Source of the DNA: a phage | DNA: 64,000 nt | Assembly (NCBI GenBank): GCA_020619395.1 | Contig: GCA_020619395.1_4860.1 | Strand: one strand, 5' to 3' | Shown: piece by piece, positions 1-64,000 of the stretch | How the letters are laid out: each line of letters begins with the position of its first letter | Numbering within the stretch: the first letter of the stretch is position 1 | Notes under the pieces: model-generated | What the model saw: the letters and a program-made list of their open reading frames with translations, nothing else | The model's database searches: none | What the model was told of the DNA's origin: nothing | Made by a program: the position numbers and the translations under genes

Positions 1-392
1 CTACCCAGGCTGGTTTCTGCCTGACTGGTATAACCGGATACGATGTATTGCGTTTCCTGAGTGCGTGTTGCATTCAGAGGTTTAGCAATAAACACCGCCA
101 CGAAGTTAAAGATACCGGTATCACGTGATTCCCATTGGAACTGTACAGGACGATTGTCATCATCGGACACGTTGATGAATGGACGCTCAAAACCATTCTG
201 GGTGCCATCGAAGCCCACGATGGCAGATAATGCTTCTTGATACTGCTGTGTTCCCACAGCTTTTTCCCCGCCCAGTTCAACCGCTGCTGCTAAGTCATCC
301 AGTGCACCCGTCGATGCGTTAAAGCCGATGCGGCGACGAACTTGCTCTGGAACATCGTAGACCGGATACATCAGTAGATTTACAAGCTGCAT
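1..392 (-). CDS. hypothetical protein, N-terminal 130 codons; gene continues beyond the window start
   Basis: ATG at 392-390 preceded by AAGGAG in the conserved leader TTAAGGAGTATTTAAA; hand translation (MQLVNLLMYPVYDVPEQVRRRIGFNASTGALDDLAAAVELGGEK...) runs to position 1 without a stop. Confidence 0.5.
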   Translation of the reverse strand, partial: MQLVNLLMYPVYDVPEQVRRRIGFNASTGALDDLAAAVELGGEKAVGTQQYQEALSAIVGFDGTQNGFERPFINVSDDDNRPVQFQWESRDTGIFNFVAVFIAKPLNATRTQETQYIVSGYTSQAETSLG

Positions 393-404
393 TTTAAATA
401 CTCC

Positions 405-2039
405 TTAAGAATTAAACCATTCAACTTCTTCTAACTTGCGACGTGCATTCAACACCATAAACTCCGCCAGGCTATTGTGCAGTGACAAGTGAGGTATATA
501 GTTTGGCTGATCCGTCTCACACTTCAGCAGCGCAGCTGCTTCTGGTGTAGCCCTGAGATGGAACAGATACGGGTTGATGTGATCCTTGTGTAACAAGGTC
601 AATGATTCCCGTGGTGTAGATTGCGGTTCGAGATTACGCGGGTTGCGATACTCCTGAAGATAATATCTATCTAAATCTGCTTTGAGTTCAGATCGAATTG
701 GGTCGGCTGCATAACCGGCAGACATCTCAGAACGCACCATATTGCAACTTAACAGTTGCGCAACGTCATACATTCCATAATTGAGATAAGTTGCCTGTGC
801 CAACGCCATACCGTAGCGAAACGCTTCTGGTCCACATTCAGTATACGTCTTATAATGCGCGCTACGATGGAGTGCTAATGCGACTAACCATTCGTGCAAC
901 GTATAGACAGGACCGTCATGTGTTGCCAGTTGCGAATCAATCAATAACTTAACATCTGCTGGAGCGGCATTATCCAGACGCATTGTTTTCAAGAAAGAGC
1001 GGTATTCTTTAAATACGTACTCGGTACGGACGTATTCTTTCATCTGTGCAGGAGAACGTGCCTGCACCAAATCCATGGCGTTTATCTTACCCTTTTCGCC
1101 ATTGAATACCACACTTTCCGGATGCGCTTTTAACAGCACCGGCTGGTTAGAGATTTTGTTTGCAAAACCTGTTTCAATCTCTTGTTTAACCAGAAAATAC
1201 ATGCCGGTGACGATATTGTTGTTAACCATGATTTCAACCGGTAATTCACCACCGACTTCACGGACAGCCAACAATTTAATAATAGCATACGCCAGGATAT
1301 AATCTTCCATCATATCCGTGCCATAGCCCCGCACCGTAGCCAGTACCGACAAACTGGTGCTGTTCGTACCTTTGTTTGCCAGTTCTTTTTCTACCTTTTC
1401 CATCACTGTCTGTAGGAACCCACGCAGTTTCGGAATAGCAGGTAAAGACATGACTTCCGTGTCTTGAAGCATCTCCAGACAGTATGTCAGATTGTACACC
1501 ATTTTCCGGTGTGTTTCGATTGGCAAGTTCTTACCTATCGGGAACGTCCCCATGGTGAGGAACACCGGAATATACGGTTTAATCATCAGGACCAGTATCA
1601 ACAACTCGTAATAGTCCGGACGAATGTACGTCATCGCTTCCGGATAATTACTGTTCATTTCATCGTGCGTATCTTCCATGTTCTGCGGAATCCACAGCTT
1701 ATCGATGGGATACAGCTTACGATACACTTCGGCCTTGTGGAACTTCGCAATCGTCTGCACAATCTTCGGCATGTGCTTACGCTGCGTTTCCGTCGATTCG
1801 TTTGCCAGCTCGTCCAGCATCAGATACGCCATGAACAGTTCATCTTGTTCGTCTGGCGTTAAATAATCCCACACGCGTTGTAATTCCATGAAGAGAATGT
1901 TGTCGCGTGCAATCTGTTTACCTTTAACAGTGATGTAGTCGGGTGCGTTGTTATCCTTCCGATAACGTAAGCCAATAAATGTGACCTCTTGACCATGATG
2001 CTCGATTGTCATCCGGTCTTTAATCTTCATAATTTTCAT
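405..2039 (-). CDS. hypothetical protein (544 aa)
   Basis: long ORF; GGAG about 8 nt upstream of ATG; promoter-like motif at 2075-2089. Confidence 0.7.
   Translation of the reverse strand: MKIMKIKDRMTIEHHGQEVTFIGLRYRKDNNAPDYITVKGKQIARDNILFMELQRVWDYLTPDEQDELFMAYLMLDELANESTETQRKHMPKIVQTIAKFHKAEVYRKLYPIDKLWIPQNMEDTHDEMNSNYPEAMTYIRPDYYELLILVLMIKPYIPVFLTMGTFPIGKNLPIETHRKMVYNLTYCLEMLQDTEVMSLPAIPKLRGFLQTVMEKVEKELANKGTNSTSLSVLATVRGYGTDMMEDYILAYAIIKLLAVREVGGELPVEIMVNNNIVTGMYFLVKQEIETGFANKISNQPVLLKAHPESVVFNGEKGKINAMDLVQARSPAQMKEYVRTEYVFKEYRSFLKTMRLDNAAPADVKLLIDSQLATHDGPVYTLHEWLVALALHRSAHYKTYTECGPEAFRYGMALAQATYLNYGMYDVAQLLSCNMVRSEMSAGYAADPIRSELKADLDRYYLQEYRNPRNLEPQSTPRESLTLLHKDHINPYLFHLRATPEAAALLKCETDQPNYIPHLSLHNSLAEFMVLNARRKLEEVEWFNS
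657..671. promoter_or_regulatory. copy of recurrent promoter-like motif AGATAATATCTATCT, inside the 3' end of the 405-2039 ORF
   Basis: exact match to the motif found in five intergenic sites; lies 265 bp upstream of the gene starting at 392. Confidence 0.3.
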
Positions 2040-2074
2040 TATAGTTGAACTCCGCGAATAGTCGATTGCACTGA

Positions 2075-2089
2075 GATAATATCTATCTC
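2075..2089. promoter_or_regulatory. promoter-like motif AGATAATATCTATCT
   Basis: intergenic, 36 bp from the start codon at 2039; same 15-mer as at 657. Confidence 0.4.
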
Positions 2090-2174
2090 AATCTTCTTAC
2101 AGTGTGTGTTGCAGGACCACGCATAAGCGTTAATAGCCCAAGGTTTCCCTTGGGCGTATTTTTTATTTTGTTTC

Positions 2175-2834
2175 TTAGAGGAATTCGTCGTAAGAATCAG
2201 TGGTTGCTGGAGGTGCAGATTGTTGCTGCTGTTGATAACCGCCGCCGCTACGCTGACCACCACCCTGGCCACCACCGTATCCACCACGACCGAAGCTACC
2301 ACCACCTTGCTGGAATTCACGCGGCTTATATTTCTCTTCCAGGTTCTGTAAGAACTTCTCGAAGTTAGTGATAAACGCACGTGCGCAGCGCTCGGCAAGT
2401 TCTAAATCAGAAACCTGCTGGCCGTCGCGGAAAATACGGAAACCTTTCGGGTAGGAGAAGTAGAACTTCTTCTGGCGGGCACCAACGCCCTGGATTTCAC
2501 CGGCAATAGCGATGAACGGTAACAGGTTGTCTTCACGGCCAACAATCAGACTAACGGGCGGTTTGTTGCCGTTTTCGTTAGTAAACTTCAGCATACTCTT
2601 TTCGCTCTTACGCAGACAATCCTGCAGAGCTTCGATAATGGTACGGCAAACCGTAATCGGCGCAGAGAAATAGAGACCTTCGCCCTTACCAAAGGAGTAG
2701 CTAAACTTCATAGTTTCAACATCACCGTTGAAATCATTCGGTTCGATGTTGAGTTTACGCGTACGGTTTTGCTGATCCGGTTCGGTCTGCGGGTAAAGCC
2801 ATTTGTCTTTGAAAATTTCTTGGTTAATCATCAT
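2175..2834 (-). CDS. putative single-stranded DNA-binding protein-like (Gly/Gln-rich linker and acidic C-terminal tip)
   Basis: C-terminus GGGSFGRGGYGGGQGGGQRSGGGYQQQQQSAPPATTDSYDEFL resembles the SSB flexible linker plus acidic tail; start moved to the ATGATG at 2834 preceded by AAGGA. Confidence 0.4.
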   Translation of the reverse strand: MMINQEIFKDKWLYPQTEPDQQNRTRKLNIEPNDFNGDVETMKFSYSFGKGEGLYFSAPITVCRTIIEALQDCLRKSEKSMLKFTNENGNKPPVSLIVGREDNLLPFIAIAGEIQGVGARQKKFYFSYPKGFRIFRDGQQVSDLELAERCARAFITNFEKFLQNLEEKYKPREFQQGGGSFGRGGYGGGQGGGQRSGGGYQQQQQSAPPATTDSYDEFL

Positions 2835-2899
2835 TTCATCCTTTTCGGAAAAGCAGTCTAGTGGTTCACACATGATGTCCCACTAACGTAAATTTTAAC

Positions 2900-3736
2900 T
2901 TACTTCATAAGCCTGCGGAGCAGTTCAATTACAAATGGCTCATTCACCAGTTTTAGACAGTTATAAATACGGTCCATTGTGGTATCCTGTTTCCAGCTGT
3001 ACTTCTCTGCGGTTTTTAACACCACCCCACGCGTTTTGCGATCGAGGGGTGAAAACATTATCCCGTCGCCAAACAACGTCAGGAACGCTTTGTTAAACGG
3101 AATATGTTGGGGTTTCCCGTTAAGTTTGGTGTACCACTCCAGTTGTGTTTTCACTTTACCGGTGTGCGATTCCAACAAACCCAGTTTAGGGAAATCTTTA
3201 CGTGCCAGGAGATCAGCTGGCATGTGGGTCAGTAACAGTGTGTCGCGGCTACCCTCTGGGAAAACATCGAATTGACGGAAGTCATTTTCGTGTTTCTCAC
3301 CGTACATTTTTAAGGTGTCGTGTTCCAGTGCATTATAGTGCAGCTGGTTTGGCGTCATCTTATCCTGACCGCCTGCAATGTTTTTGAACGAGGCTTCGGG
3401 AAACACTTTGTTAGCGCTACGATAGCTACAAAGGTACGGAACGCATAACACCGAAGGGGCTACCGCTCTCGCGGTAGCCGTAAGATTATTAATATCTTCT
3501 TCAATCGATGTTAGCATCACGTCGGGTGTTAACCGTTCTCTATTCTCTTCAAACGCATAGAAGGCGTTACGGAACAATGTCCGGAGATTCAGGTATATTT
3601 CCTGATAGGAATGGATAGGCAATTCGCCTTTCCAGTCGGCGTATTCGCCGGTATGCAGCAGACCTTCAAACGCCAGCGAACTGGCGATTGACACTGAATA
3701 GAACCCGAAAGTGCGATCAACACTGATTGGATTCAT
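2900..3736 (-). CDS. hypothetical protein (278 aa)
   Basis: long ORF with AGGAAA upstream; start overlaps the stop of the upstream gene by 4 nt. Confidence 0.65.
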   Translation of the reverse strand: MNPISVDRTFGFYSVSIASSLAFEGLLHTGEYADWKGELPIHSYQEIYLNLRTLFRNAFYAFEENRERLTPDVMLTSIEEDINNLTATARAVAPSVLCVPYLCSYRSANKVFPEASFKNIAGGQDKMTPNQLHYNALEHDTLKMYGEKHENDFRQFDVFPEGSRDTLLLTHMPADLLARKDFPKLGLLESHTGKVKTQLEWYTKLNGKPQHIPFNKAFLTLFGDGIMFSPLDRKTRGVVLKTAEKYSWKQDTTMDRIYNCLKLVNEPFVIELLRRLMK

Positions 3737-4884
3737 TCTATTTTCCTAATGATTGCAGTAACAACATCAGGGTCGTACTTCACTGATGTTAGCTCTTCGA
3801 GAACCAACCGTTCGAAGTTCTCAGGAGTAGGTTTTTCGTACACTGGGGCTTCGTTCGAAAAACTCTTTACTAACAACTCCTCTTCTTCAGAGGAGCGCAC
3901 ACGTTCTCCAGATATGTGGAACGTGTATTCTTTTTTCCACCGACTGACGTATTCGGCCATCGGTGAACCTGCGTAATACTCGACTTCAAATCGTCCAATA
4001 GCGGACGAAGGATGATTGTCGATGTATTCTAATGCAGAAAGACAAGCTGCTAACTGCGCATCAAAGTCTTCCTGTGCCCGAATCTTTTTCTGCGGGCACG
4101 CGCGTGGGTTAACCAGGAAATAATCCCTGGCAACCGTATCGGTGAAATCGACAAGAGCTACGCCTTTGTCCTCCTCTTCACCTTGAGATAGCCGCTCAGG
4201 ACTACCTACAACTCTTATCTTGTCTAATTCTTTAGGTCGATGGTCGTGCCCGATAAATATCAGGTGCTTGACTCTCGGCAACCAGAACTCCTCGTGGAAA
4301 GAACGAGGGGACTCGACAGGGAGTTGAAACTGGAAGCAGCCGTGCATGAAGATAAAGTCTAACTTCTCCAAGCCTCGTGTCGCCATCAGTTCTGCCATTT
4401 CTGCCTCAGTGGCAGCAGCATTAATTTCATCGACGCCAGCAGCTTTATATTCGTCCTGCACCCAACCTACCATCGCATCGAGAGCCGGATCGTAAAATAT
4501 CCCGATCCCTGCCAAATACAAACAGTCTGCGCCTATACTGATGTTCAGCGACTCAACTATTTTGGACTGGCCATGGTCATGGGACGGTGTTCCCTCAACG
4601 ATGCGAACTGCGGTATTAGTGGCCTTAGACCACTGGAGCAACCACGTCAAGAAGCCCACAGCTTCTTGAGAATCTTCCTGGCGAAGATGTCGGGAATCAT
4701 CAAATAAATCCCCTGCTATATAAAAGGCATCAAGCGTATTTTCGCAGCTAATGAGTACCTCACGTATCACATCCACGATGTGCCAAGTAGGCACACGTTT
4801 ATGCAACAAATGGATATCGTTAGTGTTCAAAAGGCGCTTAACGCCTTCTGGTTTCTTAGGAGGTTTAGTAATCTTCTCCATCAC
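3733..4884 (-). CDS. SbcD/Mre11-like metallophosphoesterase nuclease
   Basis: calcineurin-like phosphoesterase motifs in order: NDIHL, IAGDLFDD, GTPSHDHG, FIFMHG, IGHDHRP. Confidence 0.65.
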   Translation of the reverse strand: MMEKITKPPKKPEGVKRLLNTNDIHLLHKRVPTWHIVDVIREVLISCENTLDAFYIAGDLFDDSRHLRQEDSQEAVGFLTWLLQWSKATNTAVRIVEGTPSHDHGQSKIVESLNISIGADCLYLAGIGIFYDPALDAMVGWVQDEYKAAGVDEINAAATEAEMAELMATRGLEKLDFIFMHGCFQFQLPVESPRSFHEEFWLPRVKHLIFIGHDHRPKELDKIRVVGSPERLSQGEEEDKGVALVDFTDTVARDYFLVNPRACPQKKIRAQEDFDAQLAACLSALEYIDNHPSSAIGRFEVEYYAGSPMAEYVSRWKKEYTFHISGERVRSSEEEELLVKSFSNEAPVYEKPTPENFERLVLEELTSVKYDPDVVTAIIRKIE

Positions 4885-5539
4885 CGATCCCTACGATTGG
4901 CTGCGTTTGAGCTGGGGCTTGCACCGAGGTCTCTGCAGCTGTCGCCGTGTTTTTACCGCCGGTAATTTTATCGACGTATTCAACCAACCCTTCCGGATAT
5001 GGCAATTGACCACCCACACCGTAGCGTCGGAAAATCCAGTTCAGCAAGTCAATAATGTACTTCGCACGAACTGAATTTTCAGCCAGTGACATATTTTCGA
5101 TCCCGGTTAGGGTGTAATCGATCATCTTGTACATCTGGGTTTCACCGACGGTTGCAATCACATCAACCTGACGACGGATGTACTCAGTCTCATCGGAGAG
5201 TGAAGGTTCGCCGTCAACGGTGATTAATGAGCGGCCGGTGTTCAACAGAGCAGGGATGGTAAATAGCAGTTTGCTGTTATCAGCATCGTCCACAATCTGC
5301 AGGGGTACAAATGGACTTCCTACGTAAGCCGTCCAGGTCTCTTCGTTAAAAGTACCATCAAGCATACCGGACAACAGTGGTAAGCCCTGGCGACGGAACT
5401 GTGCTTCGGTGAACACACTGCAAACGTTCTGGCTTTCCGCCAAATCGTTTTCAATCTCTTTGAGTTTGTTATACTCAAAGCGCATCTGCTCATTCATCTG
5501 ACTTAACGGTACACCGTTAAATGTAGGTTCCTGGCTCAT
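4865..5539 (-). CDS. hypothetical protein (224 aa)
   Basis: ORF in the minus-strand gene series. Confidence 0.6.
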   Translation of the reverse strand: MSQEPTFNGVPLSQMNEQMRFEYNKLKEIENDLAESQNVCSVFTEAQFRRQGLPLLSGMLDGTFNEETWTAYVGSPFVPLQIVDDADNSKLLFTIPALLNTGRSLITVDGEPSLSDETEYIRRQVDVIATVGETQMYKMIDYTLTGIENMSLAENSVRAKYIIDLLNWIFRRYGVGGQLPYPEGLVEYVDKITGGKNTATAAETSVQAPAQTQPIVGIGDGEDY

Positions 5540-5925
5540 TACATATCCTCAATCGCACTCGACTCGGTATCCACGTACCGCTCAACATCGTACCATTCAC
5601 CGTCTACAACTTCTTGCACACGGACACTAATGAAGATGCGGTAGCGCACATCTGAATCTTTTAAAAACTCCCAGCTGGTTTCAACTTCAACGCCAGCAGG
5701 AAATACGTTCCCGTAGAGGTTCTCCAAATCCATTTTAATCTGGGCAACCATCCCGTCGGGATCTTGTGCAAACACAGCTTGCGTATACGCAAGTGATTTA
5801 ATGTTCCCACGATAAACCACCGATTGGCTATAGCCAGACTCGGTGTAATGGTTCATCAGCTCACGCGCCTTTTCCTGGGGTGTACGTGCCCAGCCACGTG
5901 TGGATAAGGTTCCTACCGCAATCAT
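5539..5925 (-). CDS. hypothetical protein (about 128 aa; start moved to internal ATG)
   Basis: internal ATG at 5925 has AGGAG 5 nt upstream; the listed longer ORF would read through a terminator hairpin. Confidence 0.5.
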   Translation of the reverse strand: MIAVGTLSTRGWARTPQEKARELMNHYTESGYSQSVVYRGNIKSLAYTQAVFAQDPDGMVAQIKMDLENLYGNVFPAGVEVETSWEFLKDSDVRYRIFISVRVQEVVDGEWYDVERYVDTESSAIEDM

Positions 5926-5970
5926 GTTAGCTCCTGTCAAATTCAAGGTAGGATGCTGCATACAGCCCCC

Positions 5971-6010
5971 AGTGAAGAAAAAAAGAGGGGCCGAAGCCCC
6001 ATCTTTTTTA
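5971..6010 (-). terminator. intrinsic terminator (A-run, GGGGC-CGAA-GCCCC hairpin, T-run; could act in both directions)
   Basis: hairpin 5987-6000 flanked by A-tract and T-tract, just downstream of the gene ending at 6008. Confidence 0.55.
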
Positions 6011-6589
6011 ACACGTCGCGCCAAGTTCCGAACAGGGATCACCATCTTCCCAGTCGAAAGCTGACATGCGTGCCCAGTTAAGTTGAATATCCACTTTATC
6101 GATTCGACTCAGTCGTACTGCACGATCTTCATTGGTAGCCCATTGCCAAATCTTATCTTCGTCGTACTTCGTCGAAATGCCCGATGTTGCTTCGCGGAAG
6201 TGGTCATCGGTACGCATATACGCATTGCCTTTGAACACATCCAACCGCGAAAAGCCGTTCTCATAACCAGTCGCCATACCGTCATTATACAACTTACGAT
6301 ATTCCGGCATGGCAACGAGGAATGGCTGTAAAGCAGCATTGGCGAACTGGAATTCACCCAACTCTTCGATCTGTCTTACCATCTCTACCGCATCGCTATA
6401 ACGTAATTTACGTGCGGTACTGAATGTTTCACGGAAACGCTCCAGTGAGATTAAGTCCTGACAATGTTCTTTTACACGGTCAACGAGATCGGGTGCCAGG
6501 CTAGACAGCGAAAACGATTCTTTGAATACGCTGAGTGCCCCGCTACCTTCGGTCTGTTTCGTCCACACCGTGCTACCTTGTAGCCACAT
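6008..6589 (-). CDS. hypothetical protein (193 aa)
   Basis: ORF followed by a terminator hairpin. Confidence 0.6.
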   Translation of the reverse strand: MWLQGSTVWTKQTEGSGALSVFKESFSLSSLAPDLVDRVKEHCQDLISLERFRETFSTARKLRYSDAVEMVRQIEELGEFQFANAALQPFLVAMPEYRKLYNDGMATGYENGFSRLDVFKGNAYMRTDDHFREATSGISTKYDEDKIWQWATNEDRAVRLSRIDKVDIQLNWARMSAFDWEDGDPCSELGATC

Positions 6590-6602
6590 TACAATACTCC
6601 TA

Positions 6603-8198
6603 TTAGCCCATCACCGCTTCCAACGGAATGCCTTCTTCATCATCCTCATCTGCTTCAATAAGGAACTGGTTCTGCATACTGATTAGCTCGTTATGTAAAA
6701 CCATGCCGTGTTCTACGCGGTCCACATCAGTAGAAGACATAAAGCCGTTATCTGGACGGAATTGGAGTGCCAACTTCATCTCAGTTTCATCGACTGGCAA
6801 ACGTACCTGGAACTGGTCGCCATCGAAATCTCCATTTGCCATCTTGATCACACGGTCAGAGATACGCAGCGAACACTGGTTAACATCGGTAACAACTTCA
6901 TCGATGTACAGCGTTTGAATAGACAACTGTACCAGCGTTGGGTTACGTAACGGTATGACCATGATCCCAAGACCGCCTGGGGATTCACGAATCAGTTCTT
7001 TAAAGATTTCATCTACAAGCGGGTCATACTGCATTGCCGCTTTCGCAACGATACGTTCACACTGCCGTGACGAATAACCGCGTCGTAGCAGTTTGTTCTC
7101 GATGTGGGTCGACATCAACCCAACCATCCAACGCCATGGTGCTTTTAACTTCCAGGCATCATGTGGTTCTGAGATAGGTGAGATGGTTGCACGACCACCG
7201 AACGGGATATGGGTAGAACCCAATTTCGCACGATAGTCACCCGGTTTACCTTCCATAGACTCACGACGGAAGTCCATGTGGAAGTACGTTAACTGACGGT
7301 TCGCCTTCAAAGCGCGACTAATCAGAAAACGTGGTTCGATCGCTTTACGCCGCGTATAGAGCAACGCGATATTTTTCACCGCATCAATAGCACCCGTGAA
7401 CACTGGGTCTACCATGACACCACGACGACCTTCCTCAGTAACGATAAGTTTAGAGGAGATTAGCGGTAAGTGTCTTGGGAAGAATGCGTGACGTTGCGTT
7501 TCGAATAGCTCCTTCCATTGTAAACGTAAGCGTTCACCTTCAGCGGCGTTATGCCGATTAGGTGCGAAGATTTCCTTCCAGGCTTCTGGCGTGGTAAGGA
7601 TGTTAAAGATACTAACGTGGTTATCAACCAGATTGCGCAAGCCACGAACGAAACCGTGTTCTTCCAATACACGTTTCACAGCATGTGCGCGTTTACCGTC
7701 TGGTTCTTCTATACGGTAATACGGGTCAATCATCCACATCATCAAGTCATTACCGCGTTCGATAGTGACCTTGTTACGTTCAAACTTCTTCAACTTGCTA
7801 TTAAAGAAAGCATTGAACATTGCCCAGAATCGTGGGTTGACGAAGTTACCCATTTCATCAGGTGCACGTAACCAGACATCGGATTCAATTCGATGTTCAG
7901 TTACAACATAGCCACACGTCGGACACTTACAACCGAGATTGTAACGATGCGCGATCGGTGCCGGACAATCCAAACTACAAATCGGTGCAGAGTTCAGTTC
8001 TTCGTCAACGATTCTGTTCTGTACCATGCGATCGATAAGTTCAGCAACTTCGATCGCATCCCCGTTAACGGCGACATCGTTAATAATAGTGGGTGGTTTA
8101 ATACCTTTGGCTGCAGCTTCTATTTGCAAATCGGACAAATAGTTATCCTGACTAACCAACCGGCCGGATATTCCGTAGAATTTTGGTACCTTTCTCAC
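6603..8198 (-). CDS. multisubunit RNA polymerase beta-prime N-terminal-like subunit (probable non-virion RNAP)
   Basis: Cys4 cluster CSLDCPAPIAHRYNLGCKCPTCG near the N-terminus; RNPTLVQLSIQ...MANGDFDGDQFQVRLP matches the bacterial beta-prime RQPTLHRLGIQ...NADFDGDQMAVHVP catalytic segment; GTG start with GAGG upstream. Confidence 0.7.
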   Translation of the reverse strand: MRKVPKFYGISGRLVSQDNYLSDLQIEAAAKGIKPPTIINDVAVNGDAIEVAELIDRMVQNRIVDEELNSAPICSLDCPAPIAHRYNLGCKCPTCGYVVTEHRIESDVWLRAPDEMGNFVNPRFWAMFNAFFNSKLKKFERNKVTIERGNDLMMWMIDPYYRIEEPDGKRAHAVKRVLEEHGFVRGLRNLVDNHVSIFNILTTPEAWKEIFAPNRHNAAEGERLRLQWKELFETQRHAFFPRHLPLISSKLIVTEEGRRGVMVDPVFTGAIDAVKNIALLYTRRKAIEPRFLISRALKANRQLTYFHMDFRRESMEGKPGDYRAKLGSTHIPFGGRATISPISEPHDAWKLKAPWRWMVGLMSTHIENKLLRRGYSSRQCERIVAKAAMQYDPLVDEIFKELIRESPGGLGIMVIPLRNPTLVQLSIQTLYIDEVVTDVNQCSLRISDRVIKMANGDFDGDQFQVRLPVDETEMKLALQFRPDNGFMSSTDVDRVEHGMVLHNELISMQNQFLIEADEDDEEGIPLEAVMG

Positions 8199-8212
8199 TC
8201 TGTCAACCTCAA

Positions 8213-8252
8213 CAAAAAAAGAGGGAAGGACGGAGGCGTTAGCCCCCGTCCG
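8213..8252 (-). terminator. intrinsic terminator
   Basis: GGACGG...CCGTCC hairpin followed on the minus strand by a 7-nt T-run, downstream of the gene ending at 8281. Confidence 0.55.
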
Positions 8253-8280
8253 TTTCCTAACTACTCAGTAACCGATTCGA

Positions 8281-10134
8281 TTACAGTTTGAAGTTGCTCA
8301 GAGACACGCCCAGACCGAAATCGGAACCGCTTGCAGACAGGCCGTTGCCAGACAGCGTGAAGTCTTCCCCACCGTTGTTGAAGAACAGAGAGGTCGCCAT
8401 CGTGTTGTAGGCATTTACACCAGTCATAGACCAGGTGCAGTTGTTACGGACGAAGTCCAGCAGGCATTTACCGAAGATCGGGTTGATAGCCATATCCAGA
8501 GATTCACCGGTAGCTTGCGGTGCTTTGGATGCGAACAGAGAAGCGGCCAGTTTCAGCATGTAGATACGCTGTTGACGCTCGTTCAGTTCACGGTGGCTGT
8601 AGGACTGTGCGTTCAGGTAGCTATAGACGTCGTTCGCGTTATCACCCAGTTTGGTAACAACGGAAATCAGGTCCATATCCTGGAAGCTACGTTTCTGTGC
8701 AGTACCGGTGTAAACACCGGAAACAGTCGGTACGGCTGCTTTCACGATGTGGCTGCAATGGATGGTACCATTGAAGGCATCGCCCAGCTGTGCTTTCAGT
8801 GCAGAAGCAAATACTGCAGTGAAGCTGGTCGCTGCAACAACTTCGCCGTTCTGATCACGCGGGGACATGGAATTCAGAATAGCGAGCAGCTGTTTCAGAG
8901 AGTTGTCGTAACCGACCGCAATTTCAGACAGCATAGTAGACAGACCACCCAGACCGTTACCGGCACGATGGCTAACTACCAGTGCTGCTTCACGCGGTGC
9001 GAACATATCCAGGCAACCTTCGATAGCTTCACGGCTACCGTCGATTTTGGATACATCAGGACGAGCGTCAGCACCCCAGGACAGGTATTCTGCCACACGG
9101 GAGAACTTGCGATCTTGTTTGTTCAGACGTTTCACAAACAGGTCACGCCAGCCACCGATTGCCGCGATTTCTGCAAATGCAGCCAGCAGCAGCAGTTGAC
9201 GTTCATACGGTGCCATTGCACCTTCAGTTTGAGAATCGACCAGACTTACTACGATTTCAGCCTGCAGCTGTTTCAGGTCGTAGACGCCGTTAACGACAGG
9301 CTTCTGACCGGTGAAACGCATGTTGACGAAACCAGTACCGGATACACGCGGATACACCTGTACCTGATTGGTGTCCAGCAGAGTCGGAGTGGCGTCGGAT
9401 ACGTTGCTTGGGCTGTGCTCAACGGTGATTGCGAAATCAGCACGTTGTGCGTGGCCGTTAGCATCCACAACCGCACCATCTTCCAGCGGCATTACTGCAG
9501 CCTGATAACGGTCATGCTTACGCAGGTTCAGCGTACCCAGGTAGCCTGCGATACGACCGAAGATGCCCATCATCATCTGACCCATCAGAGTACGTGCCCA
9601 CTCAGCATCCAGAACTTTACCCAGGTCTGGTACGGAGTTGATGATCATGAAGTTCGCATTGGTCAGACCATGCGCTTCCATGATGTTTTTCTGTACTACT
9701 GCCAGCACGTCTTTGTTGAACAGTTCAGTGATGGTGTAGTAGTCTTCCTGGCCGTTGTTGGTAGTTTCTTTCAGACGCAGAGACTGACCGCGTTCAAAGA
9801 AGATAATACCGTACAGCCAGTGGCCCTGCCATTGGCCTGCGACATACGCCGCGGAACCCATTTCGTTACCCACGCCGGCGATGGTGCCCCAGCGGAACGC
9901 GTTGAGGTATTCGTTGCTTTTCTTCAGCTCGTCCAGGAGGTTGACGAAGTGCATTGCATAGGTGCTGATGTTGCGGATGCCAAATGCGTTATCGAATTGG
10001 CTGACAGTAGAAGTACCCGGCACAGCAGTTTGCACTTTTACAGTCTCGTTGCCCAGACCGCCCAGTGGTGCGGTGTCTTGAGTCTGAGTGTTGTTCTGCT
10101 GAGCGTTGTTGTTAGAGTCAACGATTTTTACCAT
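8281..10134 (-). CDS. abundant early or structural protein (617 aa); candidate phage-nucleus shell protein (chimallin), alternatively a capsid protein
   Basis: stand-alone unit with its own promoter-like motif, conserved leader TTAAGGAATATTTAAA-ATG and terminator; adjacent to the beta-prime-like gene as in the phiKZ gp54/gp55 arrangement recalled from memory; no sequence motif confirmed. Confidence 0.35.
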   Translation of the reverse strand: MVKIVDSNNNAQQNNTQTQDTAPLGGLGNETVKVQTAVPGTSTVSQFDNAFGIRNISTYAMHFVNLLDELKKSNEYLNAFRWGTIAGVGNEMGSAAYVAGQWQGHWLYGIIFFERGQSLRLKETTNNGQEDYYTITELFNKDVLAVVQKNIMEAHGLTNANFMIINSVPDLGKVLDAEWARTLMGQMMMGIFGRIAGYLGTLNLRKHDRYQAAVMPLEDGAVVDANGHAQRADFAITVEHSPSNVSDATPTLLDTNQVQVYPRVSGTGFVNMRFTGQKPVVNGVYDLKQLQAEIVVSLVDSQTEGAMAPYERQLLLLAAFAEIAAIGGWRDLFVKRLNKQDRKFSRVAEYLSWGADARPDVSKIDGSREAIEGCLDMFAPREAALVVSHRAGNGLGGLSTMLSEIAVGYDNSLKQLLAILNSMSPRDQNGEVVAATSFTAVFASALKAQLGDAFNGTIHCSHIVKAAVPTVSGVYTGTAQKRSFQDMDLISVVTKLGDNANDVYSYLNAQSYSHRELNERQQRIYMLKLAASLFASKAPQATGESLDMAINPIFGKCLLDFVRNNCTWSMTGVNAYNTMATSLFFNNGGEDFTLSGNGLSASGSDFGLGVSLSNFKL

Positions 10135-10180
10135 TTTAAATATTCCTTAATAGTGATTGCAATCATAGTTCGGTTCGCAG

Positions 10181-10195
10181 AGATAATATCTGCCT
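10181..10195. promoter_or_regulatory. promoter-like motif AGATAATATCTGCCT, 47 bp upstream of the minus-strand start at 10134
   Basis: member of the recurrent AGATAATATC family in a divergent intergenic region. Confidence 0.4.
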
Positions 10196-10273
10196 GTAAT
10201 TTCATGGAATGCAAGTACGCCGTCGCTTACTTACAAGGCACATAGTCCAGACATTTCTCAGGAACTGTCACAT

Positions 10274-10288
10274 AGATAATATCAATCT
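10274..10288. promoter_or_regulatory. promoter-like motif AGATAATATCAATCT, upstream of the plus-strand gene at 10341
   Basis: second copy in the same divergent intergenic region. Confidence 0.4.
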
Positions 10289-10340
10289 GAGATATTTTTG
10301 ACTGTGACTGACTTCCTATGTGGAATCTAAGGAGTCTGCC

Positions 10341-11408
10341 ATGTTCAGCCAAGCCGAGTTAAACCAAGTGGCCATAAAGGGTCACAGCACGGACCCCTCC
10401 GCTATAACATTAGCGGCTCACGTAAAAAACAACAGCCAGCGTATACGCAACTACTACGAACAGCTTAATCGCAGTGCTGGTAATGGCCATTTGTTGCAAC
10501 AGGTGTTGTCTGCCATCGGCTATGCCGGTGAACCAGAGTACGAAGACATCGAATGGGCTTGCCGTCGCAAGCTTGTTCAGATTGGTAACGCCTTACGCTT
10601 GACGTCTGTTGGTGAGTACGGTCAAATCTTTAATAGCAAGTTTATCCAGGGCCAAGATGAGGTAATCTCTCTCGTAGCCCGCCCAGTAAATCCAGACCTT
10701 TCGTTCCGCGACTACACCCCCGCCCGTTACCTCTACCATGAGTATACCAACCTCAATTGGAAGTTCGGTGACGGACGGCCCCGAGGTGTTACGGTGATCG
10801 AAATCAACCTGGTTGCTTTGCTTTGGCAATATGTCAAAGGTCAGCAACACTACAGTCGCGGTACCGAACCTATTGCCACACCTGTGTATCTCCAACGACA
10901 TGTGATCTCTCGCATGTTGCCGAGCTACATGGATATCGCCTTTGTAAATATACATCGTGCGATAGCCTTCGGGAAAGAGATTGAACCGGATGAAACATTA
11001 CGTGTCATTCCTGTTCCACCGCTTCAAGCTTTAGCTGTGAAGCACGCAAAAGGCATCCGTAGTAAACTACTGGCTGCCAACCCGTTACCGGGACAAGTCT
11101 TAAACAACATCCCATTGTTCTTCCAACACCCTGATGAAGAAGGCCACACAGCACTGGAACTGATTGTCTTTCGAGAACCAGGTCAAACACTGCAGAACAC
11201 CTGGCACCAGAACATGGTGAACTGGTACTGGGCACTGTTTTGTCTTCAATACAACCAGGGGAATATGGAAAAGCATAAACGTACGATGTTGGTTGATTTG
11301 GCGCGTTATGTGGACTCTAAAGTCCTCACACGTCTGACCAAATCCTTCTATAACTTTATCCAACGGGATTTGATTATCCCGTTGACGACAGAGCTAGAAG
11401 AAAAATAA
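10341..11408 (+). CDS. hypothetical protein (about 355 aa)
   Basis: ATG at 10341 preceded by AAGGAG; the listed ORF begins at an upstream GTG; followed by a UUCG-loop terminator. Confidence 0.6.
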   Translation: MFSQAELNQVAIKGHSTDPSAITLAAHVKNNSQRIRNYYEQLNRSAGNGHLLQQVLSAIGYAGEPEYEDIEWACRRKLVQIGNALRLTSVGEYGQIFNSKFIQGQDEVISLVARPVNPDLSFRDYTPARYLYHEYTNLNWKFGDGRPRGVTVIEINLVALLWQYVKGQQHYSRGTEPIATPVYLQRHVISRMLPSYMDIAFVNIHRAIAFGKEIEPDETLRVIPVPPLQALAVKHAKGIRSKLLAANPLPGQVLNNIPLFFQHPDEEGHTALELIVFREPGQTLQNTWHQNMVNWYWALFCLQYNQGNMEKHKRTMLVDLARYVDSKVLTRLTKSFYNFIQRDLIIPLTTELEEK

Positions 11409-11458
11409 GACTTACTCTCTCCTCGCGAACACTCTTTCGAGTATTCATACTATATACA

Positions 11459-11500
11459 AAAACTACACACTTCGGTGTGTAGTTCTTTTTTTTATTTTTT
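11459..11500 (+). terminator. intrinsic terminator (ACTACACAC-TTCG-GTGTGTAGT hairpin plus T-run)
   Basis: perfect 9-bp stem with UUCG loop followed by a long T-tract. Confidence 0.65.
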
Positions 11501-11506
11501 GTCTGT

Positions 11507-11707
11507 CTAGTATTTTATCGTCTCCGTGAAGTCACTTGCGTATGGTTTACCCCACACAGTGATACTACGTTTCCGTTTGGCATCCAATGCCGTGATATGC
11601 ACCGTTTCGCCTGCCTGATGTAACTCAATATCCACGCAACCCCGTTCTTCGAGGTCGCGACGGATTGCGGTTATCATCTCTGTGGACTTCCCACTATTTC
11701 GATACAT
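11507..11707 (-). CDS. small hypothetical protein (66 aa)
   Basis: short ORF only. Confidence 0.3.
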   Translation of the reverse strand: MYRNSGKSTEMITAIRRDLEERGCVDIELHQAGETVHITALDAKRKRSITVWGKPYASDFTETIKY

Positions 11708-11763
11708 ACCCTTCCACCCCCGTAACGGTTATTGTTTGTGGTACACACGATCGTGACTTATTC

Positions 11764-14043
11764 TTACTCCTCCGCTTCTTCCCCATCCTCTTCCTCTCCA
11801 TCACGTTCAGATTTCTTAACGTACTCGCCGCTACCTAATTCTTCCTTGACCGAGTCTACGGACTCGCCGTAGTAATCCGAAAGCAGACGAGTTCTGTTCT
11901 TGTCCATCATGAAGACACCCAGACATTCCAGGATGTGATAGTAAGGTTCTACTGTGGAGAATGCGCTTCGACGTGTGTCTGCAGCATCAATCAGCTCCGG
12001 AGGAATACCGAAGTTTTCCACCAAGAACTCTGGCAGTATCAGAGTACGATAGGTGCGATAGTTGTTCTCTTCGAACCACCGTGTTGCAGTGGTCTTAATC
12101 ATCGGGTCTTTAATGTTTTCCAGCCACTCTTTAACGGCTGTTTTGTTCTCCAGGTTTACCGGAAGTTTCACGGCGTCATAAGGCGGTTCGTCCAGGTAGC
12201 CGTACTTCGGTCCAAAGATGGCGTTGTACATGCGGTGATAGTGGTAGCTCTTTTCATCATCTTCAGAGTACGCACTACGGTCTTTGACGTTGGTTGTTTT
12301 CAGGTAGCCTGCTTTACCAGCGCGAATAGAATCCACCACAACGTGCTCAATTGCAGCAACCTTTTCCAGCAGAGGCAGAATCTTAATCTTGTCACCACGT
12401 GCCACGATCTCACAGAGTTCTTTAATCGTGCGTTTGAACTCTTTCATGACCACCGGAGGAATGTTCGACGTACGTAAAGACACGCCCTTAACTTCTAACT
12501 CAGGGTCAGACTTCAACTGCCCTTCCTGGCCAGTGATGATGGAGAAATAGTGTTTTGCTTTCGTGGTTAACGCAAAGGAGTCGAACTTAAATTCGTTCTT
12601 CATTGCGTACAAAAACAGACGCTCTTTCGCCACACCGATATTCGCCGACATACTCGCCATCAGATGACGTAAGTGCTGGGTTGCGATATAAATCATCGCA
12701 TCCGATACGCGCGTAGCTTCACGACCGTAATGTTGGCCGGTATACCACTGCGCCCACCACTGTGCAGTCATCATCGTGGAGTCGGTATCAGACACCACGC
12801 CGACACGACGAACCACGTCGGGCATCCTGGCAATGTTGATTGGCAGGTTTTTGGTGGTCAGGATATTACGAATCAAGCACGCGTACTTACCGATGGTTTT
12901 CTGCAGATACACAGCTGAGCGAATCAGCTCTTTGTATTTTTCCTGCTTATCCCACGGTTCCGCTTTGTTCGTGTTTTCGTCTTTGAGTTTAACGTCAGAG
13001 AACGACTTACCTAACGGCACGATATCAGTACGGAACTGCGAGATAATGATCTGCATGTCACCGTCGATAGAGCGCTCAGCGGCATCCCAATCAGTGATCT
13101 CGTCTTCCATCTCCTCGGCAATCAGCGCGCCGATAAATCCGCGCATGAATTCATCGTTGTATTTCGCCAGGTGGTAGAAGTCACCCATGTAGACAAACGC
13201 TGCACGTACCAGCGGGCTACAATTACCGACGTAGTGACGAATGAACTCCAGCCCTTCGTCGTTACGGAAGTAAAACTCTGCAGAGTACATAACCACTTCC
13301 ATAACCTCGTCCACTGTTGGGTAGTGGAGGTTATAGAGTTCCATACACTTCTTGAACTCCGCAAAGTTAGTCAGTGTACCGATAGAAAGTAGGTGGTCGA
13401 TAACACGGGACGGCGTGTCGTAGTGACGATTACCGCCCAGTAGACGTTCGTTGCCCGCGTTACCGAACGATGTAGCCGTACGGCAGGTTGACGTCAATAC
13501 AGAGTGCGAGGACTGGTTAAAGATTACCGTGTACGGTGATGAGAATGCACCCGACATTCCGTTGTTCAACGTCTTAACAGCGTTCTGTTCGTTCTTTTTG
13601 TTAATACGCAGAACTTCATTACCCGCAGCACCTGCTGCGTACATCTCTTTCTTAACGACCGCACGCTTACGCACGTTCTCTGCGGTAAATTCAGCAAGCT
13701 TAGAGCGCTTGACGTGCTCAGGCAGATAAAAGGTCAGCGACGGTGCAGAAATAATCTGCTTATCAATCACTGTACGGAACAGTTTATCTACCGTGGTGTA
13801 TTTTTCTTCGCGATCGCCGGTCTTTTGATTGCGCACCCACATCTTACACACGGGGAATTCGTGTACTAACTCACCACCAGGTTGGAACATTTCTTCGACC
13901 TGCTGTCGACAGAACTCCAAAGAATATTTCCCGTTGGTGACGGTATGAATGTAGAGCGCCAGTTGTTCGTAGTACGCATCGATAACGTCAATGTCGCGAT
14001 GATACTCGTCTTGACTAAGACGAAATGGTGAATTGTAGTCCAC
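11764..14043 (-). CDS. large hypothetical protein (759 aa), acidic C-terminus; function unassigned
   Basis: long ORF; has VVSDTDS and KTLNNGMSG segments but no coherent polymerase motif set. Confidence 0.6.
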   Translation of the reverse strand: MDYNSPFRLSQDEYHRDIDVIDAYYEQLALYIHTVTNGKYSLEFCRQQVEEMFQPGGELVHEFPVCKMWVRNQKTGDREEKYTTVDKLFRTVIDKQIISAPSLTFYLPEHVKRSKLAEFTAENVRKRAVVKKEMYAAGAAGNEVLRINKKNEQNAVKTLNNGMSGAFSSPYTVIFNQSSHSVLTSTCRTATSFGNAGNERLLGGNRHYDTPSRVIDHLLSIGTLTNFAEFKKCMELYNLHYPTVDEVMEVVMYSAEFYFRNDEGLEFIRHYVGNCSPLVRAAFVYMGDFYHLAKYNDEFMRGFIGALIAEEMEDEITDWDAAERSIDGDMQIIISQFRTDIVPLGKSFSDVKLKDENTNKAEPWDKQEKYKELIRSAVYLQKTIGKYACLIRNILTTKNLPINIARMPDVVRRVGVVSDTDSTMMTAQWWAQWYTGQHYGREATRVSDAMIYIATQHLRHLMASMSANIGVAKERLFLYAMKNEFKFDSFALTTKAKHYFSIITGQEGQLKSDPELEVKGVSLRTSNIPPVVMKEFKRTIKELCEIVARGDKIKILPLLEKVAAIEHVVVDSIRAGKAGYLKTTNVKDRSAYSEDDEKSYHYHRMYNAIFGPKYGYLDEPPYDAVKLPVNLENKTAVKEWLENIKDPMIKTTATRWFEENNYRTYRTLILPEFLVENFGIPPELIDAADTRRSAFSTVEPYYHILECLGVFMMDKNRTRLLSDYYGESVDSVKEELGSGEYVKKSERDGEEEDGEEAEE

Positions 14044-14092
14044 GTCTGGCCCCTTGGTTTTTTACTCAGCTATAAGACTTGCGGGATACGTG

Positions 14093-14128
14093 AAAAAAGA
14101 AAAAAAATAACCCACTCCGAAGAGTGGG
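14093..14128 (-). terminator. intrinsic terminator (CCCACTC-CGAA-GAGTGGG on plus, UUCG loop on minus, then T-run)
   Basis: hairpin 14111-14128 with adjacent A-tract, downstream of the gene ending at 14135. Confidence 0.55.
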
Positions 14129-14134
14129 CTTACT

Positions 14135-14545
14135 TTAACCGGCAATACTCTCAACGATTTCAAAATCGACGTCATTGAAACCATTGGCAGCCAGGGCACG
14201 TTTAAGGTCGTCAATCTCCTGTTTGTTATCCAGGGTGACGGTGAAGCGCACCTTCGTGTTTTCGATAATCTGAACATCACGAATCCAGGCATCGGCAGCG
14301 ACTTTTGGTTTGCCGTCAACACCTTTGAAAATCAGATACGTGTATTTGTTCACATTATCTTCTGGCTGGGAAACAATGGAAGAGTAGATATTCTTCTGCT
14401 CCGCCATCACATCCATATAACTTTTGGCCATCTCGTAGCCAACGCCGGTTGCCAGAATAATTACACGCGTCTCTTGCCCTTTCAAAGGGGTGTCGTAAAC
14501 AATGTTAACTTTTTGCCCAGCGACCAGTGTGCGTAAATCGAACAT
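14135..14545 (-). CDS. hypothetical protein (136 aa)
   Basis: ORF in a tightly packed minus-strand block. Confidence 0.55.
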   Translation of the reverse strand: MFDLRTLVAGQKVNIVYDTPLKGQETRVIILATGVGYEMAKSYMDVMAEQKNIYSSIVSQPEDNVNKYTYLIFKGVDGKPKVAADAWIRDVQIIENTKVRFTVTLDNKQEIDDLKRALAANGFNDVDFEIVESIAG

Positions 14546-15144
14546 TATTCCTCCTCAGGAACATCAATAAGCAGCCTCATATCCAAAGCATTGGTCACTG
14601 GTGTTTTCGGGAAGTCCACCTTGAGAACCAACGTACGGATAGCGCCATTATGCGCCTCTAAGAACATCTTCACCGGCTCAACATAATGCGCCATAACTGC
14701 CTCCGTTACGGCGGTCGCCATTAGATCCAACGTGTAGTGCTTGAGCGTGGCCCAGTGTGAGCTGTCTTGCTCTTTGTACATCAACGCTAAATCTAACAAT
14801 GGTGTCAGCCCGTTAAAATGTGACTCGGTGCTGGCTTCCATTGCAACATTAAACTTCCACCGACGGTACTCGTCAGTCAGTAACGTAAAGAAGTCGTGCA
14901 AGAACGTAAGGTCGGTGCGAGGCAACATGCAACGAAACTCGTACGTATAGCTAGTCAGTGTTTCACGTATAAGTTCGTGTATCTCGTCCTGGTCCAATTC
15001 TTTTACGGGTATCTCCACGGTGATACGCGGCAGGCGGACTACGGTGTCAACCACCAAATCCAAAAACCGCATACCGTCCGGAAGATACCCCACGACCCCC
15101 AAGTCCACATTAATCAAGTGGTTGGCGATCACCTTGTAGATCAT
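14545..15144 (-). CDS. hypothetical protein (199 aa)
   Basis: ORF; stop/start overlap with neighbour. Confidence 0.55.
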   Translation of the reverse strand: MIYKVIANHLINVDLGVVGYLPDGMRFLDLVVDTVVRLPRITVEIPVKELDQDEIHELIRETLTSYTYEFRCMLPRTDLTFLHDFFTLLTDEYRRWKFNVAMEASTESHFNGLTPLLDLALMYKEQDSSHWATLKHYTLDLMATAVTEAVMAHYVEPVKMFLEAHNGAIRTLVLKVDFPKTPVTNALDMRLLIDVPEEE

Positions 15145-15153
15145 TCGTACTCC

Positions 15154-15585
15154 TTAACATTCAACACAGATGAGTGCGTTGCCAATTTCATTCATAAGGA
15201 GTGAAACCTTTGTCTTTTTTGCTCCGTCTTCTGGAGTCAAGCCAGCCATGCCCCACACACGTTCTATCACGGAAAGGATTTCATAGAACCGAACATCATC
15301 CTTAATCCCACTGCTCATGCTGTAGCAGTTTAGAGGCAGCACCTTTTCAGTACCCCACATCCCGCGCAACTGTTCCAGTATCAACGCAGGGTCTGGGGGA
15401 ATAAAAGTAAGAAAGTTCTTACCCTTACCTAGCCCATTAACAATAGAACGAACCGTTAATTCGGCGTAACTGGCCAGAAACAAATAAGCGACAGCGGGCT
15501 CGATCTCGCTAGTATCAGCAATCTCGGCCCGTGCCAACAACGACTCATATTTGAAGACTTCGCCTATGGTCATGTACAGTTTCAT
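15154..15585 (-). CDS. hypothetical protein (143 aa)
   Basis: ORF in series. Confidence 0.55.
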   Translation of the reverse strand: MKLYMTIGEVFKYESLLARAEIADTSEIEPAVAYLFLASYAELTVRSIVNGLGKGKNFLTFIPPDPALILEQLRGMWGTEKVLPLNCYSMSSGIKDDVRFYEILSVIERVWGMAGLTPEDGAKKTKVSLLMNEIGNALICVEC

Positions 15586-16070
15586 TCGCAGATTAACACC
15601 ACATCGTTAAAACTATCACCTACATACGTTTGATATCGACCCGGATACAGCGACTCTATCAATCCAGCGAAACCAGTTAAGTTTGTTAACTCTTCGACCA
15701 ACAAACTTACCGCAGCGCCGAAGGCAGCTTGATGTTGTTCGGGCGAACCTTGTGCTGCCAGAAACGTCGTATCGACAGACATTTCTTTAGCGAACTGGTC
15801 AACGGACAGACCATCGGTCACCAACTCCCAATTGCCCAGAGGTTCAAGCGTGTCTTCCTGTAACAAATCAACCATTGTCGATGGGTCACGAGTTTTCACA
15901 CCGATGATATACGCAAACGCAAAACGTTGATAAAAATCACGTATCTGCGTTTCATCAATCTCCAGGTTACTGGCTTCCAATACACGCAATGCTGCTTCGC
16001 GAACGTGCTCGTAAAACCGAGTCGCGCTATATTGGTTCGCAATATCCGCCACATCAAACAGAACGCTCAT
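15582..16070 (-). CDS. hypothetical protein (162 aa)
   Basis: ORF; 4-nt overlap with neighbours. Confidence 0.55.
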   Translation of the reverse strand: MSVLFDVADIANQYSATRFYEHVREAALRVLEASNLEIDETQIRDFYQRFAFAYIIGVKTRDPSTMVDLLQEDTLEPLGNWELVTDGLSVDQFAKEMSVDTTFLAAQGSPEQHQAAFGAAVSLLVEELTNLTGFAGLIESLYPGRYQTYVGDSFNDVVLICE

Positions 16071-16576
16071 ACACGACCTCCGAGATTACCGATAAGCAAA
16101 TCGATAACAGGCAGAAGTTGTGGGGTGATTCGCTCGTACGCTTCCTGGCTGGCAAACTGTGGGAATTTATCACCACCGTTATAGTCTAATAAGAATTCGA
16201 CATCCGCCGGATTGCGCGTTGTGTATTGTGCACCGACCCAACGACCGTAGTGAGTAAACCAATAAGGAGACTGCGATACGGCGGTCATATACGCACGACC
16301 GATGTTTTGAATTGCGGTGCCGTAAGTGATTACTTGCTCATTTTCCAACACAACGCCGTGCGCATTCAGTGTACGAGAAACAAACCCAAAGGTATTGTTC
16401 ATCATAAACTTTAACTCACTACCAATGGTTCCACGTTCCACGAAGCTCATGGCGGTATTGATTATCGAGTTCAAATCGTCATTCACTTCGCGGAGCACAT
16501 CGTTTGGCGAAAACTCCGTTAACGGCCCAGCCAATAACTGATAGCCGGGGATATAAAAATGAGATCGCTCAATCAT
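16067..16576 (-). CDS. hypothetical protein (169 aa)
   Basis: ORF in series. Confidence 0.55.
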   Translation of the reverse strand: MIERSHFYIPGYQLLAGPLTEFSPNDVLREVNDDLNSIINTAMSFVERGTIGSELKFMMNNTFGFVSRTLNAHGVVLENEQVITYGTAIQNIGRAYMTAVSQSPYWFTHYGRWVGAQYTTRNPADVEFLLDYNGGDKFPQFASQEAYERITPQLLPVIDLLIGNLGGRV

Positions 16577-16976
16577 TGTAAGTAACCCCTGTAGTTAACA
16601 TTTTCCAGACACCGTCTCCTACATGCCAGAGGAGAAAGTCGGATTGTGGTAAATAAGTCATGTCCTCGTCGATTGCTTGCCAGATGCAATCGGTGTCCCG
16701 TATCAACAACTCAAATCGACAAAGAGCCCAGTATTTTGCCGACGTGGTTGGAGTAATGATTGGGTTATCGTGAACATACTCCATAAAGAACTGGCGTATC
16801 ATGCTATCGATAACGCCATATTTTTTCCGCAGAACATGCAACCGAACAATTTGCTCGATATAGTCGTCAAGCTCTACCGCAGCATCCTGGTAATCGATGC
16901 CGAGATTCTCTTTGACGAGTGCGGTGAGTCGGCAAGTCAATCGCACGAACTCAGTATAAACCGTCATCATAGACAT
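16569..16976 (-). CDS. hypothetical protein (about 135 aa)
   Basis: ORF in series. Confidence 0.5.
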   Translation of the reverse strand: MSMMTVYTEFVRLTCRLTALVKENLGIDYQDAAVELDDYIEQIVRLHVLRKKYGVIDSMIRQFFMEYVHDNPIITPTTSAKYWALCRFELLIRDTDCIWQAIDEDMTYLPQSDFLLWHVGDGVWKMLTTGVTYND

Positions 16977-17262
16977 CTGTTACCTTACGTGGAATGAAAC
17001 GGAGAATTCTGTCTGCTTGATTATAATGATACCGATACCCTTTCGGAGGAATGCCCATTTCCTCACAGATAGCACGATGAACGTGTGACGCGATGGTGTG
17101 GATTTCCCGCGAATGACTTCTGGGACGATAACACCTAACAATCAGTGAGACTGTTTCTGTGTCCCACGCACCGTGTTCTGTAAATGTCGGAATCATGTAT
17201 TCGAGCATACAGAGAATGATATGCTTCAACCCCGTGTTAACATCATACATGCTGAACATGAT
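16951..17262 (-). CDS. hypothetical protein (start moved to internal ATG, about 104 aa)
   Basis: the listed ORF overlaps its upstream neighbour by 146 nt; internal Met removes the overlap. Confidence 0.4.
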   Translation of the reverse strand: MMFSMYDVNTGLKHIILCMLEYMIPTFTEHGAWDTETVSLIVRCYRPRSHSREIHTIASHVHRAICEEMGIPPKGYRYHYNQADRILRFIPRKVTDVYDDGLY

Positions 17263-17272
17263 GTCGCTGGGG

Positions 17273-17836
17273 TCATTCAATATCCTGACGTATGCCGTCG
17301 AGGCAATGTGATCGATCAGTACCAGACGGACGATATCGTTTGTTTGGGAAGCATTGGCGGTAGTGGATGAATCTGATGTCTTCTCCAATTTGTAACTCCA
17401 GAGATTGCACCTGCCCACGACGGGTTATGTGTGGTTCCAGTTTAATCGTCGCATAACGATTAAACGGGTGTTTGGCGGCTTTCACAGCATTCTCCACAAG
17501 CGCATGGATACTGTCCAGGAAACTGTTGTAACAGTCTTCGAATGCTAATCCGATAAGATATTCGGTAGAACGTAAAATCGCTACGGTCTCTTTCGTCTTA
17601 TTAACCGGAGTACCCAAACCGCCACTGGAAACGTGTGTACGTTCCACAGGAACTGTTTTCGGTGGAAGTATGATCTGGTCAGCCACCAACATCATCGTGA
17701 GATTAAAAGCGTCAGTATAAGGTTCCAGCAAAGGTTCCATACGTGCATTAGGCATTTCCGGAACGGAGTAAAAGATATCTTCGAGCGCAGTGTGTAACAG
17801 TTGTACAGTTAACATCTCGCGTTCTTTTTGGCTCAT
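17273..17836 (-). CDS. hypothetical protein (start moved to internal ATG, about 187 aa)
   Basis: internal Met abuts the stop of the upstream gene. Confidence 0.4.
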   Translation of the reverse strand: MSQKEREMLTVQLLHTALEDIFYSVPEMPNARMEPLLEPYTDAFNLTMMLVADQIILPPKTVPVERTHVSSGGLGTPVNKTKETVAILRSTEYLIGLAFEDCYNSFLDSIHALVENAVKAAKHPFNRYATIKLEPHITRRGQVQSLELQIGEDIRFIHYRQCFPNKRYRPSGTDRSHCLDGIRQDIE

Positions 17837-18153
17837 CCGCAGAGCGGTAGCGTACTGGGAAGCATCGACAGGCCCCCAGAAGCTAGAATGAACCGCAGCT
17901 GGTTCGAGGTATATTCTGACCACGTTTGCACAACTCCATTTTTGTAATGAAAGGGATAGCTATGGTTTCGGCCCAACGCCGAAATAACAAACCACGCTTC
18001 CGTGCCAAAATAACTTTCGGCAATGCGTGTCCACTCGCGTGGAAACTCATGCGTGCCGGGATAAATGACTTCTTGTATCGCGCACAGTAACATGTCCGCA
18101 GGCACAATCTGTTCATTTGTCCCTGGAGAGAAATTAAAGAACATGCGCGTCAT
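17833..18153 (-). CDS. hypothetical protein (106 aa)
   Basis: conserved leader CTTAAGGAGCATTTC before the ATG; promoter-like motif 30 bp upstream. Confidence 0.55.
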   Translation of the reverse strand: MTRMFFNFSPGTNEQIVPADMLLCAIQEVIYPGTHEFPREWTRIAESYFGTEAWFVISALGRNHSYPFHYKNGVVQTWSEYTSNQLRFILASGGLSMLPSTLPLCG

Positions 18154-18183
18154 CGAGAAATGCTCCTTAAGGATAATTCACGA

Positions 18184-18198
18184 AGATAATATCTATGC
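18184..18198. promoter_or_regulatory. promoter-like motif AGATAATATCTATGC in a divergent intergenic region
   Basis: same motif family; sits between the minus start at 18153 and the plus start at 18317. Confidence 0.4.
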
Positions 18199-18316
18199 AA
18201 AATTTCTTCGAGTATGGTGCGCACATAAAGGTCGTAAAACGTATTTTAATGTCAGGCAATGGGATAGCATTACCCGATGGTATGAGTTGTCCTACGAGCT
18301 TCATAGGAGCCTTAGA

Positions 18317-19129
18317 ATGAATGTTATCGACTACTGTCTGCGTAAAATCAGACAGCATATTCCTGCCCCGATTCTACAGGCGGCTTTTGTTCCAGAAAAC
18401 CTCAAGTTACTGGGAATTGCAAGCTCTGTAGATAACGAAATCCAACAACGTGTTATTCGTGAGATTCTGGTCCCTGAAATCTCCAGAATGGGGCAGTATC
18501 AAGAAGTAGATTTGCAAGGTGTCCCTTGGGATAACGACACGCAAGATTATTTCAGTCGCGTGTATTATCTCGACGACATCAAAACAGGCGGTCGTCCTAT
18601 TCTGGATGCCCACATTTCTGTAACACCCGTTGCCGGACAGGCGTACACCATGCCTCCCGCAGGTTCATATCTGGACGGTGCCACCTCTGGCGTATTAGCA
18701 TCCACCCAGCAAGTGGTTGATAGTCAGTCGGCGATGCCACGTATCGCCTCACCAGAGGTCGAGGTACTCGGCCCGAATACCATCCGTATCAAAGACCCAG
18801 GCATGTTCGTTTACTCTACCAAACTCGTGGTGAAGTACGAACTATCCCAGGAGATGAACGAAATCAAACCAGCATTCTATCCGGTTGTAGGTGAGCTGGC
18901 AGTCATGGCTGTTAAGCAATATATTTACAACACCATGATCTTCGACATGGATTCCGGTAAACTGGAAAATGGTATGGAGTTCGGTGCCTTCAGAAACGTT
19001 ATTGAAGGTTACTCGGACGCGGGTCAAATGTTCGAAGACACCTTACCGAAAATGCAACGTTGTCTGGTCCACAACGACAACATCGGAAACCGTTGGAACT
19101 ACATGAACGGTGGACGCTTCAAGTCGTAA
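18317..19129 (+). CDS. hypothetical protein (about 270 aa)
   Basis: ATG at 18317 preceded by AGGAG; the listed ORF extends upstream across the promoter region. Confidence 0.55.
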   Translation: MNVIDYCLRKIRQHIPAPILQAAFVPENLKLLGIASSVDNEIQQRVIREILVPEISRMGQYQEVDLQGVPWDNDTQDYFSRVYYLDDIKTGGRPILDAHISVTPVAGQAYTMPPAGSYLDGATSGVLASTQQVVDSQSAMPRIASPEVEVLGPNTIRIKDPGMFVYSTKLVVKYELSQEMNEIKPAFYPVVGELAVMAVKQYIYNTMIFDMDSGKLENGMEFGAFRNVIEGYSDAGQMFEDTLPKMQRCLVHNDNIGNRWNYMNGGRFKS

Positions 19130-19183
19130 CAAAAAAAGAAAGATTCCGTACCTCTACGCGAGTAGAGGTACTTCTTCTTTTTT
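19130..19183. terminator. bidirectional intrinsic terminator (A-run, GTACCTCTAC-GCGA-GTAGAGGTAC, T-run)
   Basis: perfect 10-bp stem with GNRA loop between convergent genes ending at 19129 (+) and 19182 (-). Confidence 0.7.
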
Positions 19184-19571
19184 AACCGGCAACACCCAAC
19201 ACATCCTTAAGATGGTGGGTAATGCCTGACGTCCACGCCTCACCTTCACGCACGATTTCTGGTTGAGCGTTAACCAGTCGGCGGAGAGAAATTGTGTGTT
19301 CCGCTAAACCCGCTACTGGGAACACAGGCGGAACGGTGGCTTGTTTAACATAATCGACGACATCATCAAAGCCTTCGTTAGAAGACCAATCGATTTCTAC
19401 GCCGTCGCAGACATCTAATTGACGCGTGTTGTTCTCTTCATCGGGGTGGAAAGTAAAACCCCATTGAATAGTATCCAGGAGACCACGGTCAAGTTCGTTG
19501 ACCACTTTAATTTTCTTGAGGGTATCCGGATGCGCCATAATCACGTCCAGCGGACGCAGTTTGTTTTTCAT
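19182..19571 (-). CDS. hypothetical protein (129 aa)
   Basis: ORF followed by the bidirectional terminator. Confidence 0.55.
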   Translation of the reverse strand: MKNKLRPLDVIMAHPDTLKKIKVVNELDRGLLDTIQWGFTFHPDEENNTRQLDVCDGVEIDWSSNEGFDDVVDYVKQATVPPVFPVAGLAEHTISLRRLVNAQPEIVREGEAWTSGITHHLKDVLGVAG

Positions 19572-19638
19572 CGAGCATCTCCTTTGGAATCTATTACAGC
19601 ACAGACTCCCTACAAGATAGGTGCCTGCCGTAAAAAAG

Positions 19639-20055
19639 TCAGTGTAAGGTTCCGAGGGTTTTATAGTGTTTATAATTCATTGCGTGGATGCTGTCTAACA
19701 CAATGGCGAATACTTCCTCATAAGGTAGTCGTTTCTGCATAACTGCAGCGCACATCGAATCGAATAAAGAAGGCATTAGCTGCGGCATTTCATTTATCGC
19801 CGACGATTCGCTACGGGATAAACACTCGCTTGTATTTATTGTTGGTGTGTCTGACCCAGTGTAGATAGCCACAACATCTACCACATCTAGCGAGTCGAGC
19901 CACGGTTGGAATTGAGGCAACTGCATTAGCACCGGAAAGACCTCACTTGCAAGCATTCTTGAATAACTGCACTGCGGTCTTAAAGTCGTGGGTAGCTTAT
20001 TTTCTTCCAATGCTTTAAATAAATCTTGCGTCTGGTAATAGCACTGCGTAATCAT
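19639..20055 (-). CDS. hypothetical protein (138 aa)
   Basis: ORF in series. Confidence 0.55.
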   Translation of the reverse strand: MITQCYYQTQDLFKALEENKLPTTLRPQCSYSRMLASEVFPVLMQLPQFQPWLDSLDVVDVVAIYTGSDTPTINTSECLSRSESSAINEMPQLMPSLFDSMCAAVMQKRLPYEEVFAIVLDSIHAMNYKHYKTLGTLH

Positions 20056-20090
20056 GGTAACTTCCTCCTATAAGATTCTGAGGCAGTCGT

Positions 20091-20128
20091 GAAAAAAGAA
20101 AAAAAAAAGAGGGAACCGAAGTTCCCTC
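20091..20128 (-). terminator. intrinsic terminator (GAGGGAAC-CGAA-GTTCCCTC on plus, UUCG loop on minus, then T-run)
   Basis: hairpin with an 18-nt A-tract on the plus strand, downstream of the gene ending at 20143. Confidence 0.6.
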
Positions 20129-20142
20129 AAAAGCATCGACTA

Positions 20143-21090
20143 CTAACCAAACTGATTTTCATACGCACGGAGCCATTGCTCATGCGGGAATAAATTATAG
20201 ACCTCTTCGGGAACGTGTAACATCAGCCACCTCACGCCAATACTGCTCGCGTACCACGAAGCGTATGGATAGATTGAATCCTTCGGTGGTGCTAACGGTG
20301 ATGGTAACTGTTGAACATCGGTGACAGGGTTACCGATAACTTCACCGCCGGGTAGTACAGCCGCTAGCATCCAGGTCGTTGGGTAGTAATTACCGCTATC
20401 TGTTTTAGCCAGATAACGTAAGTCTAAGTTTTCTGGCTCGAGCTGTTTGCGTAACGTTAAGAACAGGCACAACTCAAACGGTGCGATGTTCAATCTGGTG
20501 TTCGGGAGACTGTGTCCTTTATACCAGTTTGCATAGCCTGCCTGGAGAGCGTGGATTGCCAGAATCGGTCTATCCACATCCACAGGTAACTGGAGCGGTG
20601 TAATGTTCAAATCAGCTACAGTTGGAAACATTACCGGTTCAGGATTGATAAGCTGGTTATACGCTTCCCGTAAACGATTCATCTTGATGCGCAATGCACC
20701 GTTCGTTAACATCAGCCTACGTCCGTGGTTTTCATCTGTAGCCCGTTCCGTAAAGAGTGCATCGCCGAAATGGCGAACGAATTCGATACTTAAGAACCTG
20801 GTGTGGTACGTAGGTGAGGTATACTCAATAAACTCGTTCTGTTGGAATCCGAAGTAGTGGAGCAATTCGCCGTTACCCCATTTGAACACAAATCGGAATT
20901 CGAAGTTCTTGTACTGTAGTGCATCTTTTACAGCACGTATCGCTTCCCAAGCGTCGAAATTCGTTCTGTATAACGAACCGAAAGGGAAGAATCTGCGAGG
21001 TAAGAAAGGTCGAATGCGGGTTGCTTCTGCGAGGCTGAAGCCATCCTGGTTTAATCCTTCAATAGCACTAGGATTACTTGGTCTGTACAT
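20143..21090 (-). CDS. hypothetical protein (315 aa)
   Basis: ORF with promoter-like motif upstream. Confidence 0.6.
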   Translation of the reverse strand: MYRPSNPSAIEGLNQDGFSLAEATRIRPFLPRRFFPFGSLYRTNFDAWEAIRAVKDALQYKNFEFRFVFKWGNGELLHYFGFQQNEFIEYTSPTYHTRFLSIEFVRHFGDALFTERATDENHGRRLMLTNGALRIKMNRLREAYNQLINPEPVMFPTVADLNITPLQLPVDVDRPILAIHALQAGYANWYKGHSLPNTRLNIAPFELCLFLTLRKQLEPENLDLRYLAKTDSGNYYPTTWMLAAVLPGGEVIGNPVTDVQQLPSPLAPPKDSIYPYASWYASSIGVRWLMLHVPEEVYNLFPHEQWLRAYENQFG

Positions 21091-21150
21091 GATGCTTACC
21101 TTTTATAGTCGAGTTGGGGGAATTCAGATGAGGCTTTCTCATCTCACTTA

Positions 21151-21165
21151 GGTAATATCTATCTG
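21151..21165. promoter_or_regulatory. promoter-like motif GGTAATATCTATCTG (variant)
   Basis: shares the core TAATATCTATCT; about 60 bp upstream of the start at 21090. Confidence 0.35.
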
Positions 21166-21181
21166 TGAATATTTGGAATAC

Positions 21182-21225
21182 AAAAAAAAAATAAAAGAGT
21201 TGTCCTCACTCCGAAGAGTGAGGAC
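21182..21225 (-). terminator. intrinsic terminator (GTCCTCACTC-CGAA-GAGTGAGGAC on plus, UUCG loop on minus, then T-run)
   Basis: perfect 10-bp stem preceded on plus by a 14-nt A-tract, downstream of the gene ending at 21316. Confidence 0.65.
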
Positions 21226-21315
21226 TTCCCTGGTGTTGGCATGTAAATCTACAAGGTCTTACAAGGTCAGACGAGGGCTAATCGTCAGGAACATAGCTAC
21301 TGGGCGTTAGCTAAT

Positions 21316-22137
21316 TCAGCGAAGGACGTCGGTAGTCTTACCGTGAGAGTTAACCACGTAGACTTCGTCGCCTTTATAAAACAGTTCGTACAACGCACCG
21401 GTACTGATCTGGTTATCAGGATCGTATCCAGATTCTTCTTCGATGCACATTGCGCCAATCAGTTCATCGACTGACCGGTCGCCAGGGCGAGCGCCTTTTA
21501 AAACAGTAACAACAGACTCACCGTTAATCCACTGCGACTGCTCCTGGACACCAGTGAACTCGATAGATGGACCAGGCTCTAATTCGACTTGTTGCAGTTC
21601 TTCCTGAGTGTAGACAATGATCGCCATGTCGCTATCAGGAGATGGTTTGTACCAGCCTAATTTCTCTGGGGGAGTACCGAAACCAACGAGTTCGCCGCAG
21701 ATACTATCCATGGCTTCTGGTTCACATAAATTTGTCGCCAGTACCAAGATAGCATTGCCCTTATTATCTAGCACGTAGCTAATAAACTCGCGTGCGTTGC
21801 AGTTAAACACCTCGACCGTTTCCAAATCGGGGATAATAAGGTTGGGGAAAAGCTGCCGCAAATACGTGTGTGCATAAACCTGACTTTTATATAATCTGTG
21901 CGACCAGCTGCAGTAGTCAGACAAATGCATGGTGTTCGGATCAGGCACATCAGGGGCAACGCGTTTTAACCCCGGATTAAGGGCTAACTTTTCATCATCG
22001 ACAACAATGTCGAAGCGCTCGTTCTCGAGCATCTTTAACGCCTCGCGGAATACACGAGACTTACGGTCACCGATACGAACTTTTTCATGTTCGGTAATAA
22101 TGCGGTCACCATCAATTACACGTTTAACTGTAAACAT
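21316..22137 (-). CDS. hypothetical protein (273 aa)
   Basis: ORF with GGAAG upstream. Confidence 0.6.
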   Translation of the reverse strand: MFTVKRVIDGDRIITEHEKVRIGDRKSRVFREALKMLENERFDIVVDDEKLALNPGLKRVAPDVPDPNTMHLSDYCSWSHRLYKSQVYAHTYLRQLFPNLIIPDLETVEVFNCNAREFISYVLDNKGNAILVLATNLCEPEAMDSICGELVGFGTPPEKLGWYKPSPDSDMAIIVYTQEELQQVELEPGPSIEFTGVQEQSQWINGESVVTVLKGARPGDRSVDELIGAMCIEEESGYDPDNQISTGALYELFYKGDEVYVVNSHGKTTDVLR

Positions 22138-22511
22138 GTTGCTTCCTTCTTACTACTATTGCTGCTTCTATTGGTAGTCCACGACATATCCCTCGTGGGT
22201 GGGTTCGGTGTGTAACCGAATAAGTTTTTCTGTTCCCAGGGCAACGCACCAGGCTTAATTGATTTAGTTGGCAAACCAGGAACAGAAAAGGGGTATACAG
22301 ACTAGGGCGCGAGGTGGCTCTGGATGGATGCGTAAGAAAAACCCAAACGGCCCTGGCCTGTAAGTTGGCCCGAAGTCACCGTGTCGGAGGACAGCCCATG
22401 CAGGTAGGCGGCAATGGACACGGTGACCGCGGAAGTGGTTCGTGTTACCCTTGACCCGTGTGTGGATACGCGTCTTAATTCGAATGCCTTCGGGATAAGG
22501 GTAACACAAAT

Positions 22512-22592
22512 GGGGCGAGCAAACGGACGGATTCGAACCGTCGAAATATCCGATTATGAGTCGGGTGTTAATTCCTCTAACTTCGCTGCTCT
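22512..22592 (-). tRNA. tRNA-like sequence, anticodon CAU (Met or Ile2); non-canonical acceptor stem
   Basis: minus-strand T-arm GACGG-TTCGAAT-CCGTC, anticodon stem-loop CCGA-CTCATAA-TCGG and D-arm GTTA-GAGGAAT-TAAC found by hand; acceptor pairing imperfect. Confidence 0.35.
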
Positions 22593-22661
22593 TGCTTTGA
22601 CCGGACTCGAACCGGCGACCTTCCTCGAAGAGGTTGCTCTACCTACCTGAGCTACAAAGCC
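22592..22661 (-). tRNA. tRNA-like sequence; anticodon loop TTCGAGG (possible CGA) with a very short variable region
   Basis: minus-strand acceptor GGCTTTG/CAAAGC, D-arm GCTC...GAGC, T-arm GCCGG-TTCGAGT-CCGGT; isotype not resolved. Confidence 0.35.
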
Positions 22662-23706
22662 ATTGTTCATGGCATCATGATAGTTACACTCAACGTACCA
22701 CACCCCTACTGGTTTCCGTTTCGGGGGACTTAACCAGACACCATACGTCCAAGGTCGACGCTTAGGTGTGTTATCAGTTGCCTGACTGGAAATCTCTTAC
22801 GAGACGTCTACGTTGAACCGGCAAGCCGGCCATGATGTGAAGATGGGGGAACGCCCAGGCTTCCGCCCAGTCGAGTGAGGTACGAATCCTTCACTCCTGT
22901 CATCACTGATGGTGACAGCGCTCCCATTGTAAGGTGCCGGTGCATCCCGGCGTGTGTTAGTGCACTCAGCTCCCTCGGGCTTATCTGCGGCAACACGTTG
23001 CCCGGAGCACCGACATATACCACAGTAACCTCGTAAAGTCACTCTGGTATTGTTCGTTGCATACTACTAAGTTATCACGTAAACGATTTCATCACTTCCA
23101 TAAATAATAATTAACCTAAATTCATTTCTGAATGCGGGTGATGGACTTCTTCTTCTGAGCCTGGCCGCAAGGTCAGGTCTTAGCGCCTCCAAGCACCACC
23201 CGCTATCACGTACATTCGTGGCGTACCGGCCGTATGAGGTACCGCGCCTACGGTGACACACAGTCACCCTAACACTGGGAACTCAATCCCATTCGGTTAT
23301 CAGATTGTGGATTTACAGGCGTAGCGTAGCGGCTTAATGGGCCGGTGCTTGCCTGTCCCCTAGGGACGGTTGTCGTGGAGACGCCAGTCTGTAAGTGGGG
23401 CCCTTGCGGGAAAACCCATCGCCTGTAAACCAAACATGATTGAATACCCAGAACCGGACGTTGGAAATCAACATCCTGATGTACTGGAGTATTTCATGCA
23501 TAAACGTGTCTCGTATCGAATGAGGTTATGACCGGTCAGATACCCAGCATCCTGTACAAGCGACCTGGTGCTTTGTGTACCTGGCTGCTACGGATTTATT
23601 GGTCTACCGTAGGTCTGAGCTGCTACCGGCTCATGCGGGACATCAACCCGCACAATCTGAGTAAGTATCATGGCTCGAATAGGGTTAGTGGGCCGAAGCC
23701 CACTGT

Positions 23707-23961
23707 TTAGCCAGCATTGAACGATTCATGAACGACGGTCCCAGCAGGATAGTGCGTAGTGCCGATAAGAGTAACGGTCAGGGTAAGCCCTTCATCCCAG
23801 CGCTCTTTCGGTAACCAGCGGCAGTCCATCCAATGACCACAGTCGGGAGGAATTGCACACGCAGCTTGCTCCGTAGGAGCCGCCACGATTATGGAATCAA
23901 ATTCATCATACCCGATATCGTCAGTTCGTTCTAGCAAGTACAAATTCATGTTGTTCTCCAA
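23707..23961 (-). CDS. small hypothetical protein (84 aa), shares an N-terminal motif with the 191 aa protein at 24671-25246
   Basis: GGAGA 5 nt upstream of ATG; MNLYLL...IIVAAPTEQAACA...W resembles MNLYRV...VLVVLAENEEQAKSFW. Confidence 0.5.
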   Translation of the reverse strand: MENNMNLYLLERTDDIGYDEFDSIIVAAPTEQAACAIPPDCGHWMDCRWLPKERWDEGLTLTVTLIGTTHYPAGTVVHESFNAG

Positions 23962-24013
23962 CAGTTGACAAATCTGTGTCTTCTGTGTTGAACCTGAATT
24001 CGTTGGCTAAATG

Positions 24014-24089
24014 TGGCGGGGGCACGAGGTTTCGAACCTCGAACCTTCGGTTTTGGAGACCGGTGCGCTACCAATTGCGCCATACCCCC
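24014..24089 (-). tRNA. tRNA-Trp (anticodon CCA), 76 nt with encoded CCA end
   Basis: hand fold: acceptor GGGGGTA/TGCCCCC, D-arm GCGC-AATTGGTA-GCGC, anticodon loop CTCCAAA, T-arm CGAGG-TTCGAAA-CCTCG; anticodon arm identical to E. coli tRNA-Trp except one base. Confidence 0.8.
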
Positions 24090-24182
24090 AGAATTCTTTA
24101 AACGTGTTTATACGGATGCGCTACCCCGTTATCGCAGGCGATTGATGGGGTCAAGCTTGCGTGCTTCTGACTCCCGCATGAT

Positions 24183-24674
24183 TCACCTCCGTAATTCGTA
24201 AGTGCTAATCTCACCACCGGTGTAGATATCGCATTCAGACGCAATCTCAATAGCACGAACCGCACTCGCGCCCATCTTCATCGCACCCAACGCATACTCG
24301 TAACCGCTTCCGGTTGCCAGAGGTGGTGTGGCTTCACTCCACCACAACGTCACGTCGTCTTCACGTTTTCCGCCGACTATCGCTTTTCCTGAGGCCAAAA
24401 GCATCAGGAAAGTAAAATCCATCTTCGCAGGTAACTGCGAGCTTTGTGTTAACCCCTTGTAGCCGGGTCTCAAGCGGACCGTTTCCAGCAGGGCCAACTG
24501 TCCTGTGATGTCACCGCTTACTCCGAACGCCACAATCCGTTCACCAGTAATCCACCACTCCTCGTCAGGAGGACAGACGAATAACTTCTGGGTATTCAGG
24601 TTGCAGATATTCGACCCACGGGTTAACTGGCCGTCAGCAGCTAAGACTTTTCCATCGAACGCTATCGTCGTCAT
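24183..24674 (-). CDS. HslV/proteasome beta-subunit-like N-terminal nucleophile peptidase
   Basis: start at internal Met gives MTTIAFDGKVLAADGQLTRG, matching the HslV N-terminus [24 protein letters not shown]; also GSGYEYALGA and CDIYTGGE segments. Confidence 0.65.
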   Translation of the reverse strand: MTTIAFDGKVLAADGQLTRGSNICNLNTQKLFVCPPDEEWWITGERIVAFGVSGDITGQLALLETVRLRPGYKGLTQSSQLPAKMDFTFLMLLASGKAIVGGKREDDVTLWWSEATPPLATGSGYEYALGAMKMGASAVRAIEIASECDIYTGGEISTYELRR

Positions 24675-25246
24675 TGGGCCACCTTCCTCGGTGTGTACTC
24701 GAATGTCGTTTCCGTCAGGTAATCCTGGCGCATCCAAGTCAGCTCCTGGCCTTGCTCACACTTGATGTTCGTAACCAAACCGGCTTCAAGTGGTAGCTCA
24801 CAGACCGAAACGATTCCGGGTTTATCACCGTCCCAATGTGCGAATGCCGCCTCGGGGGTTGTTGCCCCGACGATGATTCCGGCGTCGACATAGTCTTCGG
24901 TAGCGACGTCGCTGTAAACCAGGTACAGCTTGATGATCGACGGTTGCTTGGCTTGGTAGCCGAAGTACACTCTGGTTTTACCCGTGGTAAGATTCCAGGT
25001 GTGTCTGGCGGATTCGGAAACAAATTCCAAACCGGGATGGGAATAATCATCCCAACGGCCTTGCTTCAGAACCACCCCAGGCGTAACCATCGGGGTAGAC
25101 ACAGCGCCGTCGTAGCAGCACGCAACCGCTGGACGCTCTGCGCTAACCGGCCAGAAGGATTTGGCCTGCTCCTCGTTTTCGGCTAAGACAACCAAAACCG
25201 ATTCAGGCATCTCGTTTCGGTAAAACCCGACGCGATACAAGTTCAT
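24671..25246 (-). CDS. hypothetical protein (191 aa) with an internal two-fold repeat; translationally coupled to the HslV-like gene
   Basis: GGAGA upstream; ATGA overlap with the downstream gene; repeat VLVVLAENEEQAKSFW / AGIIVGATTPEAAFAHW. Confidence 0.55.
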   Translation of the reverse strand: MNLYRVGFYRNEMPESVLVVLAENEEQAKSFWPVSAERPAVACCYDGAVSTPMVTPGVVLKQGRWDDYSHPGLEFVSESARHTWNLTTGKTRVYFGYQAKQPSIIKLYLVYSDVATEDYVDAGIIVGATTPEAAFAHWDGDKPGIVSVCELPLEAGLVTNIKCEQGQELTWMRQDYLTETTFEYTPRKVAQ

Positions 25247-26189
25247 GGTTTAATTCTCCGTTTGGTTTATCATACCTCACGCAGAATCTGTAAATTTTAA
25301 TCAGCCAGGTACCGTCGTTTCTCAACGGGAGTACCCACCCCTCTCGTCTATTCCGAGCCGTCAAGATCCGATCACCCCACTTTGGAGTTATCCCCCAAGT
25401 CTGCGGTTCTACACGCAGACCCCTTTTCGACGCAACGCCGAATTCGAATCAGTTTTGGCCCGACGCCAGAGCGGAATCAGCGATAACTATCGGAGGTAAG
25501 TTCAACGACGTCTCTCCGCTGCCCAGTCCTCTGGCGCTGCCACGGTCAACTCGGATTTTGTCATGGGTGCGCAGTCGACTTTCTCGACACTCTCGCAAAC
25601 CGAACTACGCCCGACGTAGCACCGTCGGCAGGTCGGTTATTTACCGAGTACCTGAATGGGTGGTGATTGTCGGAATCCCCGCCGACGCTCACCGGTTCTG
25701 TTCCACGGCGAAAGTTTTCCAGAACATAATAAATCACGCAGTGTTAGATTGCGCTTTGTCGAAGACACCACGGTAGGTATTTTCGAAAAAGCGTCCTGGG
25801 TATCAGTCCCAGGACTTGGAGCCCTAGCGTGCAGGGTTTAAAAGTGATTGGACCATTGGCGCGGTCAATCGCTATTCGCATATAACAACAAACTCACGTA
25901 ATCAAAAAATTACCGGCTCGAGGCGTAGGCGTCCAGGAGCCGGTGAGTCACACAGCAGTGAGTCCCTCTGCGGGGATTTTCGTGGAGCTTGTCGTTGGAA
26001 TAAAAATCCGTCCCCGGACGGGTTGGTGTTGTGGGTCGACTTGTCAGAGTCTACCGACCAGGGAGGCGACCACCGAAGCTATGGGTTTTGGACATCGAGT
26101 GGTGGTCTGAACACACGATAGGGAAACCACGTAAAAAATACACAGGGTACCCAAACTAGGACTTCCGTCCGATCACGATCTCTTAATAA

Positions 26190-26400
26190 GGATCACGCGC
26201 GCGCCTGCACGCGTTTTAAGATCTTAATATATTAATATATTTATTTATATAAATAATTATAATAATTAAATATAATACCTAAAGGTATTATTATATTTAA
26301 TATTATTATATATCTTTTAAAAGATCCTGGAGGATACGGGTGTGCGCACGCGCACGCGTATAAGGAAAGGGTCTTCGACCCGATCCACAGGATCAATCTA
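26190..26400. other. candidate replication origin / DNA-unwinding element: about 115 bp of nearly pure AT with palindromes, flanked by alternating CG tracts, GATC sites and a DnaA-box-like ATCCACA
   Basis: CACGCGCGCGCCTGCACGCG at the left; perfect 12-bp palindromes TTAAGATCTTAA and TCTTTTAAAAGA; central AATACCTAAAGGTATT; GTGCGCACGCGCACGCG at the right; GATCCACAGGATC at 26380. Confidence 0.4.
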
Positions 26401-26959
26401 AAAAACAATCTAAGTGATTGTTTTAAAAAGAAATTTTGAGAATTAGATTAAATTATCCCCTAAGGGGGATTTTAGAGCGAGTTAAACAACCCAAAGAACT
26501 CGTAAGTAACCGACAGTGTGTGTCGGTTACAGAACGATCCAGTTTTCACCCAGACATGGCACGAAGTGCTACCCAACGTGTGATCGTCGTCGCCGGCCGC
26601 GACCGTCGTCCCGGAACCGAAACGGGAATGGCACTCTCGCGCTCTCAGCGGCCCGCTGGCGCGATTTTCCGGTATGGGGAACCCAAGTGTACTGGGTCTG
26701 AGTTAAATCTCGTTCTAGCGCTTTCTAGAGCGTTTTTAATAACTGGTTAAAAAACATACAATCCTGAATCCCCATTCCCTGAATTTCCTCGCCCCGACAA
26801 AAATAAATTCTCTGTCTCGATACATAACCCCCTCTAAAACGCACGTAACCGACCCTAGAAAACGATAAACTGCCAAAAACGAGCTACCCTACGTCGATAC
26901 CACCTAATCGTTTTCTGATGCTTCCCAGACCCCTTTAACCGGTTGGTTAAAAAGTAACC

Positions 26960-27009
26960 AAAAAAATAAAAAAAAATAAGATTGGCGTACTCCCCGAAGA
27001 GAGTACGCC
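26960..27009 (-). terminator. intrinsic terminator (GGCGTACTC...GAGTACGCC hairpin with long A-run on plus)
   Basis: hairpin immediately downstream of the gene ending at 27017. Confidence 0.55.
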
Positions 27010-27016
27010 TAGTGAC

Positions 27017-27526
27017 TTAACACTTGATGGTGTAGCCATCAAGGCCAAGGTGTACTGGTTTTATCCATAACCCTGGCTCCCCGAAAATATTCAGGTCGTA
27101 AGTTTGGTAATGCATGATCTTTGCAGGAACATGCACACCCATGCGTTGCAGAAATTCCCAGACGGCGACGTAGCGTTCACGAGTGATGAACATTAGCCCG
27201 GAGTCGAACCCGGAACCGATGTCTAGGAAATTACCAAGAGAACTGTCAAAACTTGACACCCCATCTTGAGTAAGTGCGACCAACCCTTTAGTTAAATCTC
27301 TGTGGTTGTCAATGAAGTTACAGAGATCTACGATGGTTATTTGACCGTAAATACGACGGAGGACGGCAGCAACAGCCAAAATCTCGCTGGTATTTCCGTA
27401 GTCACCTAAAGGGTTATGGTCCATCATCGCAGTAATTATGCTTGTGTCGCAGAGGTCGATTAACCGCTGGTCATGTACCACCAGGTTAAGACCTTGCCCC
27501 ACCTGCACGGTTGGCGCAGTAAACAT
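27017..27526 (-). CDS. hypothetical protein (about 169 aa; start at internal ATG)
   Basis: AAGGAG 7 nt upstream of the ATG at 27526. Confidence 0.55.
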   Translation of the reverse strand: MFTAPTVQVGQGLNLVVHDQRLIDLCDTSIITAMMDHNPLGDYGNTSEILAVAAVLRRIYGQITIVDLCNFIDNHRDLTKGLVALTQDGVSSFDSSLGNFLDIGSGFDSGLMFITRERYVAVWEFLQRMGVHVPAKIMHYQTYDLNIFGEPGLWIKPVHLGLDGYTIKC

Positions 27527-27536
27527 AGGAGGCTCC

Positions 27537-28670
27537 TTACGTTTTGACTGACTGTGAAGGTACTCTGGCATCGTACATTAAAAAGATTTCCAGCAGGCTC
27601 ATACCCGTCGCGTAAAAGATTTGGTCTGTGATGACACTCACTAACGCATCTGGGTCAATCGCATCTACTGCAAAATCGCTGTCGAACTGCCAGAACTCGA
27701 CATCATCCCCCTTTTCAAACGTCGCGGCATACAATCCAGGTTTCACACCACGCCGGAACGAAAAGAGTTTTGCGTCAGACTCAGTGTCCTTACCATAAAT
27801 TTCCCCGTCGGTCCGTGTGATCGCTGCGCGTTTACACCGAGTTACCGTAAGGAGCGCACGGTTTGCAGATGCTTGCGATTTAAACGGATAGGGGCCATCG
27901 TATGTCGGGACATTCTGGTCGCCTAAGGCATCAAGTGCCTTACTCCGATAGACTACCGGAGACTTAAAATTACACAGTCGATTCCCTTCGGTAAACATTG
28001 TGTATTCGACCTTAACGTCGGTACCGACGAGGTCAGCAGGGGACACTTTGTAGTGTGCTAACTGTCCCTGCACGCGGCGAGAGAGCATCGATGCCAGGAA
28101 GGTATGGTTGCCCTGTGTACGCAAGACATAACCGAACTCTGTGCAGTCGACGATACGAGCGTCCATACGTCGTACAGGCTCTAGCCGGTAAGTCACATCA
28201 TTCGCTTCGATAAGAAACTGACTGATGCTAACATCGCGAGATCGATGTTTGATTGCTTCAAACACTTCACCCGCTTCCAGAATAGCTGGTTCAATTACAT
28301 TGACCTGGAATGGGAGGGGTTTCGTCGGCCGTTGACCCATTGTTGTCACTGTCATCGAACGTAGCCACGGATCGTCCTCGCTAGGGTCATTGGAAAGCCA
28401 ATGTGTTAACCAGCGAGAAAGGTTCTGAGGAATCGTTGCGGTTGAATATAAAATCACGGTACCCATTATACCTGCATCAGCTAGCAAGCGCGCGAGTACC
28501 GTGTTCATCGAATCGTATTTGCCATTTCGAAGAATAGGTAATCCCCCGACCTGGACCATTTCGCAGATGACGCCGTGCGGCAGCACCCACATCTTCACTT
28601 GTTGAGCAGAATGTATCTGCCCAGTGCGCAGCTTTTCTTGCCACGCGTGCTTACGTTCATAGTTCATCAT
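27537..28670 (-). CDS. hypothetical protein (377 aa)
   Basis: long ORF. Confidence 0.6.
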   Translation of the reverse strand: MMNYERKHAWQEKLRTGQIHSAQQVKMWVLPHGVICEMVQVGGLPILRNGKYDSMNTVLARLLADAGIMGTVILYSTATIPQNLSRWLTHWLSNDPSEDDPWLRSMTVTTMGQRPTKPLPFQVNVIEPAILEAGEVFEAIKHRSRDVSISQFLIEANDVTYRLEPVRRMDARIVDCTEFGYVLRTQGNHTFLASMLSRRVQGQLAHYKVSPADLVGTDVKVEYTMFTEGNRLCNFKSPVVYRSKALDALGDQNVPTYDGPYPFKSQASANRALLTVTRCKRAAITRTDGEIYGKDTESDAKLFSFRRGVKPGLYAATFEKGDDVEFWQFDSDFAVDAIDPDALVSVITDQIFYATGMSLLEIFLMYDARVPSQSVKT

Positions 28671-28742
28671 TGGGTAAAATCTCCTTCAGGTATACTCTCA
28701 GTATGATAACATATATCCGTAAATTTTTAGAGGTTTAGTGCC

Positions 28743-30119
28743 ATGTCTGAACTGGTTTATGATTTCAGTACCGGTTGTTATCGCGATACCGGAGTGAAGG
28801 TTGCCGTCGAATCATTCGGACGTGACCCATTCTTCGACGATGACACGTATTCTACGGGCTTGTATTACGACTATGGTTTTGGCGGCTACGTCCCGATGGG
28901 TTTGGTGGTTGCTGCAGAAGCCATGAAGAATGACCGATTACGTAAAGTGTTTGACGAATGTTTTAAACATGTCGTCATCGATCGTCGTTTTGCAAAGCAA
29001 ATTCAGCTTCACGTGGATAACATTCTTAAACGTGAAGGCAATGTGGAGTGGTTAGGGTCTAATCTATTAGGCGTCCACACCATTCGTTTCTACGATTCTG
29101 ACCGTAACCGCTTTTTTGAAGATGTCTTGAAAGTCGACGAAGACTATCTGTTCGAGATGATTAAAGAATCGGGCACGATTAACACCGACTGGGCAGTGGC
29201 GGGCGATCCGTATAACCTTTCCACGGTCTATACGCTACATCGGATGATGTCGAAGTTCGCCGATCGTGAAATTCATGCCGCGGCAGTGTCGTTGGTAACG
29301 TTGCTGCAATTCAAATTCTACTCCAGTATATATTACCACTTCTTCCCCAAGCCGGTCGACATGGCCGCCGCCGACGCCGCATACTCGATGTTGTCGTTAA
29401 AGTTCGATATCCGTCGTTTAGGCAACTGGGGCCTGCACATGCAGGAGCGTTCAGAATACTTCTGTTCTCCGGAGTACCCAAACTACGACGCGGTTAAACG
29501 TTTTGATACGCCAGACCTGGTATTGCGTTTTATCACCGACCTGAACACCCGTACCAAACAAACTGTGAAGGACTATTACGCGGTATTGGACAAAGTGCGT
29601 CGTGATAACAGTCGTGTAATTACGCAGTCAACCCGAATTGAGTTAGACGGTGAATCGATTATCCGTGACAAAGTGGGTGCGCTGGATATCGCTAAGCAGA
29701 ATTTGTTCGATGCGTCTTACGACATCAACAATCTCTACAAAGAGCAATTGGCAAAAGTGGTATTGGAGCTAGTACCCAAAGCATCTCCCGCGGCACTGAA
29801 AACTTTGCTGGCGTATATTGCAAGTCTACCGCTTGGCAAAAAGCGTGATGAGATTAACGCTATCATGGAGGACACGCTATCGCACGCGTTCGATGAGATT
29901 GTTACCTCTCGTCTGAACTTTAACGATGCGAGTACGGTTCTACTGCGTATGCGTTCGTTGTACCAGGCTTCGAAGTCCCCTAACCCATACGTGTTATCGT
30001 TGCGTGAACGGATTGAGAAACTGGCCGCACGGGAAACACACATCCGTCATGAAGCCGCTCTGGCTGCCTTACGTAATGCGTTACTGTTGTACTTCTTGAT
30101 CCGCTCTTTGCAGAAATGA
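28743..30119 (+). CDS. hypothetical protein (458 aa)
   Basis: AGAGG upstream; followed by a terminator hairpin. Confidence 0.6.
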   Translation: MSELVYDFSTGCYRDTGVKVAVESFGRDPFFDDDTYSTGLYYDYGFGGYVPMGLVVAAEAMKNDRLRKVFDECFKHVVIDRRFAKQIQLHVDNILKREGNVEWLGSNLLGVHTIRFYDSDRNRFFEDVLKVDEDYLFEMIKESGTINTDWAVAGDPYNLSTVYTLHRMMSKFADREIHAAAVSLVTLLQFKFYSSIYYHFFPKPVDMAAADAAYSMLSLKFDIRRLGNWGLHMQERSEYFCSPEYPNYDAVKRFDTPDLVLRFITDLNTRTKQTVKDYYAVLDKVRRDNSRVITQSTRIELDGESIIRDKVGALDIAKQNLFDASYDINNLYKEQLAKVVLELVPKASPAALKTLLAYIASLPLGKKRDEINAIMEDTLSHAFDEIVTSRLNFNDASTVLLRMRSLYQASKSPNPYVLSLRERIEKLAARETHIRHEAALAALRNALLLYFLIRSLQK

Positions 30120-30128
30120 AATAAAATG

Positions 30129-30170
30129 CCACCTCTCCAGTTTCGGAGAGGTGGCTACGTCGTATTTTTT
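30129..30170 (+). terminator. intrinsic terminator (CCACCTCTCC...GGAGAGGTGG hairpin, T-run)
   Basis: 10-bp stem followed by TTTTTT. Confidence 0.6.
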
Positions 30171-30185
30171 CGAGTTAAAGTTGAT

Positions 30186-30428
30186 TCAGGCGAGTGCTCC
30201 CGATACGGCAACTTGATGTAGGGTATACACAACGTGTAGCCCCGCGGTCGATAGTCCACCGATAAGCAATACGCCAAAGCTACAGATAATCTGACCGAGC
30301 CGCATTGTGCGTGTGCAGACATCGTGGCTTTGTGCGTGTATGCGTATTACTTCGATGGTGTGGCGTAAGCCAAAGTATAGGCAAATCCACATTACCAGCA
30401 CGATTGCGTAGTAGAGTTGAGTCATCAC
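30186..30428 (-). CDS. small membrane protein (80 aa, two hydrophobic helices); holin-like candidate
   Basis: hydrophobic segments YYAIVLVMWICLYFGL and ICSFGVLLIGGLSTAGLHVVY; 4-nt overlap with the terminase gene. Confidence 0.45.
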   Translation of the reverse strand: MMTQLYYAIVLVMWICLYFGLRHTIEVIRIHAQSHDVCTRTMRLGQIICSFGVLLIGGLSTAGLHVVYTLHQVAVSGALA

Positions 30429-32536
30429 TTCATCCTCTGTCGTTGGATTAGCTCTTTCAAGCTTTCCATCGATGCGACGTTACGAACGTCAGTGTTGAGT
30501 TGAGAGACGAGCGCTTGAATACGATTCTTGTACATGAGCTGTTGTACCGGGTCGGCTACAACTTGACTCTGCCTAATCATCGTTTCAATTTGCCCCATCA
30601 GTTGTTGTTGCTTTTCTTCTTCCTCGACTGCAGCCTCTTCATCGAATTCACCTGCCATGCCCCCGAGCATATTGCGGTTGCGCATCATCAGTCGGCTGTT
30701 ACTTATACCGTAGTGGCCTAAGTTGTTGCCGAACAGAAGTAACCACATTGCCAGGAGCCAGGATATTACCAGGTCATCGTGACCGGATGCACGGTGGTCT
30801 ATGCGCCCGTTTCGTTCGACGAGACCGAGGATTTGGTCGATCAATTCGCCTGACCGCAGTAAGTCCGCAGAAAGACGCAACGCCGTGGTAAATACTTCAC
30901 CATACAACTTACGGCGTTTATCCTGGTCGGTTGAGAAACCGATGTATTTACGGAATTTGTCCCAGAAGCGCTCTGGACTGCCCACAGGGCCACGATGGAA
31001 CTCTTTGTAAAGTTCATCGTTCCTTGAGTAATCCTGGGTCACTTTCACGTACAAACGACGATGCAAATCGCGAACCTTAGATTGCAGCTGCAGTATGATG
31101 GCATCTGCTACCGAGGAGCCGGTAGACCGTCGTTCCAGAATGAGTACCGTGTTCGGATATTCGATCATGAAGTCTGCTAAGTGAATCGCAAACCCGATGA
31201 CGTTTGTTTCGTTCACGGTGAGCTTGCCGGCATATTCGGCAGTGACAGAGTTGACGATTGACATGGCAATGGCGTCCCGCCCCACGGCTTCGGAAGTATC
31301 CAAACCGATGATGTGGCGGTCTTGCATTTTAACCAGCATCTGTTCTTCGGTGTAATACCAATCCGTTACGTAGTTGGAAGCAGAGATAATTTTCTGTGCT
31401 GCCCGAATACGCGAGGCGTTCATACGTCTTGCATCATCGCCTGAGAACGGTTTGTTGTAACCACCGGTTGTCCATTCACCACCGAAGTCACGGCGGATTT
31501 GGTCTGGTGTACCTGGGGCGTTCGCAATCATATCTGCGAGTTCTTCGTCCGTGGTACCGAGTTGGCGGTGGTTGTATTTCACGTAGAACATGATACGTGG
31601 AATCTTCGCAGTAGAGCCTTTGCGAATCATGTCAATCAGTTGTGCACGAGTCGGAATGTCGATATACCGTTCATCCCACGAAATCCCCGACGTCATCAGG
31701 CTGTACATGTACTCGCCTTCTTCTGTCGCCAAATCCCCAGGCGTTGTTGCGAAGACGTTGCCGTATGGAACACCTTCGGCTTCGTTAATACGACGCGCCG
31801 CGGTACCCGATGCTAGTGCAGCAGGGAGGATATGGTGGATGTTGTTGGTAAACGGTCCTTCATCCGAGAACAGGCGTCCGGCTGTGAGTCCACGGCCTAC
31901 CCCGTTCGCAGCTTCCTTATCGTTTTGACCGATGCCGGTGATAAGTTTGTTACCCTGCGCTAGACATGCAAATGTCTCACGGTTATCAGGATCGTCCGGG
32001 TGATGTGGCCAGAGATAATCCGGTAACGCGTTACGCAGTTGTTTCATTTTGTTGATAGTTTCTTCACGCAGGGCAGGACCCTTCGTGATAAGAATCGTAC
32101 GTGAGTTCTCCAGGAAGCGCATCAGCCACAATAGCAATGCGGACATCCCGACAGTTTTACCATGCTGACGGAGAAACTCGATAGCGGCGTCGATGTTGTT
32201 GAAGAAAATCCAATACATCGAAAAGTTACCGCGGTCTAGACGAAACGGCATCCCGTTCTTTACACCATCCGCAGGGACCCGGACACACTCACGGAAGAAG
32301 TACCATGGGTTTTCCGCACACTCCGTAACAATCATCGCTTTTTGTTCGAGTGTTAAATCCGGGCTAAACGGATCAACACCACGGAGTTCGGGATTGTGTA
32401 ATGCCAGGTGGACGTACCAATGCTGGACACCTAATCCTTGTAGTGTTGTGGCGAATTGAAGGAAGTGCACGTTTGGTGTGACATCGTCAACAATCGCCCC
32501 CGGATAGTGTCGCCAATCGTTTTTTCGCAGTATCAT
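30425..32536 (-). CDS. terminase large subunit (T4 gp17-like)
   Basis: Walker A-like LRQHGKT near the N-terminus, resembling the T4 gp17 P-loop; size 703 aa. Confidence 0.6.
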   Translation of the reverse strand: MILRKNDWRHYPGAIVDDVTPNVHFLQFATTLQGLGVQHWYVHLALHNPELRGVDPFSPDLTLEQKAMIVTECAENPWYFFRECVRVPADGVKNGMPFRLDRGNFSMYWIFFNNIDAAIEFLRQHGKTVGMSALLLWLMRFLENSRTILITKGPALREETINKMKQLRNALPDYLWPHHPDDPDNRETFACLAQGNKLITGIGQNDKEAANGVGRGLTAGRLFSDEGPFTNNIHHILPAALASGTAARRINEAEGVPYGNVFATTPGDLATEEGEYMYSLMTSGISWDERYIDIPTRAQLIDMIRKGSTAKIPRIMFYVKYNHRQLGTTDEELADMIANAPGTPDQIRRDFGGEWTTGGYNKPFSGDDARRMNASRIRAAQKIISASNYVTDWYYTEEQMLVKMQDRHIIGLDTSEAVGRDAIAMSIVNSVTAEYAGKLTVNETNVIGFAIHLADFMIEYPNTVLILERRSTGSSVADAIILQLQSKVRDLHRRLYVKVTQDYSRNDELYKEFHRGPVGSPERFWDKFRKYIGFSTDQDKRRKLYGEVFTTALRLSADLLRSGELIDQILGLVERNGRIDHRASGHDDLVISWLLAMWLLLFGNNLGHYGISNSRLMMRNRNMLGGMAGEFDEEAAVEEEEKQQQLMGQIETMIRQSQVVADPVQQLMYKNRIQALVSQLNTDVRNVASMESLKELIQRQRMK

Positions 32537-32548
32537 ACAATCTCCATA

Positions 32549-32572
32549 CCTCCACCCCCGAAGGGGTGGAGG
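32549..32572 (-). promoter_or_regulatory. stable GC-rich hairpin (10-bp stem, UUCG loop on minus) in the 5' leader of the terminase gene
   Basis: CCTCCACCCC-CGAA-GGGGTGGAGG between the upstream stop at 32581 and the terminase ATG at 32536; no long T-run. Confidence 0.45.
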
Positions 32573-32580
32573 AAGGTTTG

Positions 32581-34224
32581 TTACTCGATGTGGTGCGCCA
32601 GCATTGGCGTAGCCGCGAGGTTAAGCGTATCCGTAGGAGTGCGACGAATCCAGCGAATAACTAACGAATCGTCCAGAGCGATACGATAATCTACCGTTTG
32701 CTCATTTAACCACTCATCGATGCTGTGGGTGTAAACCTTACCACCGACATGCACCTCAAAGTGTGTAGGCTCGGGAGCCTCAGATTCATTACGACGATCG
32801 TAGAGCGGATAAATCGGCTCGTACAACGCTTTAAGCCACTCGGCTTTAGAGGCACAACCACAACGAAGGTTCAGCGTGGAGTAGTTGACGTTAGAGTATT
32901 TGAACTCCGCCCAAATTTCATTACCGTAGACCAGCCCATCAGGCAGGTATTCGATAAGGAAGTTGGTATTCAACTCGTTACCTGGGTTCACTAACGTGAT
33001 GGCGAAAGACTGCGCCTGGATGAATGCGCGGAATTGTGGATTTACTTTGCTGATATCCACCTGCACATTCAGACGCTGTTTCACACCCATCAACAGTGGG
33101 TCGAATGTAGTCCCTGTGGTGTACTGGATGTTTGCGGTCGCGTCGTAGACTTGGCCGCGTGTCAGGTTGTACAGCAGGAACGACAGACGATAACCACGGT
33201 TCGCATCCAACCAACGCGGAACCACAAACAGCTTCATGGAATAAGCACCATCGACTGTTTCGGTTACAGCGGTGTAGTCTTTGACAATTGTATCTTTAAC
33301 AATGTCAGTACCACCGTAGGTTTCACCGCGAGCCAACTGATAGCTTAACTGGCAAGGTAACTCATTACCGGCGTTTGAAGCGATGTAAAACGTGTCATGT
33401 GCACCAGAGTTACGCAGACCGTTAAACTTCACACGCGAACCATCGATAGGTAGGCGTTTGGTTCCGTCGCTGTACTGGATGTCACACCACAGAGGAATAG
33501 ATTCCAGCGGGATGTTAATCGGCAGCGTCAGCGTAGTACCATTGTCGTCTACCAGGAACGGTGAAACCAGTTTAATACCTAGCACAGTGCGAGACGGAGT
33601 CTCTTGCGCCATCACCAGATTGGTCTTGATGATGTGACCGTGGGCGATCTGAACAACGTTACCGGTGTCGGAGTAAACCAGGAAAGTACACTCTTCACCG
33701 TTACTGACTTCAGCCAGACAGCTCCCAGGAATCGCTTGTTTCACCACAGTTTCTGCGTCAGCCGCACTGATAGTCTGCACCGGCAGATAGTTCTTTTTCA
33801 GAACCCCGTCTTTGTAATAACCAGACAGGATTTCCGCATCATCGTTTACAGATGACCCACGCAGGATACGCACACCGTCGATATCGGGACCGTTGAAAGT
33901 GACGGCATCATCGATAACCATCGTCGGTGGAAGTTTGGTGCTGTCCACGTAGACGCGATATCTGTCAGAGCGTAGTGGGTAGTGACCATTAAGACGCCCG
34001 TCTTGGTTTGCCACACCAACGCCACCGAACGGTTCTGTTTCCCACGACGGTACCGAATAGTTTACGCTAACCACGCGGTCAAAACCGGAGGTCATGTCGT
34101 TCACGATAAGGTCACGTGGGTTAGGTACGTAACCTGTTGGTTTGTTTGGTTCGTACAATTCACTCGGGTCCCAGACTTCGAACCCGCGATCCTTGTCGAT
34201 TAATTTGGACGCAATCTTCGCCAT
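32581..34224 (-). CDS. hypothetical virion-module protein (547 aa)
   Basis: long ORF between the terminase and the tail genes. Confidence 0.55.
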   Translation of the reverse strand: MAKIASKLIDKDRGFEVWDPSELYEPNKPTGYVPNPRDLIVNDMTSGFDRVVSVNYSVPSWETEPFGGVGVANQDGRLNGHYPLRSDRYRVYVDSTKLPPTMVIDDAVTFNGPDIDGVRILRGSSVNDDAEILSGYYKDGVLKKNYLPVQTISAADAETVVKQAIPGSCLAEVSNGEECTFLVYSDTGNVVQIAHGHIIKTNLVMAQETPSRTVLGIKLVSPFLVDDNGTTLTLPINIPLESIPLWCDIQYSDGTKRLPIDGSRVKFNGLRNSGAHDTFYIASNAGNELPCQLSYQLARGETYGGTDIVKDTIVKDYTAVTETVDGAYSMKLFVVPRWLDANRGYRLSFLLYNLTRGQVYDATANIQYTTGTTFDPLLMGVKQRLNVQVDISKVNPQFRAFIQAQSFAITLVNPGNELNTNFLIEYLPDGLVYGNEIWAEFKYSNVNYSTLNLRCGCASKAEWLKALYEPIYPLYDRRNESEAPEPTHFEVHVGGKVYTHSIDEWLNEQTVDYRIALDDSLVIRWIRRTPTDTLNLAATPMLAHHIE

Positions 34225-34226
34225 GA

Positions 34227-36740
34227 TTAACCCTTGATTATCAGATACTGATTAAGCTGCACTTCGCCATTCAGATAACGTTCATTGACGCGGTCTAAGA
34301 AGGCAAAGCCAAGTTCGTTGATTTCTACCGTTTCGTACTTCACATGCGGATGCAGTTTCACAAACGCTTTATCGTAACCGATATAGGCCGGGTCAAACGG
34401 CAGGAGGTCTTTATAACGCTCCATGATGTCATCCAGCTGTGACGTCGAGATACGATACTCCGGATCGTCTTCCCGCAGAATCAGAATACCTTGCAAGTAG
34501 TCCCACAAGATTTTGTTCAGGGTTGGCGAATAGAGGTGATACAGATACGGCAACGGTACCGGGTTAACCGGCGGAGGTGTCGGGAACCAGTTAGACAGGT
34601 AAGCCTCGACGCGTGTGTCCAAATCACGGGCAGTGTCGCGCAAGTCGTACGTATCGCCGCTTATCAGCGTCCGTAACGGAATAGTCGGATCGTCGACCGA
34701 GTATGGGAACCCGTCTTGCACGATGTCAACACCTACAGTGTTGTCTTCACGGAACACGACTTCGTCACGCAATAGCAGTGAACCGCCACCCACGACACGA
34801 ATCACTTTGTCGTCACGGCAATCAAACTGGCTGTTATTAGACAGCAGTCCGCTTGACACGAAACCGTGTTTAGGAATACGGAGTTCACCGGTCACGCCAC
34901 GACAACGCACTGAGACTTTATTTGTATCCCCGTCCGCCATCCACGCTTTACAAACCACCACAATTTCCGGCCAGCGGGTGTGGTAATCGATACCGTGCAC
35001 CAGTGGGTGGTTGTTCAACCACACTTCAACCGTTTCCATCGGTAGCCACAGCGTGCGCTGCTGCCCGTCTTGGTTGCGTGCTACAATCGGAATACGTATC
35101 TGACCTTCCGACACCTTAACATCCACTTCGAAGAACAGATGGAAGTCGTCGTAAATCACTGTCGGGTGACGTCGTGTCCGATCTACGGTCCAGGTGATTT
35201 TATTTCCGTCGCGAGTATAATCCGTTCCTTCCTCGGCTTTGTAGTAGTCGTTGGTTGGAACTTCCCCGATGACCATTCGAATCCACAGCCCAACGTTTGA
35301 ACCTGGCTCAATTTCAAAGTCTGGAGCGTTGTCAACAATCTTCACCGCATCCGAGACTTCACCCGCAATAGCCTCGATGATTCGTGCTTCTGGATTGCGA
35401 GGGATGTAAACATCGTAGCCTGCATTACGGTGATGTTCTAACAGCAACCCATCGGCATCGTACTCGTATACAGTTGACAGCGTTGCCAGTAAGTCGGGCA
35501 GAGTACCGCGATAGCCACCGGATGTAAGTTCCAGACGCTGTGGAGTGTCGGCACTGTAACGTGCGGCGGCATTGTAGCCGTACGCATCAGTGCAGAGATC
35601 GCGTGTGATGTTCCGGAGTTTGGCTGCCGCTAACCGATTCGCTGCCGATTCCTCGAGCGCTGCTGCGGTCCACTCTGGTACGTTGGAGTTTGCCCCCACC
35701 ATCGCACCGATGATCTGCTCGTCACTAAGACGATAGAGGTCATGTGTGTGGGTGGAGTTATACAGCGGCTTCAGGTCAAGGAAATCGTCACGTATCAATA
35801 AACGAATCGTTAGTTCGTCGATATCATTCATTGGGTTAGTGAAAGCGGTGCGGTATTTCGAAATCCGCATCGACGGAATCGATATATCGTTCCACGTCAA
35901 TTGACGCACGGCCTGATGACGGTGGCGGTGGTAGTAACGCCCTTCGCCTTTCCACAACAACTGAATTTCACAGTCGTTGTTGAAAATCCAAATGCCATCC
36001 CCTTTTGGAATGTGCAGCAGGTATTTTCGTGTTTGGTCAAGCGTTGAGTAGAACGTTTGCAAATCCCCACAACGGTATTCAATTACACGACGAATGCGGC
36101 CGTCGACACGAATTTCAACATCATCCCATGCTTTGATATCCGCGGGCTTAGGATCAGCAATCATCTTTCCGTTTACCCAGAAATCGACATAGCCGATTTT
36201 CTGGCCTTTCAACAGATTATAACGGTCTAAGACGATCTGGATCTGTTGTGGGTTCGGCGGATTATACGGTTCGATGAACGTCGGTTTAACAACAGGAGCG
36301 TTTTCGCCGCCATCATTACCAGCATAAATGCGTAGATAACACGGCGCGTCGTCTAACCACTTGTAGCGTTCCGTTTGCGGAATCGCCATGTAAATCTGAC
36401 CAGAGAGTGTCCGCCAGAAATACACAGAGTTCGACGGGATAATTGTCCCATCTTCGTTGTACACCTGCATCCACGCATGGAAGTTATTTACACACGTAGT
36501 AAGTTTCTTCCAGCGCTCAGGAGGGATACTCAAGTTGCCGTAGTTGAGGTGGAGCTTGTCAATTACAAACGCGTGCCACCACCCCTCGCCCGGTAAAGGA
36601 ATCGGATTACGCCCGTGCTTGAAAAACCCGATCGCTCCGGTCTTTTCAGTTAATCGAAAAGGCGCAATGTTCAACACCCCATCGAGGTACGGACGCTGCC
36701 ACGCATTTTTAACGGCGTGAGCGACCAGCCAGTTCTCCAT
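34227..36740 (-). CDS. hypothetical virion-module protein (837 aa)
   Basis: long ORF in the same block. Confidence 0.55.
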   Translation of the reverse strand: MENWLVAHAVKNAWQRPYLDGVLNIAPFRLTEKTGAIGFFKHGRNPIPLPGEGWWHAFVIDKLHLNYGNLSIPPERWKKLTTCVNNFHAWMQVYNEDGTIIPSNSVYFWRTLSGQIYMAIPQTERYKWLDDAPCYLRIYAGNDGGENAPVVKPTFIEPYNPPNPQQIQIVLDRYNLLKGQKIGYVDFWVNGKMIADPKPADIKAWDDVEIRVDGRIRRVIEYRCGDLQTFYSTLDQTRKYLLHIPKGDGIWIFNNDCEIQLLWKGEGRYYHRHRHQAVRQLTWNDISIPSMRISKYRTAFTNPMNDIDELTIRLLIRDDFLDLKPLYNSTHTHDLYRLSDEQIIGAMVGANSNVPEWTAAALEESAANRLAAAKLRNITRDLCTDAYGYNAAARYSADTPQRLELTSGGYRGTLPDLLATLSTVYEYDADGLLLEHHRNAGYDVYIPRNPEARIIEAIAGEVSDAVKIVDNAPDFEIEPGSNVGLWIRMVIGEVPTNDYYKAEEGTDYTRDGNKITWTVDRTRRHPTVIYDDFHLFFEVDVKVSEGQIRIPIVARNQDGQQRTLWLPMETVEVWLNNHPLVHGIDYHTRWPEIVVVCKAWMADGDTNKVSVRCRGVTGELRIPKHGFVSSGLLSNNSQFDCRDDKVIRVVGGGSLLLRDEVVFREDNTVGVDIVQDGFPYSVDDPTIPLRTLISGDTYDLRDTARDLDTRVEAYLSNWFPTPPPVNPVPLPYLYHLYSPTLNKILWDYLQGILILREDDPEYRISTSQLDDIMERYKDLLPFDPAYIGYDKAFVKLHPHVKYETVEINELGFAFLDRVNERYLNGEVQLNQYLIIKG

Positions 36741-36750
36741 AGTGGGCCTC

Positions 36751-37656
36751 TTACTTGATGTTCAGTGGTTTGGTGTTTTGATTCATCAGAAGGTTGTAGG
36801 TGAATTCAAACTTATCGCGTTTCTTAGCGGTGTCTGACTTCTTCACAATCCCACCTAACCGACTGCGGTTAAACATGTTATTATCCAGACAAGCCTTAAT
36901 CATAACGAAGAGACTAGGCGGATATTCGATGGCGCTAGTAGCGAGTTGTTTTTCATAACTCACCCCGAAGAAGCTGGTATTCAACATCTGCTGCAGAGAC
37001 AGAATGCTCAGGTCACGCACCCGCGGAGTGATATCTGCAGCCTGCACCATTTCGACGAATTCTGCGATATTACGCGGGAAAAGATATTCTGTGTGGCCTG
37101 TCACTGATTCAAACAGTTCCGCAGGTAAGCCTAATTGTTGCTCCAGCATCTGCTGCAAACGTAAAGCTTTCACATCATCTTCGACGTGATTATAGAACTG
37201 TCCCACAGAGAACAATGCAGCCAACGCTTTGATTTGCCCACTTTGATATGGAGCAAGTGCAAACGTGTGGGTAATCGCATCCGACACCCATTTGCTGAAA
37301 ATCTCATGGTGGTAGGGCATCTGTGCCATCAGTGCAGCAAGCTTACCATTACTCCGTTTCCACACCAATTCCCAGCGAGCCTGGTCGAGACGCAATGCGT
37401 GTTCGACTGGGTTTCGTATTTTTAGCTCGTTGGTCTTATCCAGCGTGGTAAACGTGGCTGCGTATACATAAACGTCGTCGCCGATAACAATCGGCAAAGG
37501 AAACGGTTTTACATCAGCGGTCTCAACAACGTAATGAACTTCATCGGACTGTGCGACAGTTTGGTTAAGTTTACGGGCTAATTCCAGGTCTGCCTTGGTG
37601 CGAGTAAGGTCAAGTGCATTAAAGGGATTACCGCTGTAAGCGTTTTCGAGTGCCAT
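36751..37656 (-). CDS. hypothetical protein (about 301 aa; start at internal ATG)
   Basis: AAGGAT upstream of the ATG at 37656; the listed longer ORF overlaps the divergent sheath gene. Confidence 0.5.
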   Translation of the reverse strand: MALENAYSGNPFNALDLTRTKADLELARKLNQTVAQSDEVHYVVETADVKPFPLPIVIGDDVYVYAATFTTLDKTNELKIRNPVEHALRLDQARWELVWKRSNGKLAALMAQMPYHHEIFSKWVSDAITHTFALAPYQSGQIKALAALFSVGQFYNHVEDDVKALRLQQMLEQQLGLPAELFESVTGHTEYLFPRNIAEFVEMVQAADITPRVRDLSILSLQQMLNTSFFGVSYEKQLATSAIEYPPSLFVMIKACLDNNMFNRSRLGGIVKKSDTAKKRDKFEFTYNLLMNQNTKPLNIK

Positions 37657-37713
37657 GAGTATGATCCTTAGTATGACCATCAGGTCTTTAAGACGAATAT
37701 ATGGAGACGTTCC

Positions 37714-39759
37714 ATGACTTTTATTCCACGAAACGGCGCGCCGTTGAATAACAAGCAAGGTTGGCAGGATAACTCTGTCCCCGAGCTTGTGCGTACCCCT
37801 ACGGGTGACGCAATTCATAAGCCGCTGATCTTCACCTTTGCCGCGCGCGGGGTAGACAACGAGGCGTTCCCGTTAACCGGGGATAATGCACTGTCTCTGC
37901 TTGGTCGCAATGTCTTTGACTTGCGAGGCCCCTACGCGACGTTCAACACGCCCTATCAGGCGATGTTCAACGCTAACGCAAACGAGTGTATGTATCAGCG
38001 CTTGATCCCTGAAGATGCGAAAACCGCAAGTGTTCGCGTATTCGCCGACGTACTCGAAACGAAAGTTCCGTCCTACGAACGCGACAGCAACGGGATCGTT
38101 CAGTACGACAACTCGGGCAAGCCCAAGATCGAAGAACAAGTTGACGGTTTGGTAATCGTCTTCCGTTCTGTCGTAATCGACGAAACTACCCCGGCCATCG
38201 GCGCAGGTGTGGTTATCGAGGGGACGATGACTGGCGAAGGCGGCACGAAATCGAAGCTGTATCCGTTGTTCGATATCGCAGGCCCGTATGCGGGTGCTGA
38301 CGTCAACGGTTTCGGTTTCAAACTGATCCCACTCAGCGAGAAATCCAGCCCGGCTCTGACCTCCTCCTATCAAAATGAAGTCGGTGGTCGTGTTTACACC
38401 CTGCAATGGTTCGAAACCCTGGCAGGCGTGACTTCTCCGGTAGTGTGGAAAACTCTTACTGGCATGAGTAGCATCAATTTTAGCTTTAAGCCCGATGCAT
38501 ACTATCAGCCGATGAGAACGCAACTCGACTTCGAAGTTGTTGTTGCGGATGCATATCGTCAGACGATGCCTGACATTGGCGAGCTGCCAGATTATGGTCC
38601 TTTCGAGCAGTTCTATCTGTATCGCGAGAACCTGGAAACTGTACTGGGCTTGGCTCAGGCCGCTATCACAACTGATGCGCCTGCTGACCCGTATATGGTT
38701 GACATCTTTGGCGGCTATGATTTACTGGGCCAGCCTTACGATGGTCTTCAGGTAAACCCGGCTACTGAAACCGGTAAAGTTGTGTTCTCCGCATCCAACA
38801 TCCACTACCTGCAAGGTGGTAGCGATGGTACCATGAACAACGACGTTTACGACGAACTCGTTCGCCGTGAAATGCTGCTGTTCCCGGATGGCGGTAAAGT
38901 CCGTTACGACAACGAGCTGAAATACTCGCTGGGTTGTTTCTGGGACTCTGGCTTTAGCTTCGATACTAAAGCTGCGCTCGTGAACTTCATCGGTCGTTCA
39001 CGTAACACCTTCTTGACGCTGGCGACTCACGTTCACAACCAAGGTCGTAACGATGAGCAGACAGAAGAAAGTGCAAAAATCGCCCTGATCGAATTGATCA
39101 CTGCGGTACCGGAATCTGCCTATTACGGTACTCCGGCTGCACGTGGTATGGTCACTGGCCAATCGGCGTTCATCAAGAACTCTTCCTACAAGAAGCCTGT
39201 TCCGATGAACTATTCCCTGGCGAACTTCTTCTCGAAGTACCTGGGTGCTGCTGAAGGTCGTGCAAAACCGGCTTATCGTTTCAGCCGTGGCGAACTGACG
39301 ATTATCGAAGATCTGACTGACCTGAGTATGCCGTGGAAAGGCAACGAAGTGTATGCATCTGACTGGGATGTGTCGCTGATCACTGCCCGTTCCTACGACT
39401 ACTATCGCTTGTTCATTCCGGCGATTCAGTCAATCTACAGCGAAGATCGTTCTGTACTGAACAACGCCCTGTTCAACTTCATGATGACCTACGTCTATCG
39501 TGTTTCCGACCGTGTATGGGCGGACATGTCTGGCGAAGCGGCCATGACGGATGATGAACGTGCGAAGATGATTGAGAACAAAATTATCGAACGTCTGGAA
39601 GGCCGTCTCGATAACGTTGCTGTCGTCACTCCGAAGGCGTACTTCACTGCAGACGATAAATCCAATGGTTACTCTGTGACGCTGGACCTGATCGCTGAAG
39701 GCGGTGTGCTGCTCACCCAGTTCAACACCACTATCAAAGTTTACCGTCGGGAGAGCTAA
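37714..39759 (+). CDS. tail sheath protein candidate (681 aa)
   Basis: size and position directly upstream of a 291 aa gene, like a myovirus sheath-tube pair; GGAG RBS; shared terminator after the pair. Confidence 0.45.
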   Translation: MTFIPRNGAPLNNKQGWQDNSVPELVRTPTGDAIHKPLIFTFAARGVDNEAFPLTGDNALSLLGRNVFDLRGPYATFNTPYQAMFNANANECMYQRLIPEDAKTASVRVFADVLETKVPSYERDSNGIVQYDNSGKPKIEEQVDGLVIVFRSVVIDETTPAIGAGVVIEGTMTGEGGTKSKLYPLFDIAGPYAGADVNGFGFKLIPLSEKSSPALTSSYQNEVGGRVYTLQWFETLAGVTSPVVWKTLTGMSSINFSFKPDAYYQPMRTQLDFEVVVADAYRQTMPDIGELPDYGPFEQFYLYRENLETVLGLAQAAITTDAPADPYMVDIFGGYDLLGQPYDGLQVNPATETGKVVFSASNIHYLQGGSDGTMNNDVYDELVRREMLLFPDGGKVRYDNELKYSLGCFWDSGFSFDTKAALVNFIGRSRNTFLTLATHVHNQGRNDEQTEESAKIALIELITAVPESAYYGTPAARGMVTGQSAFIKNSSYKKPVPMNYSLANFFSKYLGAAEGRAKPAYRFSRGELTIIEDLTDLSMPWKGNEVYASDWDVSLITARSYDYYRLFIPAIQSIYSEDRSVLNNALFNFMMTYVYRVSDRVWADMSGEAAMTDDERAKMIENKIIERLEGRLDNVAVVTPKAYFTADDKSNGYSVTLDLIAEGGVLLTQFNTTIKVYRRES

Positions 39760-39762
39760 TAG

Positions 39763-40638
39763 ATGGCAATCAAAGATCGTCTCATTTTGCCTGATCAGGG
39801 TCTGCACGTCGACGGCGGCCAGTACGATATGGTCAACGCGTTCTCCTCGGGCCAAAACGGCCCGGTTGGACAGGTTGGCAAGTTCGTTACTAACGCCTCT
39901 CGTCTGCGTCGTAACGTCATTGCGCGTGTCATGGAATTCCCTCGTTGGGTGGATTACATGCCGAACCCGCAAATGTGGCGTCAGGCTATCAAGTCCTTTA
40001 TCGAGGTTCACTCCGAGATTACTGGTCTGGATAAAACCCTGAGCCATGCGGCAGTTGAAACTCAACAGGGCCGTAACAACCGCACCCAGTATGAAGCTGG
40101 TCTGGTAACGGAAGCACTGTCCTCTGTTACCTTCACCACCCCGGATAAACTCGGGAAGGTGTACCAGAACATGCTGTGGGCGTGGCTGGTTTACGGTGTT
40201 TGCGATCCCCAGACTGGTCACCCAGGCCTGGCCGCAATCAACCCGAACGTTCCTGACCACCTGCCGGATATGTACAGCATGACCGTGCTGTTCATCGAAC
40301 CGGATGCATATCAGCGTAAACCGCAGAATGCGTGGTGGTTAACGAACATGATTCCGGAAACCGCCGGCCAGGATATCGGTGAGCGTGAAACCAACACCGG
40401 TCCGCAGATTAACGAACTGTCAATCGCCTTTACCTCCCAGCAATGGACAGGTTGGGGTCCGATGCAGGCTGCTGCGAAAGAGCTGGAGCGTATGAAGCTG
40501 TACGGTCTGCGTCCTTACGAGCGCAAACTGTGGCTTACTCCGTCTCAGCAGACCGATGGTATCAACCCGGACGTCAACGCAACCCCAGGTGGCTACAACT
40601 CTGTCTCCGACGAGCAGATGGCCAACCAGATGCGCTAA
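39763..40638 (+). CDS. tail tube protein candidate (291 aa)
   Basis: follows the 681 aa gene after a 3-nt gap; bidirectional terminator directly downstream. Confidence 0.4.
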   Translation: MAIKDRLILPDQGLHVDGGQYDMVNAFSSGQNGPVGQVGKFVTNASRLRRNVIARVMEFPRWVDYMPNPQMWRQAIKSFIEVHSEITGLDKTLSHAAVETQQGRNNRTQYEAGLVTEALSSVTFTTPDKLGKVYQNMLWAWLVYGVCDPQTGHPGLAAINPNVPDHLPDMYSMTVLFIEPDAYQRKPQNAWWLTNMIPETAGQDIGERETNTGPQINELSIAFTSQQWTGWGPMQAAAKELERMKLYGLRPYERKLWLTPSQQTDGINPDVNATPGGYNSVSDEQMANQMR

Positions 40639-40640
40639 GA

Positions 40641-40696
40641 CAAAAAAAAACAAGCGTTACCTCTCTCCATTTGGAGAGAGGTACGTTTTATTTTTT
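40641..40696. terminator. bidirectional intrinsic terminator (A-run, TACCTCTCTCC...GGAGAGAGGTA, T-run)
   Basis: 11-bp stem between convergent genes. Confidence 0.7.
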
Positions 40697-41230
40697 CGGT
40701 TGGCCAGCATCAATTTCACGCTGCGCATTGGCACGAATCAGCAAGTTCTTGATTTGCAGCAATAACAGATAGGTTACGAGCACATCGAATTCAGACGGTG
40801 GTTGAACATCACCCAAGTCAGGGTGGGCAATCTTCCAGAGAGACATCCCGTCTTTATAACCTTGCCCTGATTCTGCCGCGAGAATGTCGTTGGCGGACAT
40901 GCTAATGAGTTCGTGTTCCAGCCGACGGAGTACATCGTCACCCAATTCTACCTGCAACAGACATTTAAAGCGAATGATAAAACCCGCGATAATACGACCG
41001 CTACTACCTTTGGTGATCGTGTCGAGAAAACGTTGGTAGCCGTTGATGGTGTGCGGGATGATTTCAACCGGATATTCGGCAATGGTTTCGAAAGCATCTT
41101 CCAGTATAGCTTTCATGGACAACGTAAACACGTCACCGATCTGATTGATGTGGCGAATAATGTCTTCACGTTTCATATCAGATGGAATCGGTTTGATATC
41201 ATCCTGACCGAGAGTATTAAGTTGCTTCAT
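40688..41230 (-). CDS. hypothetical protein (about 180 aa; start at internal ATG)
   Basis: GGAG 5 nt upstream of the ATG at 41230. Confidence 0.5.
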   Translation of the reverse strand: MKQLNTLGQDDIKPIPSDMKREDIIRHINQIGDVFTLSMKAILEDAFETIAEYPVEIIPHTINGYQRFLDTITKGSSGRIIAGFIIRFKCLLQVELGDDVLRRLEHELISMSANDILAAESGQGYKDGMSLWKIAHPDLGDVQPPSEFDVLVTYLLLLQIKNLLIRANAQREIDAGQPKK

Positions 41231-41285
41231 TGTAGCTCCAAAATCAAAAAAAAATAGGGCAGTCATAAGACCACCCCATTGTTTA

Positions 41286-41489
41286 CTACTTCCGACCGTA
41301 TAGCGAAGCAAGCCCTTCTAACTGCAGCGGCTTCGGCATAGGTTTAGGGAAGGTGACGGTGAGACCGATTTCCTCGTGTGACGCAATGGTGCCATCCCAA
41401 CGTAACCCAGTAGCAGGATTCACATTAGGATGACATTCCACTTTAGCCCCGAGTAGCTCAGCGAGTTCCTTTGGGCTGGACGGAATCAT
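41286..41489 (-). CDS. small hypothetical protein (67 aa)
   Basis: short ORF abutting the upstream gene. Confidence 0.4.
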   Translation of the reverse strand: MIPSSPKELAELLGAKVECHPNVNPATGLRWDGTIASHEEIGLTVTFPKPMPKPLQLEGLASLYGRK

Positions 41490-41977
41490 TATTCGTCGTC
41501 TTCGTCTTCTTCATCGGTTGCCATCATGGACTTGGCAAACTCTTTACGCAGCTTGCCTTCCAACGCTTTAGACTTTGGAGAACCGAAACCGTAAGAGATG
41601 GACGCTGCCCATTCTTTCTGAGTTGGGTTTTCAGTAACCGGGCGAGAGAACACGGTAGAGAATGCTGCGTTACCGATATCCAGCGTTAAGTCCAGTGCAC
41701 CGATATCGCTATCCGCTTTCGCACGGTCAGCAATCAGACCACCGGCAACGCCACCGAACAGTTCAGTGAAGTTTGCGTCGTGCTGTCGCAGAGCGTCCGC
41801 GTCTTCCAGTGTGAAGCGATAGTCCACATCCCCAACTTTCGTTACGGGGAGTGTTTCTTCGTAAATCTTAACCAGCGGGTCGGCGTTCAGCGCCAGGTCT
41901 TCGGACAGGGTTGCTGCCGGCGTGTCCAGTTCAGCGATCAGTTTGTGCAGTGCTTTCATTGAAGTTACTTCAGCCAT
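41489..41977 (-). CDS. hypothetical acidic protein (162 aa)
   Basis: conserved leader CTTAAGGAATATTAAG-ATG; poly-acidic C-terminus. Confidence 0.6.
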   Translation of the reverse strand: MAEVTSMKALHKLIAELDTPAATLSEDLALNADPLVKIYEETLPVTKVGDVDYRFTLEDADALRQHDANFTELFGGVAGGLIADRAKADSDIGALDLTLDIGNAAFSTVFSRPVTENPTQKEWAASISYGFGSPKSKALEGKLRKEFAKSMMATDEEDEDDE

Positions 41978-42003
41978 CTTAATATTCCTTAAGGTCAGTG
42001 TGA

Positions 42004-42675
42004 TTAATCGTGTGAAAGACGAGCTTCGAGGTCGTCGATAATGGTATCTGTGAAATAGCTAATATCTAGCTGCTCCACGAAATCCCTGCGTTCCAGAATG
42101 CGCTCTGCGAAGAGCGTACCGTACCAACTAGGGACATTACTAACACCGTTGCGTCCGAACTTCTGTTGGACGTGACCAACGGCATGGAATTTTGCATCGC
42201 CTTTACTTTTACCCTGTTCACGGGCAAACAGATAAGAACGGTGCATGTAATTGCTCACGTCATCTACAGACGGTATACCACGGTCAGCTGCGGCAACTAT
42301 CTCAGAGACAATCCCGTTGTAGTTCCCTTTGTGAGAACTGCGGTGTTCTAAGACTGCATGGGCAATCGTCAAACATTCATCATCGGTAAGTTTATACTTA
42401 CGTTTGAGCACTGGCTTGTTATCCAGTATCCAGCTATACCCTTTGATGTGGTGCGACGCACGGTCTTCTTTGGTAGAGAAGATATCGTGAGCTGCCACCG
42501 CAATCAGTATCAGCTTCAGGTGTTCGGTTTGCCCAAGCATATACGCGATACGAATCGCATTTGATTTAACTGAGTTGATGTGATCCATGCGATGCGCACT
42601 ATCGGTATAACGATAGAAGTCGCGGAATTGACGAACCAGTTTTTCCCAAAGTTTGTTGAGTTCAGTGCCCTGCAT
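42004..42675 (-). CDS. HD-domain metal-dependent phosphohydrolase
   Basis: H...HD...H...H pattern: AHRMDH, AAHDIF, HAVLEHRSSH; conserved leader GTAAGGAATATTTAC-ATG. Confidence 0.5.
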   Translation of the reverse strand: MQGTELNKLWEKLVRQFRDFYRYTDSAHRMDHINSVKSNAIRIAYMLGQTEHLKLILIAVAAHDIFSTKEDRASHHIKGYSWILDNKPVLKRKYKLTDDECLTIAHAVLEHRSSHKGNYNGIVSEIVAAADRGIPSVDDVSNYMHRSYLFAREQGKSKGDAKFHAVGHVQQKFGRNGVSNVPSWYGTLFAERILERRDFVEQLDISYFTDTIIDDLEARLSHD

Positions 42676-42709
42676 GTAAATATTCCTTACGATAATGGTC
42701 GATTAACTA

Positions 42710-43099
42710 CTACGAGAATGTGTGATAGCAACGTGTCAGTGTAACCTTCACGTTATCAGAATGGTCTTCGTTGGTATACACCACCGGCCAGATAATGTTA
42801 TCAGACGAAAGCGCCTTTGATAACCCTTCAATCAATTCCTTCATTGAGGTTCCCTTCAGCCGATGGGTCGTACGCCACCTGTGTGACGTCATACGGCTAT
42901 AAACCACCATATCTGGTGTAAGGGTACTACTTTCCTCTTTAATCTCCTCTAAACGCTTCTCCTCGCTTTCTACGAAGCTTAGTAAAGCATCCGGATTTCG
43001 AACAAACTCACCGAAACGATCGTCTCGGCGCAAGCCACAAAGAACCCATAGCGTGAATGGGTCTCTGCACGCATCTACTAACCCCTCTGCGATTTTCAT
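42710..43099 (-). CDS. hypothetical protein (129 aa), possible paralog of the next gene
   Basis: N-terminal RDPFTLWVLCG resembles QDPFVAMMLCA of the gene at 43154-43552. Confidence 0.5.
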   Translation of the reverse strand: MKIAEGLVDACRDPFTLWVLCGLRRDDRFGEFVRNPDALLSFVESEEKRLEEIKEESSTLTPDMVVYSRMTSHRWRTTHRLKGTSMKELIEGLSKALSSDNIIWPVVYTNEDHSDNVKVTLTRCYHTFS

Positions 43100-43153
43100 T
43101 TTATTCCTTCCTACACAGTCAAAGGATTTGTACGATTCGTGATTTTTGAGAGA

Positions 43154-43552
43154 TCAGATTAGCTGCTCAGCGCGCAAACGTCTCAAAGTGTTCGTTGCTG
43201 TAACAAGAACATCTTGCAATTCTTGCATTGCTTTACCATCAAAGAACGGTTTAAGATGCAGGTCGCTAGTGATGAGTCCGCCGTATTTGTACGGTAGGTC
43301 TGTAATATCACAGACGATGGGATTTTTTGCTCGCCACTCTTCATCAGCAACGAGAATAAGAAACTTCCAGGCGTCTTGATTGCCGAGCGATTCACCGGTT
43401 TCTGGCTTGTAGAGTTCTTTTAAACGTTTATCGCGCTCGGAGATAAGGTATTCGTCATCAGTCAACAGACGAATTAAATCGGCTTCGTTGCTCTCGGCTT
43501 TAGCACAAAGCATCATGGCAACAAACGGGTCTTGGCGTAGTTGGTTAGTCAT
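43154..43552 (-). CDS. hypothetical protein (132 aa)
   Basis: conserved leader AGAAGGAGTATTTACA-ATG. Confidence 0.55.
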   Translation of the reverse strand: MTNQLRQDPFVAMMLCAKAESNEADLIRLLTDDEYLISERDKRLKELYKPETGESLGNQDAWKFLILVADEEWRAKNPIVCDITDLPYKYGGLITSDLHLKPFFDGKAMQELQDVLVTATNTLRRLRAEQLI

Positions 43553-43698
43553 TGTAAATACTCCTTCTGGGTAATAGTCGATTAAAGCGTTAACGTGTAA
43601 CGCTCACCTAAGTAATATATATCTCAGTTCTTTTTGAATGCAATTAATAAAATAAAAAGACTCACCCGTATCCGAAGATAGGATGAGCCTAGTGGAGC

Positions 43699-44247
43699 TT
43701 AGACTTGCAGTAGTGTCCCCGAGTGACTAATCGGGTCATTGTAGAACGCTTCACACTGGAGGCAAATGCCATCAATGTTCGGTTCTTCAGTTCGCGACCA
43801 TATTGCCGCGCCACCTTGCAAAATCCATTCTCGACAGTTACGACCATAATCGTCGACAAGCAAATTACCTCGCGAGGCGTAAGCTTTCTTCTGCCCTGAA
43901 CTTTCGGTGACGATGACTTTGTCAGCTGGTACCCCAAAGTGCTTCATGAACCACCGTTGTTTTGAATCCACAACCAATTGGTGGTCGTAGTGATCTTCTG
44001 ACCCAGAGGTGAGTATTGCCCAACTGTCGCAAAGTCTATCTACCGTTTCCAGGATTCGCTCTACACCCTCAATTGGTTCGAGTTTGTAAAACAAGTCAGG
44101 ATCGTTCTGATACATCGAACGAACCAAACTACGACGACGGAGTTCAGGTAATGCGTTAAACTCTTTAATCGTCATTCCGGGAAAATGTGTGGATAAAACG
44201 TATTTACGCCAGCGTGCAAAAACGCCATCGCTATCCAGATAAAACAT
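43699..44247 (-). CDS. HAD-superfamily 5'(3')-deoxyribonucleotidase-like phosphatase
   Basis: start at internal ATG with TAAGGA upstream gives MFYLDSDGVFA, the DxDGV nucleophile motif; later LLVDDYGRN. Confidence 0.5.
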   Translation of the reverse strand: MFYLDSDGVFARWRKYVLSTHFPGMTIKEFNALPELRRRSLVRSMYQNDPDLFYKLEPIEGVERILETVDRLCDSWAILTSGSEDHYDHQLVVDSKQRWFMKHFGVPADKVIVTESSGQKKAYASRGNLLVDDYGRNCREWILQGGAAIWSRTEEPNIDGICLQCEAFYNDPISHSGTLLQV

Positions 44248-44300
44248 TTTCTTGTCCTTATTTTGTTCCCCAACACATGAAACCAACGTCATGTAAAAAA

Positions 44301-44600
44301 TTACATCTGCTTTATTGCCATATTCGAACGATACGGCTCAGTGAGTAGAAAGTAAGTACGGCGATAGTCGATTGTCACTCCGGCCTCTTTAATGTCGCAA
44401 TAGAGCGCCATGATATCTAGCGACGCGATTCCGGAGATAATGTTATTAACCTTGCGTTTTGTATCAAAACGTTCCGATAAGATTTCGGCAAGCACTTCCT
44501 TACCAGCCTTTCCTTGGATGGCGTAGATCGCTAACGCTTTCAGTTCTTCCGGCGTCAAACAACGAAGGGTCGGAGGTATTGCGATGTTAACGACCTTCAT
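44301..44600 (-). CDS. hypothetical protein (about 99 aa)
   Basis: the listed ORF begins at GTG; the internal ATG at 44600 is the more likely start. Confidence 0.4.
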   Translation of the reverse strand: MKVVNIAIPPTLRCLTPEELKALAIYAIQGKAGKEVLAEILSERFDTKRKVNNIISGIASLDIMALYCDIKEAGVTIDYRRTYFLLTEPYRSNMAIKQM

Positions 44601-44655
44601 GCGTCCCCCTACTGTAGTGGTTTTTAGTTGTGATTTGCAGACCACGAACTAGGCA

Positions 44656-45285
44656 CTACGGTGAAACGACGTATTCGTTCAGTGCGTTATCAAAAGCAGT
44701 ACGCGTAGTGGCGACCGCCTCCGAGACCTTAACTTCACTGCGCTCCCAGTTGACGCTGATAACCAGTCGATAAAATTCGCCGGCTTTCAACAGTTGACTG
44801 GTAGACAGGCGCACGTCTTGTCCGAAACTTAAGTGATAGACAAAAACATGGCCACCGTTGCGAAGTTCTGACAACCGCATCTCGCCCAGGTAAATCGGTT
44901 TGATATCCCAGTTCGACATGCGGTGCGGTACAATCCATACTTCACCCGCCCGATTCGGTTCCTGCGTCAGGTTGACCGAAGGCTGCGCTACATCACGTTC
45001 ATCAAAACCGTAAAGATACAATCGTGTGGGTATTTCGATTGCAGAGAAGTTGTGACGTGCACCCTTAATCGCTCGCTCTAAATCGACCGAGCAGCAAATC
45101 CGGGGTACGGTCTTGTCTTCATCTGGCGCGCACGAAAGTGGGATACGCGGCGAAAACGTCGGTATCTTACACTTGCTTAAATGCAGCGGCTGTTCAGTCA
45201 GTTTACGCAACGTCAACTTTTTGGCGACGTGCGGCATCTGGCGTTCACACCACCGCTCTAATGACGGGTCGATATGTTCTGCCAT
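44656..45285 (-). CDS. hypothetical protein (209 aa)
   Basis: AGGAG upstream of ATG. Confidence 0.6.
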   Translation of the reverse strand: MAEHIDPSLERWCERQMPHVAKKLTLRKLTEQPLHLSKCKIPTFSPRIPLSCAPDEDKTVPRICCSVDLERAIKGARHNFSAIEIPTRLYLYGFDERDVAQPSVNLTQEPNRAGEVWIVPHRMSNWDIKPIYLGEMRLSELRNGGHVFVYHLSFGQDVRLSTSQLLKAGEFYRLVISVNWERSEVKVSEAVATTRTAFDNALNEYVVSP

Positions 45286-45288
45286 TTT

Positions 45289-46092
45289 TTACCAGCTCCT
45301 TACACCCATGCCCATTACCCGCAGATTGGACACTTTCGGAGCCAGCTGCAGGTATTCCTGCGCGAGTTGCTGGAGAGCACCACGACGGGACTCAGTGGCA
45401 ACAGCGCTGGTCGTTGTCGGATTGTACAGAATGTCTTCCAACACTTGACGACTGATAGGGCGGTCGACGTAAGTGCGAGTAGATTCCTGTGCCACTTTAC
45501 TACCGCGTTGAATCGCAGAGTATTTGTTACAGATTTGCAGGCCATCTTCAATAACCCAGTCAAAGGTGACCAGTTTATCGATGCGGCGTACGATTGTCGT
45601 ACCCAGACGACCTTCACGAACGATAGCACGCAGTGAGAAACACACGTTCTGATGTGGGTTCTCTAGTGCTTCCGCCAGAAGCGGACCACGTTCACGGTTA
45701 GGTTTAATCCAACCCCAGATTTCCATCACCGGCAGACCGTTACACATCTGGTCGGTCGGCTTCACTTCTACTTCGCGAATGTGCATACACACGTTACGCG
45801 TTTCGATCCATTCGTTACGTTCGATCCACTGGGCTTCGCTCATGCCTTGTTCGTATTGCGGATGGTCTTCTTCACCGAAGAGATTCCCCGCTAAAACTTT
45901 ACGCATGAAAACGTTAGAGCGCTCGAAGACATGTTTTGACTCGTTATAGGCGTAGTAAATATTCTCAGAGTTGAAAATATTCAGTGCACCTAACAGGACG
46001 TAGTAATATCCGTCCGCATCTTTCTTTAGCGTTGCCCCTTTATTGACCCCAGCGAGTGCCACGCAGTTATAACGTAGTGACAAGTTTTCCAT
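45289..46092 (-). CDS. hypothetical protein (267 aa)
   Basis: ORF in the virion-gene block. Confidence 0.55.
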   Translation of the reverse strand: MENLSLRYNCVALAGVNKGATLKKDADGYYYVLLGALNIFNSENIYYAYNESKHVFERSNVFMRKVLAGNLFGEEDHPQYEQGMSEAQWIERNEWIETRNVCMHIREVEVKPTDQMCNGLPVMEIWGWIKPNRERGPLLAEALENPHQNVCFSLRAIVREGRLGTTIVRRIDKLVTFDWVIEDGLQICNKYSAIQRGSKVAQESTRTYVDRPISRQVLEDILYNPTTTSAVATESRRGALQQLAQEYLQLAPKVSNLRVMGMGVRSW

Positions 46093-46154
46093 TGGTTTCC
46101 CCAGTTGTTATTACCGAAGCGGGTTATTGGGGACGTACAATAACCCTACCTCAG

Positions 46155-46883
46155 TTACCTCATATACAAATCCTCGAGTGGCTCTGCACGTACCGGATCG
46201 ACCTGGAGTGCAGAACGGATACCCTGTTTCAGTTCCACATCTGCAATCTTGGCCAACCGGGAAGTTTTGTTCAATGAACCTGAACGCAGCGGAATAAACT
46301 GCACCCGATTCATCAAATCGCTGTCTTTTTTCAGGGTGTAGCGGAAATACGTCCGCGGGTCGCCAACCTTACGCTGTGTGTGGGCAGCATAACAGTCAGC
46401 GGTGATCTGGTCGTTAAAGACCGTAAAGCCGTTCCACGTCTTAGTGTCAGACAATAGCTCAGCGTCATCTACTGCGGTGTACCAGAAAGGCCGGTTTCCG
46501 AAGTCGTAGATGTACGAAGCGATGTTGTAGACTGGCGAGGAGAGCACTTGCAGCATTCGGTTGGGGAACACCACCGTGCCGGGGTCAAAACGGAACTCGT
46601 AATACGGCACACCCTGAACATCAATTTCCTCAAACGCCGACGGGGTAATTTCAATGAACGTCGTGACGTTCGATACCCCGTAGGTTTTGCGGTCAGTGGA
46701 GATAGCGAAAATGCCGACGATTTCGACTTGCGAAGAAATTACCGCCAGCTCTTTAGCCACGAAGCCAACAGGGATGTAAATGTAACATCCCCCTTTGGTG
46801 ATGGTGGCCGTGCCTTGGTCCACTAAATCTGCATGAATTTTCGTCGCGTCACGACGTGCTGTTTCAATGGCGCTCACGACCAC
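46155..46883 (-). CDS. hypothetical protein (242 aa)
   Basis: ORF in series. Confidence 0.55.
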   Translation of the reverse strand: MVVSAIETARRDATKIHADLVDQGTATITKGGCYIYIPVGFVAKELAVISSQVEIVGIFAISTDRKTYGVSNVTTFIEITPSAFEEIDVQGVPYYEFRFDPGTVVFPNRMLQVLSSPVYNIASYIYDFGNRPFWYTAVDDAELLSDTKTWNGFTVFNDQITADCYAAHTQRKVGDPRTYFRYTLKKDSDLMNRVQFIPLRSGSLNKTSRLAKIADVELKQGIRSALQVDPVRAEPLEDLYMR

Positions 46884-46892
46884 CTCTCTTTA

Positions 46893-48368
46893 TTAAACTT
46901 TGCTCGGTACAGAAATAACCACACCGCCACAAATCCAATCCAGGACGTAGTTAATCATCCAGTCGGTTGCCACCTCGTCAGGTTGACGGTTAGCAATCAT
47001 ACCACGATGAATATCCAGCATCAGCTTGGACAGTTCGTATTCACCGAAGACCTCAGTCGCGGAGACCTTGATAACGAACTCAGTGATGTCTGTGGTGTCG
47101 GTTGTGAAGAACGAATCGATGAAGCTTGCCGTTGATTTCTTAACGAACTCCGGCGTTGCTACCTGACCGTCCTGTCCACGCCAGAACAGTTCAGGATCGG
47201 TCGCATCGATAGCCACGTTAAACGCTTGTTTCAGTGACTGGCGATTGCGTGTTACCCAACTGCTGTCGAGCTTAGCACGCTGAATCGCAGAACGGTGGCC
47301 CCAGGCAGCGATGTAGTCTTTCTGTTTTTCCAACAGTGAAGCTACACGCGTGGAGACATTGGTGTCACCTTCGTCCAGCTGGTAAATAGCACCCAGTAAC
47401 GCTTCAACGCTACCGCCTTTTTCCAGATAGTCGTCCATCACTTCCTGACAGATATACACTTTCTTCTCAACGTTGTCGTATCCGAAGACAATGTTACCGG
47501 TCTTGATGCGGGTAACGATGTTCTGGGTGTAGGCGTAAACCCAACCGATATAGCTGTAATGCAATGGCAGCATCTGTGCTTTCCACTGCCCGCTATTCAG
47601 ACCAGAGTCTTTCCACGGCATTTCCAGGTAGTAGCCAGAAAGCAGCATAAACAGAATGTTGCGTTTCAGGTTGTGTGGTGCCTGGTCGCTTACCGGAGAG
47701 AGCATGTTCCCTTCGAGCATGTTGCGAACGGCTTCGTTGATATTCCAACCCAGCGCATTCAACAGTTCTTTAACCAGATCGTCGTATGCTTTGCTGCCGG
47801 TTTCTGGCAGTTCGATATCGGCAGGGACGTTGGCTTTAACTGCAGGGTGCGTAGTACCATTGCCCAGCGGGTTTTCTACCGAATCAATTAATGCCTGTAC
47901 CACCGGGGAGTTCAACGCCGGGTCCATACCTGCAGGCACAAGTGCCCATTCTTCGCTAACTGCCTGGTTTTCAATACCCTGGTTGTTTTGGATAACCAGT
48001 TGAACAAACGGCTGAATAACGTTACGGGCAAAGTCAAGCATACCCTGACAACGCTGGATAGCCATACGCTTCAGTTCAAACAGCGTTGGTTCGTGGTCTT
48101 CGACGTTCAGCGTTTCTGGACCCGCTGCCGTGTCCGCGATTACGGACGCTTCGCCTGTACCGGCCTGCGGCGTTTTCAGTGCAGTGATATCCGGCAGAGA
48201 CTGGAAGAACTCTTCGTCGGTTATCTGCGTATCGAAAACGCTCTGCTGCGTAGTCGCTTTTGTCAGTAGACCAACAGGACTGTCAACGTCAGCTTCCAAA
48301 CGAACCTGGTGTTGTTTCGCCAGTTTCATTGCGTTGGTGACAGCATTAAGTGAATATAAGTTGATCAT
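46893..48368 (-). CDS. hypothetical protein (491 aa)
   Basis: long ORF. Confidence 0.55.
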   Translation of the reverse strand: MINLYSLNAVTNAMKLAKQHQVRLEADVDSPVGLLTKATTQQSVFDTQITDEEFFQSLPDITALKTPQAGTGEASVIADTAAGPETLNVEDHEPTLFELKRMAIQRCQGMLDFARNVIQPFVQLVIQNNQGIENQAVSEEWALVPAGMDPALNSPVVQALIDSVENPLGNGTTHPAVKANVPADIELPETGSKAYDDLVKELLNALGWNINEAVRNMLEGNMLSPVSDQAPHNLKRNILFMLLSGYYLEMPWKDSGLNSGQWKAQMLPLHYSYIGWVYAYTQNIVTRIKTGNIVFGYDNVEKKVYICQEVMDDYLEKGGSVEALLGAIYQLDEGDTNVSTRVASLLEKQKDYIAAWGHRSAIQRAKLDSSWVTRNRQSLKQAFNVAIDATDPELFWRGQDGQVATPEFVKKSTASFIDSFFTTDTTDITEFVIKVSATEVFGEYELSKLMLDIHRGMIANRQPDEVATDWMINYVLDWICGGVVISVPSKV

Positions 48369-48658
48369 GCCTGACCCCCGTTTTTGGTGCTGATGGAATC
48401 CTGGATGCGACCAGTAATACGCGCACCCACCATATCAGCGATGTCTCGTTTCAGCAAACGCTGATCGCCCATGCGGTCAGACAGGCCATTGCTGCCCTTC
48501 AGCAGTCCGTGAATAATTTCGGTGGCCAATTCAACCGCATTGCCCAGAACAACAAAGTTCATGCGTTGCTGTGGGGAATAACCTTCCGTTTCCGGATTCG
48601 TGCTATTACGGCCCACCGGAATCCCATGCTGCTGCTTGAGCGTATCTAAAATTCCCAT
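48365..48658 (-). CDS. hypothetical protein (97 aa)
   Basis: 4-nt overlap with the downstream gene. Confidence 0.45.
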   Translation of the reverse strand: MGILDTLKQQHGIPVGRNSTNPETEGYSPQQRMNFVVLGNAVELATEIIHGLLKGSNGLSDRMGDQRLLKRDIADMVGARITGRIQDSISTKNGGQA

Positions 48659-48705
48659 TATTAACTCCGGAGTTTATTTACCGGGCGGGAGCGACCCGCC
48701 CTACA

Positions 48706-51700
48706 TTAGTTGATTTTAGCCGGCAAGGCTGGGACGTCTTCACCATCTAAGATGCGTCCGATATTCTCCCCACCACGATACCCGACAGCGTTGGTGGTTC
48801 CGATGCGCATGATAGAACCTACGATACGTGCGTCGACGGAATCACGACCAAAGATAATGTCGAGTTCCTGCCCGTCTTCCGTTTTGTTGGTTCCATACAT
48901 CACTTCCTGAACCGTCGTTTTCAGCTGGTTAGCAATAACCATCTTATCCGCTGCTGCCATCTCTACCCGGTGTGTGATGTAGAATCGGACACACAGGCTA
49001 TTGTACGCTAACGGCACCCCCTCAACACGAAAATCACCGTTGACTCGACCGTCCTTCGGCTCGTCACGTTTGAGAGCCAGCGCAGTCTTCCGACGTATAC
49101 GGTCGTATTTACGAACCATCTCCGCCAAAGACGGGGTCATATCTTCCACCTCGCCGTGGTAAACCACTTCGATTTTGTCGATAAACCCACGAACACCAGA
49201 GCGTGGTGCAAAGGAGCTTAACTCACGCAGCGTTTCCGCTGCTTCTTTACTGAACCCGCTCATATCGCCGGTCAGGTTGTCGGTGAAGGTGCATAGAATT
49301 GAATCCACGTCTACGTGGTCCCCTTCTTTTACCATCTCCAACAGGTTCTGGGTAAACGTCATTGTGACTTCTTTGAGTTTGGTAACATCGGCTTCAGCCT
49401 TAGCAGCGAACCGCTCACTAATGGCGTTGGAGTCCTCAATTACTTCTTCCCCTTCAATCAAAGCGACAGTTGCCAGTATCCCGTTTTTAAAACTGACCTG
49501 CGTTGGATCGTAGATGTCTGGTTCAAAGTGTTGTTCGTTGTACGTGATAACGGCACCGGCAGGGAGTTTATCTCCGCGCTTCCATTTCGTTACCAGGGTG
49601 TGTGGGTAGTAAGTCCCTTCGTGCGGACCGAACCAACGGCCCAGTGGGAAAGCTTCTTCCTCTCCGTCGTCGTATTTGATTTTAACGTGGTCGTTAAGAA
49701 CCTCCACAATCTTGCCAGGTTTATCGATTACGCGTGCGTGCTTCACAGAAGTACGGTGTGCCACGAACTTTTCTTGCTCGGTACGATACGGTGTGGTGGT
49801 TGCGCCAACACAACTGGTCGCAGAACCGAATTGAATCCCAACGAAGTTCTGACGCTTAGCATCGTCCATCAGGGTATCCGGCACCAAGCCATCAATAAAT
49901 GACAGTGCCTCACCTGGCTTCAGTTTATCGAGGTCCTTTTTAAAGGTCGTGCCGTCCACGGTGTCGTAACGCGGATTGTTTGTTGCAAAGGCGGTGATAC
50001 CTACATCGCCGTTATCGACCGTGTTACCGGAGACAATCCCCAGGTCGCTCGGTTGGAATTCACGGGTACTGTAGACCATGGTCTTGCGGTTACGACCACC
50101 TGTACCGCCCATGGTAACAACATCTTTTTCTTTGATGTTCTGTACCGGGTTTGCGCCAGGTGCCAGCAGAACAGACGGGTCGGAGTTAATTGCACCCCAC
50201 ACCATGTCCTGCGTCAACTCAAACTTACGATTCGAGTTAGGCGCGTTGTTGTAGTTACGCATCGCCCGCACCATCGCGGTGTAGATGTGATACGAAATAC
50301 GTTGGTTCCCGATGAACATCATTTCGTCACCGTTAATTTCCGGTAACGTGTGGTCCGTCTGCAGCAGTTCGTTAGAACGCTCCAGTAAGCCGATAAAGGT
50401 TTCCGGCTCGCCCATTTTCCTGAGGATACGCGCGTGCATGTCATCAACAAATGCGGTCCGCATCAGTTTCAGCTCTTTGATGTAGCGTGGTGTTAGCCCA
50501 TCTGCATCGCGTAACAGGTTCAGGTAAATGTCTTCCCGGTCAACTTCCGACTCGGTATACGTGGTAAAGTGTTTGATGTAACGGTCTAAGCCGTTGACAA
50601 TCATCCTCTGTTGATCGTTCTCGCAGACAATTGCAATCTTCGCATCCTGGAGACGAATAATGGAGTCGAACTGACCTTTATCGATACGTTGTCCGACAGA
50701 GAGAACCTCGTAACTGATACCAAAGTGTTTCAACATCCCGGTTAACCCGAGATAGTACGAAAACACAAAGCCCAGCGAGATTGATTTGCCCATCAGTGAC
50801 AGTTCGGTCATTTCTCGTGGAGCCTTAGAGGTGTCCACGCCAAAGACCTCGGCGAGTGTACCCAGTGGTTCGGTCTTATCCTTATCCACTCGATAAAGCT
50901 GGGAGTTTTTATCCATACCGACGATGACATGACTCCGCGGTTTCTTCGCCACAGGTACCAGCTCGACACGGTCCGCGTCTGCCAGTTGCCCTTCGTTAAA
51001 GAATGCCGCTTTCTGTTTAATGTCAAAGTTCCATTGGTACCCAATTGCGTTGAACGCTGCTACACGACGTGCCACCTCGGTGTACTGACGCGGCAGTTTA
51101 GACAGCGGATCGAACACATTCGCCAGTTTTGCATCAGTGATTTCGGTGTTCTTTGGATCGACCGCGCGAGTAATAATCGCGTTAGTGAGCCAACGTCCGT
51201 AATCATTGACGACTTTATCACTGCGACGGACAAAGTTCTTCCCGTAGGCAGTGGTTAACGCTACAGTATCGTGGGACACTTTACGGATAGGAAGATCAAC
51301 GCGCTGACGACGCATTGTATATTCTACACCATTCGCAACCCAAGTACCGTCTTCGGTTAATGCAGGAATTGAGAAACGTACCGTGGTTGGTTCTCCGCCA
51401 ATCGGCTGAATACGCAACGTGTGGTGTTCGATATTCCCGGTAACGGAAATCTCTTTCTCGACAGTGTGATTGTGAATCGCCAAACCGAGACGCTGAGATG
51501 ACGCCACTGCGCCCAGAACATCTTTCGGGAAGATTTCCTGGTTGTACTGACGAATGATTTGGTCGGTGGTATTTTCCGCCCAGGCTTCATCCGTAACTAA
51601 GCGTTCAATCTTCTTAGGCTCGGCTTTAACTTCGAGTTTCTTCGGATCGATGGTCAGACCTTCGCCGTACGTCTCTTTAGGATTGTACGGGTTGGGTAAG

Positions 51701-52911
51701 TTTACGAAACGTTTAGAAGATTCGTTCAGGAACTGATACGCTTTGGCGGTGACGCGGCCCGCTTCTGCCAGGCGCTCAACTTCCTGTTTAATCACAGCAT
51801 CGTGTGGGATGGTGCGTTCTACGACGATGGTGGTTGGTTTGACATCTTCTTTCGGCGCTTCGATGACCAGATCTTCTTTCTCATCGAACTCATGATCGTT
51901 CAATGTATCGTCAACGTTGTCGCTTTGTGTTGCTTCATCGTCGACGATATCGAGGCTTTCTTCCGGTTTACTGGCAACGGTTTCAACGGCATCGTCGTCC
52001 TCTCCCAGATGTACGCGTTCATCCCCTTCCGGTGTAACGAACTCGTCATCTTCGTAGTCGGTAGACGGCGGTGTGGTCATCACCGTAGTCAGTGTACGGT
52101 AGAACATTCTGCCCATCTGCACGTCAGTCAAACGACCACCGGCAGACTTACGCATTCTTTCAATTACACCCATGTTCATGGATGTAAAACCACCGTTGTG
52201 TGTGAAGATAAAGTTCACACGTGACAGCTGGTTCATGTCCATACCGTCAAACAGTGTTGCTTGCTGATCGCCGTACACCCAACCGAACAACTCCAGTAAC
52301 CACAGCAGGTTAAAGTCTTTAAAGCGCTCCAGTTTGGTTTTAACACGATCGTTATACGTCATTTTAAAACGATCGAAAGAAGGCAGTACGTTACCCAGTT
52401 CGATGATGTAGTAGTTCTGACGCATGTACTCACGTGAGTCAGTTTTCATCTGGTTAGTTATCAGCAGCTGAATGTTGTGCAGACGTTCGTACCAGGACAT
52501 CAGAGTATCAGGGTAAAAATAATGCGGCAGCATCGGGGTGTAGTTTTCGATGAGCAGCACTTTCGGATCGGAACGTACCACGCCGTCTTCAATCATGCGA
52601 CGAATACGACGATTGTTACGATGGTACTGGAAGATTTGACGTTCTTGGCCAACAACCGGTTTCTTACGCGGATGGCCAATAATGCCGTCTTCAGGCAGCT
52701 GGAAGTGGTGGCGAATCATCGCCGGTTTTTCCAGCTGGCCAAAACATGGTGTAGTTAACGGTGGCGCTAAAACCACCTGGTCTAAATCGATGGTGTGGTA
52801 GATAGAACCACGTGGGAGCTGGAGCTTCTCCAGCGGGATAATACGCGGACGACCGAACTCATCGGTCTTGCGCACGGTAAAGCGCTGGTTAAACTGTTTC
52901 AGAAAAATCAT
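48706..52911 (-). CDS. multisubunit RNA polymerase beta-like subunit (1401 aa), probable virion RNAP
   Basis: EDGTWVANGVEYTMRRQ resembles the conserved beta N-terminal DNGTFVINGTERVIVSQ; C-terminal EDGQELDIIFGRDSVDARIVGSIM resembles the beta [25 protein letters not shown] region; lies next to a beta-prime-like gene. Confidence 0.5.
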   Translation of the reverse strand: MIFLKQFNQRFTVRKTDEFGRPRIIPLEKLQLPRGSIYHTIDLDQVVLAPPLTTPCFGQLEKPAMIRHHFQLPEDGIIGHPRKKPVVGQERQIFQYHRNNRRIRRMIEDGVVRSDPKVLLIENYTPMLPHYFYPDTLMSWYERLHNIQLLITNQMKTDSREYMRQNYYIIELGNVLPSFDRFKMTYNDRVKTKLERFKDFNLLWLLELFGWVYGDQQATLFDGMDMNQLSRVNFIFTHNGGFTSMNMGVIERMRKSAGGRLTDVQMGRMFYRTLTTVMTTPPSTDYEDDEFVTPEGDERVHLGEDDDAVETVASKPEESLDIVDDEATQSDNVDDTLNDHEFDEKEDLVIEAPKEDVKPTTIVVERTIPHDAVIKQEVERLAEAGRVTAKAYQFLNESSKRFVNLPNPYNPKETYGEGLTIDPKKLEVKAEPKKIERLVTDEAWAENTTDQIIRQYNQEIFPKDVLGAVASSQRLGLAIHNHTVEKEISVTGNIEHHTLRIQPIGGEPTTVRFSIPALTEDGTWVANGVEYTMRRQRVDLPIRKVSHDTVALTTAYGKNFVRRSDKVVNDYGRWLTNAIITRAVDPKNTEITDAKLANVFDPLSKLPRQYTEVARRVAAFNAIGYQWNFDIKQKAAFFNEGQLADADRVELVPVAKKPRSHVIVGMDKNSQLYRVDKDKTEPLGTLAEVFGVDTSKAPREMTELSLMGKSISLGFVFSYYLGLTGMLKHFGISYEVLSVGQRIDKGQFDSIIRLQDAKIAIVCENDQQRMIVNGLDRYIKHFTTYTESEVDREDIYLNLLRDADGLTPRYIKELKLMRTAFVDDMHARILRKMGEPETFIGLLERSNELLQTDHTLPEINGDEMMFIGNQRISYHIYTAMVRAMRNYNNAPNSNRKFELTQDMVWGAINSDPSVLLAPGANPVQNIKEKDVVTMGGTGGRNRKTMVYSTREFQPSDLGIVSGNTVDNGDVGITAFATNNPRYDTVDGTTFKKDLDKLKPGEALSFIDGLVPDTLMDDAKRQNFVGIQFGSATSCVGATTTPYRTEQEKFVAHRTSVKHARVIDKPGKIVEVLNDHVKIKYDDGEEEAFPLGRWFGPHEGTYYPHTLVTKWKRGDKLPAGAVITYNEQHFEPDIYDPTQVSFKNGILATVALIEGEEVIEDSNAISERFAAKAEADVTKLKEVTMTFTQNLLEMVKEGDHVDVDSILCTFTDNLTGDMSGFSKEAAETLRELSSFAPRSGVRGFIDKIEVVYHGEVEDMTPSLAEMVRKYDRIRRKTALALKRDEPKDGRVNGDFRVEGVPLAYNSLCVRFYITHRVEMAAADKMVIANQLKTTVQEVMYGTNKTEDGQELDIIFGRDSVDARIVGSIMRIGTTNAVGYRGGENIGRILDGEDVPALPAKIN

Positions 52912-52929
52912 ACATGTGCCTTATGGGTA

Positions 52930-54543
52930 TCATTTCAACAGCGCAGCAGTCGTTCTTTTAATCACGTTGTTAACCGGATTGATTTTGAAACTGCCGTCTG
53001 TTGCAAACCAGTAGTTTTTCGAACTGACCCACTTCCGATTTTCCTCGAGCGCTTCGGTTGACATCGGGCTGTTTGCTGAGCCGGTGTCACCATCGTAGTC
53101 ACCACCCAAGCCCCCTAATCGGGATGGATGTGGTGCCATGGATTCCACAAAGGTTTTCACGGTACGGTCAGGGAAGCTAATTGCTCCCTTCTCTTTTAAC
53201 GTGACCCAATCGTCTTCCAGTTCATGCAAATAGAGGGAAGAGGTGGTGGTCTCCAATCTTATGGTCGAGGAGTAAGTCGAACCGCGTCCCGTAACCGGAT
53301 AACGCGTGATGAACGAGAAGTAGTCATTCCAAATATCGTAACCTGACAAATAGAGGAGTTCCGCTAAGCTCAGTCCGCGGACAAGCTTACGGTCACGCCC
53401 CTCCGGCAGGTCTTCAATATCGTAAAAGATTTTGAAGCTGCGTTTGTCCTGGTAGATTAATGCCACGTAATGGTCCGGATCAATCATCAGCGGTTTATGT
53501 CGAAGCTCGCGCGCTTCCATTCTGTTGATGAGTGTTTCGATGCCATCGTCGGTAGTGAAAAGGTCATACACCCGCCCGGAGACTTCCAGGAACTCACGCT
53601 TGAGTGTTTTGGTGTTAACGCCGTATAAGTTGCCGTCCCCTGCCCGGATGTTACTGAGGTAACGTTCACGGATGTGGTATTGAGCCACAGGCAGTAATGC
53701 CTTCAGGGTTTGGTACAAACCGATACGGGTATCCGTTGGACGAATCGCATCTTCGCGACCCATGACCTTGGAACCGGTTGAGAATGAAGACAGTACGTTA
53801 CGCGTACCGTTCATTAACTTACGTGACGTCACTTTACGACGTGCAAAACCACCTTTACCATCTTGGATGTTAAAGAAGTACATCCAGATGTCATTAAAGG
53901 TTTGTTGGAGCTTCCAGCGAACCGGGTCAGTCAGTTCCGTTCGCGTACTGCGGTCGGGGATTGCACGTGCCAGAGAAATCAGACGGCGGTAGAGTCCGCC
54001 AATCTCTTCTTCTTGGTCGCGGCCATCCTGACGAATGACCAAATCACGTAATCCCGCAGGCAGAACCAGCACATAGCGGCTGAGACTGACCGGACGGAAC
54101 TTATTGAAGAAATCGACTGTCTCGTCGCGACGCATCGATTCGTTGCGTCCCGGTGTCAGTTGTTCGTAGTAGCGTAGGAAGAAGTTGAAGCCGGTGTCTG
54201 CACCTTTATCACTGGGCAGAGCCGGCTCGAAATCTTTTTCTTTCTCATTCCAGATAGCGAATCGCTTCCCGGAACAGATTTCTTCGTACAGCTGTTTCAG
54301 CTGGAACAATGCCAAACAAACGGTCGGCGAAATGATATCCAGTTTGATATCAATGTACGAGAACGTTGAGTCTCGTGCTTCGCTCCCTGTGAGGCCAAAA
54401 ATTTCGGTTGAATACAGTCCTTCAGGGTGAAAGTTTTTCGTCAGTCCCTGAAAGGTGTCTGTTGTTGTAACTGGTTTTAAATGCGACACCAGGGACTTGT
54501 TGACGTTTAACAAGTAAAAGTCAACCCAGTTTAGCTTTCTCAC
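52930..54543 (-). CDS. multisubunit RNA polymerase beta-prime N-terminal-like subunit, second copy (probable virion RNAP)
   Basis: GGDYDGDTGSANSPMSTEALEENR aligns with the beta-prime [24 protein letters not shown] metal-binding segment; N-terminal FHPEGLYSTEIFG resembles beta-prime FKPERDGLFCARIFGP; GTG start with AGGAG upstream. Confidence 0.6.
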   Translation of the reverse strand: MRKLNWVDFYLLNVNKSLVSHLKPVTTTDTFQGLTKNFHPEGLYSTEIFGLTGSEARDSTFSYIDIKLDIISPTVCLALFQLKQLYEEICSGKRFAIWNEKEKDFEPALPSDKGADTGFNFFLRYYEQLTPGRNESMRRDETVDFFNKFRPVSLSRYVLVLPAGLRDLVIRQDGRDQEEEIGGLYRRLISLARAIPDRSTRTELTDPVRWKLQQTFNDIWMYFFNIQDGKGGFARRKVTSRKLMNGTRNVLSSFSTGSKVMGREDAIRPTDTRIGLYQTLKALLPVAQYHIRERYLSNIRAGDGNLYGVNTKTLKREFLEVSGRVYDLFTTDDGIETLINRMEARELRHKPLMIDPDHYVALIYQDKRSFKIFYDIEDLPEGRDRKLVRGLSLAELLYLSGYDIWNDYFSFITRYPVTGRGSTYSSTIRLETTTSSLYLHELEDDWVTLKEKGAISFPDRTVKTFVESMAPHPSRLGGLGGDYDGDTGSANSPMSTEALEENRKWVSSKNYWFATDGSFKINPVNNVIKRTTAALLK

Positions 54544-54572
54544 TTTTAAGCTCCTGAATTGGAAGAAACATT

Positions 54573-57500
54573 ATGGCAAAAAGAGGCAAAGACGGTTTCG
54601 ATGATATCGATTTAGATAGACTCGACGACTGGGATGATTTCGGTGAACCACCCCGTCCCAAAGACGAGAAAAAACGAAGCCCGATACTCAGTACCCTGAA
54701 TGTTGCCAGGAAGTCGGCGTTGTCAACTATCTGGCCAGAAGGGAAACGCGACCAAGTTATCCTCAAGGGGATGCCTAAGCCGGCAGCTGATACATACGAG
54801 GGCTATCAGTCAGCGGCAGCTGCAGCAAAGGACATTTACGCCCATACGAAAGGGGAGCTTGAGAAGACCGAGCGCACGCTGAAGATGCAAGCGCGTCAAC
54901 TCGGACCGACAATGAAGAAATACTTGCCGGATGCAGTTACTAAACGCTTCGACAAGTGGTCAAAATCTGACCAGTTAGATTACCAGAACTACGATCCGAA
55001 TCAGGCATTGATGGATCGTGAACTGGGCGACGTATTCTCAGGTGTGCCAAAGGACGCCGATGAGCAACGTCAGCTGCAGGATCGCATGGTAGAGGACAAG
55101 CTCCGTGACAGCATCAAAGAGATGCGCGCGGATGCAATGCACCAAACCATGATTGGGATGGCGAAAGATATTAACCTGTTAACCGGGTTAAGCCGTGGGG
55201 TATTCTTAAACATCGAGCGTAAGAAGCTCGAATTGCAATACCGCACCCTGTTCGCCATTCAAGACATCGTGAAGATGAAGCAGTCGGAGTTCGATCGTAA
55301 CACGCCTGCTTTAGAAGCCATCGTGAAGAACACGGCACTGCCGGATTACGCGAAGGAAGATTTCTCAGAAGTCCGTTGGGCGAACGTTAAACGCCAGGCT
55401 GCGGAATGGATGAACCCGTTGCGTTATGCTGACGGGTTTATGGACATGATTCGCGAAAATACCAAGAAGAAAATTTCTGGTATATTTGGCGAAGGTCGTG
55501 GTTTGTTAGAGTCCGTTCTCGGCATGGGTGTTGAAGACGATTTCGGCATGAGCGATAGCTCTTCGTTGACTGCCGAACGTCGCAAAACAAATGCTCGCGA
55601 TAAAGCAACTGCATGGGGTAGCGGATTCCTTGCGAAGAAACTACTCGGCCCACAAATCGAGAAACTCCAGAAATGGACTCGTGAGGAGATGGAGAAAAAT
55701 CCAGAGGTCATGAAACGCCTGCAGAAGGGCGCGTTCACCTTTGGTAATCTTTCCTCTATCTCGAACTCAGCTATCGCAGGCGAAACGCAAGGACCGTTGG
55801 CGGATTTGTTCCGGGTATTGAATGAACTCGGTATTGTCCAACCGTTAAACCGCGAGAAAGCTTTTCTTGATGAGCGTAATGGCGAAACGTTAAGCCGTTC
55901 GGCGAAGTTTGACCGCAAAGCGTATCTTAGCATAGTTGAAGTTATTCCTGCCTGGCTGGCAGAGATTAACAAATCTGTTCGTCGTGGCTATGGCGAACAT
56001 GCCGACCTGGAATATGACATCACCAGCCGTGGTTTCGTAGACCGCAAAGTGGTCGGTAATCGTGTACGAAAAGCGGTTGCAAATGATGAGCAGCGTCTGC
56101 GTCTTCAGAATTCCATTAATAGCACTGTGGATTTTGTTGACCGCGGCAAAACACTCTCGCAGAAGGATCGTCAGCATCTTGCCGACTATATTGAGTCGCG
56201 TGCCTCGCAGGGCCGTGCATTCGACGTAGAAGCAATTTTGAAAGACCCGATGCATCTTCATCGGTATATGCCAGGAAACTCTGCAGAACGCATTAAGGAA
56301 GCGTTACAGGGGCATTCTGATAGCCTGGTCGGTGGTAGCAACGAATTAAGTAACGAACTGGCTCGCAAAATCTCCACAGTGCAGTCATCTATCACCCAAC
56401 GTCAGGCAATTATCGACGAGGCGGTGAATATTTACGGCGAGCGAGCGTTGCGTGATGCGGGTATCTTTAACTACGACGCGAAGAGTGACACCTTCGGCGT
56501 GGATAAAGACCTGTCCGATCCCTATACCTTGTTTAATGACTTGGCGATGGGTAAGACACGCAGCGGGCGTGCATTGACTCGTGACCAGGAGATTCAACGT
56601 AAGCTGCAAAATGGTTCGGCGTTAGGCGACTATCTGCGCCGAATGAACCAAGGGGCAAGTGGTGGTGCCGATGACACGTCGTTACCGCCGGCTTTACGTG
56701 GCGGTGGTAAAGGCCGCGGAATGTCGCCTCGGCAGCTAGCCGCGGTTCTCTACGGTGAAACCTCGACTAACTTTGTTGAATTGTTGAGTCAACGTAACCG
56801 TGGCGAAGAAGCGCCACGGAATAACTTTGACGGTATCATCGAAGCGATTCGGGGTAACAACAACAGTGACACCCTCCAGAAAATTCTGGAACACGTCAGA
56901 AGCATGGACGAAGAAGGGGTTCTCCTGGCTTCGTTAGCAGGGGGTGCTGGTTCTGGCGATGAAGAAATGGGCCCGCCTCGCCCTGGCGGTGGTAGCGGTG
57001 GCGGTAAACGCCGTCGTATTATCATCGGTGAGGATGGGCTTATTCGTCGTTGGGGTGGTGTGTTGTTCGACACCGCAACAGGAATCGGCGGCTTTGCAAA
57101 ACGTGGTGTTAAGGGTGCCTGGAATAAACTGAACCAGTTCGGTGGCTGGGCACGCGGTAAAGTCGCAGGAATGGGTGGCGGAGAAGGTCCTGGTTTCTTA
57201 ACCCGGATGCGTGGCCTTATTAGTGGTAGTGTCCGTGGGGGCTTTGAAGCAGTAAGCTCTTTCGGTAAAGGACTACTGGGTATCCGCGACATTTACGATG
57301 ACCACGGTAATGTTGTTCTGCAGGGCGCACGCCTGGAAGCTGGGGAATACTACCAGGTTATTGATGGTAAGATGGTTCAGTTGAAAACACTGGACGACAT
57401 CAAGCTGGGGAGCGACATTGTTGACTCCGCAGGTAATCTGGTATTAGCGGCCGCTGACTTAGCCGCTGCGGGTAAACTCCGCTACTATAAAGGCGGGAAA

Positions 57501-60500
57501 ATCCAAGCACTGACCCAAGGTCTGGCCAGTAAGATTGGTTTAGGCTTTAATAAGGTGGCTAAGCTACCGAAAAGGTTCCTGGATTTCCTGTCACCAAAAG
57601 CGGGCAGCATCGTTGGTAAGATTAAGGACTGGCTGAACGAGATTCCGGAAGGCGAAGAAAAGACACGTCTCCAGAAAGCGTTCAACCGTGTAACGAGCTT
57701 ACCGGGTAAAGTGCTCGGTTTTGCGAAACGTGGTGTCGATCGTCTGAAAGACATGATTACCGACAACCCACTGACGCGTTGGTGGAAAGGCCGTAAAGAT
57801 GGTGGGGGTGGTGGTTTCAGTCTCTTCTCATCAACCGGCAAGAAAACCAACCACATCCTTATCCGTATCTATAAACTGTTGAACCAACGTTTACCGGGAG
57901 ATCCGGAAGACGAAAGTTGGACAGAGGAAATGGAGAAGGGCGTCGGGGGTGGCGGTAGTACGATCGGTCGTGCAGTACGCGGGGCGTATGATCGTGCGAA
58001 AGCGTCATTGTCTGAACGTTTTGGTGGACGTTGGTCAAGAACAAAAGCGTTCTTTGGTCGTGGACGTGACCGCCTGCGTGGTTGGTTCAGTGGTTTCCGA
58101 GGCCGGGCTGGGGATATGCTCGATGGATATCGTGGAGCACGACACGACATTGCTACACGTTACGAAGTTGAACGTCGGTTGGCTGGACGCGATGATGATG
58201 TTGCTGAGTTTTATCGCAGCCATTTGAACGCGAAAGGTGGCCTTTCTGGCCGTAAAGTCTACGGCGATGCGAAGGAAGACCTTGAGACCGCCCGCGATGC
58301 AGCAGGGAGGGTTATCAACAAAGGGAAGAATGCCGCCAAGTCAGCAGGTGCAAGGTTATTCGAACGCTTGGACCGAATGATTGGCTTGCAAGAGATGTCG
58401 TGGTTTAACACCATGCGCGAATCAGTATCCCGTGCAGGTGGCGACGATGGCATTATTCGTACCATGTTTGCGAAGTTCGGTAAACGTAACAAGCCGCCTG
58501 AAGGTGATGAAAAACGCGACTACTTTAACTTCTTCAAACGTTGGCGTGAGAAACGTAAGGAGAAGAAAGAGAAAGCGCAGGGCTCCAAAGGGAAATCTGG
58601 CGGTCTGTGGGATATGGTGAAAGGCTTACCTATCATCGGTCCCATCGTCAGTATCTTGGGAACTGTGGGTAATATACTCGGTTCTATCACGAAATGGGGT
58701 GTGTTAAAACCCGTAGGTCTTTTAGGTAAGGCTGCGTGGAATGTTGGTAAGTTCGCAGTAACCCGTTTGGCGGCACCCGCGGTGTCCGCTGTGGCAACTG
58801 CGGCATCTGCCGTCGTGACAGCAGTGGGCTGGCCGGCAATTCTTATCGGTGGTGCGATCGCTGCGGCAGGTTACGCCGCGTACAAGATCGCAACGACTAC
58901 CTATACCCAGTACCTGGATAAGATGCGTTTAGCTCAGTACGGTTTCCGTGATTACGATAAGTGGTCGTCGGACGACGGGGCGAAGGCGCGTTACTTAGAA
59001 GACGCATTGCGTGAGTATGTGTCTTACGCGGAAGATGGCCAAGCCAGTCTCCGCGGACTAAGTGGAAAAGACGTTCAGAAGTTAGCTGAAGGGTTCGGTA
59101 TCAACGTTGAGGAAAAAGGCGAGATGTTGGCCTTCCAAGCGTTTATGCTTCAGCGCTTCATTCCGATTTATCTCCGCTGGATTACGGCACTGAAATCGAT
59201 GCCGAACAGTATCCAGTTGGCTGACGTCGGCGATGCGAAGAAAGTATCGAAAGAGGACATGCAGACACTCTTCAACAAAATGAAGATGACTAAGGATGCA
59301 AAAGCGTTCTCTTCGTTAACTGACCCACGCAAAGTCAACCAAGGTTTCTTCTCGAAAGCTTGGGACGTTGTAACCTTTACACCGAAGGAGTTTTTGAGCG
59401 GTGAAGAGGTTATGGAAGTGCAGAATGAAGTTGAGCGTGCAATCAAGTTCAGAATGGACGATAAGAAAGCACGTAAGTACGGAATGGCACCGGCTGTAGA
59501 GGGGATTAAGTCCGCGGGCGTTGATGAAGCTATCAACAAACTTGGACAGTTGGATAACGAACGTAATAAAAATCTGGCGAAGGTAGAGGGTTGGGAAGAC
59601 GGAACAGAGCAGGTTCAGATTCAGGTAGACTGGAATGCGGTGCTCGACCAGAAAGACATGAATGCGATGGAGTCGGTACGTTGGAAGACTTATGGTTTTA
59701 CCACCATCGACAACGCCACACGCACGTTGATTACGGTATTCGAGAAAAACGTCATCAAAGACATTGACGTGAAAACCGCAAGCTACAAAGGTGATTGGAA
59801 GAAAGCAATCGCCTCAATGGTTCCAGACGCTATCGGCACACCGAAAGAAGATCGTTTGAAGCGGTGGTTCTTTGACCGTTTCTTACCGGTATTCATGACG
59901 TACTTGGTTGGGGTGAAACGCTACCTGCCAACAGCTGATCCGCTGAACTTGAAACTGACCGGCGGTTACCTGTACGAAATCAGTTTGATGATGTCAACTG
60001 CCTACAGCTTGAAAGGCGGTATAAGACAGTCGGTGTGGGAAGTGAATATCAACCCATTAGGGGGCGATGCTAACACGAACCCATCGTCTATCAAAGCCGA
60101 GCTGGAAACGCTGAAGCTGTTGTCAAAAGAAGCTGACCTTGCCGTGCGTAACATGATTAAAGCCATTAAAAATAATGGCAAGCGTGCACGCTGGAAGGAT
60201 CGTAACAAGAACCGCAGTTCTCTGGAAGTCACCGGTGAAGATGAAGAAGACTCGAACATCAGTTCGGGAGATTCTTTGTCATCTGACGGTGCTCGCGCCT
60301 CAGGCTACATGCCATCGGGTACGAGTGGTGGTGTGCCGGGTAACTTGGGTCAAGTCGTCGATGCGGTTGGTGGTGTGCGGAACTACGCTGCAATGACCAC
60401 TGGTTCGTCTTCGATTAACCTGAGTGATGTGAAAGACGGTGATTATAAGTCACTGGCTGAAAAATACCCGATAGAAATGTTGGGTAGAAAGGGTGCGTTG

Positions 60501-61694
60501 AACGTTCCGAATATCAAAGCATTGATTACCGATGCAGCGAACATGATGGGCGTGCCACCTGCAGTGGCGTTAGCAATGGCTAAGGCGGAGTCCGGATTTA
60601 ACTACACCGCTAAAAACCCGTATGCTTCGGCGTCTGGGTTGTTCCAGTTTGTTAACGGCACGTGGGACGGGATGATGAAGGGGTATTCGCGGAAGTTTGG
60701 TATTCCGCGTGTTAACCAAATGGACCCGTGGGCGAATGCTATACTGGGTGTACAGTTCATTCGTGACAACATCCAACAAGCACAACGTGACCTGGGTGGT
60801 AAAGCACCACCTCCAGCCGTGGCTTATCTGTACCACTTCCTAGGTGCAGGCGGCGGTAAGAAATTCCTGGAAGCGTGGAAGCGTAATCCGAATATGGCGG
60901 CATCGAGTGCTCCTGGGATTACATCCGCAATATTGAGAGGGAATGCCAACGTCTTCTACAGCAACGGTCGTATACGTAGCGTAGACGGGGTTATTCAGGA
61001 ACTGAACCGCCGCATGGGCGCAATTTCCGCCAACGAAGTCGCTGCCGATCCGAGCAAGACGAAGGATATGGTTGCAGGCTTGTCGCCTAATTCACCAACC
61101 AACCCGGCAGCAGCAATGGGTGCACCGGCCGCTAATGACCCGAGTCTGTCACCGGCAGATAACCTGCCAGCAGATAATGCTAATCGTCGTGATGACGCAT
61201 TGACGCAGAAAGGGGCCATGGCGGCACAAGATGCAATGGCTACCGCCGCAGGTAATGTAGGACCAGCAGCACCTACACCAACCACAGGCGGTACCGGAAC
61301 ATCCGATGCCTCAACAACGGCCGAAACCGTAGCGTCGCAAGCTGCAGCAGAAGGATTGTCTGCGACGGATGTTGCTAAAGTGAAAGCAGGCGCGGAAGCG
61401 CAGGTTAACGCAGCAGCTCGTCCAGTTGCCGCTCCAACTTCTGATGCTACAGCATCGACGCCAACGCTGAATGGTGACCCGATAGATGTTCAGCAGCTCA
61501 AGGTACTGATTCAGTCTCGCGATTACTTGAAAGAGATTCGTGATATTTTGAAATCAAATCCGAGAGCAGCAAACGACACGCGTGGTGGTAGTATCCAGCA
61601 AGCGGCAAATGTTCCTCCTCCGGGCTCAGCTGCACGCAGGCAGGAAATAACCCAACCGACACCGTCGTTAAACGTAAGTCGGAAAGCAAGCTAA
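54573..61694 (+). CDS. giant virion-associated protein (2373 aa) with C-terminal lytic transglycosylase (SLT) domain, central hydrophobic segments and Gly-rich repeats
   Basis: SLT signature ALAMAKAESGFNYTAKNPYASASGLFQFVNGTWDG around 60560-60660; hydrophobic stretch GLPIIGPIVSILG...AILIGGAIAAAGYAAY; repeated FAKRGV and GGGG/GGSGGG segments. Confidence 0.65.
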   Translation: MAKRGKDGFDDIDLDRLDDWDDFGEPPRPKDEKKRSPILSTLNVARKSALSTIWPEGKRDQVILKGMPKPAADTYEGYQSAAAAAKDIYAHTKGELEKTERTLKMQARQLGPTMKKYLPDAVTKRFDKWSKSDQLDYQNYDPNQALMDRELGDVFSGVPKDADEQRQLQDRMVEDKLRDSIKEMRADAMHQTMIGMAKDINLLTGLSRGVFLNIERKKLELQYRTLFAIQDIVKMKQSEFDRNTPALEAIVKNTALPDYAKEDFSEVRWANVKRQAAEWMNPLRYADGFMDMIRENTKKKISGIFGEGRGLLESVLGMGVEDDFGMSDSSSLTAERRKTNARDKATAWGSGFLAKKLLGPQIEKLQKWTREEMEKNPEVMKRLQKGAFTFGNLSSISNSAIAGETQGPLADLFRVLNELGIVQPLNREKAFLDERNGETLSRSAKFDRKAYLSIVEVIPAWLAEINKSVRRGYGEHADLEYDITSRGFVDRKVVGNRVRKAVANDEQRLRLQNSINSTVDFVDRGKTLSQKDRQHLADYIESRASQGRAFDVEAILKDPMHLHRYMPGNSAERIKEALQGHSDSLVGGSNELSNELARKISTVQSSITQRQAIIDEAVNIYGERALRDAGIFNYDAKSDTFGVDKDLSDPYTLFNDLAMGKTRSGRALTRDQEIQRKLQNGSALGDYLRRMNQGASGGADDTSLPPALRGGGKGRGMSPRQLAAVLYGETSTNFVELLSQRNRGEEAPRNNFDGIIEAIRGNNNSDTLQKILEHVRSMDEEGVLLASLAGGAGSGDEEMGPPRPGGGSGGGKRRRIIIGEDGLIRRWGGVLFDTATGIGGFAKRGVKGAWNKLNQFGGWARGKVAGMGGGEGPGFLTRMRGLISGSVRGGFEAVSSFGKGLLGIRDIYDDHGNVVLQGARLEAGEYYQVIDGKMVQLKTLDDIKLGSDIVDSAGNLVLAAADLAAAGKLRYYKGGKIQALTQGLASKIGLGFNKVAKLPKRFLDFLSPKAGSIVGKIKDWLNEIPEGEEKTRLQKAFNRVTSLPGKVLGFAKRGVDRLKDMITDNPLTRWWKGRKDGGGGGFSLFSSTGKKTNHILIRIYKLLNQRLPGDPEDESWTEEMEKGVGGGGSTIGRAVRGAYDRAKASLSERFGGRWSRTKAFFGRGRDRLRGWFSGFRGRAGDMLDGYRGARHDIATRYEVERRLAGRDDDVAEFYRSHLNAKGGLSGRKVYGDAKEDLETARDAAGRVINKGKNAAKSAGARLFERLDRMIGLQEMSWFNTMRESVSRAGGDDGIIRTMFAKFGKRNKPPEGDEKRDYFNFFKRWREKRKEKKEKAQGSKGKSGGLWDMVKGLPIIGPIVSILGTVGNILGSITKWGVLKPVGLLGKAAWNVGKFAVTRLAAPAVSAVATAASAVVTAVGWPAILIGGAIAAAGYAAYKIATTTYTQYLDKMRLAQYGFRDYDKWSSDDGAKARYLEDALREYVSYAEDGQASLRGLSGKDVQKLAEGFGINVEEKGEMLAFQAFMLQRFIPIYLRWITALKSMPNSIQLADVGDAKKVSKEDMQTLFNKMKMTKDAKAFSSLTDPRKVNQGFFSKAWDVVTFTPKEFLSGEEVMEVQNEVERAIKFRMDDKKARKYGMAPAVEGIKSAGVDEAINKLGQLDNERNKNLAKVEGWEDGTEQVQIQVDWNAVLDQKDMNAMESVRWKTYGFTTIDNATRTLITVFEKNVIKDIDVKTASYKGDWKKAIASMVPDAIGTPKEDRLKRWFFDRFLPVFMTYLVGVKRYLPTADPLNLKLTGGYLYEISLMMSTAYSLKGGIRQSVWEVNINPLGGDANTNPSSIKAELETLKLLSKEADLAVRNMIKAIKNNGKRARWKDRNKNRSSLEVTGEDEEDSNISSGDSLSSDGARASGYMPSGTSGGVPGNLGQVVDAVGGVRNYAAMTTGSSSINLSDVKDGDYKSLAEKYPIEMLGRKGALNVPNIKALITDAANMMGVPPAVALAMAKAESGFNYTAKNPYASASGLFQFVNGTWDGMMKGYSRKFGIPRVNQMDPWANAILGVQFIRDNIQQAQRDLGGKAPPPAVAYLYHFLGAGGGKKFLEAWKRNPNMAASSAPGITSAILRGNANVFYSNGRIRSVDGVIQELNRRMGAISANEVAADPSKTKDMVAGLSPNSPTNPAAAMGAPAANDPSLSPADNLPADNANRRDDALTQKGAMAAQDAMATAAGNVGPAAPTPTTGGTGTSDASTTAETVASQAAAEGLSATDVAKVKAGAEAQVNAAARPVAAPTSDATASTPTLNGDPIDVQQLKVLIQSRDYLKEIRDILKSNPRAANDTRGGSIQQAANVPPPGSAARRQEITQPTPSLNVSRKAS

Positions 61695-61703
61695 TCGTAG
61701 GGG

Positions 61704-63965
61704 GTGGCAACACCCCCTAATCATCTTACAGAGAGGTTTTACGTGGAAGCAAGACAACTAAAAGATTCAGGATGGGTAACCGGCCTGTTTGGCGGTACAA
61801 CCGCACAACGCGATGAGCGTTTCCTGGGTTTGCGTCGTTACTCTAACGCGATGCTCTCGTTTGAAGATACCACGATGGGTGGTTCGCAAGCGTTAAATGC
61901 GCCGCCGCAGTTTACGATGTTTGCTGATCCGAGTTCAACAGGTGCCTTTGCACAACCTGATGCGGGTCGTGGCTCGTACTCAAAGTACGTTAAAGGTCAA
62001 GACCAACGTGGTTCCTATCGTCTAGGGACTTTCTATTACGAAGCTATTAACCAAAACAGTTTTTATCTTCATTGTCGTTTCGGTAAACCTCGATATATCG
62101 GGGTCGCTGCATTCTTCGCGAATATGTACGATTCCAACCTAGCGTATCTGGCGCGCACAGGTGACTACCCAGGTATGTTACGTGCGATGGGGACGTATGT
62201 TGCCGCCGCAGCAATATGGGCCGCAGTAGGTACGGTTGCCTTTGCGGTTATTCTGATTACGCCACGTATGTTGAAGATGGTGCTGAACAAGCAGACTTCT
62301 CGCTACTACTACGTGAAACCGACAATGCACTTGTATCTGCGCGCGGTGCAGAATATGGTCAACACCCAGTTAGTTTATCGCCGATTGGTACCAACGGGTG
62401 TGTTAGGGACTTTCCAGCTTGCTAATGCTGTAGATGGGTCTGAGAAAGGCGGTACTGCTAATAAGTACAACGGCGACCGCAAAGAGTGGTACTCCATGCT
62501 GCCAGAAATCTGGACAGCTGATGGTGAGTTCGATATCTATCGAATGATTAACCGCTACCAAACATTAGCCAACTACCAGGCGAAAACCATCGATAAAATT
62601 CGTAAAGAGTCGAGTAACGAAGAGGACATGGCTCGACGTTTGCGAAACTTCTATCTGGAAGCGACGTACTCAACAACCCATTTGGAGAAAGCTGCGCAGT
62701 ACGAGGTTTCTTTACGTAACCTTGAATACGTAGCCAAAGCCGGTAAAGGGTACGATGCCGGTTTTGAAAACGTCGATAACAAAGAAGACGAACTGGTAGC
62801 AGGGATGAACGGAAGCATTCAGGATGCTCAGTCACAAGGAGGTAAAGCTGAAAACTTCGAAAACGAAGGTGATGCGCAACGTAAAGAGCTTGCCGAGCGT
62901 ATGGCACAGGTTGAAAAGAACCAGGCTCAGGTTGCTAAAAGTCAGACCGAAGCAAACTCAATGGATGAGAATAATCTCGACATTGGGAAGATTGAAAACT
63001 GGATGGACCAAGGCCAGAAAGAATCTGTCGGTAGCGTCTTCAAAGACTATATCGATATTTTAGAAGGCGCTATGGATGGGTTAACTTCGAACATCGCTTC
63101 GGAGATACGCAATGGTTCGCAGTGGATTACTTGGCGTGTTGATGGACGTGATACCGTAGGGCGTTCGTTCTCCAACACCACCAAAGAACCTGAAATCTCT
63201 GGCACGGTTAACTCCGCCACACAGAAAGCACGTTCTTTGGAAGTAAACCTCTCTGGTGGTAAGACTGGTTTCGACGCAGTCGATGGTCTCATTACTGGGT
63301 TGAAGTCCGCCTTTACAGGCGCACTCGATTTCTTGCATTTATCAGGGATTATGTCGCTGTACAACTCGTCAGTGATTGACTTCCCGGAAGTGTGGGACTC
63401 CTCAGACACCTCAGGTGACGATATCTCGCTAAGTATTCCCCTTCGCTGTTGGTCGGGTAACGACTTAGATGTGTTTCAGGATCTGATTGTCCCGTTGTCG
63501 TTCTGGTTAGCGGCAGTTTGTCCGTTAGCAACCGGTAAACAATCGTTTACACACCCGTTCTATCTGGAGTGCTATTCTCGCGGTCGTTATTCCATGCGTA
63601 ATGCCATGGTAACTAACCTGAGTCTCCAGTTCGGTACAGGTGGTTTAGGTTGGCGTGCTGACGGTCTGCCGTTGTCGTGTGATATACAGGTAACTATTCG
63701 TGACCTGTCGCGCGTTATGTACATGCCGATTGTAACTGATATTGGTGTGTTTGATGATGATAACAAGTTCAGTGAATTTATGTCTGTGTTGGGCGCTGCC
63801 ACGCTTTACGAGCGTACCAACGGCATCGCGCAGGCTAAAATCAATGCGTCTATCTGGGCGCAGAACTGGGCAAGTGCCTGGTCGCAGGGCAGCATCGTCA
63901 ACGCCGCCTTAGATATCATACCAGCCCGACAAATCGCGAACATTTTCCTACCACAAGCGCGTTAA
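61704..63965 (+). CDS. hypothetical virion-module protein (753 aa) with one hydrophobic segment
   Basis: follows the giant SLT protein after a 9-nt gap; hydrophobic stretch GTYVAAAAIWAAVGTVAFAVILI. Confidence 0.55.
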   Translation: MATPPNHLTERFYVEARQLKDSGWVTGLFGGTTAQRDERFLGLRRYSNAMLSFEDTTMGGSQALNAPPQFTMFADPSSTGAFAQPDAGRGSYSKYVKGQDQRGSYRLGTFYYEAINQNSFYLHCRFGKPRYIGVAAFFANMYDSNLAYLARTGDYPGMLRAMGTYVAAAAIWAAVGTVAFAVILITPRMLKMVLNKQTSRYYYVKPTMHLYLRAVQNMVNTQLVYRRLVPTGVLGTFQLANAVDGSEKGGTANKYNGDRKEWYSMLPEIWTADGEFDIYRMINRYQTLANYQAKTIDKIRKESSNEEDMARRLRNFYLEATYSTTHLEKAAQYEVSLRNLEYVAKAGKGYDAGFENVDNKEDELVAGMNGSIQDAQSQGGKAENFENEGDAQRKELAERMAQVEKNQAQVAKSQTEANSMDENNLDIGKIENWMDQGQKESVGSVFKDYIDILEGAMDGLTSNIASEIRNGSQWITWRVDGRDTVGRSFSNTTKEPEISGTVNSATQKARSLEVNLSGGKTGFDAVDGLITGLKSAFTGALDFLHLSGIMSLYNSSVIDFPEVWDSSDTSGDDISLSIPLRCWSGNDLDVFQDLIVPLSFWLAAVCPLATGKQSFTHPFYLECYSRGRYSMRNAMVTNLSLQFGTGGLGWRADGLPLSCDIQVTIRDLSRVMYMPIVTDIGVFDDDNKFSEFMSVLGAATLYERTNGIAQAKINASIWAQNWASAWSQGSIVNAALDIIPARQIANIFLPQAR

Positions 63966-63987
63966 TATACCATAGAGGTAGTGCGTT

Positions 63988-64000
63988 ATGAGTTTATTTG
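63988..64000 (+). CDS. start of a gene that continues beyond the window end
   Basis: ATG at 63988 preceded by AGAGGTAG; only 4 codons visible. Confidence 0.3.

Follow-up and report, generated by a model that had tools for sequence, protein, structure and literature searches.

A conserved A+T-rich module in SPN3US-like giant phages as a candidate replication origin

Among Dam-regulated enterobacterial origins, E. coli oriC and P1 oriR share a plan in which an A+T-rich unwinding region adjoins protein-binding sites. In the T4 origins oriF and oriG and the T7 primary origin a promoter is combined with an unwinding element, and in herpes simplex virus, a large dsDNA virus, oriS and oriL have an A+T-rich central palindrome lying between inverted copies of a binding site. 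The Chimalliviridae are thought to replicate inside a proteinaceous nucleus, where host DnaA and SeqA may not reach the DNA. In the literature on SPN3US-like phages, or on chimalliviruses generally, we found neither a replication origin nor a packaging site, and nothing on the element described here.

The 64-kb stretch of DNA that was analysed (the window) belongs to a Seoulvirus, an SPN3US-like giant Salmonella phage of about 240 kb in the family Chimalliviridae; genome-wide statistics were computed on SPLA5c, a near-identical genome of 239 kb. The AT-rich element is common to relatives of the SPN3US group and carries no prior annotation. The candidate module spans approximately 380 bp (26090-26470) and is single-copy in SPLA5c. 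Like oriC and P1 oriR, it has an A+T region beside boxes and an excess of GATC (seven in 225 bp), is present once, and belongs to a phage of Dam-positive Enterobacterales. The corresponding density in oriC is 11 GATC in about 250 bp (PMC11447400). The element differs from these origins in having no DnaA boxes or 19-bp iterons and no clear 13-mer repeats, in its much longer and purer A+T region, and in that the methylase is phage-encoded. It resembles the herpes simplex origins in having AGGATC to the left of its core and GATCCT to the right, and in replication within a nucleus or nucleus-like compartment, but there is no sequence or protein homology, its core is several times longer and its flanks are asymmetric overall. 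With the T4 and T7 origins it shares a virulent phage with its own transcription machinery, a UvsX-like recombinase and an A+T-rich region near promoter-like sequence, whereas no recognised phage promoter abuts its core and a priming transcript is hypothetical here.

The A+T core and its alternating tracts

The element sits inside a 1.8-kb stretch without genes, and the gene content beside it differs from genus to genus. No recognisable initiator gene adjoins it, and none is known for this phage family; its neighbours are without a Pfam match or assigned function. The neighbour gp7 is predicted to fold like a DNA ligase, a finding that favours none of the hypotheses considered below, and the structure model of gp8 was set aside as a functional clue since at a pLDDT of 53 it is unusable. 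The initial annotation had described a nearly pure AT stretch, and this is borne out by a core at 26214-26322, a putative DNA-unwinding element of 109 bp that contains 7 G/C (~6% G+C). It is the sole 100-bp window below 28% G+C in the 64 kb analysed and the sole one below 25% in the 239 kb of SPLA5c. Its nearest-neighbour duplex stability is -88 kcal/mol, where the genome averages -140 +/- 6, and makes it the weakest duplex of the genome (z = 8.5), the second-weakest having z = 4.7. The sites next in line for low duplex stability are phage promoter-like motifs.

Three palindromes had been reported in this stretch, and all are present. The two perfect 12-bp palindromes, TTAAGATCTTAA (26216-26227) and TCTTTTAAAAGA (26313-26324, at the right end of the core), are nevertheless unremarkable because a two-letter A/T sequence yields such structures by chance, and the second is missing in SPN3US, where its 'TC' is absent as it is in SaP7 and MET_P1. 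The central imperfect palindrome (arms 26244-26277 and 26289-26322, 71% complementary) has a tight hairpin apex, AATACC-TAAA-GGTATT, at 26274-26289, but folds only modestly better than shuffled sequence, with z = -1.9 here and -0.7 to -3.5 in relatives. A protelomerase target (telRL) or hairpin telomere was considered and rejected, the palindrome being imperfect, the flanks asymmetric and no such enzyme annotated in SPLA5c; ACGCGCGTATAATG resembles N15 telO, which we take to be a coincidence. Within the genus the core has undergone a 17-bp AT insertion and a 2-bp deletion, which rule out coding and break a 55-aa open reading frame on the minus strand (26241-26408); the element is not coding. 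Between genera the sequence of the core is free to vary, but the core stays rich in A+T and 85-115 bp long and retains a short hairpin whose apex contains G+C. Imperfect direct repeats of GC(A)CGCGT (repeat family D3) stand on both sides of the core.

The CG tracts said to bracket the core were both confirmed, at 26194-26205 and 26340-26362. The left tract, CACGCGCGCGCC-TGCACGCGT (26194-26214, of which CACGCGCGCGCC occupies 26194-26205), terminates at the core border in an ACGCGT site. Its 11-nt run is the joint second-longest G+C-rich alternating run in the genome (cut-off at least 70% G+C) and, at 91%, has the highest G+C of these runs; it has a counterpart of varying length in relatives. 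The right tract, GTGTGCGCACGCGCACGCGTATA (26340-26362), is Z-DNA-prone and a putative G+C clamp. At 23 nt it exceeds every other strictly alternating purine-pyrimidine run of the 239-kb genome, the next being 18 nt. Alternating runs of 15-25 nt and differing sequence occur in 11 of 14 relatives, and within the genus a T-to-C change leaves the alternation of the right tract intact.

Conserved boxes, GATC sites and their distribution

Absence from close relatives had been set beforehand as the observation that would count against the element, and we found the reverse. The architecture recurs, in syntenic position and under constraint, in Seoulvirus, Erskinevirus, Machinavirus and Wellingtonvirus and in three metagenomic contigs, and more than 40 genomes from four genera, each sequenced independently, have the element in the same position. 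Within Seoulvirus it is almost invariant (genomes match an 800-bp query at ~96-99% identity), and in distant relatives a blastn search with that query detects just the element itself, 26169-26370. Its boxes are invariant even where the neighbouring protein is only ~48-60% identical. A scan of IMG/VR with an invariant 15-mer gave 120 matches, nearly all due to chance, the element being found only in L070 and L072, and a search of complete E. coli genomes and plasmids gave no match. No A+T island or GATC cluster of this kind is present in Goslar, which is also an enterobacterial chimallivirus, and so the element is specific to this clade.

Conservation was followed in two alignments, A1 with 11 genomes and A2 with 10 genomes of four genera. 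The left outer block, B1 (..CATCGnG..CACACnAnnGGGnAAnCnnGTAAAAAAT, 26090-26139), has in A2 an invariant GTAA and nearly invariant CATCG and CAC.A..GG.AA columns. The left box B2, GATCTCTTAATAAGGATCACGCGCGCGCC (26177-26205), includes an AAGGATCAC site as well as the beginning of the CG tract; it is identical across 6 Seoulvirus genomes, and in A1 it has an invariant TC..A.A and a conservation of 90% or more at TAAGGATC.CGCGCG. The right box B3, AAAAGATCCTGGAGGATAC (26319-26337), with inverted half-sites ATCCT/AGGAT and one GATC, is the invariant core of the element. Its motif AAAAGATCC-TG-AGGA-A, which may also be written AAAAGATCC(C)TGNAGGA, is unchanged in 11/11 genomes of A1 and was also found in L070, L072, L141 and L146, while Derbicusvirus has a looser GATCC-N11-AGGATAAG at the equivalent border. 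Box B4, GCGTATAAGGAAAGG (26356-26370; GCGTATAATGAAAGG in the Erwinia phages), is invariant in A1 at GCG..TA...A.G. The small hairpin GGGTCTTCGACCC is followed by the right GATC pair CGATCCACAGGATCA (together 26369-26394, including the non-conserved 'DnaA-like' ATCCACA); relatives have a hairpin of differing sequence at this position and, in most cases, paired GATC sites. The right outer block B5, TAAGTGATTGTTTTAAAAAGAAATTTT (26411-26437, AAGT...T..TTT..AA invariant in A1), holds a second TTTTAAAA motif ~105 bp from the copy in B3. The module boundary is a G+C-rich hairpin, ATCCCCTAAGGGGGAT (26455-26470), conserved in position, whose equivalents in other genera have the different stems CCGGCCTTAGGGGCCGG, CCCGGCTAAAGGCCGGG and GCCAGCTGGAGGCTGGC. 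Shorter motifs recur as well, with three copies of (C/A)AGGATC and three of TTTTAA(AA)GA, ~100 bp apart.

Several GATC sites had been noted nearby. Seven were mapped, at 26171, 26177, 26191, 26220, 26323, 26382 and 26391, and they form the densest cluster in the genome, with 7 in 225-250 bp where the genome-wide rate is 2.1 per kb; the best clusters elsewhere have 3 sites in the window and 4 in SPLA5c. Across the genome GATC is depleted, 495 being observed and 932 expected (observed/expected 0.53). Between 5 and 8 sites occur at the element in 11 of 14 relatives, and at the position of the left pair, CGATCACGATC (26171-26180), paired or clustered GATC is found in Seoulvirus, Erskinevirus, Wellingtonvirus and most Machinavirus. 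The phage encodes a Dam-family methylase (TIGR00571, 241 bits), which was found in all four genera. The lineage of Caitlin, SNUABM_4 and SNUABM_9 has kept the core and box B3 and lost most GATC sites and the long alternating tract, and the cluster and the tract are therefore dispensable. Covariation of the Dam gene with the GATC cluster was considered and rejected, as Dam persists in the lineage in which most sites are lost. In CR5 (Derbicusvirus) there is no Dam in the syntenic 34 kb and GATC observed/expected is 0.12; this combination is one evolutionary event and is only suggestive.

The origin reading and its rivals

We favour the reading that the element is a Dam-modulated, unwinding-element origin of replication, to which we give a probability of roughly 0.4 on the strength of its sequence features. 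The pattern of conservation, in which the core keeps its composition and length and not its sequence while the border boxes are invariant, is the signature expected of an unwinding element. The element is also unique in being both the G+C minimum and the least stable duplex of the genome, it carries a GATC cluster in a GATC-depleted genome that encodes its own Dam, and it has the longest alternating run, whose alternation survives sequence change. In addition, the replication proteins of the phage, which include a divergent DnaB-like helicase (PF20307) and a DNA polymerase, need an entry site.

From this we infer a cis-acting platform on which proteins would assemble on the DNA and start replication. 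The 109-bp core, ~94% A+T and the easiest site of the genome to open, would act as the DNA-unwinding element. Phage proteins may bind the border boxes, TAAGGATCAC on the left and the invariant AAAAGATCCTGGAGGATAC on the right, together with the outer blocks B1, B4 and B5, and either the bound proteins or torsional stress arising from them would melt the core and let the divergent DnaB-like helicase and the polymerase load. The G+C-rich alternating tracts might confine the bubble and could absorb supercoiling as Z-DNA. Since most of the putative binding boxes contain GATC, N6-adenine methylation by the phage Dam probably modulates how far they are occupied, as at oriC and P1 oriR.

The initial proposal of an origin stands in so far as the element is conserved across relatives and compositionally unique, but the part assigned to host DnaA is unsupported. 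The ATCCACA sequence put forward as a DnaA box (26383-26389) agrees, as part of 26381-26389, with only 7/9 positions of TTATCCACA, and relatives have not conserved it. The interval 25047-27060 contains no DnaA box at a tolerance of one mismatch, and over the whole window the count of such boxes, 44 vs 54 +/- 7 expected, shows no enrichment; the element has no DnaA-dependent oriC-type box cluster (TTATNCACA). A high density of GATC, as in oriC, is found in the element. For the oriC-type 13-mers (GATCTnTTnTTTT) there is one loose match, GATCTTAATATAT at 26220, and the families of direct repeats are low-complexity A/T; a repeat search detected no iterons in the element (at least 3 direct repeats of ~17-22 bp). 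Cumulative GC skew, which had been suggested as a check, has no inflection at the element in the window or in SPLA5c; it follows gene orientation and transcription and is thus uninformative about an origin. The origin reading is weakened by the want of DnaA boxes, classical iterons and an adjoining initiator gene, by the loss of most GATC sites in one lineage, by the absence of the element from Goslar and by the fact that a P1-type packaging site would account for the same features. If replication is recombination-dependent and of the UvsX type, an origin may be needed just briefly, which also counts against it.

A packaging site, which the initial annotation had itself offered as an alternative, is a serious rival, if an unlikely one. 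A terminase or accessory protein would bind Dam-methylated GATC boxes and the first cut in the concatemer would be made in the A+T centre, followed by headful packaging, as in P1. The pac site of P1 comprises 161 bp with seven GATC-containing hexamers placed 4 + 3 around the cleavage site, and its cleavage is methylation-dependent (PMC10028697). The likeness is considerable, since the element is of comparable size (~160-225 bp), has its seven GATC sites 4 + 3 on either side of the centre, occurs once in a phage with its own Dam-type methylase and lies in the neighbourhood of the terminase, ~4 kb downstream of the 3' end of the large-terminase gene (30425-32536). Set against this, only 1/7 sites fits the P1 hexamer TGATCA/G on either strand (CGATCA, which is TGATCG on the other strand), so that the TGATCA/G series is wanting, and the element lies outside any terminase-subunit gene, in contrast to the location of P1 pac in the small-terminase gene pacA. 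We know of no PacA/PacB-type small subunit in the SPN3US-like phage family. A centre of 109 bp of nearly pure A+T, conserved in composition only, is more typical of an unwinding element, and the loss of the GATC cluster in one lineage also speaks against pac. Several independent assemblies end inside the core (JN03 and SPFM17 at 26230, SPFM2 at 26277, SPFM16 at 26285 and Proteus phage 7 at 26291), in keeping with a packaging cut, and headful packaging has been assumed for these phages (PMC6256631). Breaks of this kind are, however, also expected from sequencing or assembly bias in a palindromic stretch of 6% G+C, and some shared breakpoints were copied, EC001 having been realigned to JN03 (PMC8812316). 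Base 1 of the Erwinia phage records was likewise set by alignment (PMC6256631), and EC001 was assembled as a circle and described as circularly permuted (PMC8812316). We have accordingly rejected the ends of GenBank records as physical ends, the starts of the Erwinia phages and EC001 having been set by alignment and the other breaks fitting coverage or assembly bias equally well.

It is also conceivable, though rather unlikely, that the element is a transcription control region, that is, a promoter, UP element, terminator or insulator hub for a phage RNA polymerase, which would drive the downstream gp9-HslV-tRNA genes of the minus strand and/or a small structured plus-strand RNA after GCGTATAA(T/G). 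Motif discovery and a position weight matrix from 16 sites defined a phage promoter-like family that has 23 members on the sense strand scoring 23.7 bits or more across the genome, and the consensus AGATA[T/G]ATATTAYCT, with ..TATATTAC-N6-G. Its members are the least stable sites after the element, and the motif is absent between the gp8 terminator and gp9, so that genes on the gp9 side need another promoter unless they are read through. Inside the element the matrix scores no higher than 2.4 bits, whereas real sites reach 23.7 bits or more; the element does not duplicate the recognisable promoter motif of the phage and lacks the strongly conserved A+T-rich consensus that marks early promoters (those of the virion RNA polymerase) in phiKZ-like phages. 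Box B4 looks like a -10 hexamer, with TATAAT in Erwinia phages, yet a sigma-70 scan called no promoter at this box and gave one weak site over the element, a number not above that in shuffled sequence. Between 25200 and 27100 terminator-like hairpins are in excess, at 10 where 2.1 +/- 1.1 are expected, and downstream hairpins that are conserved in position with differing stems suggest a transcribed, structured RNA. Against such an RNA, RNAalifold found no consensus structure in these hairpins, which MAFFT had misaligned, and the only Rfam match over the element was below threshold (E = 0.12, a trypanosome mitochondrial rRNA model) and is attributed to base composition. Moreover, one would not expect uniqueness of an ordinary promoter, nor the combination of 109 bp of 6% G+C with a GATC cluster and the longest alternating tract.

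Much less probable is a structure-specific break site, at which the A+T palindrome, aided by the Z-prone tracts, would extrude as a cruciform or hairpin and be cut by a phage SbcCD-like nuclease, the double-strand end then seeding UvsX-dependent replication or the site acting as a recombination hot spot. The phage does encode SbcC-like and SbcD-like proteins, a UvsX-like recombinase and a RuvC-like resolvase, a central palindrome is found in most genera, indels concentrate at 26229/26230, and the variable gene content next to the element would be in keeping with recombination. Yet the hairpin energies are only modestly better than those of shuffled sequence, the Kwan-type cores are weakly symmetric, and the invariant features are the asymmetric boxes and not the palindrome. 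That the element has no function, whether as junk A+T sequence of low complexity, as a scar left by a mobile element or as a product of misassembly, might be suggested by chance palindromes, a core that tolerates indels and the flanking GC(A)CGCGT repeats, but is effectively refuted by its conservation in place across more than 40 genomes and four genera, its invariant boxes and the lack of a second copy in the genome.

Implications for nucleus-forming phages

The chimallivirus nucleus keeps many host proteins out, and how the DNA is first opened, and by which agent, is the question that this element addresses. It provides a precise candidate of 380 bp with defined conserved boxes. Should it be a Dam-modulated origin, as we favour, it could be the first cis-acting origin for a nucleus-forming jumbo phage and one of a new design, with a core of ~110 bp that is clamped by Z-prone tracts and gated by the phage Dam and not by host DnaA, SeqA and Dam; taken as a whole, this more specific proposition is improbable. 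Whether origin or pac, either would be new for the Chimalliviridae. More than 300 Seoulvirus genomes have been found in bacterial assemblies, suggesting a 'carrier' state (PMC12768965), and the element might let Seoulviruses persist in this state as unintegrated episomes. A defined origin or packaging site would also help to engineer these therapeutic phages and to understand their persistence in bacterial isolates.

Composition and setting of the element

The region 24500-28500 matched 41 phage records by megablast. The top matches, 96-99% identical, are Salmonella phages belonging to Seoulvirus, a genus of SPN3US-like jumbo phages with genomes of about 240 kb, and the near-identical Seoulvirus genome SPLA5c does not differ from the window across the element (26090-26470). 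The element is annotated in none of the records examined. It lies inside a 1.77-kb stretch without an annotated gene (about 25247-27016). One neighbour is an uncharacterised minus-strand gene (27017-27526); the other is a block, likewise wholly on the minus strand, that includes a tRNA gene and encodes an HslV-like peptidase. The non-coding sequence to its left (25930-26090), for example GGTCGACTTGTCAGAG...GGAGGCGACCACC...GGTGGTC, is kept in Seoulvirus, SPAsTU and SNUABM_29; it holds mutually complementary segments and could be a further structured RNA or a site of binding. Rfam also detected two adjacent weak tRNA-like genes on the minus strand (22518-22589 and 22592-22661; 30.6 and 40.9 bits), a pair omitted by ARAGORN, which reported only a tRNA-Trp at 24014-24089.

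The large-terminase gene is found at 30425-32536. A 377-aa protein encoded at 27537-28670 (minus strand) is named 'putative DNA ligase' in two GenBank records and had no sequence match in Pfam or PDB. AlphaFold modelled it with confidence (pLDDT 85), and the best Foldseek matches are without exception ATP-dependent DNA ligases (those of Chlorella virus, T7 and T4; E about 1e-5). The conserved KxDG lysine motif is not visible, so the protein may have a ligase fold that has diverged or lost activity.

The initial annotation had proposed a replication origin here, describing an A+T stretch with palindromes, bracketed by alternating CG tracts and accompanied by GATC sites, and every feature listed there is present in the sequence. 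The core (26214-26322) has 7 G/C in 109 bp and contains the central imperfect palindrome, the tracts are located at 26194-26214 and 26340-26362, and seven GATC sites were counted. The two perfect 12-bp palindromes are present (26216-26227 and 26313-26324) but carry little weight, because chance alone yields such 12-mers in A/T-only sequence, and the second is incomplete in SPN3US.

Within the 64 kb, the core alone yields a 100-bp window below 28% G+C. Genome-wide statistics were taken from the whole SPLA5c genome (239 kb), assembled from its record, where the core is the sole 100-bp window below 25% G+C and by a wide margin the weakest duplex (-88 kcal/mol per 100 bp vs -140 +/- 6; z = 8.5); the spots that rank next in instability, at z = 4.7, are phage promoter-like motifs. 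The composition of the core is far beyond chance. GATC is rarer than expected in this genome (495 observed vs 932 expected), yet seven fall within 225 bp at the element and any other 250-bp window has at most four. No strictly alternating purine-pyrimidine run elsewhere in the genome is as long as the right tract, GTGTGCGCACGCGCACGCGTATA (23 nt); the runner-up has 18 nt. GATC (observed/expected 0.53) and CTAG (0.20) are both depleted in SPLA5c although a Dam-family methylase is encoded.

Conservation and limits of the clade

The most informative single result came from sensitive blastn: of the 800-bp query 25900-26700, just 26169-26370, the element itself, aligns in Erwinia jumbo phages of other genera, at about 79% identity. 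The origin proposal had been made to depend on presence in close relatives, and a single common architecture was found at every locus compared, in Erskinevirus (Asesino, phiEaH2), Machinavirus (Huxley, SNUABM_43, Caitlin, SNUABM_4, SNUABM_9), Wellingtonvirus (Kwan, SNUABM_11), divergent Seoulvirus (SPAsTU, SNUABM_29) and three metagenomic contigs (two from IMG/VR and one of 223 kb from a metagenome bin labelled Shewanella). It opens with an outer block terminating in GTAAAAAAT, paired GATC and the box CTC(T/G)TAATAAGGATCACGCGCG. The A+T core follows, 85-115 bp long, and next to it stands the invariant AAAAGATCC(C)TGNAGGA(A/T)A. Beyond this come a tract of alternating CG/CA, then GCGTATAA(T/G)GAAAGG, a hairpin that varies, and TAAGTnnnTGTTTTTAAAAGAnAATTTTT; a G+C-rich hairpin closes the module. 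Although the sequence of the core is not conserved, its composition and length are, as is a short hairpin whose apex contains G+C (ATACC..GGTAT, ATCCC..GGGAT or ATATC..GATAT). Likewise the tract, 15-25 nt in 11 of 14 relatives, keeps its alternation while its sequence changes, and a T-to-C change within the genus leaves the alternation intact.

In 11 of the 14 relatives a stretch of 370 bp holds 5-8 GATC sites, whereas the flanks have 1-3 per kb. The lineage of Caitlin, SNUABM_4 and SNUABM_9 has 1-3 GATC and a 7-nt tract; since it nevertheless keeps the core and invariant box, the GATC cluster and long tract are accessory. The hairpins at 26369-26381 and 26455-26470, compared with their equivalents at loci L003, L005, L007, L009, L070 and L146 of relatives, are fixed in position and have entirely different stems between genera (for example ATCCCC/GGGGAT, CCGGCC/GGCCGG and GCCAGC/GCTGGC), and may point to terminators or to a small transcript that is structured. 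Because MAFFT had misaligned these hairpins, RNAalifold found no consensus among them.

At the syntenic non-coding site, Derbicusvirus (CR5, Phobos, EarlPhillipIV) has a milder A+T region of about 20% G+C, with other repeats (CATTCATT-like and TAATTGAT/ATCAATTA motifs), which terminates in CCCCCCTTGATCCCCCCTTCCAAAGGATAAG, also written GATCC-N11-AGGATAAG. In Phobos a canonical promoter motif follows it, directed into the next genes. This region may be a diverged functional counterpart. In Goslar, an E. coli chimallivirus from a different genus, there is no comparable element: G+C does not fall below 22%, no GATC cluster stands out, and GATC is not depleted (1138 observed vs 917 expected). The element is therefore a feature of the SPN3US-like clade rather than of the family as a whole.

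Methylation and record ends

The genome encodes a D12-class Dam-family N6-adenine methyltransferase (PF02086; TIGR00571, 241 bits vs a cut-off of 115), with homologues in all four element-carrying genera. (C/A)AGGATC recurs in the left box (26177-26205), inverted at the right invariant box (26319-26337) and again at 26388-26394. As GATC sits in most of the conserved boxes, methylation probably affects whatever binds them. In CR5, which is without the GATC cluster, Dam was not seen in the syntenic 34 kb (78000-112000), where GATC is far more depleted than in Seoulvirus (observed/expected 0.12; 16 observed, 132 expected); this joint absence is suggestive but represents a single event.

Many GenBank records start or stop at or near the element. 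Base 1 of the Erwinia phage records was set by alignment to the family, a convention (PMC6256631), and EC001 was realigned to JN03 (PMC8812316). Several Seoulvirus assemblies are interrupted within the core (26230, 26277, 26285, 26291). The break coordinate of four records (JN03, EC001, Lh1B, SPFM17) coincides with a 17-bp A/T insertion in MET_P1 (MET_P1_082_240) at exactly 26229/26230, which looks like a hot spot of slippage or assembly breaks. Since palindromic sequence of 6% G+C predictably loses coverage and breaks assemblies, these ends are compatible with physical ends but are not evidence for them. SPFM1, 5-10, 12, 14, 15 and 20 (LR535901, LR535903-08, LR535911-13, LR535917) matched the window only as many short pieces, with gp7 and gp8 fragmented; these look like poor assemblies with many frameshifts and are unsuitable for fine comparison.

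Possible functions

The element is real, single-copy and constrained, and its structure is complex enough for a protein-assembly platform on DNA. We tentatively favour a replication origin of the unwinding-element type, at a probability of roughly 0.4, because an extreme A+T core conserved in composition only, amid invariant boxes and G+C clamps, is the defining pattern of unwinding elements, and because the GATC density is on a par with oriC and P1 oriR. The element would work much as enterobacterial Dam-regulated origins or pac sites do, yet for every family that could be tested here it lacks the defining features. Unlike DnaA-type origins it has no DnaA boxes: the DnaA-like ATCCACA singled out initially is only a 7/9 match and is not conserved in relatives, within a kilobase there is no box with fewer than two mismatches, and such boxes are not enriched in the 64-kb window. 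Unlike iteron origins it has no iterons and does not lie inside an initiator gene. GC skew, the check suggested in the initial annotation, tracks gene orientation in the window and in SPLA5c without an inflection at the element and speaks neither for nor against an origin.

A packaging site like that of phage P1 would account for the seven GATC, set 4 + 3 about a centre, and for the contig ends within the core, in a phage that encodes Dam and has its terminase gene nearby; P1 pac, however, carries hexamers absent here and lies inside a terminase gene, which the element does not, and we consider this reading unlikely.

Control of transcription seems similarly doubtful. The downstream operon is without a recognisable promoter, terminator-like hairpins abound in the region, and the positioned hairpins with differing stems hint at a structured transcript, but the phage promoter consensus is absent. 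Motif discovery gave a promoter-like family, yAAAnnnATTTCAGATA(T/G)ATATTAYCTnAGTGAG, with 23 sense-strand copies in SPLA5c, almost confined to the gene-sense strand and mostly upstream of genes; in the window it occurs on the minus strand at about 43624, 21164, 18194, 10191, 2088 and 672. It shares TATATTAC-N6-G with the early promoters described for the virion RNA polymerases of phiKZ-type phages (PMC5312081). The best score within the element is 2.4 bits, against at least 23.7 for real sites, so a copy of this promoter was rejected, and neither a sigma-70 scan nor an Rfam search over the element gave anything meaningful.

A structure-specific break site, seeding recombination-dependent replication through the phage SbcCD-like nuclease and UvsX-like recombinase, is highly improbable. 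Coding sequence was rejected because, within the genus, an insertion of 17 bp and a deletion of 2 bp disrupt the sole ORF across the element, and non-function is excluded by conservation.

No origin, pac site or description of this element was found in the literature on SPN3US-like phages and other chimalliviruses. Hundreds of bacterial assemblies contain genomes of members of the family in unintegrated form (PMC12768965). The practical value of the element is that of a sharply bounded 380-bp candidate with specific boxes to mutate.

Follow-up and report, generated by a model that had tools for sequence, protein, structure and literature searches.

The question raised by the 26-nt leader at positions 41978..42003 of the window (the whole stretch of 64,000 nucleotides of phage DNA that was analysed) is at which step of gene expression it acts. 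The first-pass annotation had noticed that several minus-strand genes carry almost the same nucleotides before their ATG, around a Shine-Dalgarno (SD) sequence, and had suggested that these nucleotides mark a common transcript 5' end or even constitute a very short promoter of the type used late in infection by phage phiKZ.

The window derives from a SPN3US-like Salmonella jumbo phage (Seoulvirus), being 98-99.9% identical to such phages; identity is 99.9% to phage 1252 and about 98% to SPN3US. Relative to the SPN3US record it is reverse-complemented, and it spans the ends of that record, so that the minus-strand genes of the window are plus-strand genes of SPN3US. The SPN3US genome was assembled whole with its annotation (240,413 bp, 264 CDS), and the genome of Erwinia phage Asesino (246,290 bp) was assembled as a diverged relative belonging to another genus. 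The gene index used here is that of the SPN3US gp numbers of the literature (gp75 for the capsid, gp245 for the protease and gp256 for the sheath). No promoter map, transcription start map or transcript data for SPN3US-like phages were found in the literature searched. Lavysh et al. in 2016 reportedly predicted early motifs for such phages.

The leader and its copies

The leader is bordered by the TAA stop codon (42006-42004, minus strand) of a gene encoding an HD-domain protein and runs up to the ATG at 41977 (Table 1). Within it CCTTAAGGAATATTAAG covers positions 41994-41978 and the SD core AAGGAA positions 41990-41985. The strict pattern AAGGARYATT has six matches in the 64-kb window, all of them on the minus strand (397-406, 10139-10148, 18159-18168, 41981-41990, 42679-42688 and 43557-43566), and each is placed 3-5 nt before an ATG (392, 10134, 18153, 41977, 42675 and 43552, respectively). 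Only 0.36 matches were expected, and six were reached in none of 100 dinucleotide shuffles, which confirms that a near-identical leader precedes several minus-strand ATGs. Six of the seven member genes originally listed fit this description; the seventh, looser one, at 2834, has the sequence gaaaaggatgaaATG and falls outside the group. The bases between the motif and the ATG are not fixed (the final 3-5 nt being, for instance, TAAA, TACA, CTCG or AAG). The ORFs behind the six copies encode proteins of 106-617 aa, all of which belong to PHROG families. One of them, the 617-aa gp22, was considered as the nuclear shell protein, which would have argued for high expression, and this idea was dropped, with no sequence match to a solved structure and no function assigned by Pfam or PHROGs.

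Table 1. Positions of the leader copies and of the upstream and flanking signals in the window
Feature	Sequence	Position	Strand	Remark
Leader under study	TCACACTGACCTTAAGGAATATTAAG	41978..42003	-	Complete 26-nt intergenic leader, from the stop of the HD-domain gene to ATG 41977
Leader	CTTAAGGAGTATTTAAA	393..409	-	Precedes ATG 392 (SPN3US gp31)
Leader	TTAAGGAATATTTAAA	10135..10150	-	Precedes ATG 10134 (617-aa gp22)
Leader	CCTTAAGGAGCATTTCTCG	18154..18172	-	Precedes ATG 18153 (gp9)
Leader	GTAAGGAATATTTAC	42676..42690	-	Precedes ATG 42675 (HD-domain protein, gp251)
Leader	AAGGAGTATTTACA	43553..43566	-	Precedes ATG 43552 (gp249); final element of a full early cassette
Early-like box	GATATATATTACT	43611..43623	-	T/A-rich upstream; next comes TAGGTGAG, where transcription probably starts
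Early-like box	GATAGATATTATC (2087-2075), then AATCGACTATT (2067-2057)	2056..2087	-	Precedes ATG 2039
Early-like box	GATTGATATTATC	10275..10287	-	153 nt upstream of ATG 10134
Early-like box	CATAGATATTATC	18185..18197	-	44 nt upstream of ATG 18153
Early-like box	GATAGATATTATC	659..671	-	Inside the gp30 CDS, 279 nt upstream of ATG 392
Early-like box	GATAGATATTACC (21163-21151), hairpin, TCGACTATAA (21112-21103)	21103..21163	-	Precedes ATG 21090 (gp5)
Early-like box	GATATATGTTATC	28705..28717	-	47 nt upstream of ATG 28670
Hairpin	GAGCGTTA-cacgt-TAACGCTT	43585..43605	-	Predicted 5' end of an early transcript
SD-adjacent box	AATCGACTATTA	43572..43583	-	gp249 cassette
SD-adjacent box	AATCGACCATTA	42693..42704	-	Precedes the HD-domain gene
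Terminator-like hairpin	GGGGTGGTC..GACTGCCCT + T-run	41246..41277	-	Closes the five-gene early unit; identified by eye
Terminator-like hairpin	CTCATCC..GGGTGAG + T-rich run	43646..43688	-	Identified by eye; not reported by a pattern scan of the stretch

Averaged over the 264 genes of SPN3US, the upstream profile is that of an ordinary SD with a mildly A/T-rich spacer. An alignment of all upstream regions, which had been proposed as a check, was run genome-wide and reveals more than this. AGGA is present at -16..-8 in 125 of the 264 CDS, and in 19 of these 125 genes no more than one of the 8 flanking positions departs from TTA-AGGA-RTATT (a score of at least 7), where 3.5 such genes would be expected with independent columns (the maximum among 2000 column shuffles was 10). 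These genes therefore form a subclass of their own, with a leader that goes beyond the average ribosome-binding site, and TTAAGGAG-TATTT-ATG is a real, non-random ribosome-binding region. Gene duplication was ruled out as the source of the common leader, there being no paralogy among the 19 proteins. Nor is there support for a role of the palindrome CCTTAAGG/CTTAAG at the DNA level, in protein binding or restriction: over the genome CTTAAG shows no enrichment (42 copies against 46.6 expected, 16 of the 42 at ribosome-binding sites) and CCTTAAGG is enriched modestly (8 against 2.2).

The 3' end of enterobacterial 16S rRNA reads ...CCUCCUUA-3', and the UAAGGAG core of the leader is the exact complement of its last 7 nt, at a normal SD spacing; the spacer after AGGAN measures 5-9 nt in 119 of the 125 AGGA-bearing genes. 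The SD:anti-SD duplex with ACCUCCUUA has a free energy of -7.9 kcal/mol in the leader class and -6.25 kcal/mol in the rest, a difference that arises partly by construction, and the predicted fold over -30..+30 is weaker in the leader class (-5.1 vs -8.4 kcal/mol, p=2e-5), both being traits of a strong and accessible initiation site. Moreover, across 182 ortholog pairs of SPN3US and Asesino, identity reaches 0.60-0.68 at -13..-8 over a baseline of about 0.40 and, when anchored on AGGA, 0.85 at position -1 and 0.69 at position +4. By every sequence criterion the leader is an SD translation-initiation region, and on this point the 16S complementarity and the SD spacing bear out the first-pass annotation. 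What 16S pairing leaves without explanation are the preferred C-T-T before the core and the ordered T-A-T-T after it.

Several copies of the leader occupy gaps of 10-26 nt inside operons. The gp31 leader lies in a gap of 12 nt, with the upstream TAA stop inside TTAAGGAG, and at gp31, gp32, gp210 and gp212 of SPN3US the upstream stop codon is embedded in TAAGGAG or TGAAGGAG. These operon-internal gaps and embedded stops do not support the proposal that the leader is a common transcript 5' end.

Conservation in the relatives was examined at the locus itself and over the class. At 41978..42003 the Erwinia orthologs keep the AAGGA core and an A/T-rich spacer and nothing more, and in SPAsTU, Asesino, phiEaH2 and Huxley the orthologs of the three genes at this locus retain the core of the SD without the spacer (the spacers reading TATTTACA, CATTAAA, CACCTT, CTTTATC and TAAACA). 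Genome-wide, the spacer is hardly above background between orthologs (0.53-0.62 vs 0.45-0.55). Of 12 Asesino orthologs of leader-class genes, about 8 retain cTTAAGGAGTAT at 44-66% protein identity; the gp22 leader, for example, reads TTAAGGAATATTTACC in Asesino, where the gp22 protein is 66% identical. Since many orthologs keep the extension and others do not, it is maintained at many genes and not essential at each.

Promoter-like boxes and the predicted early class

In SPN3US an AT-rich box with the consensus aaannTTTCA-GATAGATATTATCT-nnGTGAG and a T-rich upstream flank occurs in about 22 copies, seven of which are placed in the window, and at least 16 copies with the flank aaannTTTCA were found in Asesino. 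These boxes stand 44-279 nt upstream of first genes and are better conserved than the leader. The box at 43611..43623 heads a unit of five genes (43552-41286, minus strand) which holds three leaders. The gp9 leader is located about 13 nt downstream of a conserved GTGA that itself comes after such a box, and the cassette before gp5 has a weaker SD.

The genes behind the boxes are informative. The gene starting at ATG 2039 (405-2039 in the window), whose box region contains a stretch GTGCAATCGACTATTCGCGGAG identical in Asesino, encodes a homolog of phiKZ gp68, the sigma-like subunit of the non-virion RNA polymerase, nvRNAP (PDB 7ogp_B, E=2.8e-6). Boxes precede further nvRNAP sets, namely the gp34-35 unit and the gp76-78 unit which contains the nvRNAP beta gene gp77, and none was found directly upstream of the virion RNA polymerase (vRNAP) genes gp240/241, gp218 and gp42 of SPN3US (subunit assignments from PMC5105663). 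This placement before nvRNAP and not vRNAP genes agrees with the phiKZ rule that nvRNAP genes are early. The early promoters of phiKZ consist of an extended -10 element with a T-rich stretch upstream (PMC8244752), and for every jumbo phage that encodes RNAPs, bioinformatic searches can recover an early motif but not the middle and late ones (PMC7598289). For a middle-type promoter in this phage family, bioinformatics has so far been without success. By analogy with phiKZ, and from the genes behind it, we infer that the GATAGATATTATC box is an early promoter, read by the virion RNA polymerase.

A leader score of at least 7 was obtained for 19 of the 110 SPN3US genes lying up to 5 kb downstream of a box and for none of the 154 others (p=2e-8); with a cut-off of 3 kb the leader is present in 17 of 85 box-proximal genes and in 2 of 179 others. 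Genes were taken as box-proximal when on the same strand with no opposing gene between, so that transcription units are approximated by distance and strand. The presence of plain AGGA is equal in both groups (47% each), GC content is 0.473 in early-proximal and 0.486 in the other genes (1.3 points), and the A/T content of the spacer is 0.65 and 0.60, respectively; with equal SD presence and such small differences, composition fails to explain the class correlation. Anchored on AGGA, the early-proximal genes read C.56 T.47 T.55 A.76-AGGA-G.60 T.51 A.69 T.58 T.51 whereas the others are nearly flat, and GGA[GA]TAT precedes 19 of 110 early-proximal genes and 2 of 154 others (p=2e-6).

Consensus and class were both defined on SPN3US, which is partly offset by the column-shuffle test and by a replicate in Asesino that is free of annotation, where the leader was found at 8 of 51 box-proximal genes and at 0 of 110 others (p=7e-5). 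In addition, AAGGAGTAT(T/G) is the commonest SD-context word in SPN3US and Asesino alike. The correlation with an expression class, which the first-pass annotation had named as a point to be looked at, does exist, and it is with the predicted early class. The leader is confined to the predicted early operons of the phage, where the term early is used as a prediction from motif resemblance and gene content. The genes for the major capsid protein (gp75) and the tail sheath (gp256), the most abundant late proteins, carry no leader, so that a strong ribosome-binding site for abundant proteins is incomplete as an explanation.

The suggestion that the leader itself is a very short promoter of the phiKZ late type, or that a primary 5' end or processing site lies at or inside AAGGAGTATT, draws some strength from this class correlation and from the position of the predicted early start, just about 13-50 nt upstream of the leader in first genes. 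Moreover GU↓AUU inside the leader matches the loose RNase E consensus, RN↓WUU. The late promoter of phiKZ is only TATG at -3..+1, with all four bases required, and a short element can therefore not be dismissed on its length (PMC7598289, PMC12809450). But TATG is present in 2 of the 19 leaders and in none of the six copies of the window, T at -1 is present in none, and the leader precedes 0 of 48 virion and morphogenesis genes against 19 of 216 others (p=0.03), the associated class being the predicted early one. If transcription began inside the leader, the mRNA would also lack the SD, which is the best conserved part of the upstream regions, and in phiKZ the 5'UTRs are mostly of 31-40 nt, with no leaderless transcripts (PMC8244752). 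Finally, distinct conserved promoter-like boxes stand upstream of the leader, and no sigma-70-like match was found at the leader sites in a scan of 41300-44400. The proposal of a late promoter or common 5' end is thus not borne out and we regard it as highly improbable, although a processing site at the motif is conceivable; the leader is not supported as a promoter, and signals of a promoter-like kind are located upstream of it.

It seems to us rather probable that the leader is the translation-initiation region of genes of predicted early operons, transcribed by the injected virion RNA polymerase. Acting at the RNA level, its UAAGGAG would pair with the last 7 nt of 16S rRNA and, followed by a poorly structured spacer of 6-9 nt rich in U-A-U-U and then by the AUG, would recruit the 30S subunit efficiently. 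The leader would serve the first gene behind an early promoter as well as the internal genes of early polycistronic mRNAs, at which the previous stop codon, near or within the leader, could allow coupling or re-initiation. The transcription signals would be separate and placed upstream, with the GATAGATATTATC box some 44-280 nt ahead of the first gene, followed in some units by a 5' hairpin and an SD-adjacent (A)ATCGACYATTA box. The extended context would have been selected for strong initiation, as early mRNAs have to hold their own against host mRNA when infection begins. We hypothesize that either this competition or a dedicated factor is the reason for the class restriction.

The hairpin and the GACYAT box of the predicted early cassette

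The cassette begins with the promoter box and continues with a 5' hairpin whose stems covary, the (A)ATCGACYATTA box next to the SD, and the leader. The minus-strand gp249 unit presents, in this order, a terminator-like hairpin, GATATATATTACT, TAGGTGAG, the 5' hairpin, AATCGACTATTA, the leader, five genes and a second terminator-like hairpin; the first of the terminator-like hairpins, at 43646..43688, is placed just upstream of the early box and divides it from the preceding unit.

In SPN3US at least six unrelated genes have this cassette, about 70 nt long, in front of them. In IMG/VR the cassette-type promoter box GATATATWTTACYTAGGTGAG was found in 45 distinct versions, on jumbo contigs of 107-246 kb and on one 7-kb fragment; a hairpin follows most of them and a strict TCGACYAT-type box about a third. 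Folding gave a hairpin of 6-11 bp within the first 30 nt or so after GUGAG in every one of 16 cassettes, which come from six phages. The stems occupy the same place with different sequences (GAGAGTT/AACTCTC, GAGCGTTA/TAACGCT, GATAGA/TCTATC and GAGCATTG/CAATGCT), and they vary among paralogous and orthologous cassettes yet remain complementary, both in the 16 cassettes and in the 45 distinct ones. The stretch from the box to the AUG is mostly unpaired in folds of the 16 cassettes. 5'-terminal stem-loops are known to shield mRNAs from 5'-end-dependent decay, and the cassette hairpin may be a 5'-terminal stem-loop of this protective type, provided that transcription starts near GTGAG. In a scan of the window with Rfam 15 at the gathering score three tRNAs were the only matches, and no family was matched by the cassette hairpin or at the leader sites.

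The wide distribution of the cassette bears on another explanation, according to which the leader has no function past that of an ordinary SD and its similarity between genes results from shared descent or concerted evolution of early cassettes copied by recombination, together with the slightly lower GC content of early regions. The repetition of the 70-nt cassette before unrelated genes and its 45 distinct versions across the clade fit this explanation, as do the slightly A/T-richer early-proximal genes (GC 0.473 vs 0.486) and the weak footprint of the spacer genome-wide. However, half of the genes of the leader class have no cassette and stand in operon gaps of 10-26 nt, where only about 12 nt are shared; the A/T content of the spacer barely differs between classes (0.65 vs 0.60); and the same preference is present independently in Asesino. 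Moreover TAT is kept in about 8 of 12 orthologs, against about 1 in 8 expected at some 50% neutral identity per site. We therefore judge the absence of any further function to be quite unlikely.

The sequence TCGACYAT occurs in 28 copies in SPN3US, 12 of which are located 21-39 nt before a gene start, and in Asesino 15 of 24 copies have this location, where position alone would give about 0.3 near-start copies by our estimate. The GACYAT box stands 0-5 nt from the SD, its distance to the promoter box varies from 39 to 77 nt, and it was found only in early-box units. The copy at 42693..42704 is kept as (T/C)CGACCATTA in SPAsTU, Asesino and phiEaH2, whose flanks diverge. At gp180 and gp184 the GACYAT box is separated by a terminator-like hairpin from the early box or from the preceding gene. 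A second promoter would suit these hairpins, and an RNA operator or processing site would suit the tight link with the SD.

Early and middle promoters can stand in tandem, as observed for PHIKZ054 of phiKZ (PMC8244752). It is nevertheless unlikely that TCGACYATTA is a middle-type element of the phiKZ kind (TACT centred at -22), because transcription would then start at the AUG and phiKZ has no leaderless transcripts (PMC8244752). A late promoter of the AR9 type (AACA-N6-TA, PMC7598289) was rejected: the conserved TCGAC falls in the unconserved N6 and the resemblance is superficial. A sigma-70 promoter was not supported either: in the scan of 41300-44400 no pair resembling TTGACA-N16-18-TATAAT was present at any box, and the single weak match elsewhere compares with 4.0 in shuffles. 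No description of the GACYAT box or of the 5' hairpin was found in the literature searched.

Taken together, the virion-RNAP promoter, the 5'-terminal hairpin, the (A)ATCGACYATTA box and the leader as initiation region, CUUAAGGAGUAUU, could form a kind of early-mRNA 'address', in which a dedicated factor would read the box and the SD context. We put this forward as a tentative idea that is unlikely to be correct. Such an address would span the enterobacterial nucleus-forming jumbo phages (Seoulvirus, Erskinevirus, Machinavirus and uncultured relatives). One candidate for the factor is a second polymerase that would initiate directly ahead of the SD, from a sequence-defined middle-type promoter; another is an RNA-binding regulator or nuclease which would set the timing of early protein synthesis or give phage mRNAs an advantage on host ribosomes.

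Comparison with known systems

The analysis corrects the first reading of the leader, which is an element of an ordinary kind, a ribosome-binding site, with an extended consensus that is specific to a clade and to a class. Together with the AT-rich box, the extended context provides a cheap sequence marker for sorting the genes of SPN3US-like phages into predicted early units. The initiation region is common to predicted early genes of the clade and absent in late genes, T4 RegB/S1 being the nearest precedent, and this opens post-transcriptional control of the early programme to experiment in a Salmonella jumbo phage amenable to genetics. The early cassette, with its GACYAT box and 5' hairpin conserved across genera, is of more interest than the leader as originally described.

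Compared with a typical SD region with an A/U-rich spacer, as found in strong phage ribosome-binding sites such as that of T7 gene 10, the leader has the same 16S complementarity at 5-9 nt from the AUG, the same kind of spacer, rich in A/U and with little structure, and, inside operons, a nearby upstream stop codon suited to coupling. It differs in that its context is more fixed than pairing needs (C-T-T and T-A-T-T). Unlike strong ribosome-binding sites in general, it is confined to one predicted temporal class and does not track protein abundance.

With the late promoter of phiKZ, a member of a related jumbo phage family, T(-3)ATG(+1), which is read by a beta-like subunit of the nvRNAP (PMC7598289, PMC12809450), the leader has in common its shortness and its position near gene starts; it differs in having no TATG, in being absent from late and virion genes and in containing an SD. 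The closer likeness to phiKZ-type transcription signals is that of the GATAGATATTATC box, which resembles the early promoters of phiKZ, 201phi2-1 and AR9 (PMC8244752, PMC11512511, PMC7598289) in being AT-rich with a T-rich flank, in its number of about 22 copies per genome and in its location before nvRNAP genes. From the predicted starts, this box would give 5'UTRs of about 27-33 nt in units with no hairpin and of about 50-55 nt in cassettes such as that of gp249, lengths which are in or near the phiKZ range. In contrast to the phiKZ-type promoters, the sequence of the box is clade-specific and several copies have a 5' hairpin and a GACYAT box downstream.

The PeSL of T4-type phages are modules of an early promoter plus a stem-loop, repeated between early genes. 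Both these modules and the early cassette described here are repeated combinations of an early promoter and a stem-loop before unrelated small early genes. Unlike in PeSL, the hairpin of the cassette comes after the promoter, where the transcript is predicted to begin, and a conserved box and the ribosome-binding site come next.

The closest precedent for a class-specific extended SD like the leader is the target of T4 RegB and S1, an 11-nt single-stranded consensus of SD and A/U-rich tail in the initiation regions of early transcripts (PMC1702504). Following this precedent, the leader, possibly with the GACYAT box, might be the recognition site of a specific post-transcriptional factor on early mRNAs, a reading that we consider unlikely. 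Candidates would be a site for a RegB-like nuclease with S1, for a RegA-like repressor or for a selector of phage mRNAs, any of which would time or boost early synthesis. The context of the leader is specific to class and sequence, its ordered T-A-T-T and C-T-T going beyond A/T-richness, and 16S pairing is insufficient to account for it; it is present in both genera and retained in many orthologs across them; the adjoining GACYAT box stays close to the SD but varies in its distance to the promoter; and in T4 an early-class SD likewise bears a defined A/U-rich tail of 7 nt, GGAGRAYARAA (PMC1702504). But no gene matches the T4 consensus, to which the leader class scores 7.2 of 11 and the other genes 7.1, and the split seen with T4 RegB, GGAG in early and GAGG in late genes, is absent (GGAG usage 0.39 vs 0.40). 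Pfam and PHROG scans of six proteins of the window identified no candidate factor, and at the three genes of the 41978..42003 locus the Erwinia phages do not keep the spacer. A class restriction analogous to that of the T4 RegB/S1 sites is seen for the leader, whose class is predicted from sequence, whereas the two sites differ in their tails, GGAG-UAUUUAA in the leader and GGAG-AAUAAAA in T4. The mechanism may be analogous to that of T4 RegB/S1, with membership of the RegB/S1 type itself not supported.

Early-like promoter boxes and the 5' hairpin

The AT-rich box GATAGATATTAYC, with a T-rich flank upstream, occurs seven times in the window and about 22 times in the genome as a whole, and we predict that these boxes are the virion RNA polymerase (vRNAP) early promoters of this clade. 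One of them (659-671, minus strand) is placed within a coding sequence. Downstream of this early-like promoter box lies a conserved GUGAG, and 0-4 nt past it starts a hairpin whose stems covary; the hairpin set comprises 45 distinct cassettes (loci L015-L059). This element is likely to be a 5'-terminal stem-loop of early mRNAs.

Features of the window by coordinates
Feature	Window coordinates	Strand	Source
AT-rich box GATAGATATTAYC	659-671, 2075-2087, 10275-10287, 18185-18197, 21151-21163, 28705-28717, 43611-43623	minus	
Hairpin with covarying stems	43585-43605, about 21125-21146	minus	
(A)ATCGAC(T/C)AT(T)A box	43572-43583, 42693-42704, 2057-2067, 21103-21112	minus	
tRNA genes (three)	22518-22589, 22592-22661, 24017-24089	minus	Rfam

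The GACYAT box next to the Shine-Dalgarno sequence

Across the genomes of SPN3US, a Salmonella jumbo phage, and the diverged Erwinia phage Asesino, about 12 genes per genome carried the (A)ATCGAC(T/C)AT(T)A box 0-5 nt 5' of the Shine-Dalgarno sequence, and in both phages it was restricted to the units with an early-like box. Across the Salmonella and Erwinia phages the box is conserved and its flanks are divergent; moreover its position follows the Shine-Dalgarno sequence and not the promoter. A second promoter is one possible role for the box, an RNA operator or processing site another.

Polymerase-linked genes, tRNA genes and a gene-free region

The 544-aa product of the gene at 405-2039 (minus strand) shows distant homology to phiKZ gp68 (PDB 7ogp_B, E=2.8e-6), a sigma-like protein that is the fifth subunit of the non-virion RNA polymerase (nvRNAP). 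The start annotated in RefSeq gives a shorter product; upstream of the ATG at 2039 a TCGACTATT box and GGAG were observed. Outside the window, SPN3US gp78 (75564-77240), one of the genes with the extended Shine-Dalgarno leader, is found directly 3' of the nvRNAP beta gene gp77. Thomas et al. 2016 (PMC5105663) report that many virion proteins are not produced by an amber mutant of gp78, for which they suggest a regulatory role.

The lowest-scoring of the three tRNA genes, which reaches 30.6 bits where the gathering score is 29, may be degenerate; the SPN3US annotation has a 'tRNA-OTHER' within the corresponding region. A 1.7-kb gene-free, non-coding stretch (25295-27010) lies where the SPN3US record has its ends and encloses, at 26190-26400, about 110 bp of pure, partly palindromic A/T. 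On its flanks are GC tracts in which purines and pyrimidines alternate (ACGCGTGCGCGTGCGCACAC and ACGCGTGCAGGCGCGCGCGTG), together with several GATC sites. The A/T element may be an origin or unwinding element, or be related to packaging.

A cassette with a terminator-like hairpin

One SPN3US cassette outside the window (165688-165785) has a hairpin and T-run resembling an intrinsic terminator between its 5' hairpin and its GACYAT box. Early transcripts would end here as an RNA of about 60 nt, barring read-through. Terminators within 5'UTRs have been reported for phiKZ (PMC10914365), and this insertion is similar to them.

What the first reader, a model, noticed from the sequence alone, without database searches (positions are those of the whole stretch)
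42004..44247. Nucleotide-metabolism pair: HD-domain phosphohydrolase and HAD 5'-nucleotidase-like gene
An HD-domain protein and a HAD phosphatase with the DxDGV nucleophile motif lie close together, separated by two small possibly paralogous genes. This suggests nucleotide-pool remodelling or dNTP salvage during infection, or less likely DNA-modification chemistry.
Basis: partly seen in the sequence, partly recalled or inferred. Interest (0 to 1): 0.4.

Follow-up and report, generated by a model that had tools for sequence, protein, structure and literature searches.

The report
Jumbo-phage HD hydrolase and NT5C nucleotidase
Two neighbouring genes of an SPN3US-type Salmonella jumbo phage do encode an HD-family nucleotide hydrolase and an NT5C-type deoxynucleotidase, but both belong to ordinary enzyme families, are already annotated in public phage records, and show no evidence of working as a coupled system.

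Summary
The window is a Seoulvirus (SPN3US-like, nucleus-forming jumbo phage), 99.8% identical to Salmonella phage 1252.

- **HAD gene, 43699-44247(-):** a 182-aa capped HAD phosphatase that passes Pfam's NT5C threshold. All four HAD motifs are invariant, including the D5-x-D7-G-V nucleophile motif.
- **Two small genes between them:** they are distant paralogs. They are a Seoulvirus-specific insertion and duplication. In relatives with 38-63% identity the HAD and HD genes are directly adjacent, or separated by unrelated cargo.
- **Transcription:** a conserved terminator hairpin and a phiKZ-type early-promoter motif lie after the HAD gene, so the two enzymes are in different transcription units.
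- **Distribution:** each enzyme also occurs without the other in more distant phages.

The most likely function is catabolic editing or sanitation of the nucleotide pool ((d)NTP to (d)NMP to nucleoside), not salvage. This is inferred, not shown. A phosphodiesterase role against signalling nucleotides is not excluded. Both annotations already exist in GenBank, so interest is low.

The parts
42004..42675 (-). HD-superfamily metal-dependent phosphohydrolase of the YedJ/YpgQ subfamily, 223 aa. It is the orthologue of SPN3US YP_009153545, 'putative HD domain protein'.
42710..43099 (-). Small gene A, 129 aa, function unknown. Paralog of small gene B. Found only in the Seoulvirus/Erskinevirus clade.
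   Evidence: ORF. PHROG 23206. No Pfam or NCBIfam hit. tblastn finds it in 36 phage records only. Paralogy with B. No wider homologues.
43154..43552 (-). Small gene B, 132 aa, function unknown. Paralog of A and the fastest-evolving gene of the neighbourhood.
   Evidence: ORF. PHROG 27024. 90.9% aa identity to SPN3US where neighbours are 98-100%. dN/dS 0.40 against 0-0.17 for 12 neighbouring genes. About 16 separate 90%-identity clusters against one for A. GAAGGAG ribosome-binding site before the ATG.
43603..43642 (-). phiKZ-type early (virion RNA polymerase) promoter-like element: TTGCATTCAAAAAGAACTGAGATATATATTACTTAGGTGAG.
   Evidence: Contains TATATTAC-TTAG-GTG, which fits the published phiKZ and 201phi2-1 early-promoter consensus (PMC7058600 Table 2). 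The 19-nt motif occurs twice in 64 kb against 0.03 expected. It is conserved at the same place in SPN3US, SPAsTU, pEa_SNUABM_29, phiEaH2, Asesino, pEa_SNUABM_6 and ChrisDB, whichever gene follows. Function is inferred, not shown.
43644..43690 (-). Intrinsic-terminator-like hairpin directly after the HAD stop codon: 14 bp with one bulge, UUCG loop, then a U-run.
   Evidence: RNA fold dG -18.3 kcal/mol, z -3.5, 1 of 200 shuffles as good. A GC-rich hairpin plus T-run with a different stem sequence lies downstream of the HAD gene in 12 related loci. The simple terminator scan missed it.
43699..44247 (-). Capped HAD phosphatase of the NT5C 5'(3')-deoxyribonucleotidase family, 182 aa. It is the orthologue of SPN3US YP_009153542.
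   Evidence: Pfam PF06941 33.9 bits, above the 24.8 cut-off. PHROG 420 and 2643. phmmer to human and mouse mdN/cdN at E about 0.01, with motifs II-IV aligned. Invariant D5, D7, T80, S81, K120, D132, D133. AF2 pLDDT 95 with five helices inserted between strand 1 and strand 2, which is a C1 cap. Foldseek top hit 3bwv at 5e-5.

Best explanation
The region belongs to an SPN3US-like, nucleus-forming Salmonella jumbo phage.

**HAD enzyme (182 aa).** It is an NT5C-type enzyme. Asp5 would form the phospho-aspartyl intermediate and Asp7 would act as acid/base. A helical C1 cap would close over a small substrate. It most likely dephosphorylates (deoxy)nucleoside monophosphates to nucleosides.

**HD enzyme (223 aa).** It is a YedJ/YpgQ-subfamily metal-dependent phosphohydrolase. 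By analogy with YpgQ and YedJ it most likely cleaves (d)NTPs, possibly excess or non-canonical ones, to (d)NMP plus pyrophosphate.

**Combined effect.** If both act on the same nucleotide, the result is a two-step drain, (d)NTP to (d)NMP to nucleoside. That is editing or sanitation of the nucleotide pool in the infected cell, not salvage.

**Gene arrangement.** The genes are ancestral neighbours in this phage clade but lie in separate transcription units. The HAD gene ends one unit at a terminator. A phiKZ-type early promoter then drives small gene B, small gene A and the HD gene.

**Small genes.** They are a lineage-specific insertion that duplicated in tandem. Nothing links them to the enzymes.

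**Shown:** gene structure, family membership, conserved catalytic residues, synteny, and the sequence motifs of the terminator and promoter.
**Inferred:** substrates, any coupling between the two enzymes, expression timing and biological role.
For: **Identity of the phage.** 99.8% identity to Salmonella phage 1252 and 98.3% to SPN3US, with a Peptidase_S80 prohead protease next door.

**HAD enzyme.**
- Passes the Pfam NT5C cut-off.
- Motifs I-IV are invariant in 15 orthologues down to 54% identity, and are kept in metagenomic relatives.
- The predicted structure has a C1 cap.
- The best structural neighbour is a deoxyribonucleotidase-like protein.

**HD enzyme.**
- Profile E-values of 1.9e-11 and 5.2e-11 to 2pq7 and YedJ, and 1.7e-3 to YpgQ.
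- In the HMMER alignment with YpgQ, phage H28, H32, H63, D64, D131, R146 and F150 fall on YpgQ H25, H29, H58, D59, D124, R136 and F140. These are YpgQ's metal ligands and substrate contacts (with PMC8177086).
- YpgQ and YedJ are reported as Mn-dependent (d)NTP pyrophosphohydrolases (PMC6692503).

**Selection.** Both enzymes are under strong purifying selection: dN/dS is 0 for HD and 0.17 for HAD, the latter from 1.5 changes.

**Neighbourhood.** It is conserved at 38-63% identity: directly adjacent in ChrisDB, Phobos, L016 and L017, and by coordinates in Wellington, Derbicus, EarlPhillipIV and pEa_SNUABM_11.
Against: - No biochemical or genetic data exist for either protein. I found no mention of gp248-gp251 in the main text of two SPN3US papers searched for these gene numbers.
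- The YedJ/YpgQ subfamily holds at least three reported activities: NTP pyrophosphohydrolase, ara-AMP/dAMP 5'-nucleotidase (PenF) and cGMP phosphodiesterase (AtCN-PDE1). The substrate therefore cannot be read from membership.
- The phage family has two extra invariant histidines, H75 and H111. It shares them with YedJ and 2pq7 but not with YpgQ. This gives the H..HD..H..H..D pattern that is taken to indicate a two-metal site, so the chemistry may differ from YpgQ.
- A conserved terminator and promoter separate HAD from HD.
- In RAY, N1M2, PS1 and PCH45 the HD gene has no HAD gene within 3.5 kb. Vibrio phage pVp-JHP1101 keeps the HAD gene in the same slot without an HD gene nearby.
- Gene order is conserved throughout this part of these genomes, so adjacency alone says little.
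Confidence: 0.5

Rival explanations
1. The two enzymes work independently, and their adjacency is only inherited gene order. Each performs its own housekeeping reaction. The slot between them is simply a tolerated insertion site.
For: - A conserved terminator and early-promoter motif lie between them.
- Their distributions are independent. HD homologues occur in 168 phage records, including Aeromonas, Vibrio, Klebsiella and Agricanvirus phages with no HAD gene nearby. HAD homologues occur in 135 records, including many T4-like Enterobacter, Cronobacter and Klebsiella phages.
- The slot holds 0, 1 or 2 unrelated genes in different lineages.
Against: The pair stays together across lineages in which the proteins have diverged to about 38-43% identity. 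The reactions predicted for the two families are consecutive steps of one pathway.
Confidence: 0.25
2. The HD protein is a phosphodiesterase for cyclic or other signalling nucleotides: host cAMP or cGMP, Pycsar cCMP/cUMP, CBASS or Thoeris signals, or (p)ppGpp. It would be made early to blunt cytoplasmic abortive-infection defences that the phage nucleus cannot block. The HAD enzyme would be unrelated, or would remove the 5'-NMP product.
For: - PDE10A matches the profile weakly, at E 0.017-0.08, over the H-x3-H...HD segment.
- H28-x3-H32-x31-D64 fits the spacing of the PDE-type metal motif. I recall that motif from my own knowledge.
- AtCN-PDE1, an orthologue of YpgQ and YedJ, is a cGMP phosphodiesterase.
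- A predicted early promoter lies upstream.
- The HD family is widespread in nucleus-forming phages.
Against: - The best sequence and structure matches are the YedJ/2pq7/YpgQ group, not phosphodiesterases.
- Neither the window protein nor any of the 67 family members hits the PDEase Pfam family.
- Resemblance to phosphodiesterases is a general property of the HD fold.
- No defence-related context was found.
Confidence: 0.15
3. The pair serves nucleic-acid end processing or repair. The HD protein would act as a nuclease like YhaM or RNase Y, and the HAD protein as a polynucleotide 3'-phosphatase like the T4 Pnkp phosphatase domain.
Against: - The HAD model has a roughly 60-residue helical C1 cap, typical of small-molecule phosphatases. 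From my own knowledge, polynucleotide phosphatases of this superfamily lack a cap.
- It passes the NT5C threshold.
- The HD protein conserves YpgQ's nucleotide-contact residues.
- No ligase or kinase gene is nearby.
Confidence: 0.05
4. The pair excludes a canonical nucleotide so that a modified base replaces it in phage DNA, as with the dTMP phosphatase and dTTPase of phages that replace thymine.
For: A dNTP pyrophosphohydrolase followed by a dNMP phosphatase is the logic of those pathways. This is my own knowledge of PBS2 and SPO1 biology and was not tested here.
Against: [quoted passage not shown] A review groups phiKZ-like nucleus-forming phages as having thymine-containing genomes. I found no modification enzyme in the neighbourhood.
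Confidence: 0.03

Closest known systems
YpgQ (Bacillus subtilis, PDB 5DQV/5DQW) and YedJ (E. coli, PDB 3GW7): Mn-dependent (d)NTP pyrophosphohydrolases of the HD superfamily. Also the uncharacterised 2PQ7.
   Same: - H-x3-H, HD and D metal and catalytic residues, and the Arg/Phe substrate contacts, are conserved.
- Like YedJ and 2pq7, the phage family has two further invariant histidines.
   Different: - Only 15-21% identity.
- It falls far below the NCBIfam YedJ equivalog cut-off: 23.9 against 286 bits.
- It has a longer C-terminal helical region, which aligns better with phosphodiesterases.
- It is phage-encoded, and no activity has been measured.
PenF (Streptomyces antibioticus) and AtCN-PDE1 (Arabidopsis): other characterised members of the YpgQ/YedJ subfamily.
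   Same: Same subfamily. PenF's H174/K178 pair has the same spacing as the nearly invariant phage H168/K172. This is by spacing only and was not aligned here.
   Different: They catalyse different reactions: ara-AMP/dAMP 5'-nucleotidase and cGMP phosphodiesterase. Family membership therefore does not fix the phage enzyme's substrate.
Mammalian mitochondrial and cytosolic 5'(3')-deoxyribonucleotidases (mdN/cdN; PDB 2JAO, 2I7D, 4L57) and the bacterial 3BWV: Pfam NT5C.
   Same: HAD core with a C1 helical cap. Motif I is DxDGV, with a motif II Thr, a motif III Lys and a motif IV DD. The protein passes the Pfam NT5C threshold.
   Different: - The sequence match to solved structures is weak: E about 0.01, with 15% identity to 3bwv.
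- The Pfam match covers residues 55-156 only, so the N-terminal motif I region is not matched by the model.
- Substrate preference is unknown.
Phage '5'-3' deoxyribonucleotidase' genes of T4-like Cronobacter, Klebsiella and Enterobacter phages (PHROG 2643).
   Same: Homologous at 29-31% identity over about 80% of the length, with a PHROG 2643 hit at 2.8e-20.
   Different: The window protein matches PHROG 420 (unknown function) better, at 6.3e-37. Those phages lack the HD neighbour. As far as I know none has been characterised.

Membership tests
HD superfamily (Pfam PF01966) | H...HD...D metal-binding residues | tested here: met
   H32 (with H28), H63-D64 and D131 are invariant in 24 close and 67 divergent family members. 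They align with the ligands of YpgQ, YedJ and 2pq7.
HD superfamily (Pfam PF01966) | Significant match of the protein itself to the Pfam HD model | tested here: not met
   The window protein has no Pfam hit at E<=1. 26 of 67 relatives do hit PF01966, best E 4.8e-9, so membership rests on transitive and profile evidence.
HD superfamily (Pfam PF01966) | All-alpha HD fold | tested here: met
   [not shown]
YedJ/YpgQ (d)NTP pyrophosphohydrolase subfamily (NCBIfam NF007515) | Score above the equivalog cut-off | tested here: not met
   23.9 bits against a 286-bit cut-off, E 2.5e-5. It is a homologue, not an equivalog.
YedJ/YpgQ (d)NTP pyrophosphohydrolase subfamily (NCBIfam NF007515) | Conservation of YpgQ catalytic and substrate residues (H25, H29, H58, D59, D124, R136, F140) | tested here: met
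   In the HMMER profile alignment to 5dqv these residues fall on phage H28, H32, H63, D64, D131, R146 and F150. Residue roles are from PMC8177086. R146 is nearly invariant.
YedJ/YpgQ (d)NTP pyrophosphohydrolase subfamily (NCBIfam NF007515) | Mn-dependent hydrolysis of (d)NTP to (d)NMP + PPi | not testable with these tools
   This needs an enzyme assay.
NT5C 5'(3')-deoxyribonucleotidase family (Pfam PF06941), HAD superfamily | Score above Pfam's gathering cut-off | tested here: met
   33.9 bits against 24.8, E 3.7e-8.
NT5C 5'(3')-deoxyribonucleotidase family (Pfam PF06941), HAD superfamily | HAD motifs I-IV: DxD nucleophile and acid/base, Thr/Ser, Lys, DD | tested here: met
   D5, D7, T80/S81, K120 and D132/D133 are invariant in 15 orthologues. 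They are retained in three metagenomic relatives. Motifs II-IV align with mdN and cdN.
NT5C 5'(3')-deoxyribonucleotidase family (Pfam PF06941), HAD superfamily | Rossmann-like core with a helical C1 cap between motifs I and II | tested here: met
   The AF2 model (pLDDT 95) has helices at 13-20, 27-32, 35-48, 52-55 and 63-72 between strands 2-4 and 76-81. The Foldseek top hit is 3bwv, TM 0.58/0.62.
NT5C 5'(3')-deoxyribonucleotidase family (Pfam PF06941), HAD superfamily | dNMP phosphatase activity | not testable with these tools
   This needs an enzyme assay.
Class I cyclic-nucleotide phosphodiesterases (considered, not adopted) | Match to the PDEase catalytic-domain family | tested here: not met
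   Neither the window protein nor any of the 67 relatives has a Pfam PDEase hit. There are only weak profile hits to PDE10A, E 0.017-0.08, over 52 positions.
Class I cyclic-nucleotide phosphodiesterases (considered, not adopted) | Structural similarity of the catalytic domain and the H-x3-H...(H)D metal motif | tested here: inconclusive
   [not shown]

The most novel reading that the evidence does not exclude
The HD protein is an early-expressed phage phosphodiesterase. It would destroy a host immune or regulatory signalling nucleotide, such as a cyclic mono- or oligonucleotide, in the cytoplasm. That would cover a weak point that the phage nucleus cannot protect. The NT5C-like enzyme would clear the product. 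The fast-evolving duplicated small genes inserted between the two would be further host-interaction or anti-defence factors.
Probability: 0.1. Interest if true: 0.7.

Novelty: new member of a known kind. Interest (0 to 1): 0.2.

Why it matters
As it stands, little. These are uncharacterised phage members of two well-known phosphohydrolase families. GenBank records of SPN3US, SPFM19 and pEa_SNUABM_8 already carry the same labels.

This analysis adds five things:
- It places the HD protein in the YedJ/YpgQ subfamily with conserved nucleotide-contact residues.
- It shows that the HAD-HD neighbourhood is ancestral in this clade.
- It shows that the two small genes are a recent tandem duplication in an insertion-prone slot.
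- It shows that one copy evolves unusually fast.
- It shows that a terminator and an early-promoter motif separate the two enzymes.

If the HD enzyme turned out to degrade signalling nucleotides, it would be a new fold among phage counter-defence enzymes in nucleus-forming phages. If it is a dNTP sanitiser, it is routine phage nucleotide metabolism.

Tried and rejected
- **Direct searches with the HD protein.** Pfam found nothing at E<=1 and phmmer against PDB found nothing at E<=10. Family profiles were needed.
- **Direct BLASTP of the two small proteins.** Not significant: 11 residues, E 0.034. Paralogy appeared only through orthologues from other phages and profile comparison.
- **Annotation of the small proteins and neighbours.** Pfam and NCBIfam found nothing for the small proteins. 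Pfam found nothing significant for the 99-aa and 209-aa upstream genes. It also found nothing for the unrelated genes that occupy the HAD-HD slot in pEa_SNUABM_6 and metagenomic contig L015.
- **Profile search of the small-protein family against 5.8 billion proteins.** It found only members of the same phage clade, with no domain labels.
- **Sigma-70 promoter and simple terminator scan.** Fewer sites than in shuffles, and it missed the bulged hairpin after the HAD gene.
- **TATATTAC alone.** Not enriched in the window: 3 sites against 1.3 expected. Only the extended motif is informative.
- **Literature.** There is no mention of gp248-gp251 in the main text of two SPN3US papers searched for these gene numbers. 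There is no HD or nucleotidase entry in the paper on the core genome of nucleus-forming phages, and no RAY gp73 localisation.
- **Names for distant HD-family representatives.** Nine of ten have no name. Several sit on 170-225 kb contigs.
- **Thymine-exclusion or DNA-modification reading.** Rejected as unlikely.
Full report
**Where the window comes from.** Bases 41400-45400 are 99.8% identical to Salmonella phage 1252 and 98.3% to Salmonella phage SPN3US. Thirty-seven phage records match, mostly Seoulvirus. The gene at 45289-46092(-) is a Peptidase_S80 prohead protease (E 1e-84). The tail sheath and tail tube genes lie at 37714-40638(+). The window is therefore part of an SPN3US-like jumbo phage of the nucleus-forming group. 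All genes of the finding are on the minus strand, in this order: protease, 209-aa gene, 99-aa gene, HAD, small B, small A, HD, and three more small genes. These converge on the tail tube gene.

**The HAD gene (43699-44247).**
- The ORF can be read back to 44292. The 15 orthologues all start at the Met of MFYLDSDGV, SPN3US is annotated that way, and AAGGA precedes 44247.
- Pfam NT5C (PF06941) scores 33.9 bits against a cut-off of 24.8. PHROG 2643, '5'-3' deoxyribonucleotidase', matches at 2.8e-20, although PHROG 420 (unknown function) matches better.
- phmmer reaches human and mouse mdN/cdN at E about 0.01, with motifs II-IV in register.
- D5, D7, T80, S81, K120, D132 and D133 are invariant.
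- The AlphaFold2 model (pLDDT 95) has about 60 residues of helices between the first two core strands, which is a C1 cap. Its best solved neighbour is the deoxyribonucleotidase-like protein 3bwv (E 5e-5, TM 0.58/0.62).
- A capped HAD enzyme of this family is expected to act on small phosphomonoesters, most likely dNMPs. The activity itself is inferred.

**The HD gene (42004-42675).**
- The protein does match the NCBIfam YedJ model at E 2.5e-5, far below the equivalog cut-off.
- A profile of 24 close homologues hits PDB 2pq7 at 5e-6.
- An exhaustive profile search found 1092 cluster representatives at E<=1e-3.
- A 67-sequence alignment of these keeps H28, H32, H63, D64, H75, H111 and D131 invariant. 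It hits 2pq7 (1.9e-11), YedJ (5.2e-11), 3djb, 3b57 and YpgQ (1.7e-3). Twenty-six of its members hit Pfam HD on their own.
- In the alignment with YpgQ, phage H28, H32, H63, D64, D131, R146 and F150 fall on YpgQ H25, H29, H58, D59, D124, R136 and F140. A review describes these as the Mn ligands and the residues shaping substrate specificity (PMC8177086).
- YpgQ and YedJ are reported as Mn-dependent (d)NTP pyrophosphohydrolases, possibly removing excess or damaged (d)NTPs (PMC6692503).

**Three cautions on the HD function.**
- The same subfamily also contains a 5'-nucleotidase (PenF, PMC11592144) and a cGMP phosphodiesterase (AtCN-PDE1).
- The two extra invariant histidines, H75 and H111, are shared with YedJ and 2pq7 but not with YpgQ. 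They give the H..HD..H..H..D pattern that the review associates with two-metal sites.

The class is secure: a metal-dependent nucleotide phosphohydrolase. The substrate is not.

**The two small genes.**
- Direct BLASTP between them is not significant.
- With orthologues from SPAsTU, pEa_SNUABM_29, phiEaH2 and Asesino the link appears. Asesino gp271 (B-type) against the window's A protein gives E 9e-9 over 89 residues. SPAsTU A against B gives 6e-7. hhalign of the A and B alignments gives E 4.7e-5 at 68% probability. The shared motifs are cRDPF, E-[RE]-[DE]-KRL and WR..N.L.G.
- Erskineviruses carry a single copy and Seoulviruses carry two. A tandem duplication in the Seoulvirus line is the simplest history.
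- The family has no homologues outside this clade and no domain label.
- Copy B evolves fast. It is 90.9% identical to SPN3US where neighbours are 98-100%. Its dN/dS is 0.40 against 0-0.17 for twelve neighbouring genes (small counts). It forms about 16 clusters at 90% identity, against one for copy A.

**Is it a pair?**
- *For.* The order protease, ~210-aa gene, ~98-aa gene, HAD, HD, then tail tube and sheath is kept in Machinavirus (ChrisDB) and Derbicusvirus (Phobos). It is also kept in three metagenomic jumbo-phage contigs whose HD proteins are 38-48% identical to the window's. In those, HAD and HD are directly adjacent, or separated by unrelated genes: 63 aa in pEa_SNUABM_6, and 225 + 143 aa in L015. 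Coordinates indicate the same adjacency in Wellington, Derbicus, EarlPhillipIV and pEa_SNUABM_11.
- *Against, transcription.* The 146-bp gap after the HAD stop holds a 14-bp hairpin with a UUCG loop and a U-run (dG -18.3, z -3.5). After it comes TTGCATTC...GATATATATTACTTAGGTGAG, which contains TATATTAC-N4-GTG. This is the early (virion RNA polymerase) promoter consensus reported for phiKZ and 201phi2-1 (PMC7058600 Table 2; general background in PMC7598289). The 19-nt motif occurs twice in 64 kb against 0.03 expected. Both elements recur after the HAD gene in the relatives. The hairpin stems differ in sequence, and the elements are present whichever gene follows. HAD therefore ends one transcription unit, and HD belongs to the next, which is probably an early one.
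- *Against, distribution.* In RAY, N1M2, PS1 and PCH45 the HD gene has no HAD gene within 3.5 kb. Vibrio phage pVp-JHP1101 keeps HAD in the same slot without HD nearby. HAD homologues are common in T4-like phages.

Coupling is plausible, because the predicted reactions are consecutive, but it is not demonstrated.

**Most likely mechanism.**
- The HD enzyme hydrolyses a (d)NTP to (d)NMP + PPi.
- The NT5C-like enzyme hydrolyses (d)NMP to the nucleoside.
- Together or separately they lower or clean particular nucleotide pools during infection.
- I rate the family assignments at about 0.9 and the mechanism as stated at about 0.5.
- Rivals, with my estimates: independent functions with inherited adjacency (0.25), a signalling-nucleotide phosphodiesterase (0.15), nucleic-acid end processing (0.05), and exclusion of a canonical base for DNA modification (0.03). 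[quoted passage not shown]

**Novelty.** SPN3US and many relatives already label the HD gene 'putative HD domain protein'. SPFM19 labels the HAD gene NT5C, and pEa_SNUABM_8 labels it 'putative 5'(3')-deoxyribonucleotidase'. No experimental work on either was found in the searches made here. These are new, uncharacterised members of known families, and interest is low. The one reading that would raise it, a counter-defence phosphodiesterase, has only generic support.

Noticed in passing
window 43603-43690 (-): A strong terminator hairpin (UUCG loop, dG -18.3) lies directly after the HAD stop. It is followed by a 40-nt element matching the phiKZ/201phi2-1 early-promoter consensus (TATATTAC-N4-GTG). 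Both are conserved in 7-12 related loci. The hairpin stem sequences differ between lineages while the structure is kept.
   Followed up: partly
window 21145-21185 (-): This is the only other site in the 64-kb window matching the extended early-promoter-like motif: tttgtattccaaatattcacagataGATATTACCTAAGTGag. I did not check which gene it precedes.
   Followed up: no
window 43154-43552 (-): Small gene B is the fastest-evolving gene of the neighbourhood. Against SPN3US its dN is 0.040 and dN/dS 0.40, while 12 neighbours give 0-0.17. About 16 clusters at 90% identity exist among otherwise near-identical phages. This may reflect diversifying or relaxed selection.
   Followed up: partly
Junction between the HAD and HD genes: window 42676-43698; L004, L007, L008, L015-L017: The slot between HAD and HD is a recurrent insertion site. 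It holds 0 genes in ChrisDB, Phobos, L016 and L017, and one gene in Erskineviruses. pEa_SNUABM_6 has an unrelated 63-aa gene there. Seoulviruses have two paralogs. Metagenomic contig L015 has two unrelated genes of 225 and 143 aa with no Pfam match.
   Followed up: partly
GenBank records LR535901, LR535903-LR535908, LR535911-LR535913, LR535917 (Salmonella phages SPFM1, 5-10, 12, 14, 15, 20): These records match the region only as many short pieces: up to 40 pieces, 45-80% coverage, and proteins split or truncated. That looks like assemblies full of small indels and frameshifts rather than real divergence. Several 'HD domain' and 'hypothetical' proteins from them are artefactual fragments (P0048-P0053, P0072-P0076, P0246-P0254).
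   Followed up: no
L012 (Klebsiella phage N1M2), locus coordinates 3378-7555: In this distant relative the HD homologue also sits just upstream of the convergent tail tube and tail sheath genes. The HD gene's position next to the tail module is therefore older than its association with the HAD gene.
   Followed up: no
window 39430-40260 (-) and 39704-40042 (+): Long ORFs of 276 and 112 aa overlap the end of the tail sheath gene and the tail tube gene, on the opposite strand or out of frame. They have no counterpart in the SPN3US annotation and are almost certainly not genes.
   Followed up: no
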